A DNA stretch of 63,430 nucleotides, filler included. It is 13 parts of 13 records of this genome, joined end to end, with 100 filler letters (N's around TTAATTAATTAA, not from the genome) between each part and the next. Parts side by side here need not be neighbours in the genome. Positions count along the whole stretch, not along the records: positions 25,763 to 29,498 come from SRR7504441_4226; 12 more parts are not named here. One strand, written 5' to 3'. Made by a program: the position numbers and the translations under genes. Positions 1 through 63,430 of the stretch are shown here, piece by piece (within the stretch, counting starts at the first letter, position 1; each line of letters begins with the position of its first letter). The notes under the pieces were generated by a model, which ran no database searches, was not told where the DNA came from, and saw only the letters and a list, made by a program, of their open reading frames with translations.

Positions 1-291
1 TGTCCATGAAAACCCAAGCCTTGACTGCCATTCAAGTCAGGGTTTGGTGAATTTCAGTTTTAAAATTCAGATCCAGATCCAGATGACAAAACTTGTGGGT
101 ACTTGATCAAATCTAGATAAAATCTAGATTGCAATGCTATGCAATTAACTAAAGAAATCACGGACGTGATTCAATAGTATATGTTATTAATAATGATGCG
201 CTAGTTGAGTAAGAGTCTTATCTAAGTCTTGTCGGTACTATACCTCGAGCACTTGAATCATGAAATCTGCTTGTATAACGAGCCAACTTGT

Positions 292-2051
292 TCATAGCTT
301 GTTCATGTTCAAACTTTCTGTTGCAACTTCGAAATCCGTGTTCACATTCATAGTATTGCTTACCAATGGCACTGCATGTACGCCATTTGTGTTGCCATTG
401 TCATCTAAATTCGCTTTGAGGAAGCCCCTTTGCCTTTGTAATTCTTGTACCTCCTTAATCTTCCGCGCAACCTCAGTCTGAAAAAAGTCCCTGCCAACTA
501 ACTCAATATGGCTCAACTAAATACAAGCAGGAGTACCGATGTACTCGTTCAGCCTGGAGTACTTGATGCGCCTGCCAGAGAGTCTCAGCTACTGGCGGTC
601 TGCAGAATGTGACCATGTTAGAGTCCCAGGCCATGATTGTGCGCTTAAAGACGCTCTTTCCGGCTGCCATCAACTTTTTCTGCCCAACCCCACGCTTGAG
701 AGCCAGTGCACTCCATTGGGATACCACAATCCGCCTGCAATGGCGGTCTCTTGCCACCCTAAGCTGGGCAGCTTGGCGCTCGTTCTCATCCTCCAGCTCC
801 ATGAACTGCACAGTGGGCTCAGCCACTAGCTGACCGATGCCGTCGGGCCTGGGTGGTCATATGGTTGAGAGATTGCTTTGTGTCCCGAAGCTGGCCAGCC
901 AATATCAGCCCAACAGAGTGAGCAACCAGCACACATCTTCTGACAGTTGCTGGTTGTGCTGCGCAGTATGGTGGGCATCCGCGCCCTCTTGACTACCAAT
1001 CGCAGTCTGGTGGGCTAACCGCGCGTCAAGCCGTGCCAACTCTCGCTTAAAGCTCTTGTCACCTTCTCGCAACGCCTGATTTGCCTGCGAGCGCCATGTC
1101 AATCCCCAACCCGACCTGAGGACTCGCCTGGTCAGCGGTGCGGTGAGCACTCGCCAACTCTGCCCGCAGCCCTGATATGGTTGCCTCCATCTTGGCCCCC
1201 CTCGCCTCGCTCTCGTGGCTGCCCGCTCGGGCTGCCTGCTGCTGGTCAGATGCTCTTTGCTTGCTCTCCTCCAGCAGGTTCTGCTTGGCGGCCAGTTCGC
1301 CCTTGAGCGCGACCAGTTCGACCTCCAGCCCATGCACCGCCGCCCGCTCCTCCTCAGCCTGCCGGCCCAGCGCGGCCTGCAGATCCGCCACCATCCCTTC
1401 GGCCGCCTGCCGCGCTGTGCGCTCCTCTGCTATCTGCCTGTCTGCTGCGGCCTGCATCATCGCTTCCTTCCGTTTCATCTCAGTCCTCATCGAGTTCAGC
1501 CCGGCCGGCTGCTCTGGCTCAGGATGCTGCTCCAGCTGGTTCCGACAGTTAGTGAGTTGCTCCCTGCAGCTACTCAGCTCGGCCGCCTGCTCCCGAGCTT
1601 GCTGCTCCAGCCGGGTGAGCTCCACGCCCAGCTCAGCCCGCAGCCCGGCCATTCGCTCCTCCGCAGCTCGCAGCGACCCCTCGCTGGCCGCCAGCCGCCG
1701 CCGCAGCTCGCCCGCCGACTGGCTCAGCCAGCTGCGCGACCATCGGCTCAGGATCCTCAGACCGGCCGCCCGCTCGCCAGCCTCCTGCAGCAGCATCCTG
1801 CCAGCCATGTGGGCGGGCACAGGGGGGGGGGGGCTTACATCCGGCGCAGCGTGATGCGGAGGGCCTGCCGTTGGGTGAGCGGCTGGCCGGGCCGGGCGGG
1901 GCGGCACCGCCTGCCTCGTGTGCTCCTCCAGCTCCATCCGGGAGGCGATAACCGCCTCGAACTGGCCGTTGGTCTCCTCCAGCTCCCGCCGGGCCTCCGC
2001 CAGCGCCCGCTCCCCCTCGGTGGCCGCCCGGCCGGCTTCCAGCCCGCGCAT
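292..2051 (-). CDS. Multi-exon coiled-coil protein of unknown function
   Basis: Successive E/Q/A/R-rich heptad ORF pieces (1059-2057, 905-1333, 503-826, 292-516) join through short GT-AG introns; stop TGA at 292-294; start uncertain. Confidence 0.55.
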
Positions 2052-2160
2052 CCGCACTGACGGGAGCCCTGCTGTGCGATTTCAGTTTGACAGCTGCACA
2101 AACGTCGCCCAAAAGACATGCACGCGTAGCGGGCTGACACACCACAATCGACCAGCCACC

Positions 2161-4221
2161 ATGACGCGAGCCGCGGTCGTCGCCCTGCTCGTGCTCTGCG
2201 CCGTGGGCCAGAGCCTGGAGCCGCACGCCTGGAAGCCGTTGGGGGTTGGGACCGTCACCCCGACCGGCTGGCTGCTCACCCAGCTCCAGCTGCAGGCCGA
2301 CGGGCTCTCGGGGCACCTGTCTCAGTTCTGGGCGGACATCCAGCACTCGATCTGGATCGGCGGGAACGCCGACGGCGGGCTGCACGAACGGGCGCCGTAT
2401 TGGCTCAACGGGATTGTCCCGCTGGCGTTCCTGCTTTCGAACGCTGAGCAGGAAGTGGTGGCGCACGCTGGTTACCACGGGATATACAAGAACAACAGGC
2501 GGGACTGCGACCGGGCCCAGGGCTACTGCGGGGAGCCGGTGAACATCACCGCGCAGATGGGGAGCTACATCGAGTACATCCTGGGGCACGTCAACCCCGA
2601 CGGCTGGCTGGGCCCCGACTCCAAGTCCACAACCGACGGCGACCAATATTGGGGCCCGAGCAACGTGCTCCAGGCGCTCTACATGTACGCCGAGGGCCGG
2701 CAGGCCACCGCGGGCGACTCGGCCGGGTTCCAGCAGGCGAGCAAGGCGGTGGCAGGCCATCTGCTTGAGCAGAAGCGCCGGATGGGTACAGCCAAGCTCT
2801 CGAGCTGGGCGTTCGCGCGGTGGATCGACCAAGCGCTGACCGCCGAGTGGCTGATCGACCACGCAGCCGAGATCCCGCTGAGCGGCGAGCAAGTGTCGGA
2901 GCTGACGGAGCTGGTGCGCATGCTGCACGAGCAGGGCGCCGACTGGGACGGCTGGTTTGAAGTGTTCCAGGGCAACGCGGGCGGACACAACGTCAACAAC
3001 GCCCAAGGGATCAAATCGTCGGCGGTCTGGTACCGTTACTCGGCCAACCAGACGATGCACGTTCTGGCCAAGCGCCGGATGGCCAACCTGGACGCCAAGT
3101 ACGGCCTGCCTACTGGGATGTACAATGGCGACGAGATCCTGCCCGCGCCGGCCACGCGAAGCCCGAGCCGAGGGATAGAGCTGTGCGGAGTGGTCGAGGC
3201 CATGTTCTCGTACACCACTCTGTTCAGCGTGCATGGCGACGTGGCGTTTATGGACCGCGCAGAGCGGATCGCCTACAATGCTCTGCCTGCCACCTGGGCC
3301 TCGCCCAAAGGCGGAGATATGTGGGCGCATCAGTATTTGCAGGCGGTGAACGAGGTGAATGCGATCCGCGCTGACCCGCACGTGTGGCAACACGACGGCG
3401 ACATGGCCGAGACTTACGGTCTCGAGCCCAACTATGGATGTTGCACTGCCAACTTCAACCAAGGCTGGCCCAAGCTGGCACACATGGCTGTGTTTGAGCA
3501 CCAACCCGACGGCGGCGTGGCGGTGGCCCTGTTCGCACCGATGGAGGTCAAACTGGCGTCCGGAGTCAGCGTGTCGGTCCAGACTTCGTACCCGTTCAAC
3601 GATACAGTGGTGGTCGAGCTCGCGAATCCGTCGGCCAAAGCTGTGCCGGTTTACATTAGGATCCCTGGCTGGGCCGACGCGGCCACCGTCAACGGCAGGA
3701 AGTTCGCGAACGGCACGATGGCTCTGGTCGGGCAGGCGGCTGCTGGGGCCGAGTCTGCCTTGTTTGTGCTCGATCTCAACCCCGAGGTGCGGCTCGAAGA
3801 GTGGGACAACGGGGCCGTGTCGGTGCACCGTGGCGTGCTCATGTACAGCCTGCCGATCGACGCCAACTATACCGTGACTGGGCACCATTTTGGCGGGCCG
3901 GACGAGAGCAACGACTACACGCTCACGCCCAACAGCGCGTGGAACTATGCGCTCGACCAGCGGAGCCTCAGGTTTGTACAGCACGGGCCTCTCGGGGCGG
4001 GCCAGGCCCCGTTCAACCATTCGAACTGGCCCACCACCATCCAGGCCACCGGCCGGCCAGTGCCCGGCTGGGGGATGACGCTCAACTCGGCCTCGGTCCC
4101 GCCAGCCAGCCCTGCATGCACCGGGGCTGACGCCGGCTGCGGGGCACAGACCGCTCTGACGCTGGTGCCGCATGGTGGCACCGACCTGCGGATCGGAGAG
4201 CTGCCGCTATCCGGGCTGTAG
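2161..4221 (+). CDS. Secreted GH127-like (DUF1680, beta-L-arabinofuranosidase-type) glycoside hydrolase, intronless
   Basis: GCCACC-ATG context; signal peptide MTRAAVVALLVLCAVGQS; motifs GWLLTQLQLQADGLSGHL, ERAPYWLNG, ELCGVVEAMFS, ERIAYNALPA, CCTANFNQGWPK, TSYPF, LVPHGGTDLRIGELP. Confidence 0.85.
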   Translation: MTRAAVVALLVLCAVGQSLEPHAWKPLGVGTVTPTGWLLTQLQLQADGLSGHLSQFWADIQHSIWIGGNADGGLHERAPYWLNGIVPLAFLLSNAEQEVVAHAGYHGIYKNNRRDCDRAQGYCGEPVNITAQMGSYIEYILGHVNPDGWLGPDSKSTTDGDQYWGPSNVLQALYMYAEGRQATAGDSAGFQQASKAVAGHLLEQKRRMGTAKLSSWAFARWIDQALTAEWLIDHAAEIPLSGEQVSELTELVRMLHEQGADWDGWFEVFQGNAGGHNVNNAQGIKSSAVWYRYSANQTMHVLAKRRMANLDAKYGLPTGMYNGDEILPAPATRSPSRGIELCGVVEAMFSYTTLFSVHGDVAFMDRAERIAYNALPATWASPKGGDMWAHQYLQAVNEVNAIRADPHVWQHDGDMAETYGLEPNYGCCTANFNQGWPKLAHMAVFEHQPDGGVAVALFAPMEVKLASGVSVSVQTSYPFNDTVVVELANPSAKAVPVYIRIPGWADAATVNGRKFANGTMALVGQAAAGAESALFVLDLNPEVRLEEWDNGAVSVHRGVLMYSLPIDANYTVTGHHFGGPDESNDYTLTPNSAWNYALDQRSLRFVQHGPLGAGQAPFNHSNWPTTIQATGRPVPGWGMTLNSASVPPASPACTGADAGCGAQTALTLVPHGGTDLRIGELPLSGL

Positions 4222-4403
4222 GGCTCAGAACACATGCAAATGTGCTCGGTTCGCGATAGCCTTATGGCATCACGACTAGACTGCAATCCTTCACTTGCTC
4301 ATCAGAGTAGCTAAATCTTAATACCTGCCAAATTGAGCATAATTATACGCAGTATGACAAGATTTGCGGAGTTTAATTAAGTAATTATTAATTAATAGCG
4401 CCT

Positions 4404-5720
4404 TCAGTTGGGCAGCACGAACTCGACCGTCCACTCGCCACCGGCCTCCACATCAAACGAGCAAAGATAATCCCGCGCTTCGCCGGCTGCGGGCAACTCG
4501 CTTGCAGGCACCACAATCGGAGGCTCATCAAACCGCCCCGACAGCCCGAGCCGGAGCACGGCCTCGTCTTTCAGACTAAGCATTGTGACGCTCGCTGAGT
4601 GCTTCAGCGCCCGCCTCTCCAGAAATCCTGCCAACGGACTGTTACCGCGATCTGCGATCTCTGCCTTGGTCATCCACGAATACGGGGTGCCGCAGCCGTC
4701 GGTGCAGCGGACCTCCAGCCTGGTTGCTGCGTGCCCGGTCGCTTCAAGCATCTCGACTAGTTCACCCTTCTCGGCGCCTTTCATTGCCTGATCCATCCCC
4801 CCAACTGCCCGGAGCGCCGACTTAATCTCCGCACAGCGCAGGTCCATCAGACTGCCCGGCACCCGCCTGACCGAAAAGCTCCGACTGAGCACGAAGCCGG
4901 GTATCGGGACTGCGAGTCGCTCACACAGGCCCTCGAGCACCTCGTCCGCCCTCGCGTGAATCTTGAGCGCCGCTACTTCGTCCAGCGGCGTCCACTGCAG
5001 GTTGCAGATCACCAGCTTGCCGGCAGCGGCCACAGCCTGCGGCGCCCAGGCCGACACCCGCAGGCTGGATCCGAGCGCGAGCATCAGGTCGGTCTGCCCT
5101 ACGACCCGCCGGGCTCGCGCCACGTTGGCCGGCCACAAATTCTCGTTGAAGCTGATGATCGTGTCCTGCAGATCGCCCCCGCACTGCTCGCACTGCCGAC
5201 CAGTCGCGTGCTCATGCGCGCCAAGGCCGTCCGGCCGGGCTCGCTCGTCCCGATAATACATCTGCCCGCAGCCGCCGCCGCCGTACGGCTTTTGGGTGCT
5301 CCCGACTGGCTGCTCGGGGCAGCCCTCGCAGTTGGTGTTGCCGTGCAGCTCGGTGAACTTGTCCGTTGGGAACCCGCTCCGCAGGTGCAGCCCGTCCGTG
5401 TTGGTCGAGATCAGGTGGGCCAGCCGGCCGTCCGCGGCCAGCCCGCAGAGCGCGAGGTGCCCGCGGGTGGGTCGGCAGCCGAGCATCTCGTGGTGCCGGG
5501 CCTTGACCGCCTGGCCCTTGGCCCGGAGCGTCCACACTCCGTTCGGACCGCGGAAGTCCGGGATGCCGGCCGCAGTGCTGATCCCGGCCCCCGTGAAGGC
5601 GCTGAAGTGCGCAGCCTGCGTGACCCAGGCGGCGAGCGTGTCCAGCTTGGCCGCCAGCGTGGCCGGGTCGTCGTGGTGCTCGGCCAGCTCCGCCTCGGTC
5701 TTGTGCGCCGTGCTAGCCAT
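4404..5720 (-). CDS. Class IV sirtuin (SIRT6/7-like) NAD-dependent deacylase with C-terminal extension
   Basis: GAGISTAAGIPDFRGPNGVWT, DGLHLRSG, ELHGN, two CxxC pairs, LALGSSLRV, ICNLQWTPLD. Confidence 0.9.
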   Translation of the reverse strand: MASTAHKTEAELAEHHDDPATLAAKLDTLAAWVTQAAHFSAFTGAGISTAAGIPDFRGPNGVWTLRAKGQAVKARHHEMLGCRPTRGHLALCGLAADGRLAHLISTNTDGLHLRSGFPTDKFTELHGNTNCEGCPEQPVGSTQKPYGGGGCGQMYYRDERARPDGLGAHEHATGRQCEQCGGDLQDTIISFNENLWPANVARARRVVGQTDLMLALGSSLRVSAWAPQAVAAAGKLVICNLQWTPLDEVAALKIHARADEVLEGLCERLAVPIPGFVLSRSFSVRRVPGSLMDLRCAEIKSALRAVGGMDQAMKGAEKGELVEMLEATGHAATRLEVRCTDGCGTPYSWMTKAEIADRGNSPLAGFLERRALKHSASVTMLSLKDEAVLRLGLSGRFDEPPIVVPASELPAAGEARDYLCSFDVEAGGEWTVEFVLPN

Positions 5721-5794
5721 GTGTCAACCGGCTCTTTGCCAACCTTGGTTCCTCATGGCAAAACCAGATGAGATCCGTTACGGAGCTAACCGAC

Positions 5795-7374
5795 ATGGAC
5801 GTCTCGGCGAGTATCCGGGAGCTGATGCAGCGCAAGTGGCAGAGCTACACGGCCGGGCTGGCCGACGGCTCGGGCCACTGGTTCGACGCCACCGTCATCA
5901 CCGCGGCCGACGGCGATCAGGCCCTGGTCTTCCAGAGCCAGCTCGCCCGGCTGGAACGAACCCGCCGGATCCCGCCGGGCTGCACCCACGTTATCCCCGG
6001 TGGGCCGTTTCCCCACGCGCCGGGCCAGCCGGCGGGCAGACCCGGAGGACTGGGGCAAGATCGGGAACGGCGGGGCCACGCTGCACGCGCTGGCGGTGCC
6101 CGTGGGGCGGCGGCCGGGGGCGAGCGGTCAGCAGGTGCTGGAGCAGGTCTACGGTCGGGAGAAGCTGGCCCGGATGAAGGTGCTCCTGATCCACGCCGGT
6201 GCCCCGGGCCGCCGAGCCGGGGCGAGCCGCGCGGCAGGCGGGTACTCGAGCAGGTTGCCCAACCACAGCCTGTGCGGCAAGATCTTCTCGCCGGTGCCGT
6301 TCCCTTCGGCCGAGAACCCGAGCACGATACTCGAGATCAAGGCGCCCCCGGCCCTGGGGCCAGCTCACCGGCTGACACAGCTGGCCAACTTTGAGGGTAT
6401 GAGCGCAATGCTCCCTGCAGGCTGCTTTGTCACGTGTGCCGACGACATTGTCCCATTCAACCCGCTTCCATTCAACAGCCGGGCCGGCGGTACTGGCTTC
6501 CTGGCGCTTGCCCATCCAACTCCAATCAGCGTGGCCTGCAATCACGGCGCTGCCCGCCGCCAGCCTAGCCTGAGCCTCCGACAGGTGTGTTCGTGCCAGC
6601 CAGCGCAGTGCAGCAGGGTGCGGGCTGCGGGGCCCCCCAAAACCAGCGGGCGGCAGGCGGGGACTGCAACGGACTGTTCGACTGCAAGGCTTTCCTGCAC
6701 AAGCCGTCGGAGGTGCCGGTGCAGCCTGGCAGTCTGAGCCGCTTACAGGAGGCTATGCGGGCTGCGGGTGCAGAGGTGGCGGACGGGATCGTGCTGTCGG
6801 ACTCGTCCTTCTTCTTCGACAGCAGCACGCTACTCCGGCTGCTCAGTTTCTTCAACGACCAGATGGGCTGTGCCTGCCCTATCCGGCCGGCCGCTCAGCC
6901 GGCTCTGGCAGCAAAATGCACCGTGGAGCTCGACGCGTACGGCGACTTCATGAGGCCGTTGGGCAGCAAGCCCGACCTCTCCTACCTTGAGCAGCTGCCG
7001 CCCGACGGCTTGCTCGCCCAGCTCCGCCGGCAGCTCGCCAAGGCGCTGGCTGGGGTGCGCCCGCTGCTGTATGGTGCTGATCATGTGGCCAGGTGCCCAT
7101 CAAAGGCTGGTGCTGCGCTCCTTCGAGGTTTTACCACATCGGGACGGTGCGCGAGTACATCAATCACTTCACAGGCGCCGGCCGCACCCGGCAGCAGCTC
7201 AGCCCCGCCAGGCGCCACCAAGTTCCTGTACGAATGTGGCGCGCGTGTGCCCGAGCTGGAGCCAGCTGCCGAGACTACTTGGCCGGTGCGCCGCGCTCTT
7301 GGCGGCGGGCGAGCTGTGTGCAGACCGGCCGGCTGGCCCGGGCTAGTGAGATCGGGTCCGGGTGCACTATGGAG
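5795..7374 (+). CDS. FPGT: Fucose-1-phosphate guanylyltransferase (GDP-fucose pyrophosphorylase)-like, about 9 tiny introns, 3' truncated
   Basis: Spliced reading gives FDATVITAAD, DPEDWGKIGNGGATLHAL, KVLLIHAGGYSSRLPN, GKIF, NHGVF, FLHKPS, ELDAYGDF, FYHIGTVREY. Confidence 0.85.
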
Positions 7375-7474
7375 NNNNNNNNNNNNNNNNNNNNNNNNNN
7401 NNNNNNNNNNNNNNNNNNTTAATTAATTAANNNNNNNNNNNNNNNNNNNNNNNNNNNNNNNNNNNNNNNNNNNN
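7375..7474. other. Artificial contig linker (first of 12)
   Basis: Identical 44N-TTAATTAATTAA-44N block at 7375, 12643, 16152, 19477, 25663, 29499, 35583, 39837, 43932, 49490, 54528 and 57679; it places stop codons in all six frames. Confidence 0.99.
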
Positions 7475-7584
7475 CCCGGAACTCATAATCAGCTCTAAAA
7501 CAGGAATGCATCACATCCGCCCTTGGCGAGCTTGACTCTCCTGCATAGTGCATAATCAAGCCACCACAGGCTAGGTCGGCCGAG

Positions 7585-9024
7585 TCAGCTAAGCGCACGC
7601 ACCGCTACACGCTTTGTGAGAGGGCCTGGCGCCATCTTGGCCTTTTTGTTGGTCCTCAGCTGCCCTAGCTGCAGCGCTGGAGGTAGCACTGCCGAGAGCC
7701 CCATGTCGTTGCCCTTGCGAAGCAGTGGCTCCTGGAGCGGGATTGGCGGTTTCTTCCTCCGGACCCTGCTGTTCGGGCCCTTAATCAGTGTCCGGGGTGT
7801 ATTGACAACAATACGCCGGCTCTGGCTTGGCATCATGTCGATGCCTTTCCTTAGCAATGAGGCCTGCTCCCTATCCCGCTTCTTAGCGGCACCAAACGAC
7901 TCCCTCAGTACAAGCATTGTGTCTGCTTTGCGCCGGCGATTCCTCAACTTGACAAAGTGTCGCATGGCACCCAGCATGCGCATTCTAGCATGTCGTCGTG
8001 CTTCAGCCCCAGCCCGCAGCCCGGTCACTGCAGAAAGCATGCTCATCCTCCACTGCCATGCTGCCCACACTGGCCCCAGTGCTTGCAGTGCGCCTCGGCG
8101 GCACCAGCGTATTCTTTGTGGGACTGCGCTGAGCATCGCCCGTAGCACCGAAGCCGCATGTGCACGCCTGATACCACCTATTGCCCTGGCAGCACCCTGC
8201 AAGCCCTCAATCCTCTGGCACTGCCCTGAGAGCCTTTCCAGTGCCCCACAGCGCTCCCACAACACGGACAGCTCCCGGGCTGATACTCGGTCGCCCCAGC
8301 CACGAGTGATTGCCTGAAGCATCACCCGGGCCCACTCGCGCCGCCGAGCCGCAGCTTCAGCTGCCTCGAGCTGCCTTGTTTGCTCCAGCTCGTCCGCCTC
8401 TTGTTTCCGGTCCTTGCAGAAGCTCACCCAGCCGCCCAGCCGAGCCGCCAGCACGCGGGCCACCAGCACCCCGCCCACAGCGCGCAGCCCCGCCCGCTGC
8501 CGCCCGACCACCGCAGCCCGCCCGGCCGCCCGACTCCTCCCAGCCATCCCGCGCGCGACGGCTTGGATCCGCAGCGCGCTCCGTTCTCGGGCCAACTGAC
8601 CGCGCCAGCCGCCGAGTCCGTCCCGACACCAGTGCCCCGCCCACCAGTCCCGCATCCGACCGGCCGCCTCCGCGCGGGCGGCCCGGTCTGCCGCCGCCTT
8701 GGCCTGCTGCCGCCGCCGCTCTTGCTCCAGCTGCTCGCCCCGTTCCCTCTTGAGGCGGGAGAAGAGTTGGCGACAGCGGCTGACGGTGGTGGCCCCGTCG
8801 GACAGCAGCTCCTCCATCCGGTCGACCACCTCCATCATCTCCTCCGTGCCGGAGGCCCAGTCGGCCCGGGCCTGCTCGAACATCTCCGGCTCGGGCGACG
8901 AGTCGCAGCAGTCGGCCGGTACCGGCAAACCGGCCACAAACCCACCGCTGAACGGTACCGGCGACCGGATCAGCGGACTGGCCGGCCGGCTCTCCCGCCC
9001 GCCCAGCTGCAGCGGCTCCACCAT
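7585..9024 (-). CDS. Hypothetical Arg/Ala-rich protein with IQ calmodulin-binding-like motifs
   Basis: 479-aa ORF; ALRIQAVARGMAGR and VMLQAITRGWGDR fit the IQxxxRGxxxR pattern. Confidence 0.6.
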   Translation of the reverse strand: MVEPLQLGGRESRPASPLIRSPVPFSGGFVAGLPVPADCCDSSPEPEMFEQARADWASGTEEMMEVVDRMEELLSDGATTVSRCRQLFSRLKRERGEQLEQERRRQQAKAAADRAARAEAAGRMRDWWAGHWCRDGLGGWRGQLARERSALRIQAVARGMAGRSRAAGRAAVVGRQRAGLRAVGGVLVARVLAARLGGWVSFCKDRKQEADELEQTRQLEAAEAAARRREWARVMLQAITRGWGDRVSARELSVLWERCGALERLSGQCQRIEGLQGAARAIGGIRRAHAASVLRAMLSAVPQRIRWCRRGALQALGPVWAAWQWRMSMLSAVTGLRAGAEARRHARMRMLGAMRHFVKLRNRRRKADTMLVLRESFGAAKKRDREQASLLRKGIDMMPSQSRRIVVNTPRTLIKGPNSRVRRKKPPIPLQEPLLRKGNDMGLSAVLPPALQLGQLRTNKKAKMAPGPLTKRVAVRALS

Positions 9025-9090
9025 CCCGGGACCCCGATTTTTTGCCCCAAAATAACTGCCATTCCGTTATTACTATCTGGGCTAAAGGCC

Positions 9091-9648
9091 ATGCTCGGAG
9101 GGACGGGCAAGGAACAACTCGGCGGTGCGGAGACCCGGGAGCGGACCAGCTCGATGCTCGCGCCCCTGAGCCAACAAGAAGAGGACCATCCGACCCAGGT
9201 GTTCTGCGCCCACCTGCGCACCGTGCTCATTTCCGTGGCCAACATCCTGGCGGCCAACTACCGGCTCCCGTGGTGCCTGGGCTGCATCCCGGTGCTCGGC
9301 CCGCTCCTGGCCAGCCAAGTGGTGTACGGGCTGGCGGTGCTCATCGTCGACCTGTCCGTTGTGGCCCTCTTTTATCACGCCTACATCCCGGTGCTGGCTT
9401 TCCCAGTGATCACGACCGCCGTCCCAGCGCTGGCCATCCTCACCGGCGGCTGCGACATGGAGGACACAATGTTCCACCTGTTCGTGATGGCACTCATGTG
9501 GCTCACCGTCTGCAGCCCCAAGGAGCACGCCCGGCTCAAGTATCGGTTCAGCGGCGTCTACGGCCGGTCGCTCTCCGCAGTGCTCCATTGGCTTCCAGAT
9601 TTCAAGGTCACCTGGATCGCCCCGCCGGCGCTTTCGAAGAAGGACTAG
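9091..9648 (+). CDS. Small multi-pass membrane protein of unknown function
   Basis: GGCC-ATG at 9091; several hydrophobic segments (VVYGLAVLIVDLSVVALF, IPVLAFPVITTAVPALAIL, FHLFVMALMWLTV). Confidence 0.65.
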   Translation: MLGGTGKEQLGGAETRERTSSMLAPLSQQEEDHPTQVFCAHLRTVLISVANILAANYRLPWCLGCIPVLGPLLASQVVYGLAVLIVDLSVVALFYHAYIPVLAFPVITTAVPALAILTGGCDMEDTMFHLFVMALMWLTVCSPKEHARLKYRFSGVYGRSLSAVLHWLPDFKVTWIAPPALSKKD

Positions 9649-10003
9649 CCGGAGCGATACAGCAGGAGCAGCTGGCCTAGACCGGAATCGGCCAATCACT
9701 CGCGGGCAGCGAATGATCATGATTATTATTGACGAGTCAAGATAGACCGCTCTTACTTAGACCACCGGTAGAGCTCAACCGCTTCATTGCGGTGTAGACG
9801 ATCTCATAATTGATTTATTGCGGTGTAGATGAGCTACTATCACGGCGAACATTCAATTTATGAAATGAATTCGATGCACTGCATTGCGATAATTATCGCG
9901 GTACTCGTAATTGTCCGTTTCGACTCCGTTCGGGATCTGTTTGACCAACAGCTAAGATCACGAGTCAGCATCAAGAGATGATAAAGTTCGCATGAAGCAT
10001 ACA

Positions 10004-11572
10004 TCAGTAATGATCCGATCGCAGCGCAGTTGAGACAACAAGAGAAGGGTTGCATGGTGGCGCAGGCCCGTACAGACACTCAGGCCCTTCGCCGGCGATG
10101 AATTCGATCGTCTGGTATCTCAATGCGAGTTCAGGACAGTCAAGAATCTGGACACCACGACTGGAGTACTTCTGGATACGCATGATTAACTTCTCGGCAA
10201 AGGCCACATGATACTTACCGCAATAAAGCGGTTGAGCTCTACCAGGAACAATCTCATCCAGGATCCCATCCAGGAAGATCTCGGGAAGAGTCTCGTGTTT
10301 GCCCAAAGGAGGCAGGCCAACAGAGGCCCAATCAGATTTGCACATGACAGTTTGATCTGCCAAGGAAAACGGTCTGCCCCTCTGACAGAGCTGCGTGTAT
10401 GCCTGGAGGTACCTCGCCACAACTTCGCGCCGCTCTGGAGTCGACGCGGTTGTTCCATTGAACGTGCTGAGAGGAGCCGGTACGGTGAAACTGTGCCCAT
10501 CATAGTGTGACTGGCAGATGACGAGATCAAACGATTTGAGCAGCTCCCGCGCATCAGCGATATGCGGCTTGGCGATGATCAACTGAAACTTGAGACGGGC
10601 TGTGATGCCGGCGAGCTGCCAATCGTAGGGGAACTTCCCGCCTGCAGAGCCACCGGGCTTGCCGACCTTCAAATGAGCCATCCCATTGAGCGCGGCGGCA
10701 TTGCCCCACTCAACAGCCTGGTCGTGGTTATACTCTGCGTAACCCACTGAGTGGCCTTCGGCTGGCCTGAGAGCGTACTGCTCCACATGGTCAATCACCA
10801 TCAAGTGCTCGTGAACATGCGCCCCGAGGTAGTACGTTTCGCAGGCGCCAGCACACACCAGGCCCCAGTTCTCGATGAGGCGCTGCCGCACAAGCGGGGC
10901 ACCGGCCCACGTCACGAAGATATCAACATCGCTTCCCGGCCAGTGGGTGCCCAGCGCTGCCTGCACCGCCATCGATCCCGAGAGCAGCACTTGAGGCCGG
11001 CCTGCCTCGTCTTTCAGGGCCCCATCCGGGAAGAGTCCAGCGAGGTTGATCTTCGGCACAGGCTGATCAAGCTTGTGCTTTGCGGCCGCCTCCGCCCGGA
11101 CTCTTTCGAGGCACCGCTCGAGGTTTTGGTTGAGGATCCGGGCGACGAGCGGCCGCCCCAACCGATGAAACAGCTTGCAGCCGAGCGAGAAATTGTGGAT
11201 GTGGCCCGGGGCACCCGTGAGGAGCAATATGCTCAGAACTGTGTCTTCTCCGAGCCGACCAAGCCCTGCGCAAGAGACGGACTTGAGCACCGCCTCCTCA
11301 TCACGCGGTGCGGCAGGGGGGGCGGATGGATGCAGCTGGTTGAGCTGCTCCTTCTCGTCCTCGCCGCACAGGTCGACTACCACCGCCTTGCGCTTGGAAC
11401 CAGTCACGGCGAGTTGCCCCCGAGGCCCGAGGCTCGACCGGTCCGTGCGCACGGGCTTCTCATCCGCCGGCGGTGCGGGCGAAGGTGTGAACGCGGCCGG
11501 CCTGTCGGGCTGCTCCTGCTCGTCCTCGCTGCTCAGGTCGATCACCTCCAGAGGGCCGCTGCGCTTCGCCAT
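10004..11572 (-). CDS. Protein with SIM-like motifs, a weak F-box-like segment and a nucleotidyltransferase-like domain
   Basis: EVIDLSSEDE and VVVDLCGEDE; LGEDTVLSILLL...FSLGCKLFH; LLSGSMAVQAALGTHWPGSDVDIFV; LLKSFDLVICQSHYDG. Confidence 0.65.
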   Translation of the reverse strand: MAKRSGPLEVIDLSSEDEQEQPDRPAAFTPSPAPPADEKPVRTDRSSLGPRGQLAVTGSKRKAVVVDLCGEDEKEQLNQLHPSAPPAAPRDEEAVLKSVSCAGLGRLGEDTVLSILLLTGAPGHIHNFSLGCKLFHRLGRPLVARILNQNLERCLERVRAEAAAKHKLDQPVPKINLAGLFPDGALKDEAGRPQVLLSGSMAVQAALGTHWPGSDVDIFVTWAGAPLVRQRLIENWGLVCAGACETYYLGAHVHEHLMVIDHVEQYALRPAEGHSVGYAEYNHDQAVEWGNAAALNGMAHLKVGKPGGSAGGKFPYDWQLAGITARLKFQLIIAKPHIADARELLKSFDLVICQSHYDGHSFTVPAPLSTFNGTTASTPERREVVARYLQAYTQLCQRGRPFSLADQTVMCKSDWASVGLPPLGKHETLPEIFLDGILDEIVPGRAQPLYCGKYHVAFAEKLIMRIQKYSSRGVQILDCPELALRYQTIEFIAGEGPECLYGPAPPCNPSLVVSTALRSDHY

Positions 11573-11626
11573 GGCGCCGAAAGCTGAGCCGAGCTGGCCG
11601 TTGGGACTCGACTGTCTGTCGCCCCG

Positions 11627-12627
11627 ATGGCGGGAACAGGATGGGCACTCGGAGGCATGGGCTTGGTCCTCATTGGGGCTGTGGTTGGCCTAGTGGTGAG
11701 CCCCCCCACAAGCGCCCTTGGCCCCTGATGCCCCCCGTTGCCGCGCGGTCTCAGCCGTTGACCATTCTACTAGGTGCTCAGCACGCACGAATACAACCAA
11801 GTGCACACGACCACCGTCGTCGTCAACGAGGAGCCCCAGGACAAGACGCTCTTGACCGTCAGCATGGCCACGACCCCGCCGGCTGGCACTTGCGCCGTGC
11901 CCGGCCAGTCCAAAGTCACCATGCAGGGTACAATCGGCATCCGGAACCACAAGCTGAAGCTGCTCTCGCTCCGCTGCACCAGCAGCGAATGCGTCGAGGT
12001 CGAGCAAGATGGGATCCTCGGGATAGAAATCCACCAGGGCGCCGCCAACGCCAACGGCCCGATCCTGATCGGGTTCTGCGGTCAACACCCGCTGCCCCCG
12101 TTCTCGGGACCTTGCTACACAGTCGGTGGCACTGATGCCACTACCGGTCTTTTTACGGTCCCGTTACCGGGTAATGTGGAGCCCGGTACCGAATACAAGC
12201 TGACGAAATCGGACATCATTGGCCAGGCCTGGTGAGGAGCGGTCAGCCGGCTGGCCTGAGCTGGGGGCTTGCAGCGCGGAGGGGGAACCCTGCGTCCGAT
12301 CAGTCATTACTGGCCAGATTCCTACTGTGCAGGTCAACAGATTCTGGCCAGTATGTGACCGGAGTGTTGCAGGAAGCCATCCAAATGATCTTGGCCAACC
12401 CGAGCGACTATTACCTCAGCATCCACACCAAGGCGTCGTACGATGAATGCAAAAAACTAGGTGAGAGGAACCTGGGTCTGATTCGCGGGCAACTCATACG
12501 GCGACGACGCCCTCAGGGAGGGGGGGGGCACCTAGTGGAATTGGACGTGCTTTCGGTTATCCCAGAGTCGGATGGAATTGGGAGTGCTTTCTGTTGGATT
12601 ATTAGGCGGGCTCCGGGTATTCCATGA
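11627..12627 (+). CDS. CHRD-domain protein with N-terminal hydrophobic anchor, two introns
   Basis: MAGTGWALGGMGLVLIGAVVGLV, then EIHQGAANANGPIL, ILANPSDYYLSIHTKA and GLIRGQL; introns at about 11696-11773 and 12232-12333. Confidence 0.75.
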
Positions 12628-13107
12628 ATACAAATAATATTTNNNNNNNNNNNNNNNNNNNNNNNNNNNNNNNNNNNNNNNNNNNNTTAATTAATTAANN
12701 NNNNNNNNNNNNNNNNNNNNNNNNNNNNNNNNNNNNNNNNNNCCGTCCTTCCCAAGCTGGCGGATCAAAAGCAATGCTACTCTAGCCACCCAGTACATGT
12801 AGCGACGCAGGCAACCACCATGGAGTGATCTTCCGGAACGAGACTTGCGGATTCGATTCATGATTCGATTGCGGATTCGGCACCGACACCTGCACAAGAT
12901 GAAGGAGCACTCCCTGAGGCCCGGGGGTTTGCACGGCCCCTTCTTGATAGAGATGCAAGCAAGCCGGCCCGCCGGGCCCGCCGGCCGGCTAGCCGTAACA
13001 CGAATAACTACCAGTAATATGCGCTCGATTATATAATCATTCTACGCGATTTATTAAAGGTTATCTAGATGATGGCTAAAGCACTATATAGCGCCATGCG
13101 ATATAAT

Positions 13108-13656
13108 TCAAGTGCCCCAATGAGTGATGACGGTGCTTTTGACTAACTTCCATTGGACAAACTCCCCACTCTCCGGATGGAGCGCCACATTCAGACTGAG
13201 CGTGGCGCTCCCGCCCTTCACGCCCCGCCCCCAGCCCCAGACGATCCACAGGTATGTGCGGAACGGCGGGAAATAGCTCCGGGCCTCGGCCTCCGACCGG
13301 CTGGTCAGCTGGTCCAGCCCAGGTACCTCGAGGAACCCCTCGCGGCCTTCGAGCCGTTGACGAAGAAGGTCCAGACCGTTGACGAACAGGCGCACCAGTT
13401 CAGCCCGCTGGTCGTGCTCCAGCGCTGCCCAGATGCCAGCTATCTCGCCACCGCTGCTCTCAGCTGCATCAGGCGGCTGGGCACGCGCACTGTCGTCGCC
13501 CAGCAACCGGCGCATGCGGAGCTCTGCATGCGGGGCATCGCCGAGCAGCGCGCTGGCGAACACCGCCCATGCCTGATTCAGCGCGTCCAGGCTCTCCAGC
13601 CCGCCGTTTGTCCACGTGGTCGTGCTCGGAAGGCCCAGGAGGAAGCCTAGCACCAT
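13108..13656 (-). CDS. Hypothetical protein
   Basis: 182-aa ORF with plausible codon use; divergent from the AAA gene and ends in an AT-rich spacer. Confidence 0.5.
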   Translation of the reverse strand: MVLGFLLGLPSTTTWTNGGLESLDALNQAWAVFASALLGDAPHAELRMRRLLGDDSARAQPPDAAESSGGEIAGIWAALEHDQRAELVRLFVNGLDLLRQRLEGREGFLEVPGLDQLTSRSEAEARSYFPPFRTYLWIVWGWGRGVKGGSATLSLNVALHPESGEFVQWKLVKSTVITHWGT

Positions 13657-13688
13657 GACACTCAGCTGTCAGTTGTTGGAGCCGGAAA

Positions 13689-15945
13689 ATGCCCGCCGGA
13701 GCCCTGGCCGAGTCACGCCGGAGTCCATTGGGCCGGCTGGTGGCGCTGTGGGCTGGCCTGGTCGTTCGGGGGCGGCGTGTGGGACACTTGGCTCCAATGG
13801 GGGCGGTGGCCGTCGGGCCGCAGAAGCCCGGGCTGCGTGTGACCACGATCGCGCTGATGGTGGTGCTGCCGTCGGTGATCGGGGCGGCGCTGGCCTCGAT
13901 GCAGGGCCACCTGCCGCTCTGGGTGGCCTGGGTGGTGAAGAAGGTGTCGGCCCTGCTGCGGGGCAAGCAGTACACCCGAGTGATTGAGTTCAAGACCCGG
14001 TTCAACCAGTGGGGCTACGTGATCTCCGACAAGTGCCCAGCCGGCCGCCGGCCTTTCACTCGGGGGCAGGAACGCCGACCACCGGAACAACATCCTGCAG
14101 AAGGCGGTGAGCCTCAAGCTGGCGCACGACTCCAAGCGGCTCGACTTCGAGTGGGCGCAGGTCGGGCTGAGCGAGATCACGGCCGGGGGGGCAACACAGG
14201 GCGGGTACGAGTCTGACGACGAAGAGATGAAGGGCTCGGTGGCCGGGCAACTGAAGAAGCTGGAGGTGCTGAGTAGCCCGCCGGAGCAGTCCTGGGTCAA
14301 GCTGGGTCCCACACTCGAGTTCATGGACGAGGTGAACGAGAACAAGAAGAAAAAGTCTGGAGAATCCGGCGTCAAGGACAGGAGCCGGACCATCACCAGA
14401 TCGTACCACTTCCGGTCGACCGCGGCCAACGCCGAGCAGGAGGTGGAGAGCTACGTGACCGGGGCGTACGACTGGTGTGCGGGCTGGTTTAGGCCGAGGC
14501 TGAGGGGTCGCAGGTACATGGGCAAGCTCCGAGAGAAGGAAGACACTGGCAAGTACATGTACAACCCGATCCCAAAGTCGGAGGGACACTGGAAGCGGTA
14601 CAAGCTGTCAGGCAACAAGGAATTCGACTGCCTGTTCTTCCCTCAGAAGCAGCGACTGCTCAGTTTTGTTGAGCAGTTCCGGGCTAAAGCAGGCAAGTTC
14701 TCAGTGGAGGGGTACCCGCACAAGCTCGGGCTGCTGCTGTACGGCCCGCCCGGGACCGGCAAGACCAGTCTGATCAAGGCGATGGCGCAGCACACAGACA
14801 GGAACATTGTGAACATCCCTCTTTCTCGGATCAAGACCAACCAGCAGTTGATGGACTATTTCTTCGACCAGTCGTTCAACGTGCCCGGGATGGACGCCCC
14901 GGTCCAGCTCGAGTACAAGGAGACCATCTTCGTGCTCGAGGACGTGGACGCGGCCGGTAAGGTTGTGCACAGACGGGACGGCCCCGAAGGCGACGAGTCT
15001 CTGCTGCTCAAGGACTCGCTCAGGCGGGCCGACAGCAAGATGGACGAGTCGGCCCCCACGCTCACCCGCACAGGATCGGTCTGCGCTCCCGTGACCGAGA
15101 GTCTCTCGGAGAAGAACCAGCACACAGCCAGCGACACGGCCGATGTGACTGCACCGACGCTATCGAGGACCGGTGCAGTTGGCTGTAGGCTCCCGTGAGC
15201 CCTGTGACTAGGTTCGAAGGGAGCAAGTTCGGCCGCGGCATCTGCTGCAGAGGAGAAGGACGAGGAGAAGAAGGATGAAGCAAATGGCGACGCAGGAGCC
15301 AAGGCTGAGGACACTGGGGCCGAGGCTGAGGACGGAGCAGACGCTGAGAACGCCGACGACGATTCTAAAGAAACAGAGGATGGAGGCAAGGGAGGCAAGG
15401 GAGGCAGTGGCGGCAAGGCCACTGGCGCATCCCAAAGTGCCGACGATAAGCTCGACCTCGCGGGGGTGCTCAACGTGCTGGACGGGGTGGTGGACTGCCC
15501 GGACCGGATTGTGATCATGACCACCAACCACCCTGAGACCCTGGACCCCGCGCTCATCCGACCAGGCGACCGGCCGGCGGGTTGGGTGGCCGAGCTGGCG
15601 GACAGGCCGGATCAACCTGAAGATCTATCTTGGATTCCTCGAGGTGCCGGGCTGCGAGCGCGCGCCTGACAAAGTGTGCGCAGCTGCCCGAATCGATCGA
15701 GATGATTGAGCATTACTTTGGGGGCTACGCCGGCCGGATGCTCACCGACTCCGAGAAGGCCGGGATCAGTGCGGCGTGGGAGAAGCTACACACCGGCCGC
15801 GATTGGTTCCATCTGACCCCTGTGAGTCCGGGTCACAGGGCGGCTCGCTGATTAGGTGCGGCAGGCCCAACTCGAGCAGTTCTGTGCAGAGAACGACTCC
15901 GTGGCACAGCTATGCGCAGCTTTTGACCGGCTGGCCAACGAGTGA
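13689..15945 (+). CDS. BCS1-like AAA+ ATPase with N-terminal TM segment, multi-exon
   Basis: Walker [15 protein letters not shown], Walker [50 protein letters not shown]; stop TGA at 15943-15945; start uncertain. Confidence 0.85.
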
Positions 15946-16151
15946 TTGGCTGGACGATCCTGAAGCCGAAAAAGGATTAGTTGTTCAGAGTGCTTCGGAT
16001 TGCACCAAGGTTGTTGGGGTGCTTGAACGAAAGACTGTGAGCGATCTTGTCAACCGTTCGTTTCAAGGGTCCAAAGGCGCAGCACATAGTAAGCAGCTCA
16101 GGAGGCTTTCGCATTGTGGTCTGCAGCATGTATTTTTCCTCCTCGAGGGCG
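15946..16151 (+). pseudogene. ERCC4 (MUS81/XPF-type) nuclease-domain fragment with no visible start codon
   Basis: VLERKTVSDLVNRS...KQLRRLSHCGLQHVFFLLEG fits ERKxxxD...Q..RL...LLEG; runs off the contig end. Confidence 0.55.
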
Positions 16152-16251
16152 NNNNNNNNNNNNNNNNNNNNNNNNNNNNNNNNNNNNNNNNNNNNTTAAT
16201 TAATTAANNNNNNNNNNNNNNNNNNNNNNNNNNNNNNNNNNNNNNNNNNNN

Positions 16252-16617
16252 TCGGCCGGGGGGCTGGCCTCAGCTGACGCGATGGCGAAACTGGCCAGCC
16301 GTATAGCAGACCCAACGAGCGGACTGTTCCAATCGGCCGAGCGGCGGGCTGAAGCGCTCGAGCCGGGGCCGGTGCAGCTGGACCTCGGGATAGGTCTTCG
16401 GGTGGGATTCAGCAAGTGCGGATTTGGTGTTGAGAGGTTTGGGCTGGCGGGATGGTGGGGCTGGGCAGGGCTGAGCGGGTCCACAATTCAATGGAACGAA
16501 CAGCGGCAGATCGGGTTGGGGTTCGTACCGGTCATGTCGAATGGCAGGATCCACAAGCCTTCAGCAGTCCGGCTGATGAGAGCCGTCTCAAGCGTGCTTG
16601 ACCAAATAGAGGACTAA
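16252..16617 (+). CDS. C-terminal part of a beta-lactamase-family serine hydrolase, 5' truncated
   Basis: FSKCGFG...WWGWAGLSGSTIQWNEQRQIGLGFVP resembles the family's C-terminal GWxGxxGS...FxY segment. Confidence 0.5.
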   Translation, partial: SAGGLASADAMAKLASRIADPTSGLFQSAERRAEALEPGPVQLDLGIGLRVGFSKCGFGVERFGLAGWWGWAGLSGSTIQWNEQRQIGLGFVPVMSNGRIHKPSAVRLMRAVSSVLDQIED

Positions 16618-16861
16618 CGGAGGATCAATGATTATGCGAGGCGCAAGGCTTGCAAGACCAAATGGTTTGCGGCTTCGGTCATCCAAAGTAAAGCGCTGTA
16701 GGGAGGCGGGAATGCAAGCGTGATCAAGCCATACTTTGGTCTTTACAACTATAGTAACTGTTACAATCATAATTACGAGTACGTATACTTGTACCGTTCA
16801 AAAGGGCACGGTTCTGGAGTTTAGCGAGGCATTCAGCACCGCCCAGCCTATAGTCAGCTGC

Positions 16862-18418
16862 TTAGTTCTTGACAGTCCGCTTGTACGAGACGGCGGCGTT
16901 GATGGCGAACGACGTCATGACCACTGCCGCCACCCCCCAGTAGTTTCGGATAAACCCATGGAAGTCCTTGGCGGCCAGCAGCCCCCCTCTCTTCTGGGCT
17001 GGCGTTGGGACGTCGTCCAGCATGATCGTGTTGGCGTACAAGCCTTCTATCGTCTCCCGAGTCCTGATTAGTTGCACGACCGGCTTCTGTGCAGTGGAGG
17101 AACTCCGAATGAGAAGCTCAGGAGCCCTGAGCTTGCCATTGTACTGGAAGCCCATCGAGTGGCTGTGGGCGCCGGTGTCGTGCACCACAAACAGGTCGCC
17201 CACGCCGCAGGTGTTGGGCAGCGGCCGATCTTTGGCGAACCAGTCGTTGTTCTCACAGAGTGTCCCGACAACGTTCGATCTCTCGAGATCTCCCGAATCG
17301 CGCCCGGCGACCGTGATGTGGTGATAGGCCTCGTACATGCCCGGGCGCATCAGGTTGGCCATGCAGGCGTCCAGCCCGTAATACTTGTTCCCGAAGGCGT
17401 GCTTGACCACCTCGCACCGTGCGACCAGCCAGCCGTACGGCCCAGTCACGCACCGGCCGCACTCCATCAGCAGCTTGGGCTCCTGCTCGAGCCCGAGCGC
17501 CGAGATCTCCCGGCTGAACACCTCGCGCACACGCTGGGCCAGCTGGGCGTAGTCCACCTTGGGTTTGGTCGGCTCGTACGGCACACCGATCCCGCCTCCG
17601 ATGTTCACAAATTCGAATTCGATCCCGAGCTCGACCCTGAGCTCGCCCATCTTGCGGAGCAGCAGCGTGACCGTCTCGGTCCAGTAGTCGTCCCCGAGCA
17701 CGCACGACCCGGTCATCATGTGGATCCCAAATCGGGTGGCCCCAGCCTGCTGCGCCTGCCTGTACGCCTCGACGATCTGGTCTGCCGGCACCCCGAACTT
17801 TGCATTTGGGCCGCCGAGCACATTGCTCTTAGTCTCGCTGTTGGTGTTGCCCAGGCCCGGGTTGAATCGGAACGAGATGAGCTCGGGGCACTTGCCGCAC
17901 TTGTCGGCTATAGACTTGACCAGCGTGAGGTCGTCCAGGTTTATGATCACTCCCTGCCTGAACGCCTTCTCAAGGTCGGACGGGCTGGTGTAGTTTGAGG
18001 TGTACATCACCTACCCCCGGGCTCGGCTCGCCGCCCGACCGCCGGCCGACCTGGTCAGGGGCCACTCCGAGCTGGTCGGCGATGTGAAGCTCCGAGGTAG
18101 ACGAGCAGTCCAGCCCGCACCCGGCCTCCAGCACCACCTGCCGGCGCTCAGACAGGCGCGGGCCGAGCCTGGACCTGCAGGATGGCTGGATTGGGCAGCG
18201 CCTTGACCGCGAAGAAGTTCTGGAAGCTTGGAAAGTGCACCCGGAAGGCCGAGAGGAACGCGTCCAGGTTGTCGCTGCCGGTCGGTGAGAGGGCCGGCGG
18301 CCCGGGCGGACCGGATGGCCTGCTCGTCGTAGAGCTGGAACGGGGTGCCGTGCTGTGCGGCCAGCGCCTCCAGCTGGTCCTTACTTAGCGGGCACTCCTT
18401 GCCGTCCTGCTGCCACAT
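16862..18418 (-). CDS. lysA: Diaminopimelate decarboxylase with three 5' introns and a hydrophobic C-terminal tail
   Basis: HGTPFQLYDE, FFAVKALPNP (PLP lysine), LDCSS, KFGV, GIHMMTGS, NIGGGIGVPY, ECGR, LMRPGMY, VVGTLCENND, DTGAHSHSMGFQYNG. Confidence 0.93.
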
Positions 18419-19079
18419 GGGTGGGTGCGATCTTGAGGAGGGACCTCGGGTCTCAAGACGTTAACCCAATAAATCGAAAATACAAGGAAAATCAAGGCGC
18501 GACCAAAGGCACAAGGCTCCACAATGCAGCCCCGGGCCTTCGCTGATCTTCAACCGAGTCGTTCCGAAATATATTCAAGATTCTAAATAAAATCAGGCGA
18601 GCGACAACGAGTCGTAAACGAGTCGATAAATCTTACGTTTCGTTCCGAGGACACGCGGCTCCTCGCTGAAACACTCAAGTTCGTCACGCGCCTTGCGCAC
18701 GGTCGGCGTCGGCCGAGCAAGGCGAGCCTGATCACACAAGAGGGCGGGTGCGCCAAGCGACTGTTTCTGGACGGAGCAGGACTCATGCTCAGCGAGCTGG
18801 TCTCTGCAGCCAGGACTGAGCCAACCCTACCTGTGACCGGCGACACCGAGGCAGCCCGCTCAAGAGGTCAGCACTGCGACACTGACTCGCCCAACCCCGC
18901 GGCGTCTCGGCGAGCGTCGAGTAGACATCTGATCAGAGCCAGGTGGCAGTAGATTAATTTAACCAGCCAGTTGGTGTAACAAGAACATGCGGCAGCCATG
19001 CAGCAGCTGCGCGTGGCAGCACGCCATCACTGTCGCGACTCGCATTCAGCCCCAAAGGGCTGGACCGCAAGCCATCGTT

Positions 19080-19476
19080 CTAGTTCTCCTCGGCGGCATC
19101 CTCGCCGGCATCCTCGCCGTCAGCCTTGCGCGGCCTCCTCTGCCGGCCGGTGCCCTTGTTCTGCAGACAGACCGCCCGTAAGCCGGCGGCTTGCGCTCGG
19201 CGACCCACCGTGACGTTGCCGCCGCCCGGGGCCTCCACTGCCACGGCCTTGGTACGCCCGTTCTCGTCCTGCTGGACGTCGTAGATGACCTGAAGCCCCG
19301 AGATGAGGAGCAAGCCGGGCGGCGCGGCGGGACGGATACCTCCTCGCCCTCGACCAGCTTGCGGAAGCCGTCGGATGTGATGCCTGTCTGGTGAACGAAC
19401 AGATCGTCACCGCCGTCCTTGGGGGCGATGAAGCCAAAGCCCTGCGGGGGGGGATGTCAAGCGGGGGGCGGGGGGG
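19080..19476 (-). CDS. Cold-shock domain protein, 5' truncated, with introns
   Basis: [52 protein letters not shown] (RNP1 and RNP2 motifs). Confidence 0.88.
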
Positions 19477-19576
19477 NNNNNNNNNNNNNNNNNNNNNNNN
19501 NNNNNNNNNNNNNNNNNNNNTTAATTAATTAANNNNNNNNNNNNNNNNNNNNNNNNNNNNNNNNNNNNNNNNNNNN

Positions 19577-20108
19577 AGCCGCACCTTGTCGGGCCCTGCA
19601 GCACTCTGCTGCGTCCACCACCATCTCCACCACACCGCTGCCCGCCACACAGCACCTGAACCTTACACGCCGCGCCAGGCTCCAGCGCCTTCAGCTGGAA
19701 CCGACCAGCCTTTCGCGGGACCAGTGGTGTTTCAAGTGTCTAGCTCACGGTGCAGCCGTATCTGGCCGGGTGCACTACAATCCACAGCGCTCCCCCCTCG
19801 CGCACCACCTCCACCTCGAGTTCGCCACCTTGCTCGCCCCTCCGCAGCCCCAGCCTGCACCGGCCCGGGCCCACTGCACGGTACACCCACAGCTCCTCTC
19901 CCGGCCCCGGCCCCCGGCAGTCCGTTGGCTTGGGGGCCACCCCCTGCAGCGCCAGCACCTCCGGCTGCGCCCCGGCGGCCTCCCATTCCCCGTCGGCAGA
20001 CCGCGCCAGTGGCCCCACCACCAGCGCAGCGCCCCGGGACTCCCGCGCCAGCCCAGCCAGCGGCACCGCCCGCGAGGCGGCCGCCCGCCACTCGCTGGCT
20101 CGGAGCAT
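19577..20108 (-). CDS. Hypothetical protein, 5' part only
   Basis: GC-rich ORF 19740-20108 followed by probable short introns up to the contig edge; no recognisable motif. Confidence 0.35.
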
Positions 20109-20230
20109 CGCCCCCCGGAGCAGCCCGCTCGCCGCCTCGGCCGCCGTCGTCGCCTCTGCTGACTTCCGGCTCCATGACGACCATAAAACGTCCGTTGGCC
20201 CCGGCAGCGGTACATGCTGCGGTGCTCGTC

Positions 20231-22675
20231 ATGATGGAGCCTCATCAGCCCGATTTCGTGGTGGTCGGCGGCGGGGTGTCCGGCTGCGTGCTGGCCCGTC
20301 GGCTGGCGGACGCCGGGCTCTCTGTGCTGCTGGTCGAGGCCGGCAGCTCGCTGGCCCAACAACCCGCCTCTCGCGACCCGCTCCGGGCAGCCGAGCTGTG
20401 GGCAAGCCCCGGCTGGATGGCGGGCCAGCGCGCCGGCGGGTCCACGCACAGCGCCGACTGGGGCCTGGTCTCCGAGCCGGAGCCCGGGCTGGGCGGCCGT
20501 CGGGTGCCGCTCAACGCCGGGCGCTGCCTCGGAGGGGGGTCCGGGATTAACAACGGCTTGTGGGGGGTCGCATGGGCCGGGCAGCAGCCCTGGGCGAGCT
20601 GGGCCGACCGGTTCGGGCTCGCGGAATGGGCCCCGGAGGCCATGGCCCCGCACCTGGAGCGGGCGCGCGCCGCGGTGGCCCCTCAGCCTCCTGCGGATCA
20701 CCCCCGGCTGGCGGCCTTCGACCAGGCAGTCGCCCCGATCACACAGCCCCAAACCGCCTCGGGGAGCCCGTCGCGCGTGCTCTGGTGCGTGGATGCCCAG
20801 TCCGGGCAGCGGGTCACCGCCGCCGACGCGTATGCAGTCACCGACACCGGTTTGCTGACCGTGTGGCAGGAGAGCCTAGCAGTCAAGCTGGTGCTCTCCG
20901 GTCACGGTGATGCTTGTCGATGTGACGGGGTGATTGTCGAGCGGTCAGGCCAGCCAGTGCTGGTCCGGCCCCGGTGCGAGGTGGTGCTCTCGTGCGGCGC
21001 GTTGCACACTCCGGCGCTGCTGCTAAGGAGCGGGATGGGGCCCGGCCAGCCAGTCAGCTCGCCTTGGGTCGGCCAAGGCCTCATAACCCAGCCGTCGCTC
21101 CCGCTGAAGCTGGCTCCCGGGGTCTCCGACCGGCCGAGCTGGCAAGGCCCGGCGCTCCAACCGGTGGCGCCTGTGAAGGCGCCTGTCGGGTCAGGGGTCG
21201 AGGCCGCGTGCTTCCAGTGGACTGGCGCTGGCGTGCTGTACGCTCTCTGCCTGGCCATGCCCAGAGCCCGAGGCAGCGTTTGGGTGGACAGCGCCGACCC
21301 GCACGACCCGCCAAAGTTCAGATTCAACCTGTGCACGGAGCAGGACGCCCAGACGCTCAGCGAGGCCGTGATCCGGTTCCGCGAATGCCTGGACGGCCCA
21401 GGCGGGGCAAATCTCAAGGCGGCTATGGGCGGACTTGAGCCCGAGTGGTGGCAAGATGGCGAGTCGGTGGAGCAGTGGGTGCGGGCGCGGGTGGGAAGCA
21501 CCCGGCACCCGATGGGCTCCTGCAGGATGGGAAAGAATCGCCAGAGCGCCGTGTGCGACGAGCGGGGCCGAGTGTTTGGGGTGCGTGGGCTGCGGATATG
21601 CGACAACTCGCTGGTGCCGCACCCGCCACCAGACACACACGTGATGCGAGTCGCGTTCGGGCTGGCGGAGCGCATCTCGAGCTTCGTAATTGATGCGCAC
21701 GCCCCATGCGATGCTTGTTATGGAAAAGGAGAGCGCTTCGCCATGGAAGGGTACGACGGCGAAGACGACGGGCCAGAGGACTACAAGATAGTGACGTGTC
21801 TTAAGTGTGGCGGCACGGGAGGAGCTGAATGCGAAAGCTGGACCAAAGCGATGAGCCCGCGGCGAGGAGTAGCTCCACCCTCGATGGCGAGAGTGCCGCC
21901 AAGCCCGGCCGATTCCAGACCCAAAGCGCCGCCTCCGAGCCCTCTCCGGGCCTCGCCAGTCCGGTTTTACTTCACCTTCCGGTCGCCATTCGCCTGGCTC
22001 GCCTTGCGGCGCATCCGGCGCTCAAACGCCTTCAAGGAAGTGGAGGTGGAGCTCAAACCCGTTGCACCGGACCGGATCTTTGGAGGCAACTTCGACAATC
22101 CCACAGACAACGCTTACAAAGCCTCTTACATCTTCGAGGACGCTGGTCGGCAGGCCATGGAGGCTTGCATTGCTGGCGAGCCCTTCCGGAAGATCGAGGA
22201 CCGGATGAAGAAGGTCGCGAGCTCGCGAAGAGGCAAAGATCTCGCGAGCGAGAAGTTCTCGTTGCCGTTGCCGCCGGAGGACTGGCACACGCCGGCTAAG
22301 GCTCTGTTGTACGCGATTGGGCAGGGCAAGGGCTGGGCGTTTGCCGAGGCCATGTGCGAGGCACGATGGCTAGGCGAGCGAGTCAATATCCAGAACCCGG
22401 CCACAATAGCGGCCATCGCCGACGAGGTCGGGCTCGACGGCAAGGCGTGCGTTCAAGCAGCCCAGCACTCGCAAGAACTGGAGGCCGAGACGGATGCGAT
22501 CGTGGCCCAAAGCGAGGTGGACCAGGTCTTTGGGTTCCCGTTTTTCGTGACCGCCGGGCAACGCTTCTGGGGCAATGACAGACTCCCGTGGGTTTTGCGG
22601 GCAGCACAAGGGGGTCGTGGCGGCAGTCTTCCCAATATCGTTGTCGACTCTTCGGTGCCGCCGTCCAAGTTGTAG
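20231..22675 (+). CDS. Fusion of GMC oxidoreductase, a CxxCxGxG zinc finger and a DsbA-like (HCCA isomerase / GST-kappa) domain
   Basis: DFVVVGGGVSGCVLARRL, GRCLGGGSGIN, EVVLSCGALHTPALLLRSG, HPMGSCRMG, GVRGLRICDNS; CDACYGKG...CLKCGGTG; FYFTFRSPFAW...VFGFPFFV...FWGNDRL; one uninterrupted frame. Confidence 0.85.
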   Translation: MMEPHQPDFVVVGGGVSGCVLARRLADAGLSVLLVEAGSSLAQQPASRDPLRAAELWASPGWMAGQRAGGSTHSADWGLVSEPEPGLGGRRVPLNAGRCLGGGSGINNGLWGVAWAGQQPWASWADRFGLAEWAPEAMAPHLERARAAVAPQPPADHPRLAAFDQAVAPITQPQTASGSPSRVLWCVDAQSGQRVTAADAYAVTDTGLLTVWQESLAVKLVLSGHGDACRCDGVIVERSGQPVLVRPRCEVVLSCGALHTPALLLRSGMGPGQPVSSPWVGQGLITQPSLPLKLAPGVSDRPSWQGPALQPVAPVKAPVGSGVEAACFQWTGAGVLYALCLAMPRARGSVWVDSADPHDPPKFRFNLCTEQDAQTLSEAVIRFRECLDGPGGANLKAAMGGLEPEWWQDGESVEQWVRARVGSTRHPMGSCRMGKNRQSAVCDERGRVFGVRGLRICDNSLVPHPPPDTHVMRVAFGLAERISSFVIDAHAPCDACYGKGERFAMEGYDGEDDGPEDYKIVTCLKCGGTGGAECESWTKAMSPRRGVAPPSMARVPPSPADSRPKAPPPSPLRASPVRFYFTFRSPFAWLALRRIRRSNAFKEVEVELKPVAPDRIFGGNFDNPTDNAYKASYIFEDAGRQAMEACIAGEPFRKIEDRMKKVASSRRGKDLASEKFSLPLPPEDWHTPAKALLYAIGQGKGWAFAEAMCEARWLGERVNIQNPATIAAIADEVGLDGKACVQAAQHSQELEAETDAIVAQSEVDQVFGFPFFVTAGQRFWGNDRLPWVLRAAQGGRGGSLPNIVVDSSVPPSKL

Positions 22676-22853
22676 AACCAAAAATAATGTAATTACATGA
22701 ATACATGTACGTAAAAGCAGATCGAACACTTTAAAAAAAGACTCTATTAAAAATTCAAATCTTTGTGTCCAATGATGTTATCTCAGAATGGTAAGATGGC
22801 TGGTGTATCCGTATCTGCTGAACGCCTTAGTTGGTGGAATGGTGCCATGCAAA

Positions 22854-25662
22854 TTAATAGTAGCCGTGGTGATGTGGCTGGTTGGCAACCATTCTACTAA
22901 CAAAGGCGTTGGGCCCATTCGGATATACGAGCGAAATATCGAAGATGTGTGCGAATTGTGAATAAAAGTCAAGACTCCCCCGCTGGTTCCGCAAGAGCTC
23001 GACGAGACTCCGCCCAGCAGTGTGCACACAGTCCGCGCAAGTGATTTTGAAAGGCTCACAGTCCGGGCAGTTGGGCAGCCTCAGCAGTGCCCGAAGCATT
23101 TTGCTTGCAAAGATCAACTCGGCCCCGCCAGGCTGCTCGACATTCTTGTACCACTCGTCCGACGAAATCGTCATCACGGCCCAGCCTTGCGACCGGAGGA
23201 GCATGTTTCTGTTGTGCAATTCGCCCAGCTCTTCGCCAGTGTTGTGACAGAACTGGTCGCTGTGTTCGATCTGGAACGCCGCGTTCATACCAGTCGTCTC
23301 AGTCAAGTAATGTGCTAGCGCCACCTGCCCTCCGCTCACGATCCCGCCCATCAGGCCCGGACCAGCAGCCGGTTGTGTGAGGCCATCAGTCTCTGGGGCT
23401 CAGTTTGAGCCGTCAGGCGGATGTCGATCGTAACCAGGGCGCCCGGAGCAATGTTGAGCGACCAGTGGATGTTTTCCTTGATACCCACCCTGCCCATGGC
23501 GGTTGCCACATCTCGCCGGCAGTCTTTGGGACCTGGCACAGTCGTCAGCCCTGCCGCCGGGCAATAGCGCTCACCAACCGTCGGAGCCAGCCCAACTGCC
23601 CGCATCTGCCCGAGCAGTCCGCTAGACTCGAGAGAAGCCTCGACCCTGCGCCACAGCTCAGCCCACACACAGCGCAGGTCGCCTTCGCATATCCTCATTC
23701 GGGCCAGAAGTCAAGTGCTGGAGATAAGCCGCGAACAGACGCCGGAGCTGGGCGGTGGTCCAATTAGCTCGTGCCAGCTCCGGGTGCCCACAGCAGCCCC
23801 AGAGCGCCTCCCAGTGCGCCTCCGTGCCAAACGGAGGCAGCGTGACCAGCGCCCAGAGGACGTTGGCCACCTCCGCCGGCGCTAGCCACTCCGAGTGCGC
23901 CTGGCCGGCTATCGGCTAGCCCGGATGATCAGGCACCAGCCAATCCATCAGCTGGTCGAGTACCCCTTCTACGAACCCGGGCGCGAGCGGGCATCTCAGC
24001 TGGGCCAGGTCTGCAAGCAGCTGGCAAGCGGATGACGGCTCAAACCTGCCCACAGGCTGGCCAGCCGGCGGGGTGGCAGCGCCTTGGGCATGTGGATGCC
24101 GACTCCATGATCGCAGCCACCACCAGCTCGGACGGCTGCTCTCGCCATTCTGCGTATGCAGAGACTATTGAGCTCAGCTCCCACAGCTCAGGAGAGACCC
24201 CCGGCCGGGCGAGCGCTGCACCCGGTGGTCACCCTCCGGCCCAGGCTGCGCAGCCACCCGATCGGCACCCGCCCAGAATCCACTGCATGGCTGCCTCAAC
24301 CGCGCCGGCCGTCTCCGATTCACGGACAGCGGCCGGCTGACTGATCTGGCTCAGCCCTCTTGCCACCAATGCCAGCTCTGTCAGGTCCAACTCCGACTGG
24401 ACCTGGCGCGGCTCACGGCCAGCCGCGGCCAGGCCCACCTCGGCGGCACGGTCGACCAGCCGCTGCACCAGCTGCGGACTAGGCTCAACTTGCGCCGCGG
24501 CCAGCGACACGCAGCACAGCCCGAGCTCGACCGGTGCGATCGGCTTCTCGGACTGGACGGTCGCAGCCAGCTGCTCGTGCAGCTGGGAGAGGGCCACGGC
24601 CACGGCCTGGCGGGCCTGGGGGCTGGCCACAACCATGCCTGAGAGCAGCCAGCCCCAGTGAGCACTGTTGGCCGTCCTCATCCCCAGCACTGTCAGCACG
24701 AGAGAGTCCGGCAGCGCAAACGCCCCCGTGGCGCTCAGCCCGGCCACCACCGCCTCCAGACTGGCCTGGCTGCACCTGCCCCGCCTCGGCCGGCGCCGAG
24801 TGTCGCTCTCACGTGCCAGCGGAGTGGAGGAGCTGGCTCGCGGCCTCAGCCAGCTGCCGGTGCTGCGGGCGGGTAGTCCCCAGCCATAGCGTGCCTGCGG
24901 CCCAGAGCAGCCGCGCCAGCCCGGCTAGGTCCAGCTCGGGAGCCGCAGCGACCGCCTGGCCCGCCAGTGAGCCGATTGGGGCCGCGAGAGCACCAGTTTA
25001 GTCAGCACGTCTCGAATGTGAGGCAATGGCTGACACCCGACTGCCGCTGCCGCAAAGAGCATACCCTCGAGCCGAGCCGGCGAGATCAGCCGTTGGGGGC
25101 TCCCCCCAGACACCCACTTGGCAGATGTCAAGACCAGCATGCCTGATTGGTCCAGCTCGGCCAGTCGGCCAAGCGCGGCCTCGGCCAGCTCGATGGCCCC
25201 CTCTACCTTGAGCGAGCCGGCCGCCAGCAAGGCTGCCTCGGTCGCCTCCAGGGATAAACCCTCCCACTCGTCATCCGCACCTCTGGCCGCGTCATTGGCG
25301 CACCGCTGGACTAGTGCAGCCACCGCCGGACTGGCCGGTCGGTCGGACATCTCAGCCAGCCGACGGAGTCCGGTGGCCAGCGCCTCTGGCCCGGCCTGGG
25401 TGAGTGTGTACATCAGCTGCTGCGGGCTGGCCGCGTCGGCCGGGTCGAGGCCGGTCGGCCGGGCCCGCTTGCGCGGGGCGGGCGCCGGCTGACGGTGGTG
25501 CCGGTGGACCGAGCCTAGCAGCTCGGACAGCGCTGAGGCGGTGCCGGCGCACGCGGCGTAGGCGGCCTCTAGGCTGGATCTCAGCTCTTGGGCCGGTCCG
25601 GGCAGCGTGGCAGCCGGTGTGCGGTCGGCGGAGGCCGGCCACGCGAACAGAGCCGAACGCGG
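22854..25662 (-). CDS. Helical-repeat protein with C-terminal RAP domain (FASTK/OPR-like), multi-exon, possibly 5' truncated
   Basis: EVANVLWALVTL-type helical units; TIDIRL...AFQIEHSDQFCHNTGEELGELHNRNMLLRSQGWAVMTISSDEW. Confidence 0.65.
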
Positions 25663-25762
25663 NNNNNNNNNNNNNNNNNNNNNNNNNNNNNNNNNNNNNN
25701 NNNNNNTTAATTAATTAANNNNNNNNNNNNNNNNNNNNNNNNNNNNNNNNNNNNNNNNNNNN

Positions 25763-27217
25763 CATTCTTTGCGTTCTGCATCAGAGAAGATTCATCAGTT
25801 CATCATCAGGATCATCGCAGAGCAAAATCCGGAAGCGGCAAAGACGCGAGTGTGCCGCTAAGGGCGAGAGGGTGTGGGTGTGGACTGCTCGCCGGAGAAC
25901 TTTGACGAGCGCACCCGCCATGCCGGTGCCCTAGATTCGTTCCAGCGCTGACCATGCCCCTGCAGAGACGCTGGGATCGCATCGGTGCGCTGCTTGCTTT
26001 GCTAAGGTGCGCAGCCTAGAGGGCGCGGTGTCCTACCCGGGGGACTGCAGCGCCTTCGCGGAGGGCGACTTTGGATACTACGACCACAGCTCCCAGTACA
26101 CGCCATACACATTCGCTGACCGAGTTGGGCTGCCATTCCGAGTCCAGCAAAACACCGAGTACCGCCCTAGGCGGATAGCCGAGGGAGCGCCTCAGCGGAT
26201 GACTGTGATCGGTAGGCTGGCATACTTTGTGGGGCCAGCAGGGTGCCAGGTTCGCTGAAAGCTGGTGATAAGTTCGCGTGGCACGAAACCACAGAGAACG
26301 ATATCAGAAGGGCCGGGGCAGGACCCGGCCAGGGGGTGGCATGCAGTGAGATCGTGGACGGGCAAGAGGAGACCGAATTGAGGACACCGGTCACCGTTGC
26401 TCAGCCCAAATTGCTGATCAGTGGGCCAGGTTTTCACAGTTGATCGGTGGCTGTATGGGGCCATAATTCCACAATCTATGAGGACTTTGGCGATGACCAC
26501 TTGCTTCATGTAGTGCCCACGCCATCCTTAGCTCAGGTCTTTTAGCACATGTCTGGCTATTCACGGCTGTATCCGCAGAACTATGGGATCCTTGGACGGC
26601 AAACTTATATAACCGTTCAAGGCAGCCCATTTGCCATGGTAGCACCGGCACCAGCACCAGATCCTGCCACAGCACCATGCTGTATGCACCACGATGTTGA
26701 CGACGCCATACCTCGAGGAGATACATTGAAAGTAGCGGCTGGAGATCTCATTGCAGTTGTCCTTGGACACAATGCCAATTGCTCTAAGGTATGTGAGACT
26801 GGTGCACTCTAGCAATGACCCTGGCTTCAGGCTGCTCTAATCGGGAATGGGGCTGGTCGCATGGCCCCCATCGTGCTAGAGATGCTTGCGGGGACTGGAG
26901 ATGCGCAGTTCCTCACGCCCCAGCATCTATCGGCTGAGGCTAGCATGACCATCTGCTACGCTACTGGAGGTGTATTCAGCTCACAGCACAGCTTAGGCCC
27001 TTGGGCCCAGGTCAGACAGGCTCCGGCGGGGACACATGGGACGATTGGACGATGTTGTCTCCCAACTTTGCTCTAGGTATCACTAAGCCTACACCGTGTT
27101 GTGACTCTTTGTTGCAGTGCATGCACCAATGTGGAACGACATGCAACTAGACCAGCAAGTCCCGAACCAAATAGCGGAACGACCGTACCATAGCCACAGA
27201 GGACTGGGTCCTCTAGG
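25763..27217 (+). CDS. Intron-rich hypothetical protein, 5' truncated
   Basis: Short coding-like pieces (26007-26258, 26243-26443, 26549-26812, 26861-27076) separated by GT..AG segments; end approximate. Confidence 0.4.
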
Positions 27218-27391
27218 CGGTCGAAACAAAGCTCGGGATCTCGTGTACAACCAACAAAGCGTCTATACCATGAATCAAGTGAACAATTGAATCCACGTAA
27301 GGAGTATACATGTAATAATCCGTTTTAATGCGAAAGAACCCTGACCAGTTACATAATTAATAACATCAGTTCAATCAATAGCATCTACGTC

Positions 27392-29498
27392 TCACTGGAC
27401 AGCCACATAAACGTCATCCAGCCAAACCGATCCGGGCGCGGCCACGGCTCCGACCGGTGGCCCGATCCGCAGGTTGAGACTAGCTTGGGCCGGCCAGTTC
27501 CGCTCGGGCAGCGTGACGTTGATCAGCTGCCAGGTCGAATTGAGCACCTGCGTTAAGAGTGATTTCCTTATTAGAAGGTGTGTTAACACCCAGCGTCTCG
27601 CAATGAATCCCGGGGCATCGGCGTACTTTTGATATGTCGACAGACCCAACGGCGATGTCGTGCTCAGAGTAGCATCTCCCCACCCACCAACAGTAACTTC
27701 AACAGACATTCCTGCACAGCTGTGTATTAAACCGAGAAAACACAAATAATGAAGTACCCGCCGGGAAAGACCGCGCCCACAGCTGGACAGCATACTCTGT
27801 CTGATTTGCAACGGCAACTCCGTCCAAGTTGGTGGTGTGGCCGGGGACCCCGAAGACCACAGGCTGAGCCGACGGCAGCCACACTCGACCAGAGTGGCGG
27901 CCGGATCGAGGCAGAATGCTGTCAACGAAGAATAACGCGCGGCCGTCCCGCAGGTCGTGATGCTGCCCGAGGCCCCAGGAGCCGGCGTGCTTGTCCTCCA
28001 CCTTAACACGGCGTCCTAATCAGGCAGTGGGTGTAGCTTAACACCTTGCACACGCCCTTGAACGTACCCGGCCGGAATCGGGCCTCCTCCGCACACGAGA
28101 TGAACCCTGGATTAACAACAGCGTTTGCCTTATTGGGAAGATGCGTTAACTTACCGGGCGTGATCGGCAGCTCCGAGTACTCAAACCCTGGGTCGTTTAC
28201 AAGATTCTCCAGATCGGGCGCCTGCGTAACAGTGATTGCCTTATATGGGAGCCGTGTTAACCGCCCAGCTATCGCAGCCAATCTGATACACGTGTGTCGC
28301 CCCCGGGGTAATGAAATCAGTCAGGCTGTGACTCCCATCTCCTTTGTCAGTCGGCAGCAACGGCACGCTGTAATGCTCGACAAACTTGTGAACCGCTGTA
28401 AGATTATCCCTCGCACAATAATCCCAACCGCACAGCCCTTGGATGTGAGCCTCAAACTGGCCAGGTGCGTCCCCAACGGACGACACCGCCACAAAAACGC
28501 ACAATGATCTCTCTCGATGTTCGTACGAAGCGTCTCGCCAGGCTCGAGCTCGGATGGTGGCGTCGGGCGTGACAGTTACAGTTGGGTGAACAGTGTCGGC
28601 CTTGGAGAGAAGAGCTGGGGCTATTTCGAGGAGTTGTGCGTTGACGGCTGAAATGGCGTCCTCCAGAATCCACCGGGCGAACATGATGTGGTTGTAGACG
28701 TACCTAGTTAACACCGGTGATTGCCTTATTTGGAAAGTGGTGTTACCAGCACTGGTGTGCGATGTTCCCGCTGATCAGGCCCAGCCAAGCCGCCGTCTGA
28801 GCCAAGCGCGGCCGCGGCTGCCGGACCTGTGTCCGTTGGGTTAAAAGCGGTTAGAGGCCGGCGCGCACTGCATCAGGCATGTTGATGAGCGGTACGTTGG
28901 CCATGGGAGGCATTCTCAGGTCGCCGTCCGACCCGCCGCGGCGCCAGCCGTCTTGGGCGTGGAAGCTCAGGTCTGGCCCATAGCTTAACAACCCTTCCTA
29001 ATTAGGCAATCAATTAACACCCGGCCGGTAATTCTCTCGCATCGGCGCGTCCAGCGAGAGACGAGGCTGCCAAAACAGTCAGAAATGCCGTTATAATGCC
29101 GTTAGAACCTCCACGAAAGCGTGAGTCTCCCCACACTCGAGCGCCCCAGTGGTAAAGTGGTAAGGGTCAAGCTGTCAAAAGCAGTTAAATGTCAGTTGGA
29201 TAGCTGTTGGACCCGCTTGAGCAAGTTGTATGTCACGGCCAGCGACTCGAGGAACTCGAACCCCTTAACACACGCCCCAAATCAGGCAATGTGCATATCT
29301 TAACGCATGACCTTGCAGCAGTCGTCACAGATATAATATCCAATCAAGGCCTTTGCCCCCAAGTTGTCAGTCAACAAAGCACAGTTAGACACCGGGTGCT
29401 GCTTCACGTAACTCACGTTTTGCTCCATCCAGCCGACCTCCTCGGCGCACGGGGCCGTGGCGTGGCTGCCCATAGCTTAACACCTTCCTAATCAGGCA
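27392..29498 (-). CDS. Clan GH-A-like TIM-barrel glycoside hydrolase with C-terminal CBM-like domain, 13 introns, 5' truncated
   Basis: Removing 13 GT-AG introns gives one open frame: VKQHPALIGYYICDDCCK...YNLLKRLDPYH...SLDAPMRENYRPDLSFH...QCWYVYN...NLVNDPGFE...WLDDVYVAVQ*. Confidence 0.75.
27548..27589 (+). mobile_element. Introner-like intron copy (element antisense to host gene), 42 nt
   Basis: CTGCG TTAA GAGTGAT TTCCTTATTAGAAGGTGTG TTAA CAC; GT..AG on the minus strand. Confidence 0.7.
28002..28044 (-). mobile_element. Introner-like intron copy (sense), 43 nt
   Basis: GTG TTAA GCTACACCCAC TGCCTGATTAGGACGCCGTG TTAA G; AAG|GTG at both junctions. Confidence 0.75.
28107..28154 (+). mobile_element. 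Introner-like intron copy (antisense), 48 nt
   Basis: CTGGA TTAA CAACAGCGTT TGCCTTATTGGGAAGATGCG TTAA CTTAC. Confidence 0.72.
28222..28261 (+). mobile_element. Introner-like intron copy (antisense), 40 nt (43 nt if a GC donor is used)
   Basis: CTGC GTAA CAGTGAT TGCCTTATATGGGAGCCGTG TTAA C. Confidence 0.72.
28704..28746 (+). mobile_element. Introner-like intron copy (antisense), 43 nt
   Basis: CTAG TTAA CACCGGTGAT TGCCTTATTTGGAAAGTGGTG TTAC; terminal inverted repeat TAACACC/GGTGTTA. Confidence 0.75.
28973..29020 (-). mobile_element. Introner-like intron copy (sense), 48 nt
   Basis: GTG TTAA TTGAT TGCCTAATTAGGAAGGGTTG TTAA GCTATGGGCCAG; removal restores ENYRPDLSF. Confidence 0.75.
29264..29311 (-). 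mobile_element. Introner-like intron copy (sense), 48 nt
   Basis: GTCATGCG TTAA GATATGCACAT TGCCTGATTTGGGGCGTGTG TTAA G. Confidence 0.72.
29466..29498 (-). mobile_element. Introner-like intron copy (sense), truncated by the contig end
   Basis: TGCCTGATTAGGAAGGTG TTAA GCTATGGGCAG; nearly the same 3' end as the 28973 copy. Confidence 0.68.
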
Positions 29499-29598
29499 NN
29501 NNNNNNNNNNNNNNNNNNNNNNNNNNNNNNNNNNNNNNNNNNTTAATTAATTAANNNNNNNNNNNNNNNNNNNNNNNNNNNNNNNNNNNNNNNNNNNN

Positions 29599-29760
29599 GC
29601 CCGACGCCGCCCGTGGCTGCCTGCACAACCACCCCACGAAGACAACAGGCGCCCGGGAGCAGCGTGAACTCCTCTTACCGGGATAGTAACCCTCCGGTGT
29701 GGGGTCTTTGCCGATCTGTGGTCTATACACATCGGGCCAACCGCCTTGCTCTTTCGCCAT
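29599..29760 (-). CDS. Possible first exon(s) of a gene running off the contig
   Basis: MAKEQGGWPDVYRPQIGKDPTPEGYYP, then a GTAAG...TTGTGCAG intron-like segment. Confidence 0.4.
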
Positions 29761-31594
29761 GGATAAATCCGTGCTGGCCGTGGCCATGGTGCTCACTACA
29801 GCCACCGCCTCGCCCTTGCACTCGCGGTCGTCGGGGTACACCCCACTGCCACCAAGCCCGGAGGCAATCAAGCTGCAGAGTGGCCTCGAGGCAGCCGTGA
29901 CGCAAAGGCAGCGTGTATTCACCATTCCTTCCGGCGTGTATGCCTTCAACAATGCCTCACTCAACGTGGAAGGAGCTGAGGGGCTTACTCTGGATTTCGA
30001 ACCCAAGGTCGAATTGTGGTTCGCCGTCGGCGCTGGCATTCTTGTCCGCAACTCGCACGGCGTCGTCATCCAAGGCCGTGGCCTGGTCGTGGACTATAGC
30101 CCGTTGCCGTACTTCCAGGCCACTGCTGTTTCCGGGGTGGAATCGGCGGGTGACGGTGGTGCTAGCATCGAGGTCAGGATCGATCCTGGCTCGTTGACAC
30201 CTCCCGACTTCTGGCAGTCGTGGGGAAGCAGCCCGACCAATGAGTTCGTTCAAGGCCCAGTCTGGTGGTCTGGATCGGCCAAAGGCGTCGGTGGCGCATC
30301 ATTCCCGCTCAAATCGCAAGGCTTCAGCGGCATCAGCCTCAGCGACTTTAAGGCTTCTGGGATGCCGGGCCAGCGGCTCTTCACCTACACGCCTGTGGCC
30401 GGGTTCCGGCCGCCGATCCCGCAAGCTGGGGACAAGCTGACTGCCATTGTTCGAATCGGGTACACTCTCCTTCTGCTCAACTCTTCTGGATGCATCCTGC
30501 AGGACATCGACATACACACAGCGTCCTTCATGGCAATCACCGAATTCGACGGCGCGGGTGGCAACGTTTACACCAATGTGAACGTTGTGCGGAGAGCTGG
30601 TGGCGGTGCGGGAGGCAACCCTCAGGCCACCTCACCCTCCACTGATGCCACTGTCCTCTGTGGCCCAAACCATGACCGGGTGTGCATGGCAGCTGTTTCG
30701 TCAAATGGTGACGTGTTCCACTCCTCGGGGTGCAAAGTCGGGCCTGTGATCAAACGGTGCGAGTTCTCGTACGCGCTGGACGATTTTGTGAATGTTCACA
30801 CCAGGACTCAGGTTGTTTGCGCTGACCGATCGAGGTCTGCGCAGCCAGCACGGGGACTGGGATCTGAGGCGTCACCCACACGGACACTAGTGATCGCCGA
30901 CCCGAGGCTCAAGTTGGATCGGCATACCATCGACGATCACCCATACGGCACCGTGGAAACCATGCCCAATGTCCGAGAAGGGGACACGCTCTCGTTCCGT
31001 GCAGTTGAGACCCTCGCGCTTGTGTGCACAGCCACTGTGTCCAGCATCATGCGGATCCCGTTCAGTGACAGTCGAGTCGCGGCAGCTCAAGCGTTTGTAG
31101 ACGCGCAAAAGGTGGCTGCCGGCCACAAGTTCAACCCTATCGATGTGTGGTTCACAACTAGAGCGGGGACAAATGAAAGCAGGGTGTGGCAGGTTGGCGT
31201 GGAGGTCGATGTGCATAAATGTAACAGCTCGCTCACGGGGCTCATGGTGAACGCTGAGGCATGGTCCAACAGCGGGGCGGTACTCGATGGGAACTACTTC
31301 CACTCGTCCATTGATGGGATTCGTTGGAAGTCTTCTAACGGGCGCATTACCAACAACAGGTGGGAGCCGGCGGTGTCGCTCACTGGGCTCGAGGTTACAC
31401 CCCTCAGGTCGTACTATGAAGGGCCCTTTGGGATTAGCAACGTGACCATCAGCGGTAACGTCTTTGTTGGCGGGTCGCCAAAGCTGATCACAGAGTGTAC
31501 TGGCATGTCGCACCACACAAAGCCAGGGGTTTGGGTCAGCTGCACAGATATCAAAATTACCAACAACTCTTTCCCTCCGGATCCGGGTTCGTAA
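29759..31594 (+). CDS. Secreted right-handed beta-helix protein, GH110 (alpha-galactosidase)-like, intronless
   Basis: Signal peptide; VDYSPLPYFQAT; SSNGDVFHSSGCKVGPVIKRCEFSYALDDFVNVH; GAVLDGNYF, GRITNN and NVTISGNVF beta-helix repeats. Confidence 0.7.
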   Translation: MDKSVLAVAMVLTTATASPLHSRSSGYTPLPPSPEAIKLQSGLEAAVTQRQRVFTIPSGVYAFNNASLNVEGAEGLTLDFEPKVELWFAVGAGILVRNSHGVVIQGRGLVVDYSPLPYFQATAVSGVESAGDGGASIEVRIDPGSLTPPDFWQSWGSSPTNEFVQGPVWWSGSAKGVGGASFPLKSQGFSGISLSDFKASGMPGQRLFTYTPVAGFRPPIPQAGDKLTAIVRIGYTLLLLNSSGCILQDIDIHTASFMAITEFDGAGGNVYTNVNVVRRAGGGAGGNPQATSPSTDATVLCGPNHDRVCMAAVSSNGDVFHSSGCKVGPVIKRCEFSYALDDFVNVHTRTQVVCADRSRSAQPARGLGSEASPTRTLVIADPRLKLDRHTIDDHPYGTVETMPNVREGDTLSFRAVETLALVCTATVSSIMRIPFSDSRVAAAQAFVDAQKVAAGHKFNPIDVWFTTRAGTNESRVWQVGVEVDVHKCNSSLTGLMVNAEAWSNSGAVLDGNYFHSSIDGIRWKSSNGRITNNRWEPAVSLTGLEVTPLRSYYEGPFGISNVTISGNVFVGGSPKLITECTGMSHHTKPGVWVSCTDIKITNNSFPPDPGS

Positions 31595-31877
31595 ATTTAT
31601 AATAAAGGAACTATGTTGGTCTTATGCTGGTTATGCCGGACTGACTTGAGCACTGGTCTCTACTGGTCTCTCGGCGGTGCTGTTGAAATCGAGCAGAATC
31701 AAAGCAGAAACGAAATGCTCGTGAAAAATGAGAGTGAAATGATTTGAGTCTCTTGATCAGTATATAGATATGAATAAAGTTTGCAATTACAAACATCCGT
31801 CCCACGCTGGCTAGTAGCACGCCACAAGTCTTAGGTACCGGTACCGTACTGTACTCGTAAGTACTTGGTAGTTGAGC

Positions 31878-33164
31878 TTAGTGAGTAGGATCAATCAAAC
31901 CGGCATCAAGGTTGGCCATCTGTGGATCAGATGCTTTGATGCTGTCCGACTCCCGAAGCGACGAGCGCCTGAGCTTCTCCTTTTGCAACTGGGTGATGAA
32001 TCCAACCATGCCCTTGTAAGCCCCTTCAGCTGTCTCCCGAATCTTGCCTTCTGGGAGCTTGAATTGATGCCCGTCTCCCGGCAGCTCCACCGTCCAGCCA
32101 TGGCCCCACATCCCAACTTGCTCGCTCATGTAATCGTCCAGCGCCCCGGTGCACGGGTACAGCTCTGCAGCCGGTTCGCTCTTGTAGCTACCACCTCCGG
32201 CCTTGCGTGTCGATTTGGCCATAGCGGCTCCAAGCCGCTTCAGCATCGGCTCATCCTTTGTAACTCCCCTACGCCAGCCGGGGCTCCGGAGAATCAAGGA
32301 CCCATAGGAGTGGTAGTCGAGCCCGACAGCACTGCTGCCCAGCTTCTCCTTCAAATATTTCGTCACTGCCTGCACCTCAGGCTCGGAAGCCTCTGCAGGA
32401 CCCGGGTAGTCCTCGGCGTCTGTGGGCGCCGAGCCGCCCCAGTGGTTTGGCCAGTTCCGGTTCAGATCGACACCAAACGTGCCGTCTTCGTTGTTCCGCC
32501 TGTTCTTCCTCCAGTACCTGTCGTTTGTAAAGGAATATTCGTACCCGTCCGGATTGACCAGCGGGACCAAATGGAACTCGGTCTGTCGCAGCGCCCCCTG
32601 CTGGTCGCCCTCGAGCTGGTCACTCTCGCCCAGCTGCTCCCCGGCGTAGTGGGCCGCCAGCCGGTGCGCGAAGTGCATGACGGTCGCCGGGCTGGCCCAC
32701 TCCCTGGCGTGCTGCCCACCCGACACGAACACTCGCTGGCGCGGGGTGTCGTCCGACAGGTCGTCCGCGATCACCACGGCCGGGATCGCCCGGCCTTGAT
32801 GGCTCTTGCCGATCTGCTCTTGCAGCCGCACGTGCTTGGGGTGGGCCTTGGCAAGCTCTCGCAGCTTGGACACGATCTCGTCGTATCGATGGTACTGCTC
32901 GAACCACCCAGCCGGTTTAGCCGACTCGCCCACCTCGCGGGCCGGGCGGACGGCGGTGCACCGCCAGGAGCGCGGGAAGGCGGCCGGGCGGGGCGAGTTG
33001 AACTCGATGGACCGGCCGGGGCCGTGGCCCCACAGGTCCAGCTTGAGCCGGCGGGAGACACCCATGAACCGGCCCATCTGGCTCTTGGGCGGCGAGCACC
33101 GCAGCAGCCGAATCGGCCGGGCCGTGGCTGCGCCTATCACAAAGGCGAACACCCACCAGCGCAT
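31878..33164 (-). CDS. Secreted M14 zinc carboxypeptidase, probably with short 5' introns
   Basis: Signal MRWWVFAFVIGAATA; GGQHAREW, NPDGYEYS, WRKNRR, GVDLNRNW, EASEPE, LDYHSYG, WTVEL. Confidence 0.92.
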   Translation of the reverse strand: MRWWVFAFVIGAATARPIRLLRCSPPKSQMGRFMGVSRRLKLDLWGHGPGRSIEFNSPRPAAFPRSWRCTAVRPAREVGESAKPAGWFEQYHRYDEIVSKLRELAKAHPKHVRLQEQIGKSHQGRAIPAVVIADDLSDDTPRQRVFVSGGQHAREWASPATVMHFAHRLAAHYAGEQLGESDQLEGDQQGALRQTEFHLVPLVNPDGYEYSFTNDRYWRKNRRNNEDGTFGVDLNRNWPNHWGGSAPTDAEDYPGPAEASEPEVQAVTKYLKEKLGSSAVGLDYHSYGSLILRSPGWRRGVTKDEPMLKRLGAAMAKSTRKAGGGSYKSEPAAELYPCTGALDDYMSEQVGMWGHGWTVELPGDGHQFKLPEGKIRETAEGAYKGMVGFITQLQKEKLRRSSLRESDSIKASDPQMANLDAGLIDPTH

Positions 33165-33224
33165 GCTTTTGCTTTGCTCCCTGAGCTTTAATCCAACGGC
33201 TGCACTGCAAGCTGGTGAGCAAAA

Positions 33225-34982
33225 ATGAGCAGCCAGGCGGAGCAGCGGCTCGCAATCGCCACTGCCACAGCAACCACCGAGGCCGGGCCGTCGCACGCGG
33301 CTGCCAAGGCGATCAATGGCGATATGCTCAGCTACTGGGACACCGGGCCGGACCCGGCGCTGCCGGTCACGCTGACGCTGACGCTGGCCGAGCCGAGCTT
33401 CGTCAGTGAGCTCAGCCTAGTCTGGCGGCAGCCCGGGGCCAACCCACGGGCGCTGACGGTGGCCAGCTGCCGGGAGGGGCGCTGGCTGCAGGTGGCAGCG
33501 CTGGCGGACAGCAGGCAGGAGCAGGTGCAGCTCCGGGTTGTGCTGGACTGGCGGGCCCAGGCGGTGGGCCAACTCCGGGTGCAGTTGAGCCAGCTGTGGG
33601 GCCCCCGACTCCAGTGCCTCTCCGTCGAGCTCACCGGCACCCCACTGGAGCACAGCGGGCCGCCGCCCCCGCCGGTGCTGCCCGAGCCGGCTGAGCCGGA
33701 GCCGGTGCTGCCGGTGAGCGCGCTGCTGGACGAGCTGGACTGGAGCGTCTGCCGGGAGTGGCTGGTCACATGGGACGACGGGGTGGCCTGGCGAAGGTCG
33801 GCCCGGTTTGAGGACCGGTGCGACAAGGGCGTGGACAAGGGGCACAAGCTGGTGGGCACGATAGTGCGCGGTGAGGATGGGCTGGTGTACATCAACAACA
33901 GAAACAAGGGCAAGACATTCCTGCCGATGGCTACCAGCGGCGGCCAGCTGCTGGTGGCGCTCTCGGCGCAGCAGGAGGCGCACTTGTATGACTCGAGCAG
34001 CAGCGACGAGCACGAGGAGCCACAGGCCGCACCAGCCGGCTCGGTCTGGCGGGAGTACGATGCGGACGGCAGGCCGTACTTCCATAACACTTTGACGGGC
34101 CAGACGGTCTGGACGCTGCCGGCCGGGCACACGGCCACTATCGCGCCGGTCCGACAGCCAGCACAGCCTGAGACAGTGCCCAAACCCAAACGGCATCCGA
34201 CACGGTTCAAATCTGCGAGCGAGATCTGGCAGCCCTTCAAGGCCGCTGCCGACCGGGCGGCGGCGTCCATGATGAAGCCCAAGCAGCGGCCGCAGACCGC
34301 GGCCGAGGCGCAGGCGCTCTGTCAGCTGCAGCTGCGCTGTGAGGAGGCCTGGAACACTGTGGCCGACCTGCAGGCCCAGAACCGACACTTGAAGGAGCTC
34401 GTGAGGCAGGGGATGCAGCGGCCGCCATTCTGCCACAAGGCGGTCCAGCTGTACGACGTCGAGCTCGAGCCGGACGTGCTCTCGCCTGTGCGAGATCCGG
34501 ACACGCAGGCACTGGTGCTGCGGAACAGTGAACTGGCCGCCCGGCTGCAGCAGAGCTTCATGCTGCAGGCCGAGCACGACGAGCAGCTCGAGCAGGCCCA
34601 GGCCGCTGCAGTCCATGCCCAGGCCGAGGCCGAGGCGGTGTCGATCGAGCTTGAGGCCCAGCTGGAGGCCGTGGCGGCGATGGAGGAGGAGCTGGCCAGT
34701 GAGGTGCGCGAGACGGAGGCGAGCAACAAGGCGATGCATGGCGCCGAGGCCGACCGGGTGCGGCTGGAGAAGGAGCTCGAGCTGGTTAGACAGGCGGCCG
34801 ATGAGGCGACCGGCGAGGCCGAGAGGTATCGGCGCATGATGGACGAGCTCAAGAAGGAGACTGGAAAGCTGCAAGAGCGATGCATTAAGGCCGAGAAAAG
34901 AGAGGCCGAGTTAGCACTAGCTTTGAAAGTAGAGATCGATAGGCGAATCAGGAAACACAACAGTAGTACACACCAACCCTAA
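33225..34982 (+). CDS. Protein with discoidin/F5-8C-like N-terminus, a WW domain and a coiled coil
   Basis: KAINGDMLSYWDTG...LTLTL; WREYDADGRPYFHNTLTGQTVWTLP; E/A-rich heptad C-terminus. Confidence 0.7.
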   Translation: MSSQAEQRLAIATATATTEAGPSHAAAKAINGDMLSYWDTGPDPALPVTLTLTLAEPSFVSELSLVWRQPGANPRALTVASCREGRWLQVAALADSRQEQVQLRVVLDWRAQAVGQLRVQLSQLWGPRLQCLSVELTGTPLEHSGPPPPPVLPEPAEPEPVLPVSALLDELDWSVCREWLVTWDDGVAWRRSARFEDRCDKGVDKGHKLVGTIVRGEDGLVYINNRNKGKTFLPMATSGGQLLVALSAQQEAHLYDSSSSDEHEEPQAAPAGSVWREYDADGRPYFHNTLTGQTVWTLPAGHTATIAPVRQPAQPETVPKPKRHPTRFKSASEIWQPFKAAADRAAASMMKPKQRPQTAAEAQALCQLQLRCEEAWNTVADLQAQNRHLKELVRQGMQRPPFCHKAVQLYDVELEPDVLSPVRDPDTQALVLRNSELAARLQQSFMLQAEHDEQLEQAQAAAVHAQAEAEAVSIELEAQLEAVAAMEEELASEVRETEASNKAMHGAEADRVRLEKELELVRQAADEATGEAERYRRMMDELKKETGKLQERCIKAEKREAELALALKVEIDRRIRKHNSSTHQP

Positions 34983-35057
34983 CCCTTAAAAACGTGCTTC
35001 TATGCTCCAATTGAGAGCTTATTGAGAGCTTATCTCCTAGAATACAACGAAGCCCCG

Positions 35058-35582
35058 TCAATTGAAACTGAATTGAAACCAGGTTACAACCAACGTCATC
35101 TGATTGCGACGTCCAACGACAAACTCAGAAGAAGAATATTCAGAGGGTAGCGAAGAAGTTTGTGACAAAGTCTTCATCGTCGCTCTCTTTGTATCCCTCA
35201 TGCCAGTCGTGCTCGCCCTCGCTGTCGCTTCCTGCCCGCCCGGCTCAAGCGCGCTCAGCCCAGTCGGACCTATGCAGTAGTCCTCTGCATACACAAGCGC
35301 GCTCCAGTCTTTCTTCTCCACGTTCCGCTTGCCGACCCCGCACGTCGGATGAAACGCGCTGGCCTCCTCCGACTTGGCCTTCTTCTGCTTCTTTTGCTTC
35401 TTCTGTTTCTTCTGCTTCTTGTGCTGGTTGGCCTCCTCCTCGAGCCCAGCCAGCTCATCCCCGAGCTGCTGCTTGTCCGAGCTGCTCTCCTCGTCCTCCT
35501 CGTCTGAGCTACTCTGCTCGTCGGAGCTGCTCTGTTCTGGCTCAAAGTCGTCGTCGTCCGAGCTCTCGGGCTCCGGCGGTGC
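35058..35582 (-). CDS. C-terminal part of an acidic / Lys-rich low-complexity protein, 5' truncated
   Basis: ESSDDDDFEPEQSSSDEQ...HKKQKKQKKQKKQKKAK, a probable intron, then EKKDWSALVYAEDY. Confidence 0.5.
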   Translation of the reverse strand, partial: APPEPESSDDDDFEPEQSSSDEQSSSDEEDEESSSDKQQLGDELAGLEEEANQHKKQKKQKKQKKQKKAKSEEASAFHPTCGVGKRNVEKKDWSALVYAEDYCIGPTGLSALEPGGQEATARASTTGMRDTKRATMKTLSQTSSLPSEYSSSEFVVGRRNQMTLVVTWFQFSFN

Positions 35583-35682
35583 NNNNNNNNNNNNNNNNNN
35601 NNNNNNNNNNNNNNNNNNNNNNNNNNTTAATTAATTAANNNNNNNNNNNNNNNNNNNNNNNNNNNNNNNNNNNNNNNNNNNN

Positions 35683-36629
35683 GCTCGCATGCGTCAGACC
35701 CACCCCGCGGCTGGCCAGCGCGGCCCGAGCGCTCGGTGGGATAGTGGCGGTTGTGACTATCACAGTGGCACCCGACTCGAGCGCAAGCTCCAGTGAGTGG
35801 CCCTACACGCGGGCTGAGCGCGCTCACGGGCGCAGTGCCTGGATGGACCCAGTGGTCACCAGCAGCCGCGGGTCCGCGATCTGCACCGGTCCACCCAACG
35901 GCACGGGCGTGGCCTGCAGCCGGATCCCGGCTATCTGGCCCGGCGCACCTCCAGCACCAGCCCTCGCACAACTCGGTCCGTGCCGCGCCCGCGCTGCCGC
36001 CCGCTCGGCACACACACCCCGGCCAGCCACCCGCAGCACCACCGGGAGCGGACCGGTGGCCCCGACCGCCCTGCCAGCGTCGGCCAGCAGCCCGCTCAGC
36101 CGGTCGGCCCGGTCGGGCGGCAGCTTGGTCCCCAGGCAGCACCGGCACAGCCGCTCGAGCTCGTCGGGCTCGAGTCGTCGGGACCACTCGCGGATCAGCT
36201 GCCCGCTCCGGGCGGCCGCCTGGCTGAACTGGCGGCAGGCGGCCCGGGGCGGGATCCGGTCGGCCGCCAGCCGGCCGATGGCTCCGAGCAACTCGGCCGA
36301 GAGCAGCACCAGCAGCCCGCTGCCGTCTCCGGCCTGCCCCAGGGTGCGCGGCTGGCCCGCGAGAGGGGTCGACCGTCCGGCGGAGGGTGTGGGCGGCGTG
36401 CGCCAGGATGGCAGCCGCTGGGTCGGCCGGCTGGAGGCTGGTCAGGATGCTGATCGTGTCCTTTGAGCTGACCGCTGTCCGGCCGGAGCTGATCAGCTTG
36501 GTCCGGCCGTTGGGCCCAAAGCTGGTCCGCACCTGCCAGCCGCTCGCCCCAGGGCGCGCAGTGCGGCACCGGGGCCGCCAGCCCGGCCGCCGACTCCGCT
36601 ATCGCGGCCTGCACCCCTCTCGGCTCCAT
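35683..36629 (-). CDS. Divergent group II chaperonin-like protein (BBS10/BBS6/CCT-like), multi-exon, 3' truncated
   Basis: VRTSFGPNGRTKLI...SKDTISILTSLQPADPAAAILAHAA...GDGSGLLVLLSAELL (equatorial-domain motifs). Confidence 0.7.
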
Positions 36630-36725
36630 CCTCCGACGCCGGTGCGAGGCCGTTGCGGGTCAATCTCGCCGTCGGGCTGGACTGCGGCGTGGCACGACCA
36701 ACCCGTGGGAAAGGGGGGCGAGTTC

Positions 36726-38198
36726 ATGGACGTGGCAGGGGAGCCGGAGCCGAAAGGCGAGCCGGAGCCGACGCCCGAGAGCCCCGGGGCGGCGGATGAC
36801 CCGCCGGCAGCCGCGCAGGAGGCTGGGGAGGGCGGGGAGAGCGAGGGGCTGCTGGAGGGCGGGGGCGAGGAGTGGACCTATGCGGAGCTGGTGAAGAAGC
36901 ACCCGCTCACCACGATCGGCGGGTCGCTGCCCGTCTTCTTCGGGTTCATCTTCGTCACGGCCACCACCCCGATCATGCCCTTTTTCATGGACACGATTGG
37001 GGCCGACGATAGCGCGATCGGGCTCATCCTCAGCGCCAACTATATCGCCCAAATAGCGGGCGGTCTTCTGGTCGCGCCTCTGGTCAGGTTTGTGCCCAAC
37101 CGGCGGATACTGCTGCTAGCACTCGGCGCCGTCCACATCTGCAGCATCGGGCTGGTGGCGGCCCATCCGACCGTGTGGACCCTGGCGGTGGAGCGAGCTG
37201 CCGGAGGCTTCCGGCTGGGGATGGCAAAAGTGATTGCACGCTCGCTGATCCGGCTTCAGCTGCCCCAGCCGGCCAGGGGCAAAGCGTTCGGAATCATGAA
37301 TGCGCTGAGCAATGCCGGGCTGCTTATGGGGCCTGCATTCAGTGCGCTGGCCTACTCGGCCGGAGGGATGCGGCTCACATTCATTTGCCTGGCGGTGGTG
37401 GTGGGGATCGACCTGCTGATCGTGGCTTGCCTGCCGGCGCACACGTACGACATAGGCCAGGAGGGCGGGAAGCTGGAGGCTGGGCAGGAATGGACGTCCT
37501 GGTGGGCCAATCTGCAGTTGGTCGCCAAACAGCGCTCAACAGGCGGGCTGGTGATCGTGGCCATGTGGGAGGGCGTCTGGTTCGGGCTGCTCTTCCTGCT
37601 GCTCCCGCTGCAATTGGCCAACTACTTTCAGCTCTCCAGCGCTCACGTGGCGGTCATTTGGATATGTTTCGACGTCGGCGCCGTGCCGTCCTCGCTGCTT
37701 GGAGGGTTCCTGGCGGACTGGCTGGAGCCGTACTACGTGCTGGCAGTCACGCTGGTGCTCAAGGCCGGGATGGAAGTGCTATCGGGCTATGGGAGGATGC
37801 TGCCTAGCGATAGTCTGACTGGGCTGCTGCTGATGGCAATTGGGTGTGGGCTGTGTATGGATCTGTGGGACGTTGGTATGTCCTCCCGCGATAAATTGGC
37901 CGGGCGGGCGGCTGAGATGCTGCACCAGCTCAAGGGCGAGGGCTATGACGATATTGTGTTTGGATGGATCCAGTCGACTGAGCAGCTGGCGGTCATCATC
38001 ACCTTCTGGAGCGGAGTGCCGTTGGACAGGGCCGTTGGCTGGCCTGTGCTCATGTTTGTGCACGCCGGGCTCAGCTTGTGTGTGCTCTACCCGCTCACCT
38101 TCTGGCTGATGCGGCCGATCCGGGCAGCTTCGGGCGGCGGCCAGGCTCATCCGGATTTGAAAAAGGAGGATGACGTGGAGAACTCGCACCTGGATTGA
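36726..38198 (+). CDS. Major facilitator superfamily transporter, intronless
   Basis: About 12 hydrophobic segments; IGLILSA, ARGKAFGIMNA...GLLMGPAF, LGGFLADWL. Confidence 0.85.
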   Translation: MDVAGEPEPKGEPEPTPESPGAADDPPAAAQEAGEGGESEGLLEGGGEEWTYAELVKKHPLTTIGGSLPVFFGFIFVTATTPIMPFFMDTIGADDSAIGLILSANYIAQIAGGLLVAPLVRFVPNRRILLLALGAVHICSIGLVAAHPTVWTLAVERAAGGFRLGMAKVIARSLIRLQLPQPARGKAFGIMNALSNAGLLMGPAFSALAYSAGGMRLTFICLAVVVGIDLLIVACLPAHTYDIGQEGGKLEAGQEWTSWWANLQLVAKQRSTGGLVIVAMWEGVWFGLLFLLLPLQLANYFQLSSAHVAVIWICFDVGAVPSSLLGGFLADWLEPYYVLAVTLVLKAGMEVLSGYGRMLPSDSLTGLLLMAIGCGLCMDLWDVGMSSRDKLAGRAAEMLHQLKGEGYDDIVFGWIQSTEQLAVIITFWSGVPLDRAVGWPVLMFVHAGLSLCVLYPLTFWLMRPIRAASGGGQAHPDLKKEDDVENSHLD

Positions 38199-38489
38199 TC
38201 GAATTAATATTATTAAACATTTGATTATAATGCCCGTCTAGACTTGACTTATATCTAGGACCCAACTGGTTCCAACCTACCGAACCTACGAAGTACGAAT
38301 AACACAATTAGAAGAGAGGATGTACGATGTCATACTGCGTACTACATGTACATAGTCAGTCCCCTGGGTGCCTTTAAATGTGGAGCATTTCGGAGCCTAT
38401 GGGCGTATGCGGCGGCTCGGAGCCGTTGTGGCGGAAGCACACAGAGCCTAGGACCGCCAGGAGCACAGGTGCCGTCTCCGCACCCCGGG

Positions 38490-38819
38490 TCAACCGGCGG
38501 AGCCGCCCTTAGTGGTCCACAGCGAAGCTAGGCCGCCAGGAAGCCAGGCCGCCAGGAACAGGATTACGGCGAGTAGCACGAGCAGCATGTACGGCGGCGA
38601 TTGCCAGCAGGCATCGCGCAGATTCACTAGATCTCGCCTGAGCCGAGCGACCCCCGAGGCGGAGCGGGCCGGCCTGACCGGGTGGTGCTCTCCGCCCAGC
38701 AGCTCCATCTCCTCCTTGCTCAGGTTGGCGTCGAACAACGTTACATTCCCGCTGTACCCGCCCGAACTGCTCTCCATCACGATCGCACCCGAAGCCTCCT
38801 CGCGCATTACCTCGCGCAT
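38490..38819 (-). CDS. Small membrane protein of unknown function
   Basis: ORF with a C-terminal hydrophobic helix YMLLVLLAVILFLAAWL. Confidence 0.45.
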   Translation of the reverse strand: MREVMREEASGAIVMESSSGGYSGNVTLFDANLSKEEMELLGGEHHPVRPARSASGVARLRRDLVNLRDACWQSPPYMLLVLLAVILFLAAWLPGGLASLWTTKGGSAG

Positions 38820-39066
38820 TGCGGCTGCTCGCCCCCGGCCACAAACCGGGCACAAACTTCCAACGGCTGCCCTTGCCCTCCTAGATCTATAGGACATTTC
38901 AAGATATTATCTAACGCCGAGTTACTCGAGTTGCTGGTCATTGCGTTCAGTATTCAGTGCCCAAGTACGGCAGTATGATGGCTATCGGCACTTAATTATA
39001 AATAATAATTACATATCCTTCAATGCAACATTGCAGCCTGAACATACCGCACCGACACAAGTGCGG

Positions 39067-39792
39067 CTAGCTCGAGCTGTCCCGGAGGGCCTGGATCGCC
39101 CGGAAAACCTCTGCCACTCGATCCATCACTTGCGCTCGCACCGCTGGGTCCAGCCGAGCCCCGAACCGTTGCTGAAACTTGTCCGGGTGCCAGTGCATCA
39201 CTAGCGTCTGCAGCGCCTTCCTGCACCGCACCAGTCCCAGCTCCCGCTCCGTCGGGAACGGCACATCAGCCACCCCCAGCACGCCTGAGCTGCTCTCGAG
39301 CTCAGCCCAGCGCCGCGCCAGCTCGGCCACCACCGCCGGCCCCGGCTCGACCGCCCGCGGCTCCGCGGCCCTCGCCCCAGCGCGCGCTGCCTGCTCCGCC
39401 TCGAGCCTAGCATGCGCCTCGGCGGCCTCCCTTTCACGCTCACGCTCCTGCCGCTCGGCGGCCGCCTCACGCGCCCGCGCCTTCACTGTGGCCTCCAGCC
39501 GGGCTTTGCTGGCGGCCCAGGCCTGATCGGACCGAGCTTTGTGTGTGGGCTGGCGCGACTGGACCATCCGGTCGAGCTCCGCCCGCCGGCGCTGCCACGA
39601 CTGCTCGTCCGCCGCCCGGCGGTCGTCTCGGGCCGTGCTGGCCGCCTGCTCGCTGGCCTGCCGGCTGGCGGCGCGCTCAGCGTGCTCGGCCTCTCTGGCG
39701 AGCTTGCGCTGGTCGGCTTGGGCCCGCTGCTCTTCCAGGCTGCTGAGCTTGCCGGCCAGCCGCTCCCGCCGCCAGCTCGTCTGCCAGCCCAT
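39067..39792 (-). CDS. Coiled-coil protein with NFKBIL1-like (J-like HPDKF) C-terminal domain
   Basis: DVPFP...RKALQTLVMHWHPDKFQQRFGARL...VAEVFRAI. Confidence 0.7.
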   Translation of the reverse strand: MGWQTSWRRERLAGKLSSLEEQRAQADQRKLAREAEHAERAASRQASEQAASTARDDRRAADEQSWQRRRAELDRMVQSRQPTHKARSDQAWAASKARLEATVKARAREAAAERQEREREREAAEAHARLEAEQAARAGARAAEPRAVEPGPAVVAELARRWAELESSSGVLGVADVPFPTERELGLVRCRKALQTLVMHWHPDKFQQRFGARLDPAVRAQVMDRVAEVFRAIQALRDSSS

Positions 39793-40092
39793 TTATCTAG
39801 TACAGGCCTAGACTCAGGCTCTGCTACGCGCCGCACNNNNNNNNNNNNNNNNNNNNNNNNNNNNNNNNNNNNNNNNNNNNTTAATTAATTAANNNNNNNN
39901 NNNNNNNNNNNNNNNNNNNNNNNNNNNNNNNNNNNNATTTATCATTGTAATAAAATGCCTCCTTTTCCAAAAAAAAAAAAGAATTTTTTAACCGGTACGT
40001 ACCGATATACCTAAAGTACACTGTAGTCTACTGTTCGTACCAGTAGCGTACCTGCTCGATGCATACTCCGTCCGGGTGGTGAAAGCACGCGG

Positions 40093-43000
40093 ATGGATCG
40101 GCCGAAGCGTGAGCGGCCGCTCAAGCCGGAACCGGTGGCGGCGACAGCGGCCGATCCGACCTCCCGGCTGGCCAAGAAGCCGCGCCGGCCCAAGCCCAAG
40201 CCCAAGCCCAAGCCAGCGGCGATCCCAGCGGCGCTCGAGCACTGGGCCCAGTGCGACAAGTGCGAAAAGTGGCGGCGGGTGGCCGCCCCTCCCGGGACTG
40301 ACCGCTGGTTCTGCTCGGACAACCCGGACCTGCGGCACAACAGCTGCGACGACCCACAGGAGTCAGTCGAGCCTGTGGCGCCCAGTCGGTGGGTGTCGTG
40401 CGACAAATGCTCCAAGTGGCGGCGGCTACTCGGGCCCCAGCCGGCCGACCAGCTCCGGTGGTACTGCAAGGACAACCCGGACCCCGAGTACAACCGGTGC
40501 TCAGTGCCTCAGGAGCTCAGCGACGAAGCCATCGACGCCGAAATTGCAGCCAGCAGCGCCTCCCAGCCGGCCATGCCCGCCCAGAGCACCGACTCCTTGC
40601 AGGGCGGCGAGCCGCGGGGCTGGCCGGTGGCGGACATGCAGCCGGCGGAGAGCGAGCCGGAGCAGCAGCTGAGTCAGATGGAACAGCTCGAGCTCCAGAT
40701 CGCAGCAGCCGAGGCCGACCAGGGCACCGGGCTGGCGGAGGCACGCGCGCAGCTGGAGGTGGCGCAGCAGCAGCAGCAGGCAGCTGCGGCGGCGGAGCGG
40801 GAAGCACAGGAGACCCGGCGCCGGGAGCGGGAGGAAGCGGCAGTGCGGTTGGCGAGCGAGTGTGGTGCGTTCCTGGAGGAATTGTGCAGTAAGCACGAGG
40901 AACTGGTGGAGCCCTTTATGGAACCCGTCGACTGGAAAAAGTATAAGATATGGGAGTACCCTAGGATAGTCACCAACCCGATGGACCTGGGCACCATCAA
41001 GAAGCGATTGCTCAACAACAAGTACACAAGGGTCGGGGGGTTCGCAGCCGATGTGCGACTGGTCTGGTCCAATGCCAAGCTCTGGAACGGCAAGGCTTCG
41101 GTGCTACACCAGCAGGCCACCACTCTAGGCAACATGTGCGCGGCCCAGCTACAGCAGCTAGAGCTCACCCTCCACCAACTCGATGCAACTCTGGAGGAGG
41201 ACCAGGCCCAATTAGGATTCATGGCGATACAGCCGCCCGCCCCAAAGGGCAAGCCTCCCAGCTTCTGGCAGAAAGGTGCCGGGGTTGGCCGATCGGCCGG
41301 CAGCGGCGGGCAGGCGGCCGGCTGGAGCTGATGACCTGTGCTGGCCGGCGGTGCCTCGTCAGGCCAGCCAGCGGAGGTGACTACAGGCCGGGCGTGATAC
41401 TGAGTCTCAAAGGCCACCCGGAGCAGCCCGGCCGAGTCAAGTCGATCGAGGTCTCTCCTCTTCCCCCTGGGAGCGAGGTGGTCAAGCTGGGGCAGGTGAA
41501 ACTGACGGAGAGTGGCCGGATGGAGAGTGTGCAGCTGGCAGAAAGGGACATCAGAGTGGCTGGCCGGATCTGCTGGTCCAAAGTAAAGGGGCACCCTTCC
41601 TGGCCAGCCCAGGCATACGAGCTGGTCGGACAAGACCTGTCCAAGAAAGGCGAGAAGGCCAAGGGCCAGACCCGCTGGCCTTGCTTCTTCTTCAGGGTGG
41701 AGACCGAGTGCTGGGGGGTGGTGAACGAGGGTGCACTCACCGAGTTCAAAGGGGCTGCCATTGGCAAGATCAAGGGCAAGGCCGTTCGGGCCGCGGCCGA
41801 GGACGCTCAGGTTGCTCTCGAGCAGGAGGAGAAGCGGCGGCGACTGACAGTGCTCGGGGAGCGGATGGTCGGGCGGAGCGTGAGGGTGGTTTGGAACTCG
41901 GCGCTGGGCGAGAGCTACTTGGCTTTCGTGAAGCGGTGGGACCAGGCAAGCAACATGCACCTGATGGTTTACTACGAGGACGACGAGACTGCGTGGGAGG
42001 ATCTTGCGCTGCAGGAGTGGGCAGTGCTGCCCAAGGATTACAAATATGACTTCAAAGGCCGGTTCTCGAGCAAGTGCCTGGTCTGTCGCCGGCCAGTCGG
42101 GCCGGACGCGCTCCAGTGTGTCGCCTGCCGGGGCTCGTACCACCCCAGCTGCTTCTCTGGCGGCAACCAGCAGGATAGGGAGAACTGGGTGTGTCGGCAG
42201 TGCAAACCGTGCGAGGTGCGGCCGTCCAAGCTCGTGGTGTGATCAGTGAGTGGCAGGTGTGCGGGCTTGCGGTTCGGCCCGAAGACATGCTCTGCTGCCA
42301 GGTGGCGGGGCTGGCTGGGCTGGCTGAGGTCTGGCTGGCAGAGTTGCGACTCCCGTGTGCACAAGAGCTGCATGCTGCCGGTGCCAGATAGCAACCCAGA
42401 TCCCGAGGCCAAAGTGGCATGGAGCAGCTGGATCGACGAGCAGGCTCCCCACTGGAAATGTGACAGGTGCGCCAAGTGTGAGCAGTGCGGCTCAACGTGC
42501 GCCGCGCCCGGGCAGCCAATGGGCGGGCGCTGGGCGCGGCAATTTTCTCTCTGTGAGCCGTGCAACGAGACGTTTGACGCCAAGCGGTTCTGCCCGGTTT
42601 GCAAGCTCACCTGGGGGGTGGACGAGGACCCGGATGACCCAGCACTGGCCCAGATGGTGTTCTGCGACGGGTGCGAGCTCTGGATCCACATCCGGTGCCA
42701 GGGGATCACGGAGGAGGAATACAAGGCAATGGGCGAGAAGCTGGACGACAAGTACTTCTGCAAACAGTGCGTGGCCCGCAAGTTTGTGGAGAGAGCCAAG
42801 AGCGTGATCAGCCCACTGTTCAAGATGGACGTGCACTCAACATGCAGGTACCCCGTGCCAAAGACGGTCGAGCACTACCACGCAGTGATAGACCAGCCAA
42901 TGGATCTATCAAGTATCATTGAGAAGCTCGAGAAGCACCAATACCTCGGGGAAGAGCACGAGCGACTCGAGCAAATCCGGGCAGACATTAACCTGGCAGT

Positions 43001-43931
43001 TCGGAACGCCCTCACCGTCAACATGCCAAACTCGCGAGAGTACAACCTGGCCTTCAGGATAGGTGACCCAGGGCATCCCGCCCTGCTGAGCCGGTCTGCA
43101 GGCCACAAGGCCAACAAACTCATCAAAGAGTTCTGGCCAGCCAGCGTGGCGCTACTTGAGCTACCAAAGCCAATTGTGACTGAGCGACCCAAACCTGCCA
43201 AGGTACCAGTTCCAGACGATGAGCCAGTTGGTCGAGTCTCTGACCTGCAGAATCGGACACACAAGCCCATAGTGTCCACCTGTCTGATGCTGGCGGAGGC
43301 CGAGGTTTGCAGGATCTGTGGCGCAGTGGACTCTGCAAGCTCTCTGCTGTTTTGCGCCGGGTGTGGCGAGGGCTTCCACTACTTTTGCTGCGATGCTCCC
43401 AAGGAGCTGTGCGAGCAGCAGGTGGCTTGGCACTGCATGGGGTGTAAGCGCTGTGCAATCTGCCACGAGCGCAGATTTGATGATGGCCTACTCATATGTG
43501 AGCTCTGCCAAGAAGGCTGCCATCCAGAGTGTCTATCACCAGAGCAGAGAGCGTGCCTCGAGTTAACTAACACATGCAGCCGCTGCCTGCCAGCTGACCA
43601 GAAAGCAATAGTGTGCCGGAGGCTGCACAAGGGTGCAGCCCAGCAGTTGGAGAGCTCCAACAAGCAGCCCAAGCCCAAAAGGCAAAAGAAGGAAAAGCCA
43701 CGCAGCCAGCCAACTTGTTCTCTAGATGCGGAGGAAGTGTTGGGGAACCGGAGCCACAGCAGATCCAACAGAAGGATCACTGTGCCTCCGCGGTTCCAGC
43801 AGCCCGCTGGTGCAAATGGGGACATCAGCCTCGATGAGCAGCCACATTTTGTGAAGGTTAGGCCGCCTGTGGTGCAGGCAGGCCAGCACAGCCAGCTTGG
43901 TGCCTCTTGGCCAGCCCCACAGCAACCAACA
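40093..43931 (+). CDS. Multi-domain chromatin reader (2 CW fingers, bromodomain, PWWP, Tudor-like, PHD fingers, second bromo-like domain), 3' truncated
   Basis: WAQCDKCEKWRR and WVSCDKCSKWRR; PFMEPVDW...IVTNPMDLGTIKKRL; WSKVKGHPSWPA; MVFCDGCELWIHIRC; VIDQPMDLSSI; CRICG...LLFCAGCGEGFHYFC. Confidence 0.85.
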
Positions 43932-44031
43932 NNNNNNNNNNNNNNNNNNNNNNNNNNNNNNNNNNNNNNNNNNNNTTAATTAATTAANNNNNNNNNNNNN
44001 NNNNNNNNNNNNNNNNNNNNNNNNNNNNNNN

Positions 44032-47000
44032 AATACCGCCACGTTCAGAAGAAGCTTGCAGGAGGGGCAGAAAGCACACTCCACCAGAGCTGCGGACCAG
44101 GGAGCACAGGCGGAGAGTCGACTACGTGGGCTGGACCAACATGTACCAGGGCTTCACCAATGAGTTCAACAACCAGCACCCTGCCATGAGGGGGGAGGTG
44201 GGCTGGGACAATACCAGCTGGAGCAGAAGCAGAAGGAACTGACCCTGGCACGGGCGTTTTGAGCCACTCATCATCACAACAACAACAACAGCCCATGCCA
44301 GGGACCCCAGGGACTGGGAGCTGCTGCTGACTGGACAAAGAGGAGCGCTGGCGACTCAGCGGCGCACCGGAGGGACGCGGCTGTCACCAGCGGCCCAGCG
44401 GCTGTACTCGCGCGGGCAGCAGCTGCAGGCTCATCAGCCGGTGGAGCCGCCCGCGCTGGAACAAGCCAGCCCGCCACCGCCCCCGGCCGCAATCGAGGCG
44501 CCGGATGCGGCCAGGGCCCGGCTGGAGGCGCGTGTGCGGCTGTTGGAGGGCCAAGTGGCCCGGCTCAAGCGGTCCGGCCACCACGAGGACCTGGAGGCCG
44601 AGTGGGAGCGCCGGCTGGACGGGCTGCGCTCCGAGACTGCCCAGGTGCTCGACGAGCAGCTCGAGCGGATGATGCAGGCCGAGCCGGCCCGGACCGCCGC
44701 GCTGGAGGCCGAGCTCGAGCAGGCCCAGACGGAGCTGGTCGAGGCCGAGCGGGAGGCCGAGCTCCGGAGCGGCGAGTGCGAGCGGCTGCGGGGGCAGGTG
44801 CGCCGGCTGGGGGCGGAGGTGTCCCGCCTGAGCAAGGCAAACGAGCAGCTCAAATCTGGGGCGGCGCTGGACGCGTCAATCTGGCAATCCGGGCAGCGGC
44901 AGGCCGAGGCCGACCGTGGGCTGGTCGAGCAGGCGCATAGGGCGCAGGTGGAGCGACTGGAGCAGCGGCTCCAGGCCTGCGTCGAGCAGCAGCAGGCGGG
45001 CCATGAGGCCCAGAGCCAGCTGACTGCCGAGCTAAGACAAGCCCGGGTCGCGCTTAAGAAGGAAGGTCAGCAGCTGGAGGAGTGCCGGGCACTTCTGGTA
45101 AATGAGCGGAAGCAATCAGGCGAGCTCGGTGATACGCACCAGGCAGCGGTGAGCCAGCTGCTGGAGAGCTGGGAGGCGCGGGTCGACCAGCAAGAGGCCG
45201 AGTTTGAGGCGGAGAGGTCGGAGCTCCAGGCGCGGCTGGCCAGGGCAGAGCAGCTCATGGGCAAGCAGCGAGATGAGTGTCAGTCAGCAGGCGAAGTTGC
45301 AAGGCAGGAGGTGGCGGCCAGGCAGCGGGCCGAGCTTAGTTGTGAGTCTTTGGGCGAGCGAATGGACAGACTGGAGCGAGAACTCTCGAGCAGTCAGGAG
45401 CTGCAAGAGCAAGTGGCGCTACAGCGAGACCGGCTGGCCAATCAGCTGTCGGCGACGACCACTGCGGCAGATGAGCAGAAACGACGAACAAAAGAGGCAG
45501 CCAGGCGGTGTAATGAGGAGCTGAGCCGGCTAAGGCACGATCTGGAAGGTGAGGTGCTCTCGCTAAGAGACAAGCTCGCGGCAGCGTCTGCAGCGTCGAG
45601 TGAGGAGAGGCGGCGGCACGAGGAGGCTGCCTGGCAGCATGATCATGAGTCTTTGCGTGCCCAGCAGAAGCTTCAGGAGCTGACCCGGCTGGTGGCCCAA
45701 GTAGCTGACATAAAAGAAAGCGAGCAAGGACTCCAGCAACAGCTTGACAGCGCTCGGCTTGAGCAGCGACTAGCTAGGGAGCAGCACAAGGATCAGGTCT
45801 CTCGATTGCGTGGCCAGGTGGCCGACTTGACAAATGCCAATCACGTGCTCCGGCTTGGAGCTCAAAATTTAGAGCCCAGACGTGTCGATCGTCTTGAGGC
45901 AGACAAAGAGGTACTCCAGCTGCGCCGATTGGTCTCGGATCTCGAGTTTGCTAGAGACGAAGACAGTTTGGAGAGCACAGAAGCCAAACAAAGGCTAGAG
46001 TCTCGAATAATGGTCTTGGAGACGGAGCTGGCGGAGCATAACCGTGACTTCGTGCAGTACAAGGAGGATGCCGAGGAGGCACGGCAGCAACTAGCTGACG
46101 AGGCGCACTTTTCACGTAATGAGGCAGCCGCACTGGGCAAGCAGCTCGCGACAAGCGGAGCTCAAACAGATGAAGTTTTAGTGCTGCGCACCAAGCTTGC
46201 TCTGTCAGAGAAAGCTGAAGCTGAGTTGAGGGAGGAGGCGGCAGCACTGCGCCAGGAGCTTCATCGAGAGCTGGTGCAGATGCAGCACGAAGTAGCTGAG
46301 CTGCAGGAGGTGGAGCAACAGACACACCAGAAAGCCGAGTCTGACAAGCAGCGCTTGGAGAAAGACGTCATGACGATCGTCTATGACCACCTCGAGCAAC
46401 TTCAGCTTCAAGACACGGAACAGCAGGAGGCTGCGGCACTCGTGAGGGAGCAATTTGAGAAAGCAATAACCAGTGTCAAGAGCAATTTAGCCAAACAAGA
46501 ACTGCACGAAGCGCTCGAAGAGAAACTTCATGAGACTGCATCGCTGCAGCGGCAAAAATTGGAGGAAGAGATTTCATCACTCCGTGAGCGAGTTGCCCAA
46601 ACAAAGGACCAAGTGCGAAGCGACAATCAAGCCGAGGCTATTAAAGATAAACTCGAGGCAGAAGTGGCGTTGCTCAAGGAGCGGGTCAGCGGCTTGACCG
46701 ATGCTGGTCAACAGCTTGAGGAGGAGGCAGAGCTGGCTAAAAGACATTTGGAGGAGCAAAGGGTGATTGTCCGAAAGCTCCGTGCTCAACTAGAAGAACA
46801 GCAGGCAGATCATGCTATAGAAATGGAGGAACAGCAGGCAAACATGTATGAGGCAGAAGCCTCGCTGATGAAGCAAATTGCTCAAGTGGAGGAGATTAAC
46901 GCTGGTCTGAGGCATAAGCTTGCCGAGTCGAGGGAAGACAACAACGCCGTCAGATGGAGTCACACACCCAAGCTTGCCAGCCACCCGACTAGTGATTTTG

Positions 47001-47095
47001 GAGCTAAAACATCGGGCGATATTTTCAAGGCAGCTGAGCAAACAAAGCGGGACCTCCAACAACTTCTGCATAACAAGAAACCTACTTCTCGTTAA
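44032..47095 (+). CDS. Long coiled-coil protein, 5' end uncertain or truncated
   Basis: 884-aa heptad-rich ORF 44441-47095 preceded by low-complexity coding-like sequence. Confidence 0.7.
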
Positions 47096-47364
47096 TTCAA
47101 CCGAAAGAATATTGTGTACATGTAGTCCTGAAGTCGCTACATTAGTAAATTTTACATGTAAGTGTACGTGATGAAATACTATGTAAATACGAGCTCGAGT
47201 TTACAAGAGTACATGATTGTAAGACTTAGTAACGCTTGTACTTTTGTGCTCACATTAGATACTTTAGAGACACCAAAAGTGTGGATGTGGTAATTGTGAT
47301 ATTTTACAACTATATCTGTGGCCCTGACCGGATTCTAAACGAGACCATGCGGTAAATCATGTAC

Positions 47365-49489
47365 TCAGGAGAGAACAACAACACGTTGCTCCAACAACTT
47401 GTTCTTATCGTGAAGAATTTTGATCTGTGTTCCTTGTTCTTTCACAGTGCGTTCGTGCTGGTCCATGATAATGGATAAATCTCTCAACTTGCCTACACAT
47501 AGATCCATGACCATCTGAGGGGGGTCCTCTAGTTTTTGACACTCGCTCAGCCTCCTGTTGGCATTGGTCGATGAAGACAGCGTATTGTCACCGCCAGCTA
47601 CTTCCAATACCTCACTTGCCACCTGACGGAGCATCGAGGCCATATTTTCGTTCTCCCGGCGTTCCTCCTGCAGCGATTCCAGCAAGGCCTCTTCCTTGTC
47701 GAAGTCAATTGATGGACCGGCTTTTCCATCTACTTGCTTTATTTTGGAGAGCTCCTCTTCGTACCTCTTCAGGCGACGTTCACTGGTCGAGACTTGATTC
47801 TTGAGCTGTTGCACGGTTTTTTTGAGATCGGAGTTCTCATTTTTCACCTTCACGTGATGCTGAATCTTCTGCTTATGGTTTGAATGTCCCACAAGCTTTG
47901 CATTAGTCTCTGTCAGGCTATCGTTATCGCGCTGCAGTGTAGTCAGCTGCGCTTCCATGGCGACCAGCTTGTCAGCCTGCGAGTCCACCTGCTGCAATGT
48001 TGAGTTTTGTGCGTCTCGAAGCGATGAACACTCGTCAAATAGTTTCTGTCGCTCGTCCAGAGATTCTACAAGTTGCTGCCGGAGTCCGTGCACCTCCATC
48101 AATGCTGCCCTGTCGGTAACAGTAGATCCTTCAAGTCGATGGGGGCTCATTTGAGTGCCCTGTGAATGCATATCGCCGTGGTGCCGGACTAGACTCTCCA
48201 TGTCATCATACTGCAACAGAGTGTCCGCGATGGACGAGTCGTACTGTTGAAGCTTCTCTTTCAGCCTCTGTACATTACTTGTCTGCATCGCAAGCTGCTC
48301 TGAGAGATCAGCAGCATTCTTTGTAGCGTCATTGACTTGCTCAGCAGCCCGCTTGTCAGCCTCAGAAGCCTCCTCTTTGGACACGAGAGCCTCGAGTTCC
48401 GACTTCTCTAGTGCCTTTTGCATTTCAACTAGCGATTCACGCAGCCCATTTACTTCAGCCTCTGCCTCCGCGTCGGCGGTTTTGAGCTCAGCAATTTGAT
48501 GCTCACTGACAACAAGATTCTGGCTCACGCTCTCAATTGCCGCCTGGAGCTCGGTGATGGCTGAATCACGCATGACCAGTGCTTCTTTGTGCTGCTGTGC
48601 CTCTTGATGCGCCTTGGCTGCATCACATCGAAGTTCGACGAGCTGCTGCTCCATGTCTTGCTTCAGCTGAGCAATCTCTTGAACCTTTGCAGCCTTGTCC
48701 GCCTCGTGTTCATTGGCGGCCTTTTGCCAAGCTGTGACTTGTGTAGTCAAATTGCTGCCCTTCTGTTCCAGGTTTGCAATCTGCTTGGTCATTTCTGCCA
48801 CAGTGTTCTCCTCGAAGGCTAACGATTCCCGTTGAGCAGATTCGCGCTCGCTAGCTTGGGTGATCTCGCGCCTCAGCTCCTGCAGCACACAAACATCAGT
48901 CTACTGCACGACAAAAGGCAGACCTGAATTTGATCTTCAAGACTCTGCTTGTCGCTTGCCAAGGAGATCATGCTGTCCTCCGATGCTGTGACTCTCTGGG
49001 CTAAGTCTTTGAGTTGTTCTTCCGCCTGCAACTCTGTCAGCAAGTATGCAGAGCGCTCGTAATTGCCTCCTCTTTTTCGCGAGACAGGCTCATGGAATCA
49101 AACTTGGCACCATCCAGCTCATTCTGAAGGGTCATCTTGGTTGCTTCCAGCTGCAGGATGGTCTCTTCCTGAATCGAAGCATTCTCCTGACATATTCGTG
49201 GTCAATTGCTGCAACAAGGGGTTGAAACCTCCTGCTGAGAAAGCCTGGTTTTGAGCTCTGCTTTTTCAGTGTCGTGAATTGTCTGGGTCATTTCTTGCAC
49301 CTGAAATCCGGTCAGTTGGGGGTAAAGCCTGGAGCGAGGTACCTGAGAGTGCATCGAGAGCGCTTCTGTGAGCTCAGCAACTTTAGCGTCGAGGTTGGCA
49401 ATGCTGGACTCGTGAATTGCCTGGGCATCCTTGGCAGCGGCCTCGGCGTCAGCAGCGGACTCAGTCATCTGGGCCTGCATCGACTCCAC
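47365..49489 (-). CDS. Coiled-coil protein with HMMR/KIF15 (kinesin-12) C-terminal motif, 5' truncated
   Basis: AKLVGHSNHKQKIQHHVKVKNENSDLK matches the LxGHxNxxQKIxxxxxxKxEN basic zipper. Confidence 0.75.
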
Positions 49490-49593
49490 NNNNNNNNNNN
49501 NNNNNNNNNNNNNNNNNNNNNNNNNNNNNNNNNTTAATTAATTAANNNNNNNNNNNNNNNNNNNNNNNNNNNNNNNNNNNNNNNNNNNNTAAC

Positions 49594-50718
49594 TCACATG
49601 ACACGGCCGGTTTGCTTGCCGTCCACCATGCCTTGCCACAGGTCGCAGTTGGGTCCCATGGCAGCCCGTAGCTCTTCAGTGGCAGCGTCGAGCTCTTCGA
49701 CGAGCTCCTTTGACAGTTCACGCCCCACAGCTTGCAGGTTTGAGTCGATGTATTCCGGCTTAGTGAATCCAGCAATCACAGTGTCAAATCCCTTGGCCAG
49801 CGGGTAGGCCAGCGCCAGATCGCACAGTGAGATCCCAGCTTTGGACGCGACCTGGTTGAGCGCTGCGAGGGTCTTGAATGTGAGCTCTTCGTGACCTTCT
49901 TCGCCGTGCCTCGAGCAGCTGTGCCGTGATGAAGCAAAGTGGCGGGTCCGGGCCCTGTACATGGGCACTTGTTCTGGCGTCTGGTACCGGCCGTGCAGGA
50001 TGCCCTGCATCAGCGGGCTGTATCCAATCAGCCGGATGCCCTGAGCCTTGCAGTAATCCATCACCCCGGAGGTCTCCGCCGCCCGGAATATCAGGTTGTA
50101 GCATATCTGGTTGCTGGCTATTGTGCATCCAGTGGCCTGGGCCTCCTTCAGCTGCTCCACTCCGAAGTTGCACACCCCCACCCGCTTGACTTTGCCCTTG
50201 GCCTGCAGCGCGGCCAACGCCTTGAATGTCCGTTCGACCGACGGCACCAGCGACTCGTCCACGTCCGTGCTAGCCCCGAAGGAGGCGTGACCGTTGGCGA
50301 AGTGGGCCATGGCGTTCTTGTCAATCGGCCAGTGAACCTGGTACAAATCGACCGACTCGAGCTGCAGCCGGGCCAGCGACGCGTCCAAGGCGGCCTCCAC
50401 GTCGGTGCACAGGTTGGGCACAATCTTGGTGGCCAGCACCACCTTGGCCCGCAGCTCGGGGTCCAGTGCTTTGAGCGCCACCCCCAGCTGCGTCTCGCTG
50501 GCCCCTTTGCTGTAGTCGCCCGCCGTATCGATGAATGTGATGCCGCCGCCCACCGCCTTTGCGATGTTCGAGTTGGCCATCTCCTGAGTGTACTCCAATC
50601 CCCAGTAATCGCCGTCGCCGCCCGTGCTCGCCAGCTGCCAGGTACCAAACCCGAGCGGCGAGGTGAATGCCCCCTCTTCGGACAGCTTGGCCTTCTTGGG
50701 CTCCGGTTCACCTGCCAT
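49594..50718 (-). CDS. Aldo/keto reductase, intronless
   Basis: LGFGTWQL, FIDTAGDY, VLATK, VDLYQVHWP, GKVKRVGVCNF, NQICYNL, YSPLMQGIL. Confidence 0.93.
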   Translation of the reverse strand: MAGEPEPKKAKLSEEGAFTSPLGFGTWQLASTGGDGDYWGLEYTQEMANSNIAKAVGGGITFIDTAGDYSKGASETQLGVALKALDPELRAKVVLATKIVPNLCTDVEAALDASLARLQLESVDLYQVHWPIDKNAMAHFANGHASFGASTDVDESLVPSVERTFKALAALQAKGKVKRVGVCNFGVEQLKEAQATGCTIASNQICYNLIFRAAETSGVMDYCKAQGIRLIGYSPLMQGILHGRYQTPEQVPMYRARTRHFASSRHSCSRHGEEGHEELTFKTLAALNQVASKAGISLCDLALAYPLAKGFDTVIAGFTKPEYIDSNLQAVGRELSKELVEELDAATEELRAAMGPNCDLWQGMVDGKQTGRVM

Positions 50719-51019
50719 GGCTGTGCGGGCGTTCGACCGGCCGGGCCGTTACTCGGTATTTCAACGGCTTGGATTTCGCATTCATGTCAGAGACGCACCT
50801 GAACTTGGCGGCGTCAGCAGCGCGCGTCTGAGGTCATGCCGGCCCCGTCGGCCGACTCGTTCGAAGTGAACCGCCGGGCGTTTAACAATGTGAGTGCCCC
50901 TAGCCTGCGCCGCGTCTGGTCGCGAGGCTGGCTGCGGTGGCTGTGTCTGAGCGGCGCTGCTGCCATTGCAGGCGGATCGAAGCAAGTCGTCCAGTATGCA
51001 ACCGGCCGATCGATCCAGC

Positions 51020-53887
51020 ATGTCGTTCACTGAGCGCAAACGGCGCGCCGCAGAGGCTGTGGCATTGCGCAAAATGAACGAGGGGAACGATCGGGCCGAG
51101 AGCGCCGGGCTGCCCAACCAGCTCGACAAGGACCGCAGCGGGGCCGCCTCTGGGGGGCCTAGCCCCAGCACGCCGAGCCGGTCTGCTGCGCAGTCCCCTG
51201 GGGTGGGTGCCGCTCGACACCGACGCACTGACTGCTGCTGCCCAGGTCGCGGCTGCCGCAGCAGCACCAACCCGTGGTGGCGCTGGTAGCTCGGTCACGC
51301 TGCCGAGTTCGCCCCCACCGCAGTACAGCCGAACCCAGCCGGTGGCCGACGGCAGCTCAGCTCAAATTGCCACCAAAGAAGCTGCTGCTGCTGCAGAGAA
51401 GATAGCACTGCTGGAGTCGCAGCTGGACACAGCGCAGGTGCCTGAGCGCTGCGCAAGGGGATCACGCGGGTGGGCTCAGGCATCGCTGGACGCAGCGCAG
51501 GATGAGCGCCAGCAGTACGAGGAGCGGATGACACGGCTGGAGCAGCTAGTGAGCGAGTCGAGCAAGCCAGCCGACGGAGGGGCAACTGAGCTGATGGGAC
51601 TTCAGAACGCGGTGCAGCTGGCGTCGGCACAGAATGATGCCGCGTTCAAGACTATCGCAGACATGGAGACCCGACTTGCAGTCGAGGCCATGACCAAGTC
51701 TGAGATGCTGGCGACACAGCGCGCAGAGAAGGAGACACTGGCCAAGGTGCCGAGGCTGGGATCCTCCATCACCTGCCCCGGCCCTCTGATCCCCGGGCTT
51801 CTCGTGCGGGGGATGAGAGGGCCGGGGCAGGTGATGGAGGATCTGGAGACTCAACTGGCGGACTCTCAGCGCACTCGCAGCCAGATGCTCAACGCGCACG
51901 ACCGGGACAAGGAGGTGCTGATTGGTCAGCTGCACAAGGCCGATCAACGAGCGGATGAGCTGGTCAGTGAGCTGCGCACTGTGCGTGAGGTGCGACCCAC
52001 CGGCCCCAGCCTGCCTAGCTTCTTTTTCAGGGCGCGAAACGGGATATCGATACTCTCACCAGCGCACTGCGGGAGCGAGAAATGGAGGTGCTTGCTCTCG
52101 AGAGAGGCCGGTCTCACATTACTGTCGAGAACAATGAATCAGCGCAGCAGAGGCATGCGCTCGAGCAACAGGTGTGAGCTATCGTGCTGCAAAGTGCGAG
52201 TAGATTGTTTTCTAGGTTCAGGGTCTCACAAGGGAGCTATCTGAAGTTGAGGCCCGGTTCTCCAGAACCAACGTGCAAAAGGATGAGCTAATGGAGCGGG
52301 AAAAACAGCTTGAAATGCATCTAATGGATGTCGAGCATCTTAAAAACGAGCGAGAATCGCAGATATTAAATCTACAACGTGCTCAACAGCAGGAGCTTGA
52401 GCGGTACCCCAGCCACAGAGGCCTCTGGCTGACTGGGAAGACAGGTTGCAGGCCCAACTCGGCCGGGAAGAGCGGGACTCGATCTTAGAACTGGAACGAG
52501 CGAGAGCCGATAAGGAGTTCCTCCGGAACGAGATAGCCTTCTACAAGAAGACAGTTGAGGAGCTCAGTAATAATCAACAAACGGCTTCTACGGTGGCACA
52601 ACAGGAGAAGAATGTCCTTGCAAGGGTGATTAATGATTTGGAGACTCAAATCAGCACTGGCAGTGAAGCTCCAACTGCTATTGTGTCCACTGCCGACAGT
52701 AGCATTCACCAGCTGCGGGTTCAATTGGAGGAGTCACAGCAGGCTCGAGCGAATGATGAGGCAGCTGCTCGAGAAGAAATCGAATGGCTCAATGAGCAGC
52801 TTCAGATCCTTGAAGAGGCCTACACTAAAGCAGATAACGACAAGCGAGCCACCATCGCGCGAACCCAGACTGACATGGAGGACATGAGCAAGGAGCTGGC
52901 CTTGCTGGCGTCTCAGCTTTCTGAAGAGGATAAAGTAGTCCAGGCTGCTGGGATCAGTGAATCCAAACGGGTATTAGATTTCATCATGAGTAAGTCGGCC
53001 CTATTTGGCTCCAATGCGTGACTTGTGCTCAGGTGAATTGCGGTCATTGAGAGTGGAGCTTGAGGACTCGACTGTCAATAGAAAGGAAGCCATGTCCATG
53101 GCCAAAGGCAAGCAGATGGCACTATTAGAGGCTAAGAGTGACCTTGAGTACTTGTCTACGGAGACCAAGGAGATACTCAAGCAGCTTGCGCTGGTCAGAA
53201 AAGAAAAGGAAGAGATGGCTGCTACCCAAGCAGTCAACCAGGGAGTGTTGAGCGACTACCTGCGAGATGCCGATACCAAAGTAGTGGAAATGCAACTGCA
53301 GGAAGAGTATAAGTCGCAGAACTCTAAACTTCAAGTTAAACAGCTGCAGCATCAGGTGACATCTAGTCCAGATCTGGTCTGACTTATAACGGGCTCAGCT
53401 GGATTCTGCCAACCAACAGCTGACCTTACTAAAGAGCGAACTAAGTGATGGTAGTTCTGATGCAGCACTCAAGGTTGATCGCCGGCCTTGCTGTCTCTAT
53501 AACTAAGTTGGACAGGAACTGCTCAGTTTAAAAGAGGCGGAGGTTGAGCAGCTGTGGAAAGAGCGGCTCGAAGATCGACAGAAGATGGATGAGCATTTTG
53601 AGTCGCTCAAAGAGGCAATGCTTGAGCTCCAGAATGAAAACTCCAGCTATCGGATGGATTCTCAGCACGACAAGCAGGTCACTGAGAAAATTCTCAGCGA
53701 TTTGGAGGAGAGCTTCAAGCTCGTGATGAGAGAAGGGGAGGATCGCCTAAAGCATGCGCAAAATGATTACAATGCGCGCATGCAGCTGTTGCAAGAACAA
53801 TTAACCTCCAGTCAAGCGAGAGAGGTGGAGGCCACGACTCAACTAGAGCAACTTAAGCTAGAGTTCGTGAAACTGAAAAGTAGATGA
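51020..53887 (+). CDS. Multi-exon coiled-coil protein
   Basis: Heptad-rich ORF pieces 51207-53887 joined by about 40-nt introns; start approximate. Confidence 0.6.
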
Positions 53888-54883
53888 ATGCTGATGCACT
53901 CACCAGCTATACCATTAATTTTGATTAAAGCCTAGTCAAGCCGTGTTAAGATTACATCATGATGTAATCATGATGGTTATGTTATGAGATTTCGTGATAA
54001 AATGATTGCCCACTTGAAGTCACATCAAATGAAGCAAATACACGTACGTCAACAAAAGACACAAAGACATGGCTAAAGCGACTCCAATGAAAATGCTGCG
54101 ATCCTCGGCCACCTTACTCGCTGTGTATGCATCTGGCGCATGCCAGAATCAAGGACTAGTTACGGGCGACAATTATGAGAGGTCCTACCAGCGTGGCGTG
54201 ATGCCTTGCGCTCCCTCGCCAAGTACACTGGCCCCTGCAGAGGATCCCGCTCCTGCCCCTACAGTTGCCCGACAGAGTGACCCTAACCCATCACCTCCTG
54301 CATTGCGTTTTCATTAAAGTCCACAGCTCTCTGTACGCTCTCTTTCATCCCTCTCCTGATCCGCCAGCACCCTCAGCCGAGCCCTGCCTATCTACCAGCT
54401 CACTTAGTGTAGTCTGCACTGGGCCGCACTGCGCGCTGGATCATGCCATTCTCGATTCCTGTCGACACAGCGCTGCAGCTCAAGTCTCTGGCCGTGTCGC
54501 ACCCGCAAACTTCAGTGTCAACGGATTNNNNNNNNNNNNNNNNNNNNNNNNNNNNNNNNNNNNNNNNNNNNTTAATTAATTAANNNNNNNNNNNNNNNNN
54601 NNNNNNNNNNNNNNNNNNNNNNNNNNNTCTCGGCCTCGCGCGCAATTATCGCCCTATGATTATACACGCGTACATGATTGTTACAATCAATGAATCAAAA
54701 ACATCTATCGAGTCAGTACATGTAATAAAACCTTACTAGAAACTTTTTAATGGATATAGTTTGTCATGATATACTTGGTAAATAATTGTCAAATTATCTT
54801 CTACTGTGCACACCGGTTCTGTTACGGTTCTGTAACAATCGGTGAACTTGAGCAAAATCGTTCAGCCGGCTCCAGGTGTGGAA

Positions 54884-57678
54884 TCAAAGCCTCTCACCAT
54901 AGTAAGTCACTAGCAAATGGGCTCTGTCCTTATCATTCGGAGATGTCATGGTTGGCCGCTCCTTCAACAGCTTGGTACTAGGTGAACGGCGCGTGACAGA
55001 CGGGCTGGACACCCCAGACCGCAACATCTGAGAAAATGCGCTCAGCTCTGGTGATGGTGGGTCGTTCTTTAGACCATTTTCCGGGGATCTCATAGGGGAT
55101 TGGTGCGATACAGGCGACTGGAACGTAGACTCCGACAGCCTGTCATCTAGTGCCGCCTTGGACCGAGCATCCTCTTGAATCTTCATCCTACGATCAAAGG
55201 CATCTTGCTGGTCCTTGGTACAGGAAGTGTTCCAAGGAGAGCGAGGAGCGGATGGGCTTGGAGAGGCCACACCCCCTTTGACATCCAACTTTTTGACTAG
55301 CCACCGTGCAATCCACGCCACGTTCCCACTCCACACCACAGGCTCCCCTTTCTGCAGGAGTACCCTTTGAATATCCTCCTCATTTACCGACTGCAGTGCG
55401 CCCAGCAGCTGCCCCCATCCTTGAGCCTCGCACCTGCCACACAGAGTCAGTCTGGGTCGAGCACAGCGGTGCACACGGACCTGCGATGCTTCATGATCGG
55501 CGCCAGCACGCTTCTCTCAGTCTTCCGGCCTAGGGGGATCAAATTGAATTCCTTCGTCAACCGATCCACTTGCTTGAGCGCCTGCTTGTGCACTGCTTCC
55601 ACCTGCTTGGCGTCCATGTCCTCCGAGCTCACCGCAAATTCAATTTCGGCGTCTTCCCGCCAGGCATCAGGCGAGGAGGGCCCGGGGAGCTCCTTGTCAT
55701 CTTTGACTGGACTCGGCTGGGGAGAGTGGACTGCAGGGTCCATTGGGTCCCATACCTACACCACAAGCTCAGTCTGGCCACTTAACCAGTCAGCGGACCG
55801 GCCCAAGCATCATACTGGCGTGAGTGTCCAGCGCGTGTGCCGTCTCACGAGCTTTGTACTTGTACATGTATTTGTATTTGTACTTGAGGTTCCATCGGTC
55901 GAGCACGTCTTGGTCCACATCTCCAATGCTGGCCTCATCGAGAGACATGTGCATCGCTGCTAGCTCCTGCTCACAAACCTCCGACAGAGCGTCGCGCTGA
56001 TCTTCCAAAGGCAGCCCGGATGGGTTGCTCTTGGAGCTGTGCTTGGCTCGGCTCAAGAAGCCATGCACTTTCTTGAACACAGTCCACCTCGAACTCTTGG
56101 CCAGCGGCGTGGCCACAGAAGTGCTTGGCGGTGGCTCCACGGAAACTACTTCTTGGAGCTCCTCTGCCTCGAGCTCCTGAAGCTCGGTCCGGGCCTTCTC
56201 TTCAGCCGCCTGCTCTGTGACCATTGCATCGCGCGCCTCCTGGATTGCAGCACGGTGCTTCTTCACCAGTATCTCCACTGCATTCAATCGGCCTGCAGCA
56301 GTCGCCTCGATGCTCTGAGCCTTATCCAACGCCAGTTTAGCTCTCTCTAATTCGAGCTGCTCTGTTTGCAGCTGCTCCTCACGAGACACCCGCATTTCCA
56401 GCTTGTCGGAGTGCAGGAGCTTGGCACGCTGGGCTGCTTCCTCGGTCTGCGAGTCAAAGTTCTGCAGGCTCAGCTGGTGTAATCGGCTTGCTTCTTGCTC
56501 TGCGGCCTCGGCCTCCTTTTCGGCCCCAACCAGCCTCTCACTGGCCATATCGACAGCCCACCGACGCTTGTTGTACGCCTCCTCGCGCATCTCTGTTCCT
56601 CGCTGGGCCAAACCATGCCTCTGCTTGGCCTTCTCCTGGTGCTCCAGAGTGGTCTTTTCAGCCCGTTCAGACACTTTGGCTTTCAGCTCCCACTCCTCTT
56701 GCTTCCTCCAGTGTTCGGACACCCAGACTGACTTGGTGAGCCTGCCAAGCATCTGCTGGAACCGTCTGCAGGCCGCCTTTGCAGCGAGCAGCTTTTTGAG
56801 CGCAAAATCGGAGTCTGCTGCCTGCTTCTGGGCAGCCTTGGTAGACCGATCACGCTTCTGACGAGCAGCCTGGTGCTTCTTGACTGCGGCGTCATACTTC
56901 TCCTGGGCACCTTTGAGTTTCTCCTGCTCCGCTTCGTGGTCCTCCTGGTGCCCCTCCTCGAGGTCTTTGATCTCTGCCTGCAGCTTGTCGGCCTCGTGGT
57001 TCATGTTGGCCAGAGCAAACGTCTCATACTGCCCTTGCATCTGAAGCAGCCGGGTAGACCGAGCGGCGGACGAAGTGTTGACCTGCTTTGAGATTGCATC
57101 CAGCATCCGCTCCTTCTTGCCACTCTCTTCCGCTGCCAGCCTCAGCTCATCGTCGTCTTCGAGCTTTTCCTTCTCAGCCTCTTCTGCCTCAGCAGACCGC
57201 ACCATCAGGTCAGCGTTGCACTCCTGCTCGTGCTCCTTGGCAGCAGCCAGGTCGATCTCACACTGCTCCTTCTCTGCCAGCAGGGTGTCCAGGTGCAGAA
57301 TAGCAGAGTTGTGCGTGGTTTTGAAGCTCTCTTCGTGCAGGTCGTTGTACTCTAGCGTGTGAAGCTTGCCTGCCTCGTCGGCAAGGCAGCCTTGCCCATG
57401 CCTCTCGCCGCAGTAGTAGCCACCCTCGAACACCGACCCATTCTCTCCGGCATCGATATCTTGTCGCTTGACATACCTGCGAGCCACCAGGTGAGCCGTT
57501 CAGATACTGGTGGGCAACTCACATGCCGTGCCCGTGCATCTTGCCATCCTGCCACTCACCATCATAAAAGTGTCCAGCATGCGGGCCCAGCTTCCAAGTC
57601 ATGGTACCGTGCCCGTTCCGTTTGCCGTCCACAAACCAGCCTGTGTAGACACCATTCCCGGAGGTCATCGTCCCATAG
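54884..57678 (-). CDS. MORN-repeat plus coiled-coil protein, 5' truncated
   Basis: YTGWFVDGKRNGHGTMTW, YDGEWQDGKMHGHG, FEGGYYCGERHGQG, then a long coiled coil and a Ser/Pro-rich tail. Confidence 0.8.
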
Positions 57679-58369
57679 NNNNNNNNNNNNNNNNNNNNNN
57701 NNNNNNNNNNNNNNNNNNNNNNTTAATTAATTAANNNNNNNNNNNNNNNNNNNNNNNNNNNNNNNNNNNNNNNNNNNNCCGGAGCTACCTTTTGGAGGAA
57801 TCGGTCAAAGGAATTCCGCCAGCTCGTCCCCGTTCTTCGTTATTCTCTGTCCGTTGAGAGAGTCTGTTACTCGCTAGATTGCACACGAGCATGCGATATG
57901 ACCTTTATTTGTTCGGGCGTAAGGATACCCAGCTCCCAATTGGTAATACGAGTTACTTGTAGTAATTCATAAATGTGTTTAATTACTCAGTAGTTACTCA
58001 GTAGTAATGCATATGAGCCAGCCGACGCGCTTCGCCGGCATCCAGGCGGGGTCACCTTTATCGACAAGCCGTTGCCGTGAGTAATGCCATGTGTGCGCGT
58101 GCCAGACTGCTTTGATCTAGGCGGCCGCCTAATCAGGTTCATCCTTAGAATAAAGCACTCAGATAGGGCAACTAGTACATTGCTGATATTTTAATTTGCT
58201 CTTAGCCCTCTCTATTATCTCACCTCGCTCTACATGTATACCATTATAATAATATGACGACTAATTGCATTCCATCGAGCATCGCAACTTATGATAGAGC
58301 CTCACGGGCAGGACAGTGAACTCCCAGCAGCCTCAAGTGCCCTGATGATTTTGTGATCGTACCGATTTG

Positions 58370-59830
58370 TCAATCCGCGGCATTATCCTGCGGACGGGTG
58401 AGAGGCCAACGCCGGACTGGTTATATCACCATTTGGGAGACAATCTCCCAGCTGTTCGGGTCGTTGTACGACTGCTTCAGTAAGTAAACCTGGCCCGGTC
58501 GTCAGCGGGAACGCACGGTCGGCCTGCCTTGTTGTCCCCACACGACACTGCTAGAATCAACCCGGTAGTAGACCAGCTCACTCGCCACACAACCGCCGGA
58601 AACCCGACTTGGCACACCTTCCTGCAGCCCAGGCTCGCCCAACGGCACCCAGCCACGCGCCTGTAGCCGGTCGGCACTTGATTGGTATCCCGAGTCTCTT
58701 CCCAGAAGATGACAGTTGAATCCTGCAGCCATCTGAGTCGTAAGCACTGCCTGCGCCGGACCTGCCCTCCGCTGGCCAGTACGTTTTTAAGCATCGCGAG
58801 TCCCGGGGAATACGCCACGTCCCTCACCTGGCCAGCCGGGTGTCAAAACCCTCGCGGACGCCGGAGCGCACCCAGTCTGTGTGTCCAGGCTCCTGCTCTG
58901 ATGCCACGGGCCCCGCAGGCATTTGAAACATAGGCTCGAGCGTGTTGCCTGTCCACGACCAGATCTTCACCTTGTTGTCGCAGCCAGCTGACGCGACCAA
59001 CTGGGACTTGGGCGGCTGGGCTGGCCCTGGCAGCAGGCACGCCTGAGCCACACAGCACCCCCAGTGGGACACACCGCCCAGCTCCGCACCGACAGCACCA
59101 AATGGCGCCCAGGTCACTGCGTTACAGCCCATGTTGTGCGCCGCCGCCTGCTTGGGAGCCACTTGCCAGCCGACTGCCTCTGCAGCACGGCGGTCACGGT
59201 CGACAGAGGCTGACCGCACTACCTTTGTAGTGTATGACGGAGATACTCCCATCCGACGAACCGGCCGCTAGGGCCAGGCCGCACTCGTTTGGCGCCCACG
59301 CTATCGAGTTGACCTGCCCGCGAACCGGTAAAGGCCGCCATCGGTCGGACAGCCAGGCGCACCGATGACTCGTAGTAGTTCTCGCTGTCATAGACCGGGC
59401 TCCACTGCCCGGCTTGGCCTTCCTTCCAGATGATCACCTGCGGTGCGCGCGGTGGGCAATCGGGGCCAATGACCGGCGCACCTTGCGGTCGTACGAGCAA
59501 GAGGCCAGGATGTTTCCGAACTTGGGGTGGGCCCAGCTCACTTGCCACACCGGCCCGTCGTGCCTGCGCACCGGGCCGTCGATCACGTGCCGGGCTGGCT
59601 CACAGGGCGGCACCCTTTGAGCTGCGCGGTCAGCCGGTGCGACTGGCCCTCGTCGCCCTCCACCACGAAAATCTTGATGGTACGGTCTGAGGAGCACGTG
59701 GCAAGCCTCTTGCCGTAGTAGTCGAGCTGGGCGTCGTGCTGCCAGCCCCGGGGCCTGGTGAGCGCCGAGCCTGCGGAGGCGTGCGCACGATCATGTCCTC
59801 GTGTTGCGTCTCGAGCATCACGTTATTCAT
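58370..59830 (-). CDS. SEC13: COPII/nucleoporin WD40 protein Sec13, 11 introns of about 38-50 nt
   Basis: [73 protein letters not shown]...GDNK|V. Confidence 0.95.
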
Positions 59831-59929
59831 GCTTGCCGGCCTGCTTGCACGGCTCCGGCCGTGGCCCTGCTTCGACTGCGATAACGGAACCAACCGACCC
59901 GCCAAAGAGGGTGCAAGTTGGGGCGCTGC

Positions 59930-60835
59930 ATGAGCTCGCTGGCTGCGCTGTGCGCGGCGCGGCAGGCAGGCTGGATCTCCCGGCAGGAGTTCGAACAAGA
60001 GGCTGCAGTCCTCCGTTCCGCACCAAGCCCAGCCGCTGTGCGCGGCCCACCCGACCTCGATATCTCCCAGCTGGAGACGAAGATCGAGGCTGCGCAGACG
60101 AGAGGCGAAGAGTGGCGCGGTCGGTTCACCCACGAGCGCATGACCGCGCACGAGCGCATGACAGCCCAGATGCTTGCCCATGTGCGTGAGCATGCCAAGT
60201 CAATGACGCCCAGCAAGAGCCAACCGCCACTCAGCTCGGATTCAGAGCACACGGAGCGCATGGTGCGCCTACCCCTTCGGCCGGCTCAGCTGTGTGCAGG
60301 AAGAGCTGGACAAGACCTACGGCAGGAGAAGCAACCTTGCTGTACTGCAAGGTAAATCAGACTGCATCAAAACGTGAGCGGCTGCCACACCGGGCGAGGT
60401 TAGGGGCTGAGCCGGTAGGCCGCAGAGACACCCTGAAGGCTCACACGGACCTCAACGACTGCGAGGAGCTAGGACGATCTTCATGCGCCGATGTATTCTA
60501 GTGAGCTGGTCTGGCTGGCCTGAGCTGCTCCTGTGTCGCAGAACCTTGAAAGCGCGCAAAAGGAGGCCGCTGATTGCAACTTGTGGCTGGTCGGATCCGG
60601 CGAGAGATTTCGGGTTGAGCCTGGCTCATGCATGCATCGAGCGGTCCAGCTCGGGCTGGGAGGCTGCGCACTGGCCAAGCAGCCCACTATCAGGGAAGGT
60701 CTCCCCGCCTTGCTCAAGGGCCTGGAGGCCTACTATGCGTACCAACAGGAATGCGCTGCTCGACTCATAAAGGAAGTTGGTGCGACAAACGCGACAAACA
60801 ACGAGACGTATGATCATGTTCGATTGATCAGTTGA
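59930..60835 (+). CDS. Hypothetical multi-exon protein
   Basis: MSSLAALCAARQAGWISRQEFE start; pieces joined by short introns; HERMTA x2 tandem repeat. Confidence 0.5.
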
Positions 60836-61332
60836 TTAAGATTAAATCTGTAGACGCTATGGGTGCAAGCCTAGGGCAACTCGCGTATACATGTAGCGAG
60901 TTAGTCGAGTTGCAATCAAGTTACACATCTATGGGTCGTAGAGTTAGGCTGTTTTTATTATAAAACATCTCAAGATGGGCACCGTACGTACGGCCTTAGG
61001 GGCGTGCATGCGTACATGTATACACACGTGACAGTACAGTACACACATGCCCGTACACGTATGGGACGTGGGGACGAGTCTATTTGCCTTGGGGAGGCCC
61101 CGCTGCTCCATTCGTTTGAACCCGGAGTAGGAGATGCGGGCTCGACCGCAGCCGAAGTGGATGCCCCGCAGCCCATCGCTGGTGTATTGTGGGAGTCACC
61201 GTGCTGCGCCGCCCTTCGTCTGTAGCCTCAAATCAGTGCGCAGTGGGTACCTCGCTCCGCTCAAGCTGTTCCCGCCATCCTCGATTTGGCGACTCTAACG
61301 GAAACTCTGGCTTGCGCAATACACGTATTCTG

Positions 61333-61428
61333 GCAGAACCTTGCAAGCGCGAAGGCCAAAGGGAGGCCACGACGGCTAATTGTAACTTGTGGCCGGTCGG
61401 ATCCGGCGAGAGATTTCGAGTTGAGCCT
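61333..61428 (+). repeat. Diverged direct duplicate of 60538-60622
   Basis: Shared GCAGAACCTTG(A/C)AAGCGCG...AACTTGTGGC(T/C)GGTCGGATCCGGCGAGAGATTTCG(G/A)GTTGAGCCT, with small indels. Confidence 0.85.
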
Positions 61429-61510
61429 CAGTTTACTGATTCAAACATTGACTACTAGTTACTCGTATGCAAATCTACGTCAGTTCAACTACTACAAGTA
61501 GTTAGTATTG

Positions 61511-63321
61511 CTATTTGAGTGATTGATCCTCTGATGCATCCCACGAGGACGATTTGGCCGACAGCTCGTCCAGGTCGTATGCGAGCGACCCCTTTCCAGT
61601 GTACGCCGGGGGCGGGCTACTAGGATCAGTTGGCTCCGCCACGAGTGCGACTTGCACGTCAGCAGGCTCCAAGTACACCCCTGGACTAAGTGAGCTGCCA
61701 TCTTCCTCCTGCTGCGGCACCGCCTGCAAGCCTCCCTGCCCCCACATTACAACCCGCGGCTGGCGGCTGGCACCAGCTGAGGCTCCGTATCATACTCCGG
61801 CTCGTCCAATTCGATTTCGGTTGGGAGCCCGGATCGCCGCGCACTGTTGAGGCGACGGCAGATGAAATAGCCCAAGCCTGCCAGAGCCAGTACGCCTAAA
61901 CAGGCTCCTACAACAATCACAACCACCATCATGCCCGTCTCGCTATCATCTAGTTCGCTCTCATCGCCCCCGTCCGACGATTCGCTGATGTCAACCCCAA
62001 TTTGCAAGTCTACGGCCCCGGTTGGCACCACACCGCTGTAGCTCGTTGCAGCCAGATGGCCCGCCAGCAGTTGCGTGAACTGACTCGGGGCGGCCGCAAT
62101 CAGCTGCGCATTCGCTATCTCGGCCGCCGCGGCATCGGCGGTCTGCACCGCAGCGCCAATTGAGCCTGAGCGGCGCGTGGCTACGTGGGTGATTTGAATC
62201 CAGTCAAGGGGCTGCATTGTGATATTGCTCAGCGCAAACCTCACCGCGAGCTGAAAACTCGAGCTGCGGAGGTCCTCGAGTCTGATCGCCTGCGCGAACG
62301 AGATGGTTAGGCTGATTCCGGTCCCAGGACCGCTGGATCCGGGTGGCTGCGAGCAGAGCGGCGCTGCAAGAGCGCTGCTTGGGGCCGTGCAACTAGATCC
62401 GCCCTGCACGTGGCACTGGCCAGACGCGCAGCTGTAGCTCTTGCCAGCCATTGTGGCCCGAATGAAGTCAGTGTATTTCTCTATCCGGGTATACACTGCG
62501 TACCGGCCTGCTGCGCCGCAGGATGGCCCACTCGTGGGCAGTTCAGTGCCCTTGACCAGCACACCCAGCAGCCAGGACTGCCCGCCGTAGCAACCGAGTA
62601 TCGGGCTGCCGGAGTCCCCATGGCACGAGTCCTTGCCTTTCTACAAGCCACACACTCAGGCTGCGCTGCAGAGGCCAGTCACCCCTCCGTCGGTGCAGAT
62701 CACGTTATCATAATTGATCATTTTGTTCTTGACTGCCGACGGGTCCTGGGCCATGCAGGCCTGTTTTGAGACCGTCCGCACGTCTACTTTGCGCAGCTTG
62801 CCCGACCCATGGTGATAGGTGTGCCCCATCCCGATTAGCGTCACCTCGGAGCCCACAGGCAGCTGAGGCGTCCGATCCAGCCCGGCCACCGGGGCGTACG
62901 AATCTAGCTGGAACGGTTGCTCGAGCTCGGCGATGCACAGGTCGTCGTGGTCGTTGCAGCAGCTGATGAAGTAGCACGGGTGCGGGGTCCATTTTTTTAT
63001 CCTTCGGACCTGGCAGCTCGGGCTCGAAAGGTCTGTGCACCCGACCGTGATCTCGCTGCCCGATGCCGGGTAGTATCCGGTGTAGCTCGGCTTGATCACA
63101 CAGTGGCAGGCGGTCACCGCCCAGGTGGGGCCGATCAGCGCCGCCCCGCAACTGGTCCCGCGCCCGCCGATCCGCGAAAGCTGGGCAAACCACGGGTAGG
63201 CGGCTGGGTCGGTCACAGGCTCGCCACCAACTATCCGCCGGGTGTGCCCTCTACGCGTGGAGCCGGTGCAACAGGCCACCAGTAAGAGCAACGGCAGCAG
63301 GCCGCCAGCTCGCGCCGGCAT
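61511..63321 (-). CDS. Type I membrane trypsin-like (S1A) serine protease
   Basis: Signal peptide; RR|IVGG; VTACHC; DDLCIAEL; GKDSCHGDSGSP after a 42-nt intron; VYTRI; TM VVVIVVGACLGVLALAGLGYFIC; cytosolic PPPAY. Confidence 0.9.
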
Positions 63322-63430
63322 GTGGAAACACACGCAGGCAGATTTGCCAACGATAACGGACAATCGTATTTGCACCCCTCGAGAGCTCAAGCCCGAACTG
63401 AGCGTCGGCGCTCGCTGCGTTGCTCAGTGC

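Follow-up and report, generated by a model that had tools for sequence, protein, structure and literature searches.

Where new spliceosomal introns come from has long been asked, and of the known sources transposon-like introners are documented best. Miniature elements of the piggyBac/TTAA-target type are short and AT-rich and carry TTAA at or near both ends. Introners of Aureococcus anophagefferens and of classes 6, 8 and 10 in Polarella glacialis occur in either orientation (bioRxiv 10.1101/2020.10.14.339549), and introner families with median lengths of 30–654 nt and 5 to over 2000 copies have been reported (PMC9860276, where piggyBac serves as an analogy for genic insertion only); intron creation in either orientation and very short introners are already published. 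Same-gene duplications (SGDs) of fungal introns account for 82 of 1610 multi-copy introns, with up to 16 per species, half of them segmental and including exon sequence, and the accessible text of that study leaves their orientation undiscussed (PMC3609843).

The locus described here is a gene of an uncultured marine protist in which eight of the 12 introns are copies of one short AT-rich sequence, four per orientation and with some mismatches. Like the introners of Aureococcus and Polarella, the copies would be short non-coding DNA insertions removed by the spliceosome both ways round, with splice sites partly carried and partly recruited from adjoining bases, a GC content below that of the host and an unchanged mRNA; their length falls within the published range of introner medians. 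Those introners are present in hundreds to thousands of copies in unrelated genes, against eight copies in one gene here, and have a fixed 8-nt target duplication (GHN6), whereas no fixed-length duplication was found here; an identity of about 70% and near-palindromic ends containing TTAA also set the present copies apart. As in the fungal SGDs, the resemblance is limited, within the sequence searched, to introns of a single gene, and these have the lengths and folding energies of ordinary introns; unlike in the SGDs, there are eight copies in one gene, in both orientations and without exon duplication. With the piggyBac/TTAA miniature elements the copies share their small size, their AT-richness and a TTAA in a terminal or near-terminal position on each side, but the two TTAAs are not spaced as a target duplication that splicing restores would require, inverted repeats lie inside them in a single copy and no transposase was seen. 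A literature search found no TTAA introner, and none is described in the accessible text of the listed introner papers that mention piggyBac. Picozoa are unmentioned in the main text of PMC9860276 and PMC12130899, the supplementary Tara-assembly tables of which may list the family.

The locus is a very small case, in which about 40 bases seemingly hold enough symmetric signal for two-way splicing, and its distribution is unusual, in that eight copies occupy one gene and no other lies nearby. If genome-wide, the family would be among the shortest introners, in a lineage (possibly Picozoa or a heterotrophic stramenopile) unnamed in the main text of the surveys. If confined to the host gene, it would point to local intron copying, which is poorly documented.

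The window, that is, the whole stretch of DNA analysed, consisted of 63,430 nt in 13 short contigs joined by linkers, with the focal gene on one contig. The 5′ part of the gene was lost where the contig ends, and its N-terminal part could not be found on the other contigs of the window. Excision of 12 GT-AG introns of 40–48 nt each produced one open frame, 529 codons long and closed by the stop. A sequence-only reading of this DNA had proposed 13 introns and a clean frame after their removal; the frame was recovered, but 12 introns suffice for it, and the share of the family is therefore 8 of 12. The features are given below in the order of transcription, with family copies named c1 to c8 and non-family introns o1 to o4; sense copies (starting at 28002, 28973, 29264 and 29466) read TGCCT.. 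on the mRNA, or minus, strand and antisense copies (27548, 28107, 28222 and 28704) read it on the plus strand. An independent repeat search returned the same segments as direct families D1, D2 and D4 and inverted pairs I1, I2 and I5.

27392–29465, minus strand: 3′ part of the host gene, 12 exons, stop codon at 27392–27394, open spliced frame
29466–29498, minus strand: c8, sense, cut by the contig end
29264–29311, minus strand: c7, sense, 48 nt, phase 0, in D2
29172–29212, minus strand: o1, non-family intron, 41 nt, weakly similar to o2 in the same orientation
29067–29108, minus strand: o2, non-family intron, 42 nt
28973–29020, minus strand: c6, sense, 48 nt, phase 1, in I1 and I5
28827–28868, minus strand: o3, non-family intron, 42 nt, GC 0.62
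28704–28746, minus strand: c5, antisense, 43 nt, phase 2, in D1 and I5
28222–28261, minus strand: c4, antisense, 40 nt, phase 0, in D1, I1 and I2
28107–28154, minus strand: c3, antisense, 48 nt, phase 1, in D1
28002–28044, minus strand: c2, sense, 43 nt, phase 0, in D2 and I2
27712–27757, minus strand: o4, non-family intron, 46 nt, found in DNA contig X3
27548–27589, minus strand: c1, antisense, 42 nt, phase 0

That the segments behave as introns is supported by their GT-AG ends, the clean frame and gapless collinearity with homologues. GT..AG ends on the gene strand, as expected from the earlier reading, were present in 7/7 complete copies, and c8 retained its AG. The spliced frame was collinear and gap-free across the junctions with the homologous proteins P0001–P0004, these homologues being intron-poor, and the protein had no internal repeats. 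Gapless collinearity could be observed at six junctions in conserved blocks, among those of c7, c6, c5, c3, c2 and three non-family introns. P0001 and P0002 were continuous across further intron positions and are probably single open frames, judging by how metagenome proteins are usually called. If retained, c3 would be read through in frame, and its 16 residues are missing from the homologues.

A protein scan of the metagenome_contigs collection identified only the distant homologue L016, with approximately 50–57% protein identity. None of the six overlapping intron positions was occupied in L016, which has two longer introns of its own (74 and ~141 nt) at other positions. Close relatives were sought using exons with read-through tails, and just one 50%-identical protein was obtained. 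The best homologues of the focal gene came from Picozoa single-cell assemblies, and a gene on another contig was closest to named stramenopile proteins. Pfam analysis assigned no family to the host exons or to the homologues P0002 and P0003, and no Rfam family was detected within the window.

Eight sequencing runs contained 5–7% of the words sampled from the sequence. Four of these runs yielded four contigs of 161–303 nt, in which no exon-exon joint was present. RNA contig X5 covered the last exon and the 3′ end only, while X8, from an RNA library, was unspliced through 41 of the 43 bases of c2 and may represent DNA or pre-mRNA. The c5 copy was found in DNA contig X1 at 100% identity. Altogether, the public runs carry parts of the gene, including c5, c2 and o4, at 98.5–100% identity, and one of them may be the source sample.

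The family introns have a GC content of 0.38–0.51 within a GC-rich genome. Three homology-verified introns on another contig measured 37, 37 and 40 nt with GC of 0.78–0.85. The spliced coding sequence (GC 0.61, GC3 0.71) was within the range for genes of the other contigs. The AT-rich copies and their absence from the homologous locus fit DNA-level insertion.

The layout of the family is TTAA..TGCCTNATTNGG..GTGTTAA or, more fully, G(C/T)G-TTAA(C/G), 4–11 nt, TGCCTNATTNGG, 4–7 nt and GTG-TTAA(C/G); both the coordinates of the eight segments and the shared layout proposed for them were borne out, with mismatches. Allowing up to one mismatch, TGCCTNATTNGG had 12 matches in the window against 4.07 expected, a number reached by 0 of 100 shuffles. 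Eight of these matches lay within 28015–29498 and represented seven copies, with the 28973 copy matched on both strands; the 27548 copy escaped the search because of its two mismatches, and the remaining four matches (10303, 13570, 25140 and 46115) were without the TTAA layout. The complete layout pattern had three matches in the window against 0.00 expected. An nhmmer profile built from the eight copies recovered 8/8 with E values of 2e-8 to 2e-3, and the next-best match in the window had an E value of 0.52. Sequence shared over the whole length, one mark of introners, was found in eight introns. The pair scores of the family introns exceeded the 99th percentile of shuffles (22, with a maximum of 26). 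The copies are approximately 68–76% identical over 34–42 nt, which indicates that they do not represent a recent burst.

By sequence, the copies fall into two subgroups that match their orientations, with pair scores of 34–46 within the antisense group and 26–52 within the sense group. All 16 cross-group pairs aligned better as reverse complements (22–36) than in the same orientation (10–26). A leave-one-out profile placed 8/8 copies on the expected strand and matched 0/4 non-family introns; together with the pairwise scores, this upheld the four-and-four split. Since copying by an RNA route keeps orientation, the presence of both orientations points to DNA, and one family in two orientations argues for DNA-level insertion.

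The insertion sites are G|G or AAG|G and resemble proto-splice sites. Junction repeats had been noticed earlier and are indeed present, but they are short, with lengths of 6, 4, 4, 4, 2, 2 and 1 nt when counted in register in the seven complete copies. They are modestly locus-specific: when 5′ and 3′ junctions were permuted, the observed match sum was reached in 115 of 5040 cases, and the four non-family introns showed no excess. The conserved part is preceded by 3–8 and followed by 0–11 intron bases, in varying number, which makes a total of 3–14 extra bases per copy out to the splice sites; no fixed-length target duplication fits the copies. TTAA is near both ends in 5/7 complete copies, and the two TTAAs lie 35 nt apart in c2, an intron of 43 nt, and 30 nt apart in c1, which has 42 nt. 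The suggestion that TTAA is a piggyBac target-site duplication did not hold: with TTAAs 30–35 nt apart in introns of 42–43 nt, and with the protein exactly restored by splicing, the TTAA is not a target duplication of the piggyBac type. The inverted ends consist of TTAA plus 1–3 bases and are longer in c5 only, terminal inverted repeats inside the TTAAs being found in one of the seven complete copies (c5, CACC/GGTG), and GYG before both TTAAs is a direct repeat. Both the near-palindromic core and the TAACACC/GGTGTTA ends described for the 28704 copy were present. No transposase domain was detected among 29 long open frames compared with Pfam (62 kb of genome), in agreement with the earlier statement for the window. 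No intron folded better than its shuffles (z −1.63 to +1.51), and TAAC motifs were also seen in the non-family introns o1–o3.

The search for copies beyond the host gene using the eight-copy profile gave 0 copies in the other 12 contigs (58,494 bases), which contain three verified and about 20 unverified candidate tiny introns; 0/3 of the verified introns, all on another contig, matched the profile. At the contig ends, the element was found only at the end of the focal contig. In metagenome_contigs, the strict layout, which fits three of the seven complete window copies, had 0 matches. Layout patterns gave 12 single matches in genome_contigs, all in prokaryotes, chance-like and unrelated to the family, and 15 chance-like matches in viral_contigs, all in AT-rich phage contigs, eight of them representing one phage gene. 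The organism is seemingly absent from the public collections, so these scans are weak evidence. The earlier idea of an intron-creating family is supported as to a sequence family in both orientations; as to its putative spread, 0 copies were found outside the host gene in the sequence searched.

The reading that we favor, at about even confidence, is that introner-like, non-autonomous insertions of short AT-rich DNA in either orientation made the eight introns. An AT-rich DNA sequence of approximately 35–40 nt would have inserted at least eight times, either way round, into the coding sequence of a formerly intron-poor gene, and splicing would remove each insertion as a tiny GT-AG intron of the U2 type, with the protein left unchanged. 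Because its parts are near-palindromic, such an element could function in both directions. A 5′ splice site could come from the TTAA-containing ends on both strands, as GTGTTAA.. or as GTTAAC. In sense copies, the 3′ AG would be that of the TTAAG end, and CTGAT or CTAAT within the core would resemble a branch site; in antisense copies, the branch-like sequence would be a TTAAC from the other end, with GCAG, CCAG or TAG after it. A few adjoining bases would be recruited if the element itself has no GT or AG. Insertion as the origin of the copies, the putative branch-point bases and the presumed moving machinery, a transposase or other, are parts of this model. Against it weigh the confinement of all eight copies to one gene, their moderate identity, the split into subgroups by orientation, the lack of a fixed-length target duplication and, except in c5, of inverted ends longer than TTAA plus 1–3 bases, the negative transposase result in the 29 frames and the lack of an RNA splice junction in the contigs examined.

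A possible though not a probable alternative is local copying without a mobile element, in which an existing intron was copied into breaks of the same gene during DNA repair, as a templated or filler-DNA insertion, direct or inverted, and the spliceable copies survived. In its favor, the eight copies and the weakly related o1/o2 pair all fall within one gene of 2.1 kb, with none in the other 58.5 kb, the distance from the conserved part to the splice sites varies and a fixed target duplication is lacking; microhomology could explain the short junction repeats, which are locus-specific. To produce eight events, however, the gene would have to break repeatedly, and 40–48 nt is long for templated insertions. 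The AT-rich family is also unlike the verified introns of the same bin, so that the founding copy would still need an outside origin. Fungal same-gene intron duplications are a known minor class (PMC3609843), but half of the published ones are segmental, whereas the flanking exons are unduplicated here. More speculatively, and in our view rather improbably, tiny introns may multiply at the DNA level inside their own gene, in either orientation and without a transposase. A neighboring intron would serve as the template for filler when breaks are repaired by synthesis, and the copy could be spliced in whichever direction it landed, owing to its near-palindromic core and ends (GTGTTAAC). If true, this way of gaining introns would differ from both introner transposition and reverse splicing, and would explain 12 introns in 2.1 kb within an intron-poor genome. 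RNA-level transposition within the gene's own transcript (reverse splicing, reverse transcription and recombination) from two founders of opposite orientation would account for the subgroups that coincide with orientation, the clustering in one transcript, the proto-splice-like G|G or AAG|G sites and the absence of a clear target duplication. It is unlikely, as it cannot create the opposite orientation, and DNA-level inversion or insertion would still be needed for a founder; moreover, the modest locus-specific junction repeats are not expected from it, and the introns are without stable RNA structure, unlike the fungal elements for which it was proposed (PMC3609843).

We consider it very unlikely that these are ordinary old introns, alike merely through shared splice and branch signals. 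TTAAC does fit the YTNAY branch consensus, o1–o3 share the TAAC motifs and intron length is near-uniform across the gene, but a 12-nt core is present in both orientations, without a splice role on one, and the profile fits neither the four neighboring nor the three verified introns; the absence of these introns from L016 and the other homologues, with the orientation and profile tests, contradicts this reading. The probability is close to negligible that TTAA-bounded elements are removed from DNA, by piggyBac-type precise excision as for ciliate internal eliminated sequences, and this model was rejected on geometry. TTAA near both ends of most complete copies would suit it, but leaving one TTAA gives 8 extra bases in c2 and shifts the frame, GT-AG removal already gives exact collinearity with the homologues, the TTAA spacing differs from intron length, and 6/7 copies have no inverted repeats inside the TTAAs. 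Segmental duplication was rejected, since the exon sequences on either side of the copies are unrelated apart from a TGCAAG shared by c2 and c7, both of which are inserted after it. An assembly or binning artefact, namely a chimeric contig or an organism differing from that of the other 12 contigs, is likewise highly improbable; in the latter case, the lack of copies in the rest of the window would carry no information. The composition of the window from short linked contigs, the end of the focal contig inside a family copy and the Picozoa homologues against the stramenopile affinity of a gene on another contig speak for it, whereas the near-identical gene parts in the public runs, the fit of the coding sequence composition to the bin and the tiny-intron size class common to another contig speak against it.

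The individual copies also differ in detail. The coincidence of orientation with sequence subgroup counts against random two-way insertion from one pool. The c8 and c6 copies have a common 3′ tail, ..GTTAAGCTATGGGC(C)AG, with 15 identical nt making up D4, and the core of c6 is a perfect palindrome, CCTAATTAGG. [quoted passage not shown] The TAACACC and GGTGTTA ends of c5 are inverted repeats, while c2 starts and finishes with GTGTTAAG and has the junction repeat AAG|GTG. The core of c1, TTCCTTATTAGA, is the most diverged of the family, and its 5′ end, GTGTTAACAC, is a 10-nt palindrome. Outside the family, the o1/o2 pair score of 26 equaled the maximum of 2000 shuffles.

Removal of eight family segments and four further GT-AG segments from the minus strand of contig 25763–29498, from the contig end down to the stop codon at 27392–27394, produced one open frame of 529 codons. 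The clean frame described in the sequence-only reading was thereby reproduced, while its count of 13 introns was not, as 12 suffice. All 12 introns of this host gene were 40–48 nt long. Sense copies carry the TGCCT motif on the mRNA strand.

Introns of the host gene
27548–27589, minus, family intron c1, antisense
28002–28044, minus, family intron c2, sense
28107–28154, minus, family intron c3, antisense
28222–28261, minus, family intron c4, antisense
28704–28746, minus, family intron c5, antisense
28973–29020, minus, family intron c6, sense
29264–29311, minus, family intron c7, sense
29466–29498, minus, family intron c8, sense
29172–29212, minus, non-family GT-AG intron o1, removed in the open frame
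29067–29108, minus, non-family GT-AG intron o2, removed in the open frame
28827–28868, minus, non-family GT-AG intron o3, removed in the open frame
27712–27757, minus, non-family GT-AG intron o4, removed in the open frame

The earlier observation was confirmed overall, and the relatedness of the eight segments was evident from core counts, layout counts, a profile and a repeat search. The 12-nt core with at most one mismatch occurred 12 times in the window against 4.07 expected (0 of 100 shuffles as high), and the full layout occurred three times against 0 expected. The profile built from the eight copies matched all eight, with the next best match in the window at E 0.52 and o1–o4 unmatched. 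The independent repeat search revealed direct families among the copies (68–76% identity over 34–42 nt) as well as inverted pairs (75–89% identity over 18–28 nt). The presence of both orientations was borne out by leave-one-out profiles, in which each copy was matched only on its expected strand (8/8), and by pairwise alignment, in which all 16 sense-by-antisense pairs aligned better as reverse complements (scores 22–36) than directly (10–26), the 99th percentile of shuffles being 22. The four antisense and four sense copies formed two sequence subgroups. The two orientations are not an artefact of the palindromic core. Separately, the adjacent o1 and o2 (29067–29212, minus) resembled each other from end to end when read the same way, with a score of 26 that matches the highest of 2000 shuffles; they may form another small family of introns within this gene. 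At 43562–43611 (plus), a 50-nt candidate intron with GT-AG ends starts with GTTAACTAAC, like the family 5′ ends, and has neither the core motif nor a profile match.

Read on the TGCCT strand, the conserved part consisted of G(C/T)G-TTAA(C/G), 4–11 nt, TGCCTNATTNGG, 4–7 nt and GTG-TTAA(C/G). The bases preceding the two TTAAs form a direct rather than an inverted repeat; except in c5, only the palindromic TTAA and one to three bases are inverted at the ends. Intron borders differed from the conserved ends, with 3–8 extra intron bases on one side and 0–11 on the other. The 3′ splice site of c2 and c7 was the AG of the terminal TTAAG, the 5′ splice site of c4 and c5 was the GT of GTTAAC or GTAAC, the 5′ end of c1 was the 10-nt palindrome GTGTTAACAC, and c6 and c8 had an extra 3′ tail in common. 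Family intron phases were 0, 0, 0, 0, 1, 1, 2 and 2 (that of c8 inferred), and the introns showed no RNA structure beyond that of shuffles. The exon hexamer TGCAAG (Cys-Lys) precedes both c2 (28045–28050) and c7 (29312–29317), which may reflect target preference or chance.

The reading of these TTAAs as piggyBac target-site duplications was rejected on the spacing. Since splicing restores exact collinearity with intron-less homologues, each site gained as many bases as its intron has, and any target duplication must therefore repeat at that spacing. The TTAA-to-TTAA distance was 35 nt in the 43-nt c2 and 30 nt in the 42-nt c1, and the bases beyond the conserved ends total 3–14, so that no fixed-length target duplication fits. 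Likewise, piggyBac excision or ciliate DNA elimination leaving one TTAA would leave 8 extra bases in c2 and break the frame. The TTAAs are thus part of the repeat. Junction repeats in register were short, at 6, 4, 4, 4, 2, 2 and 1 nt, mostly the G|GT consensus; they were somewhat locus-specific, the observed sum being reached in 115 of 5040 permutations, and o1–o4 showed no excess.

In a collection of 5.8 billion proteins, the relatives of the host gene were only four longer proteins and one short one. The longest exon shared 42–49% identity with the four longer homologues, two of which came from assemblies labelled COSAG01 and COSAG02, labels that two papers give to Picozoa co-assembled single-cell genomes. 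By tblastn, the four matched the focal contig in collinear segments, exon after exon, and the alignment of the spliced protein with them had no gap across the c7, o1, o2, c6, o3, c5, c3 and c2 junctions. Though indirect, this gapless collinearity is good evidence for removal of these segments. Eight sequencing runs contained 5–7% of the sampled words, and four of the eight were compared. A poly(A) metatranscriptome contig spanned the last exon and 3′ end (27364–27524) at 100% identity, indicating probable expression of the host gene. A second contig from an RNA library (27781–28042) ran into c2 unspliced, covering 41 of its 43 bases, and may derive from DNA or pre-mRNA. Two DNA contigs contained one intron each, c5 and o4, and no exon-exon joint was reported in contigs from the four runs.

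A protein scan of a metagenome collection returned one locus, L016 (64% GC), a 99% match to the longer homologue P0001 and 50–57% identical to the host gene. It held none of the six overlapping introns (c7, o1, o2, c6, o3, c5) and had no family profile match; its own two longer introns (74 and about 141 nt) lie elsewhere, the nearer one 11 bases from the c7 site. P0001 and another longer homologue, P0002, ran continuous across further intron positions. The proposed position check thus found that these intron positions are not kept in distant homologues, relatives too distant to date the gains, and a search for a close relative of the host gene found none.

The family introns had a GC content of 0.38–0.51, against 0.61 for the spliced CDS (GC3 0.71; 0.56–0.85 in 16 frames on other contigs). 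Three introns of a diaminopimelate decarboxylase gene were 37, 37 and 40 nt long with GC 0.78–0.85, all in its 5′ part.

Introns of the decarboxylase gene (contig 16252–19476)
18275–18311, minus, intron, collinear with homologue P0006
18138–18174, minus, intron, collinear with P0006
18011–18050, minus, intron, collinear with P0006

The tiny-intron size class is common to the bin; within it the family copies stand out by their composition, which fits an origin by insertion. The best named relatives of the decarboxylase were oomycete and labyrinthulomycete proteins (61–63% identity).

Introners are similar introns multiplied across a genome, with family medians of 30–654 nt and copy numbers from 5 to more than 2000; a screen of 520 Tara Oceans assemblies for them took opposite-orientation pairs into account (PMC9860276). 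Aureococcus elements and Polarella classes 6, 8 and 10 form introns whichever way they insert, with a target duplication of 8 nt (bioRxiv 10.1101/2020.10.14.339549). The present family resembles them in acting both ways, but so far shows no dispersal, the feature that defines introners. The consulted parts of the introner literature do not describe this family or a TTAA introner. The candidate-Introner interpretation is partly supported: it loses its piggyBac link and keeps the insertion into DNA of a short, AT-rich and nearly palindromic sequence, spliced as an intron either way; this is the most likely reading, at about even confidence.

The main rival, local copying without a transposon, appears rather unlikely. 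It draws on the distribution of copies, eight in 2.1 kb and none in 58 kb, which is far from even: the profile had no match in the remaining 58,494 window bases, a region with three verified and about 20 candidate introns (heuristic scan). The unevenness would reflect a hot spot in this gene (e.g. through local hopping), local production of the copies, or a contig from a different genome than the rest of its bin. Same-gene intron duplications are a small fungal class, half of them segmental (PMC3609843), which the present case resembles; here, however, there are eight members in two orientations and no exon duplication. As to mobility, no transposase domain was found among 29 long frames tested in the window. 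Pattern scans of three public collections gave no related match, which says little because the organism is seemingly missing from them.

Rather than one piece of a chromosome, the window samples a binned assembly: 13 contigs of 3.1–7.4 kb are linked by N44-TTAATTAATTAA-N44, so genes on either side of a linker are not genomic neighbours. Its contigs carry eukaryotic genes with Pfam domains (WW, PHD-bromodomain, SIR2, HMMR_C, MFS, GMC oxidoreductase, aldo-keto reductase, diaminopimelate decarboxylase) and differ in taxonomic signal, the focal gene resembling Picozoa single-cell proteins and the decarboxylase stramenopiles. The remainder of the focal contig (25763–27300) held only short open frames (70–111 codons, both strands) and no family copy, and may be another intron-rich gene or non-coding. 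On the next contig, a 634-codon frame (29690–31594, plus) had a signal-like start and, as in the focal gene, no clear family; its match to a right-handed beta-helix was weak, with an E of 5e-4 that does not reach the Pfam cut-off. An unusual fusion was seen in one 1048-codon frame (19529–22675, plus), where the N and C domains of GMC oxidoreductase are followed at the C-terminus by a DSBA-like thioredoxin domain.
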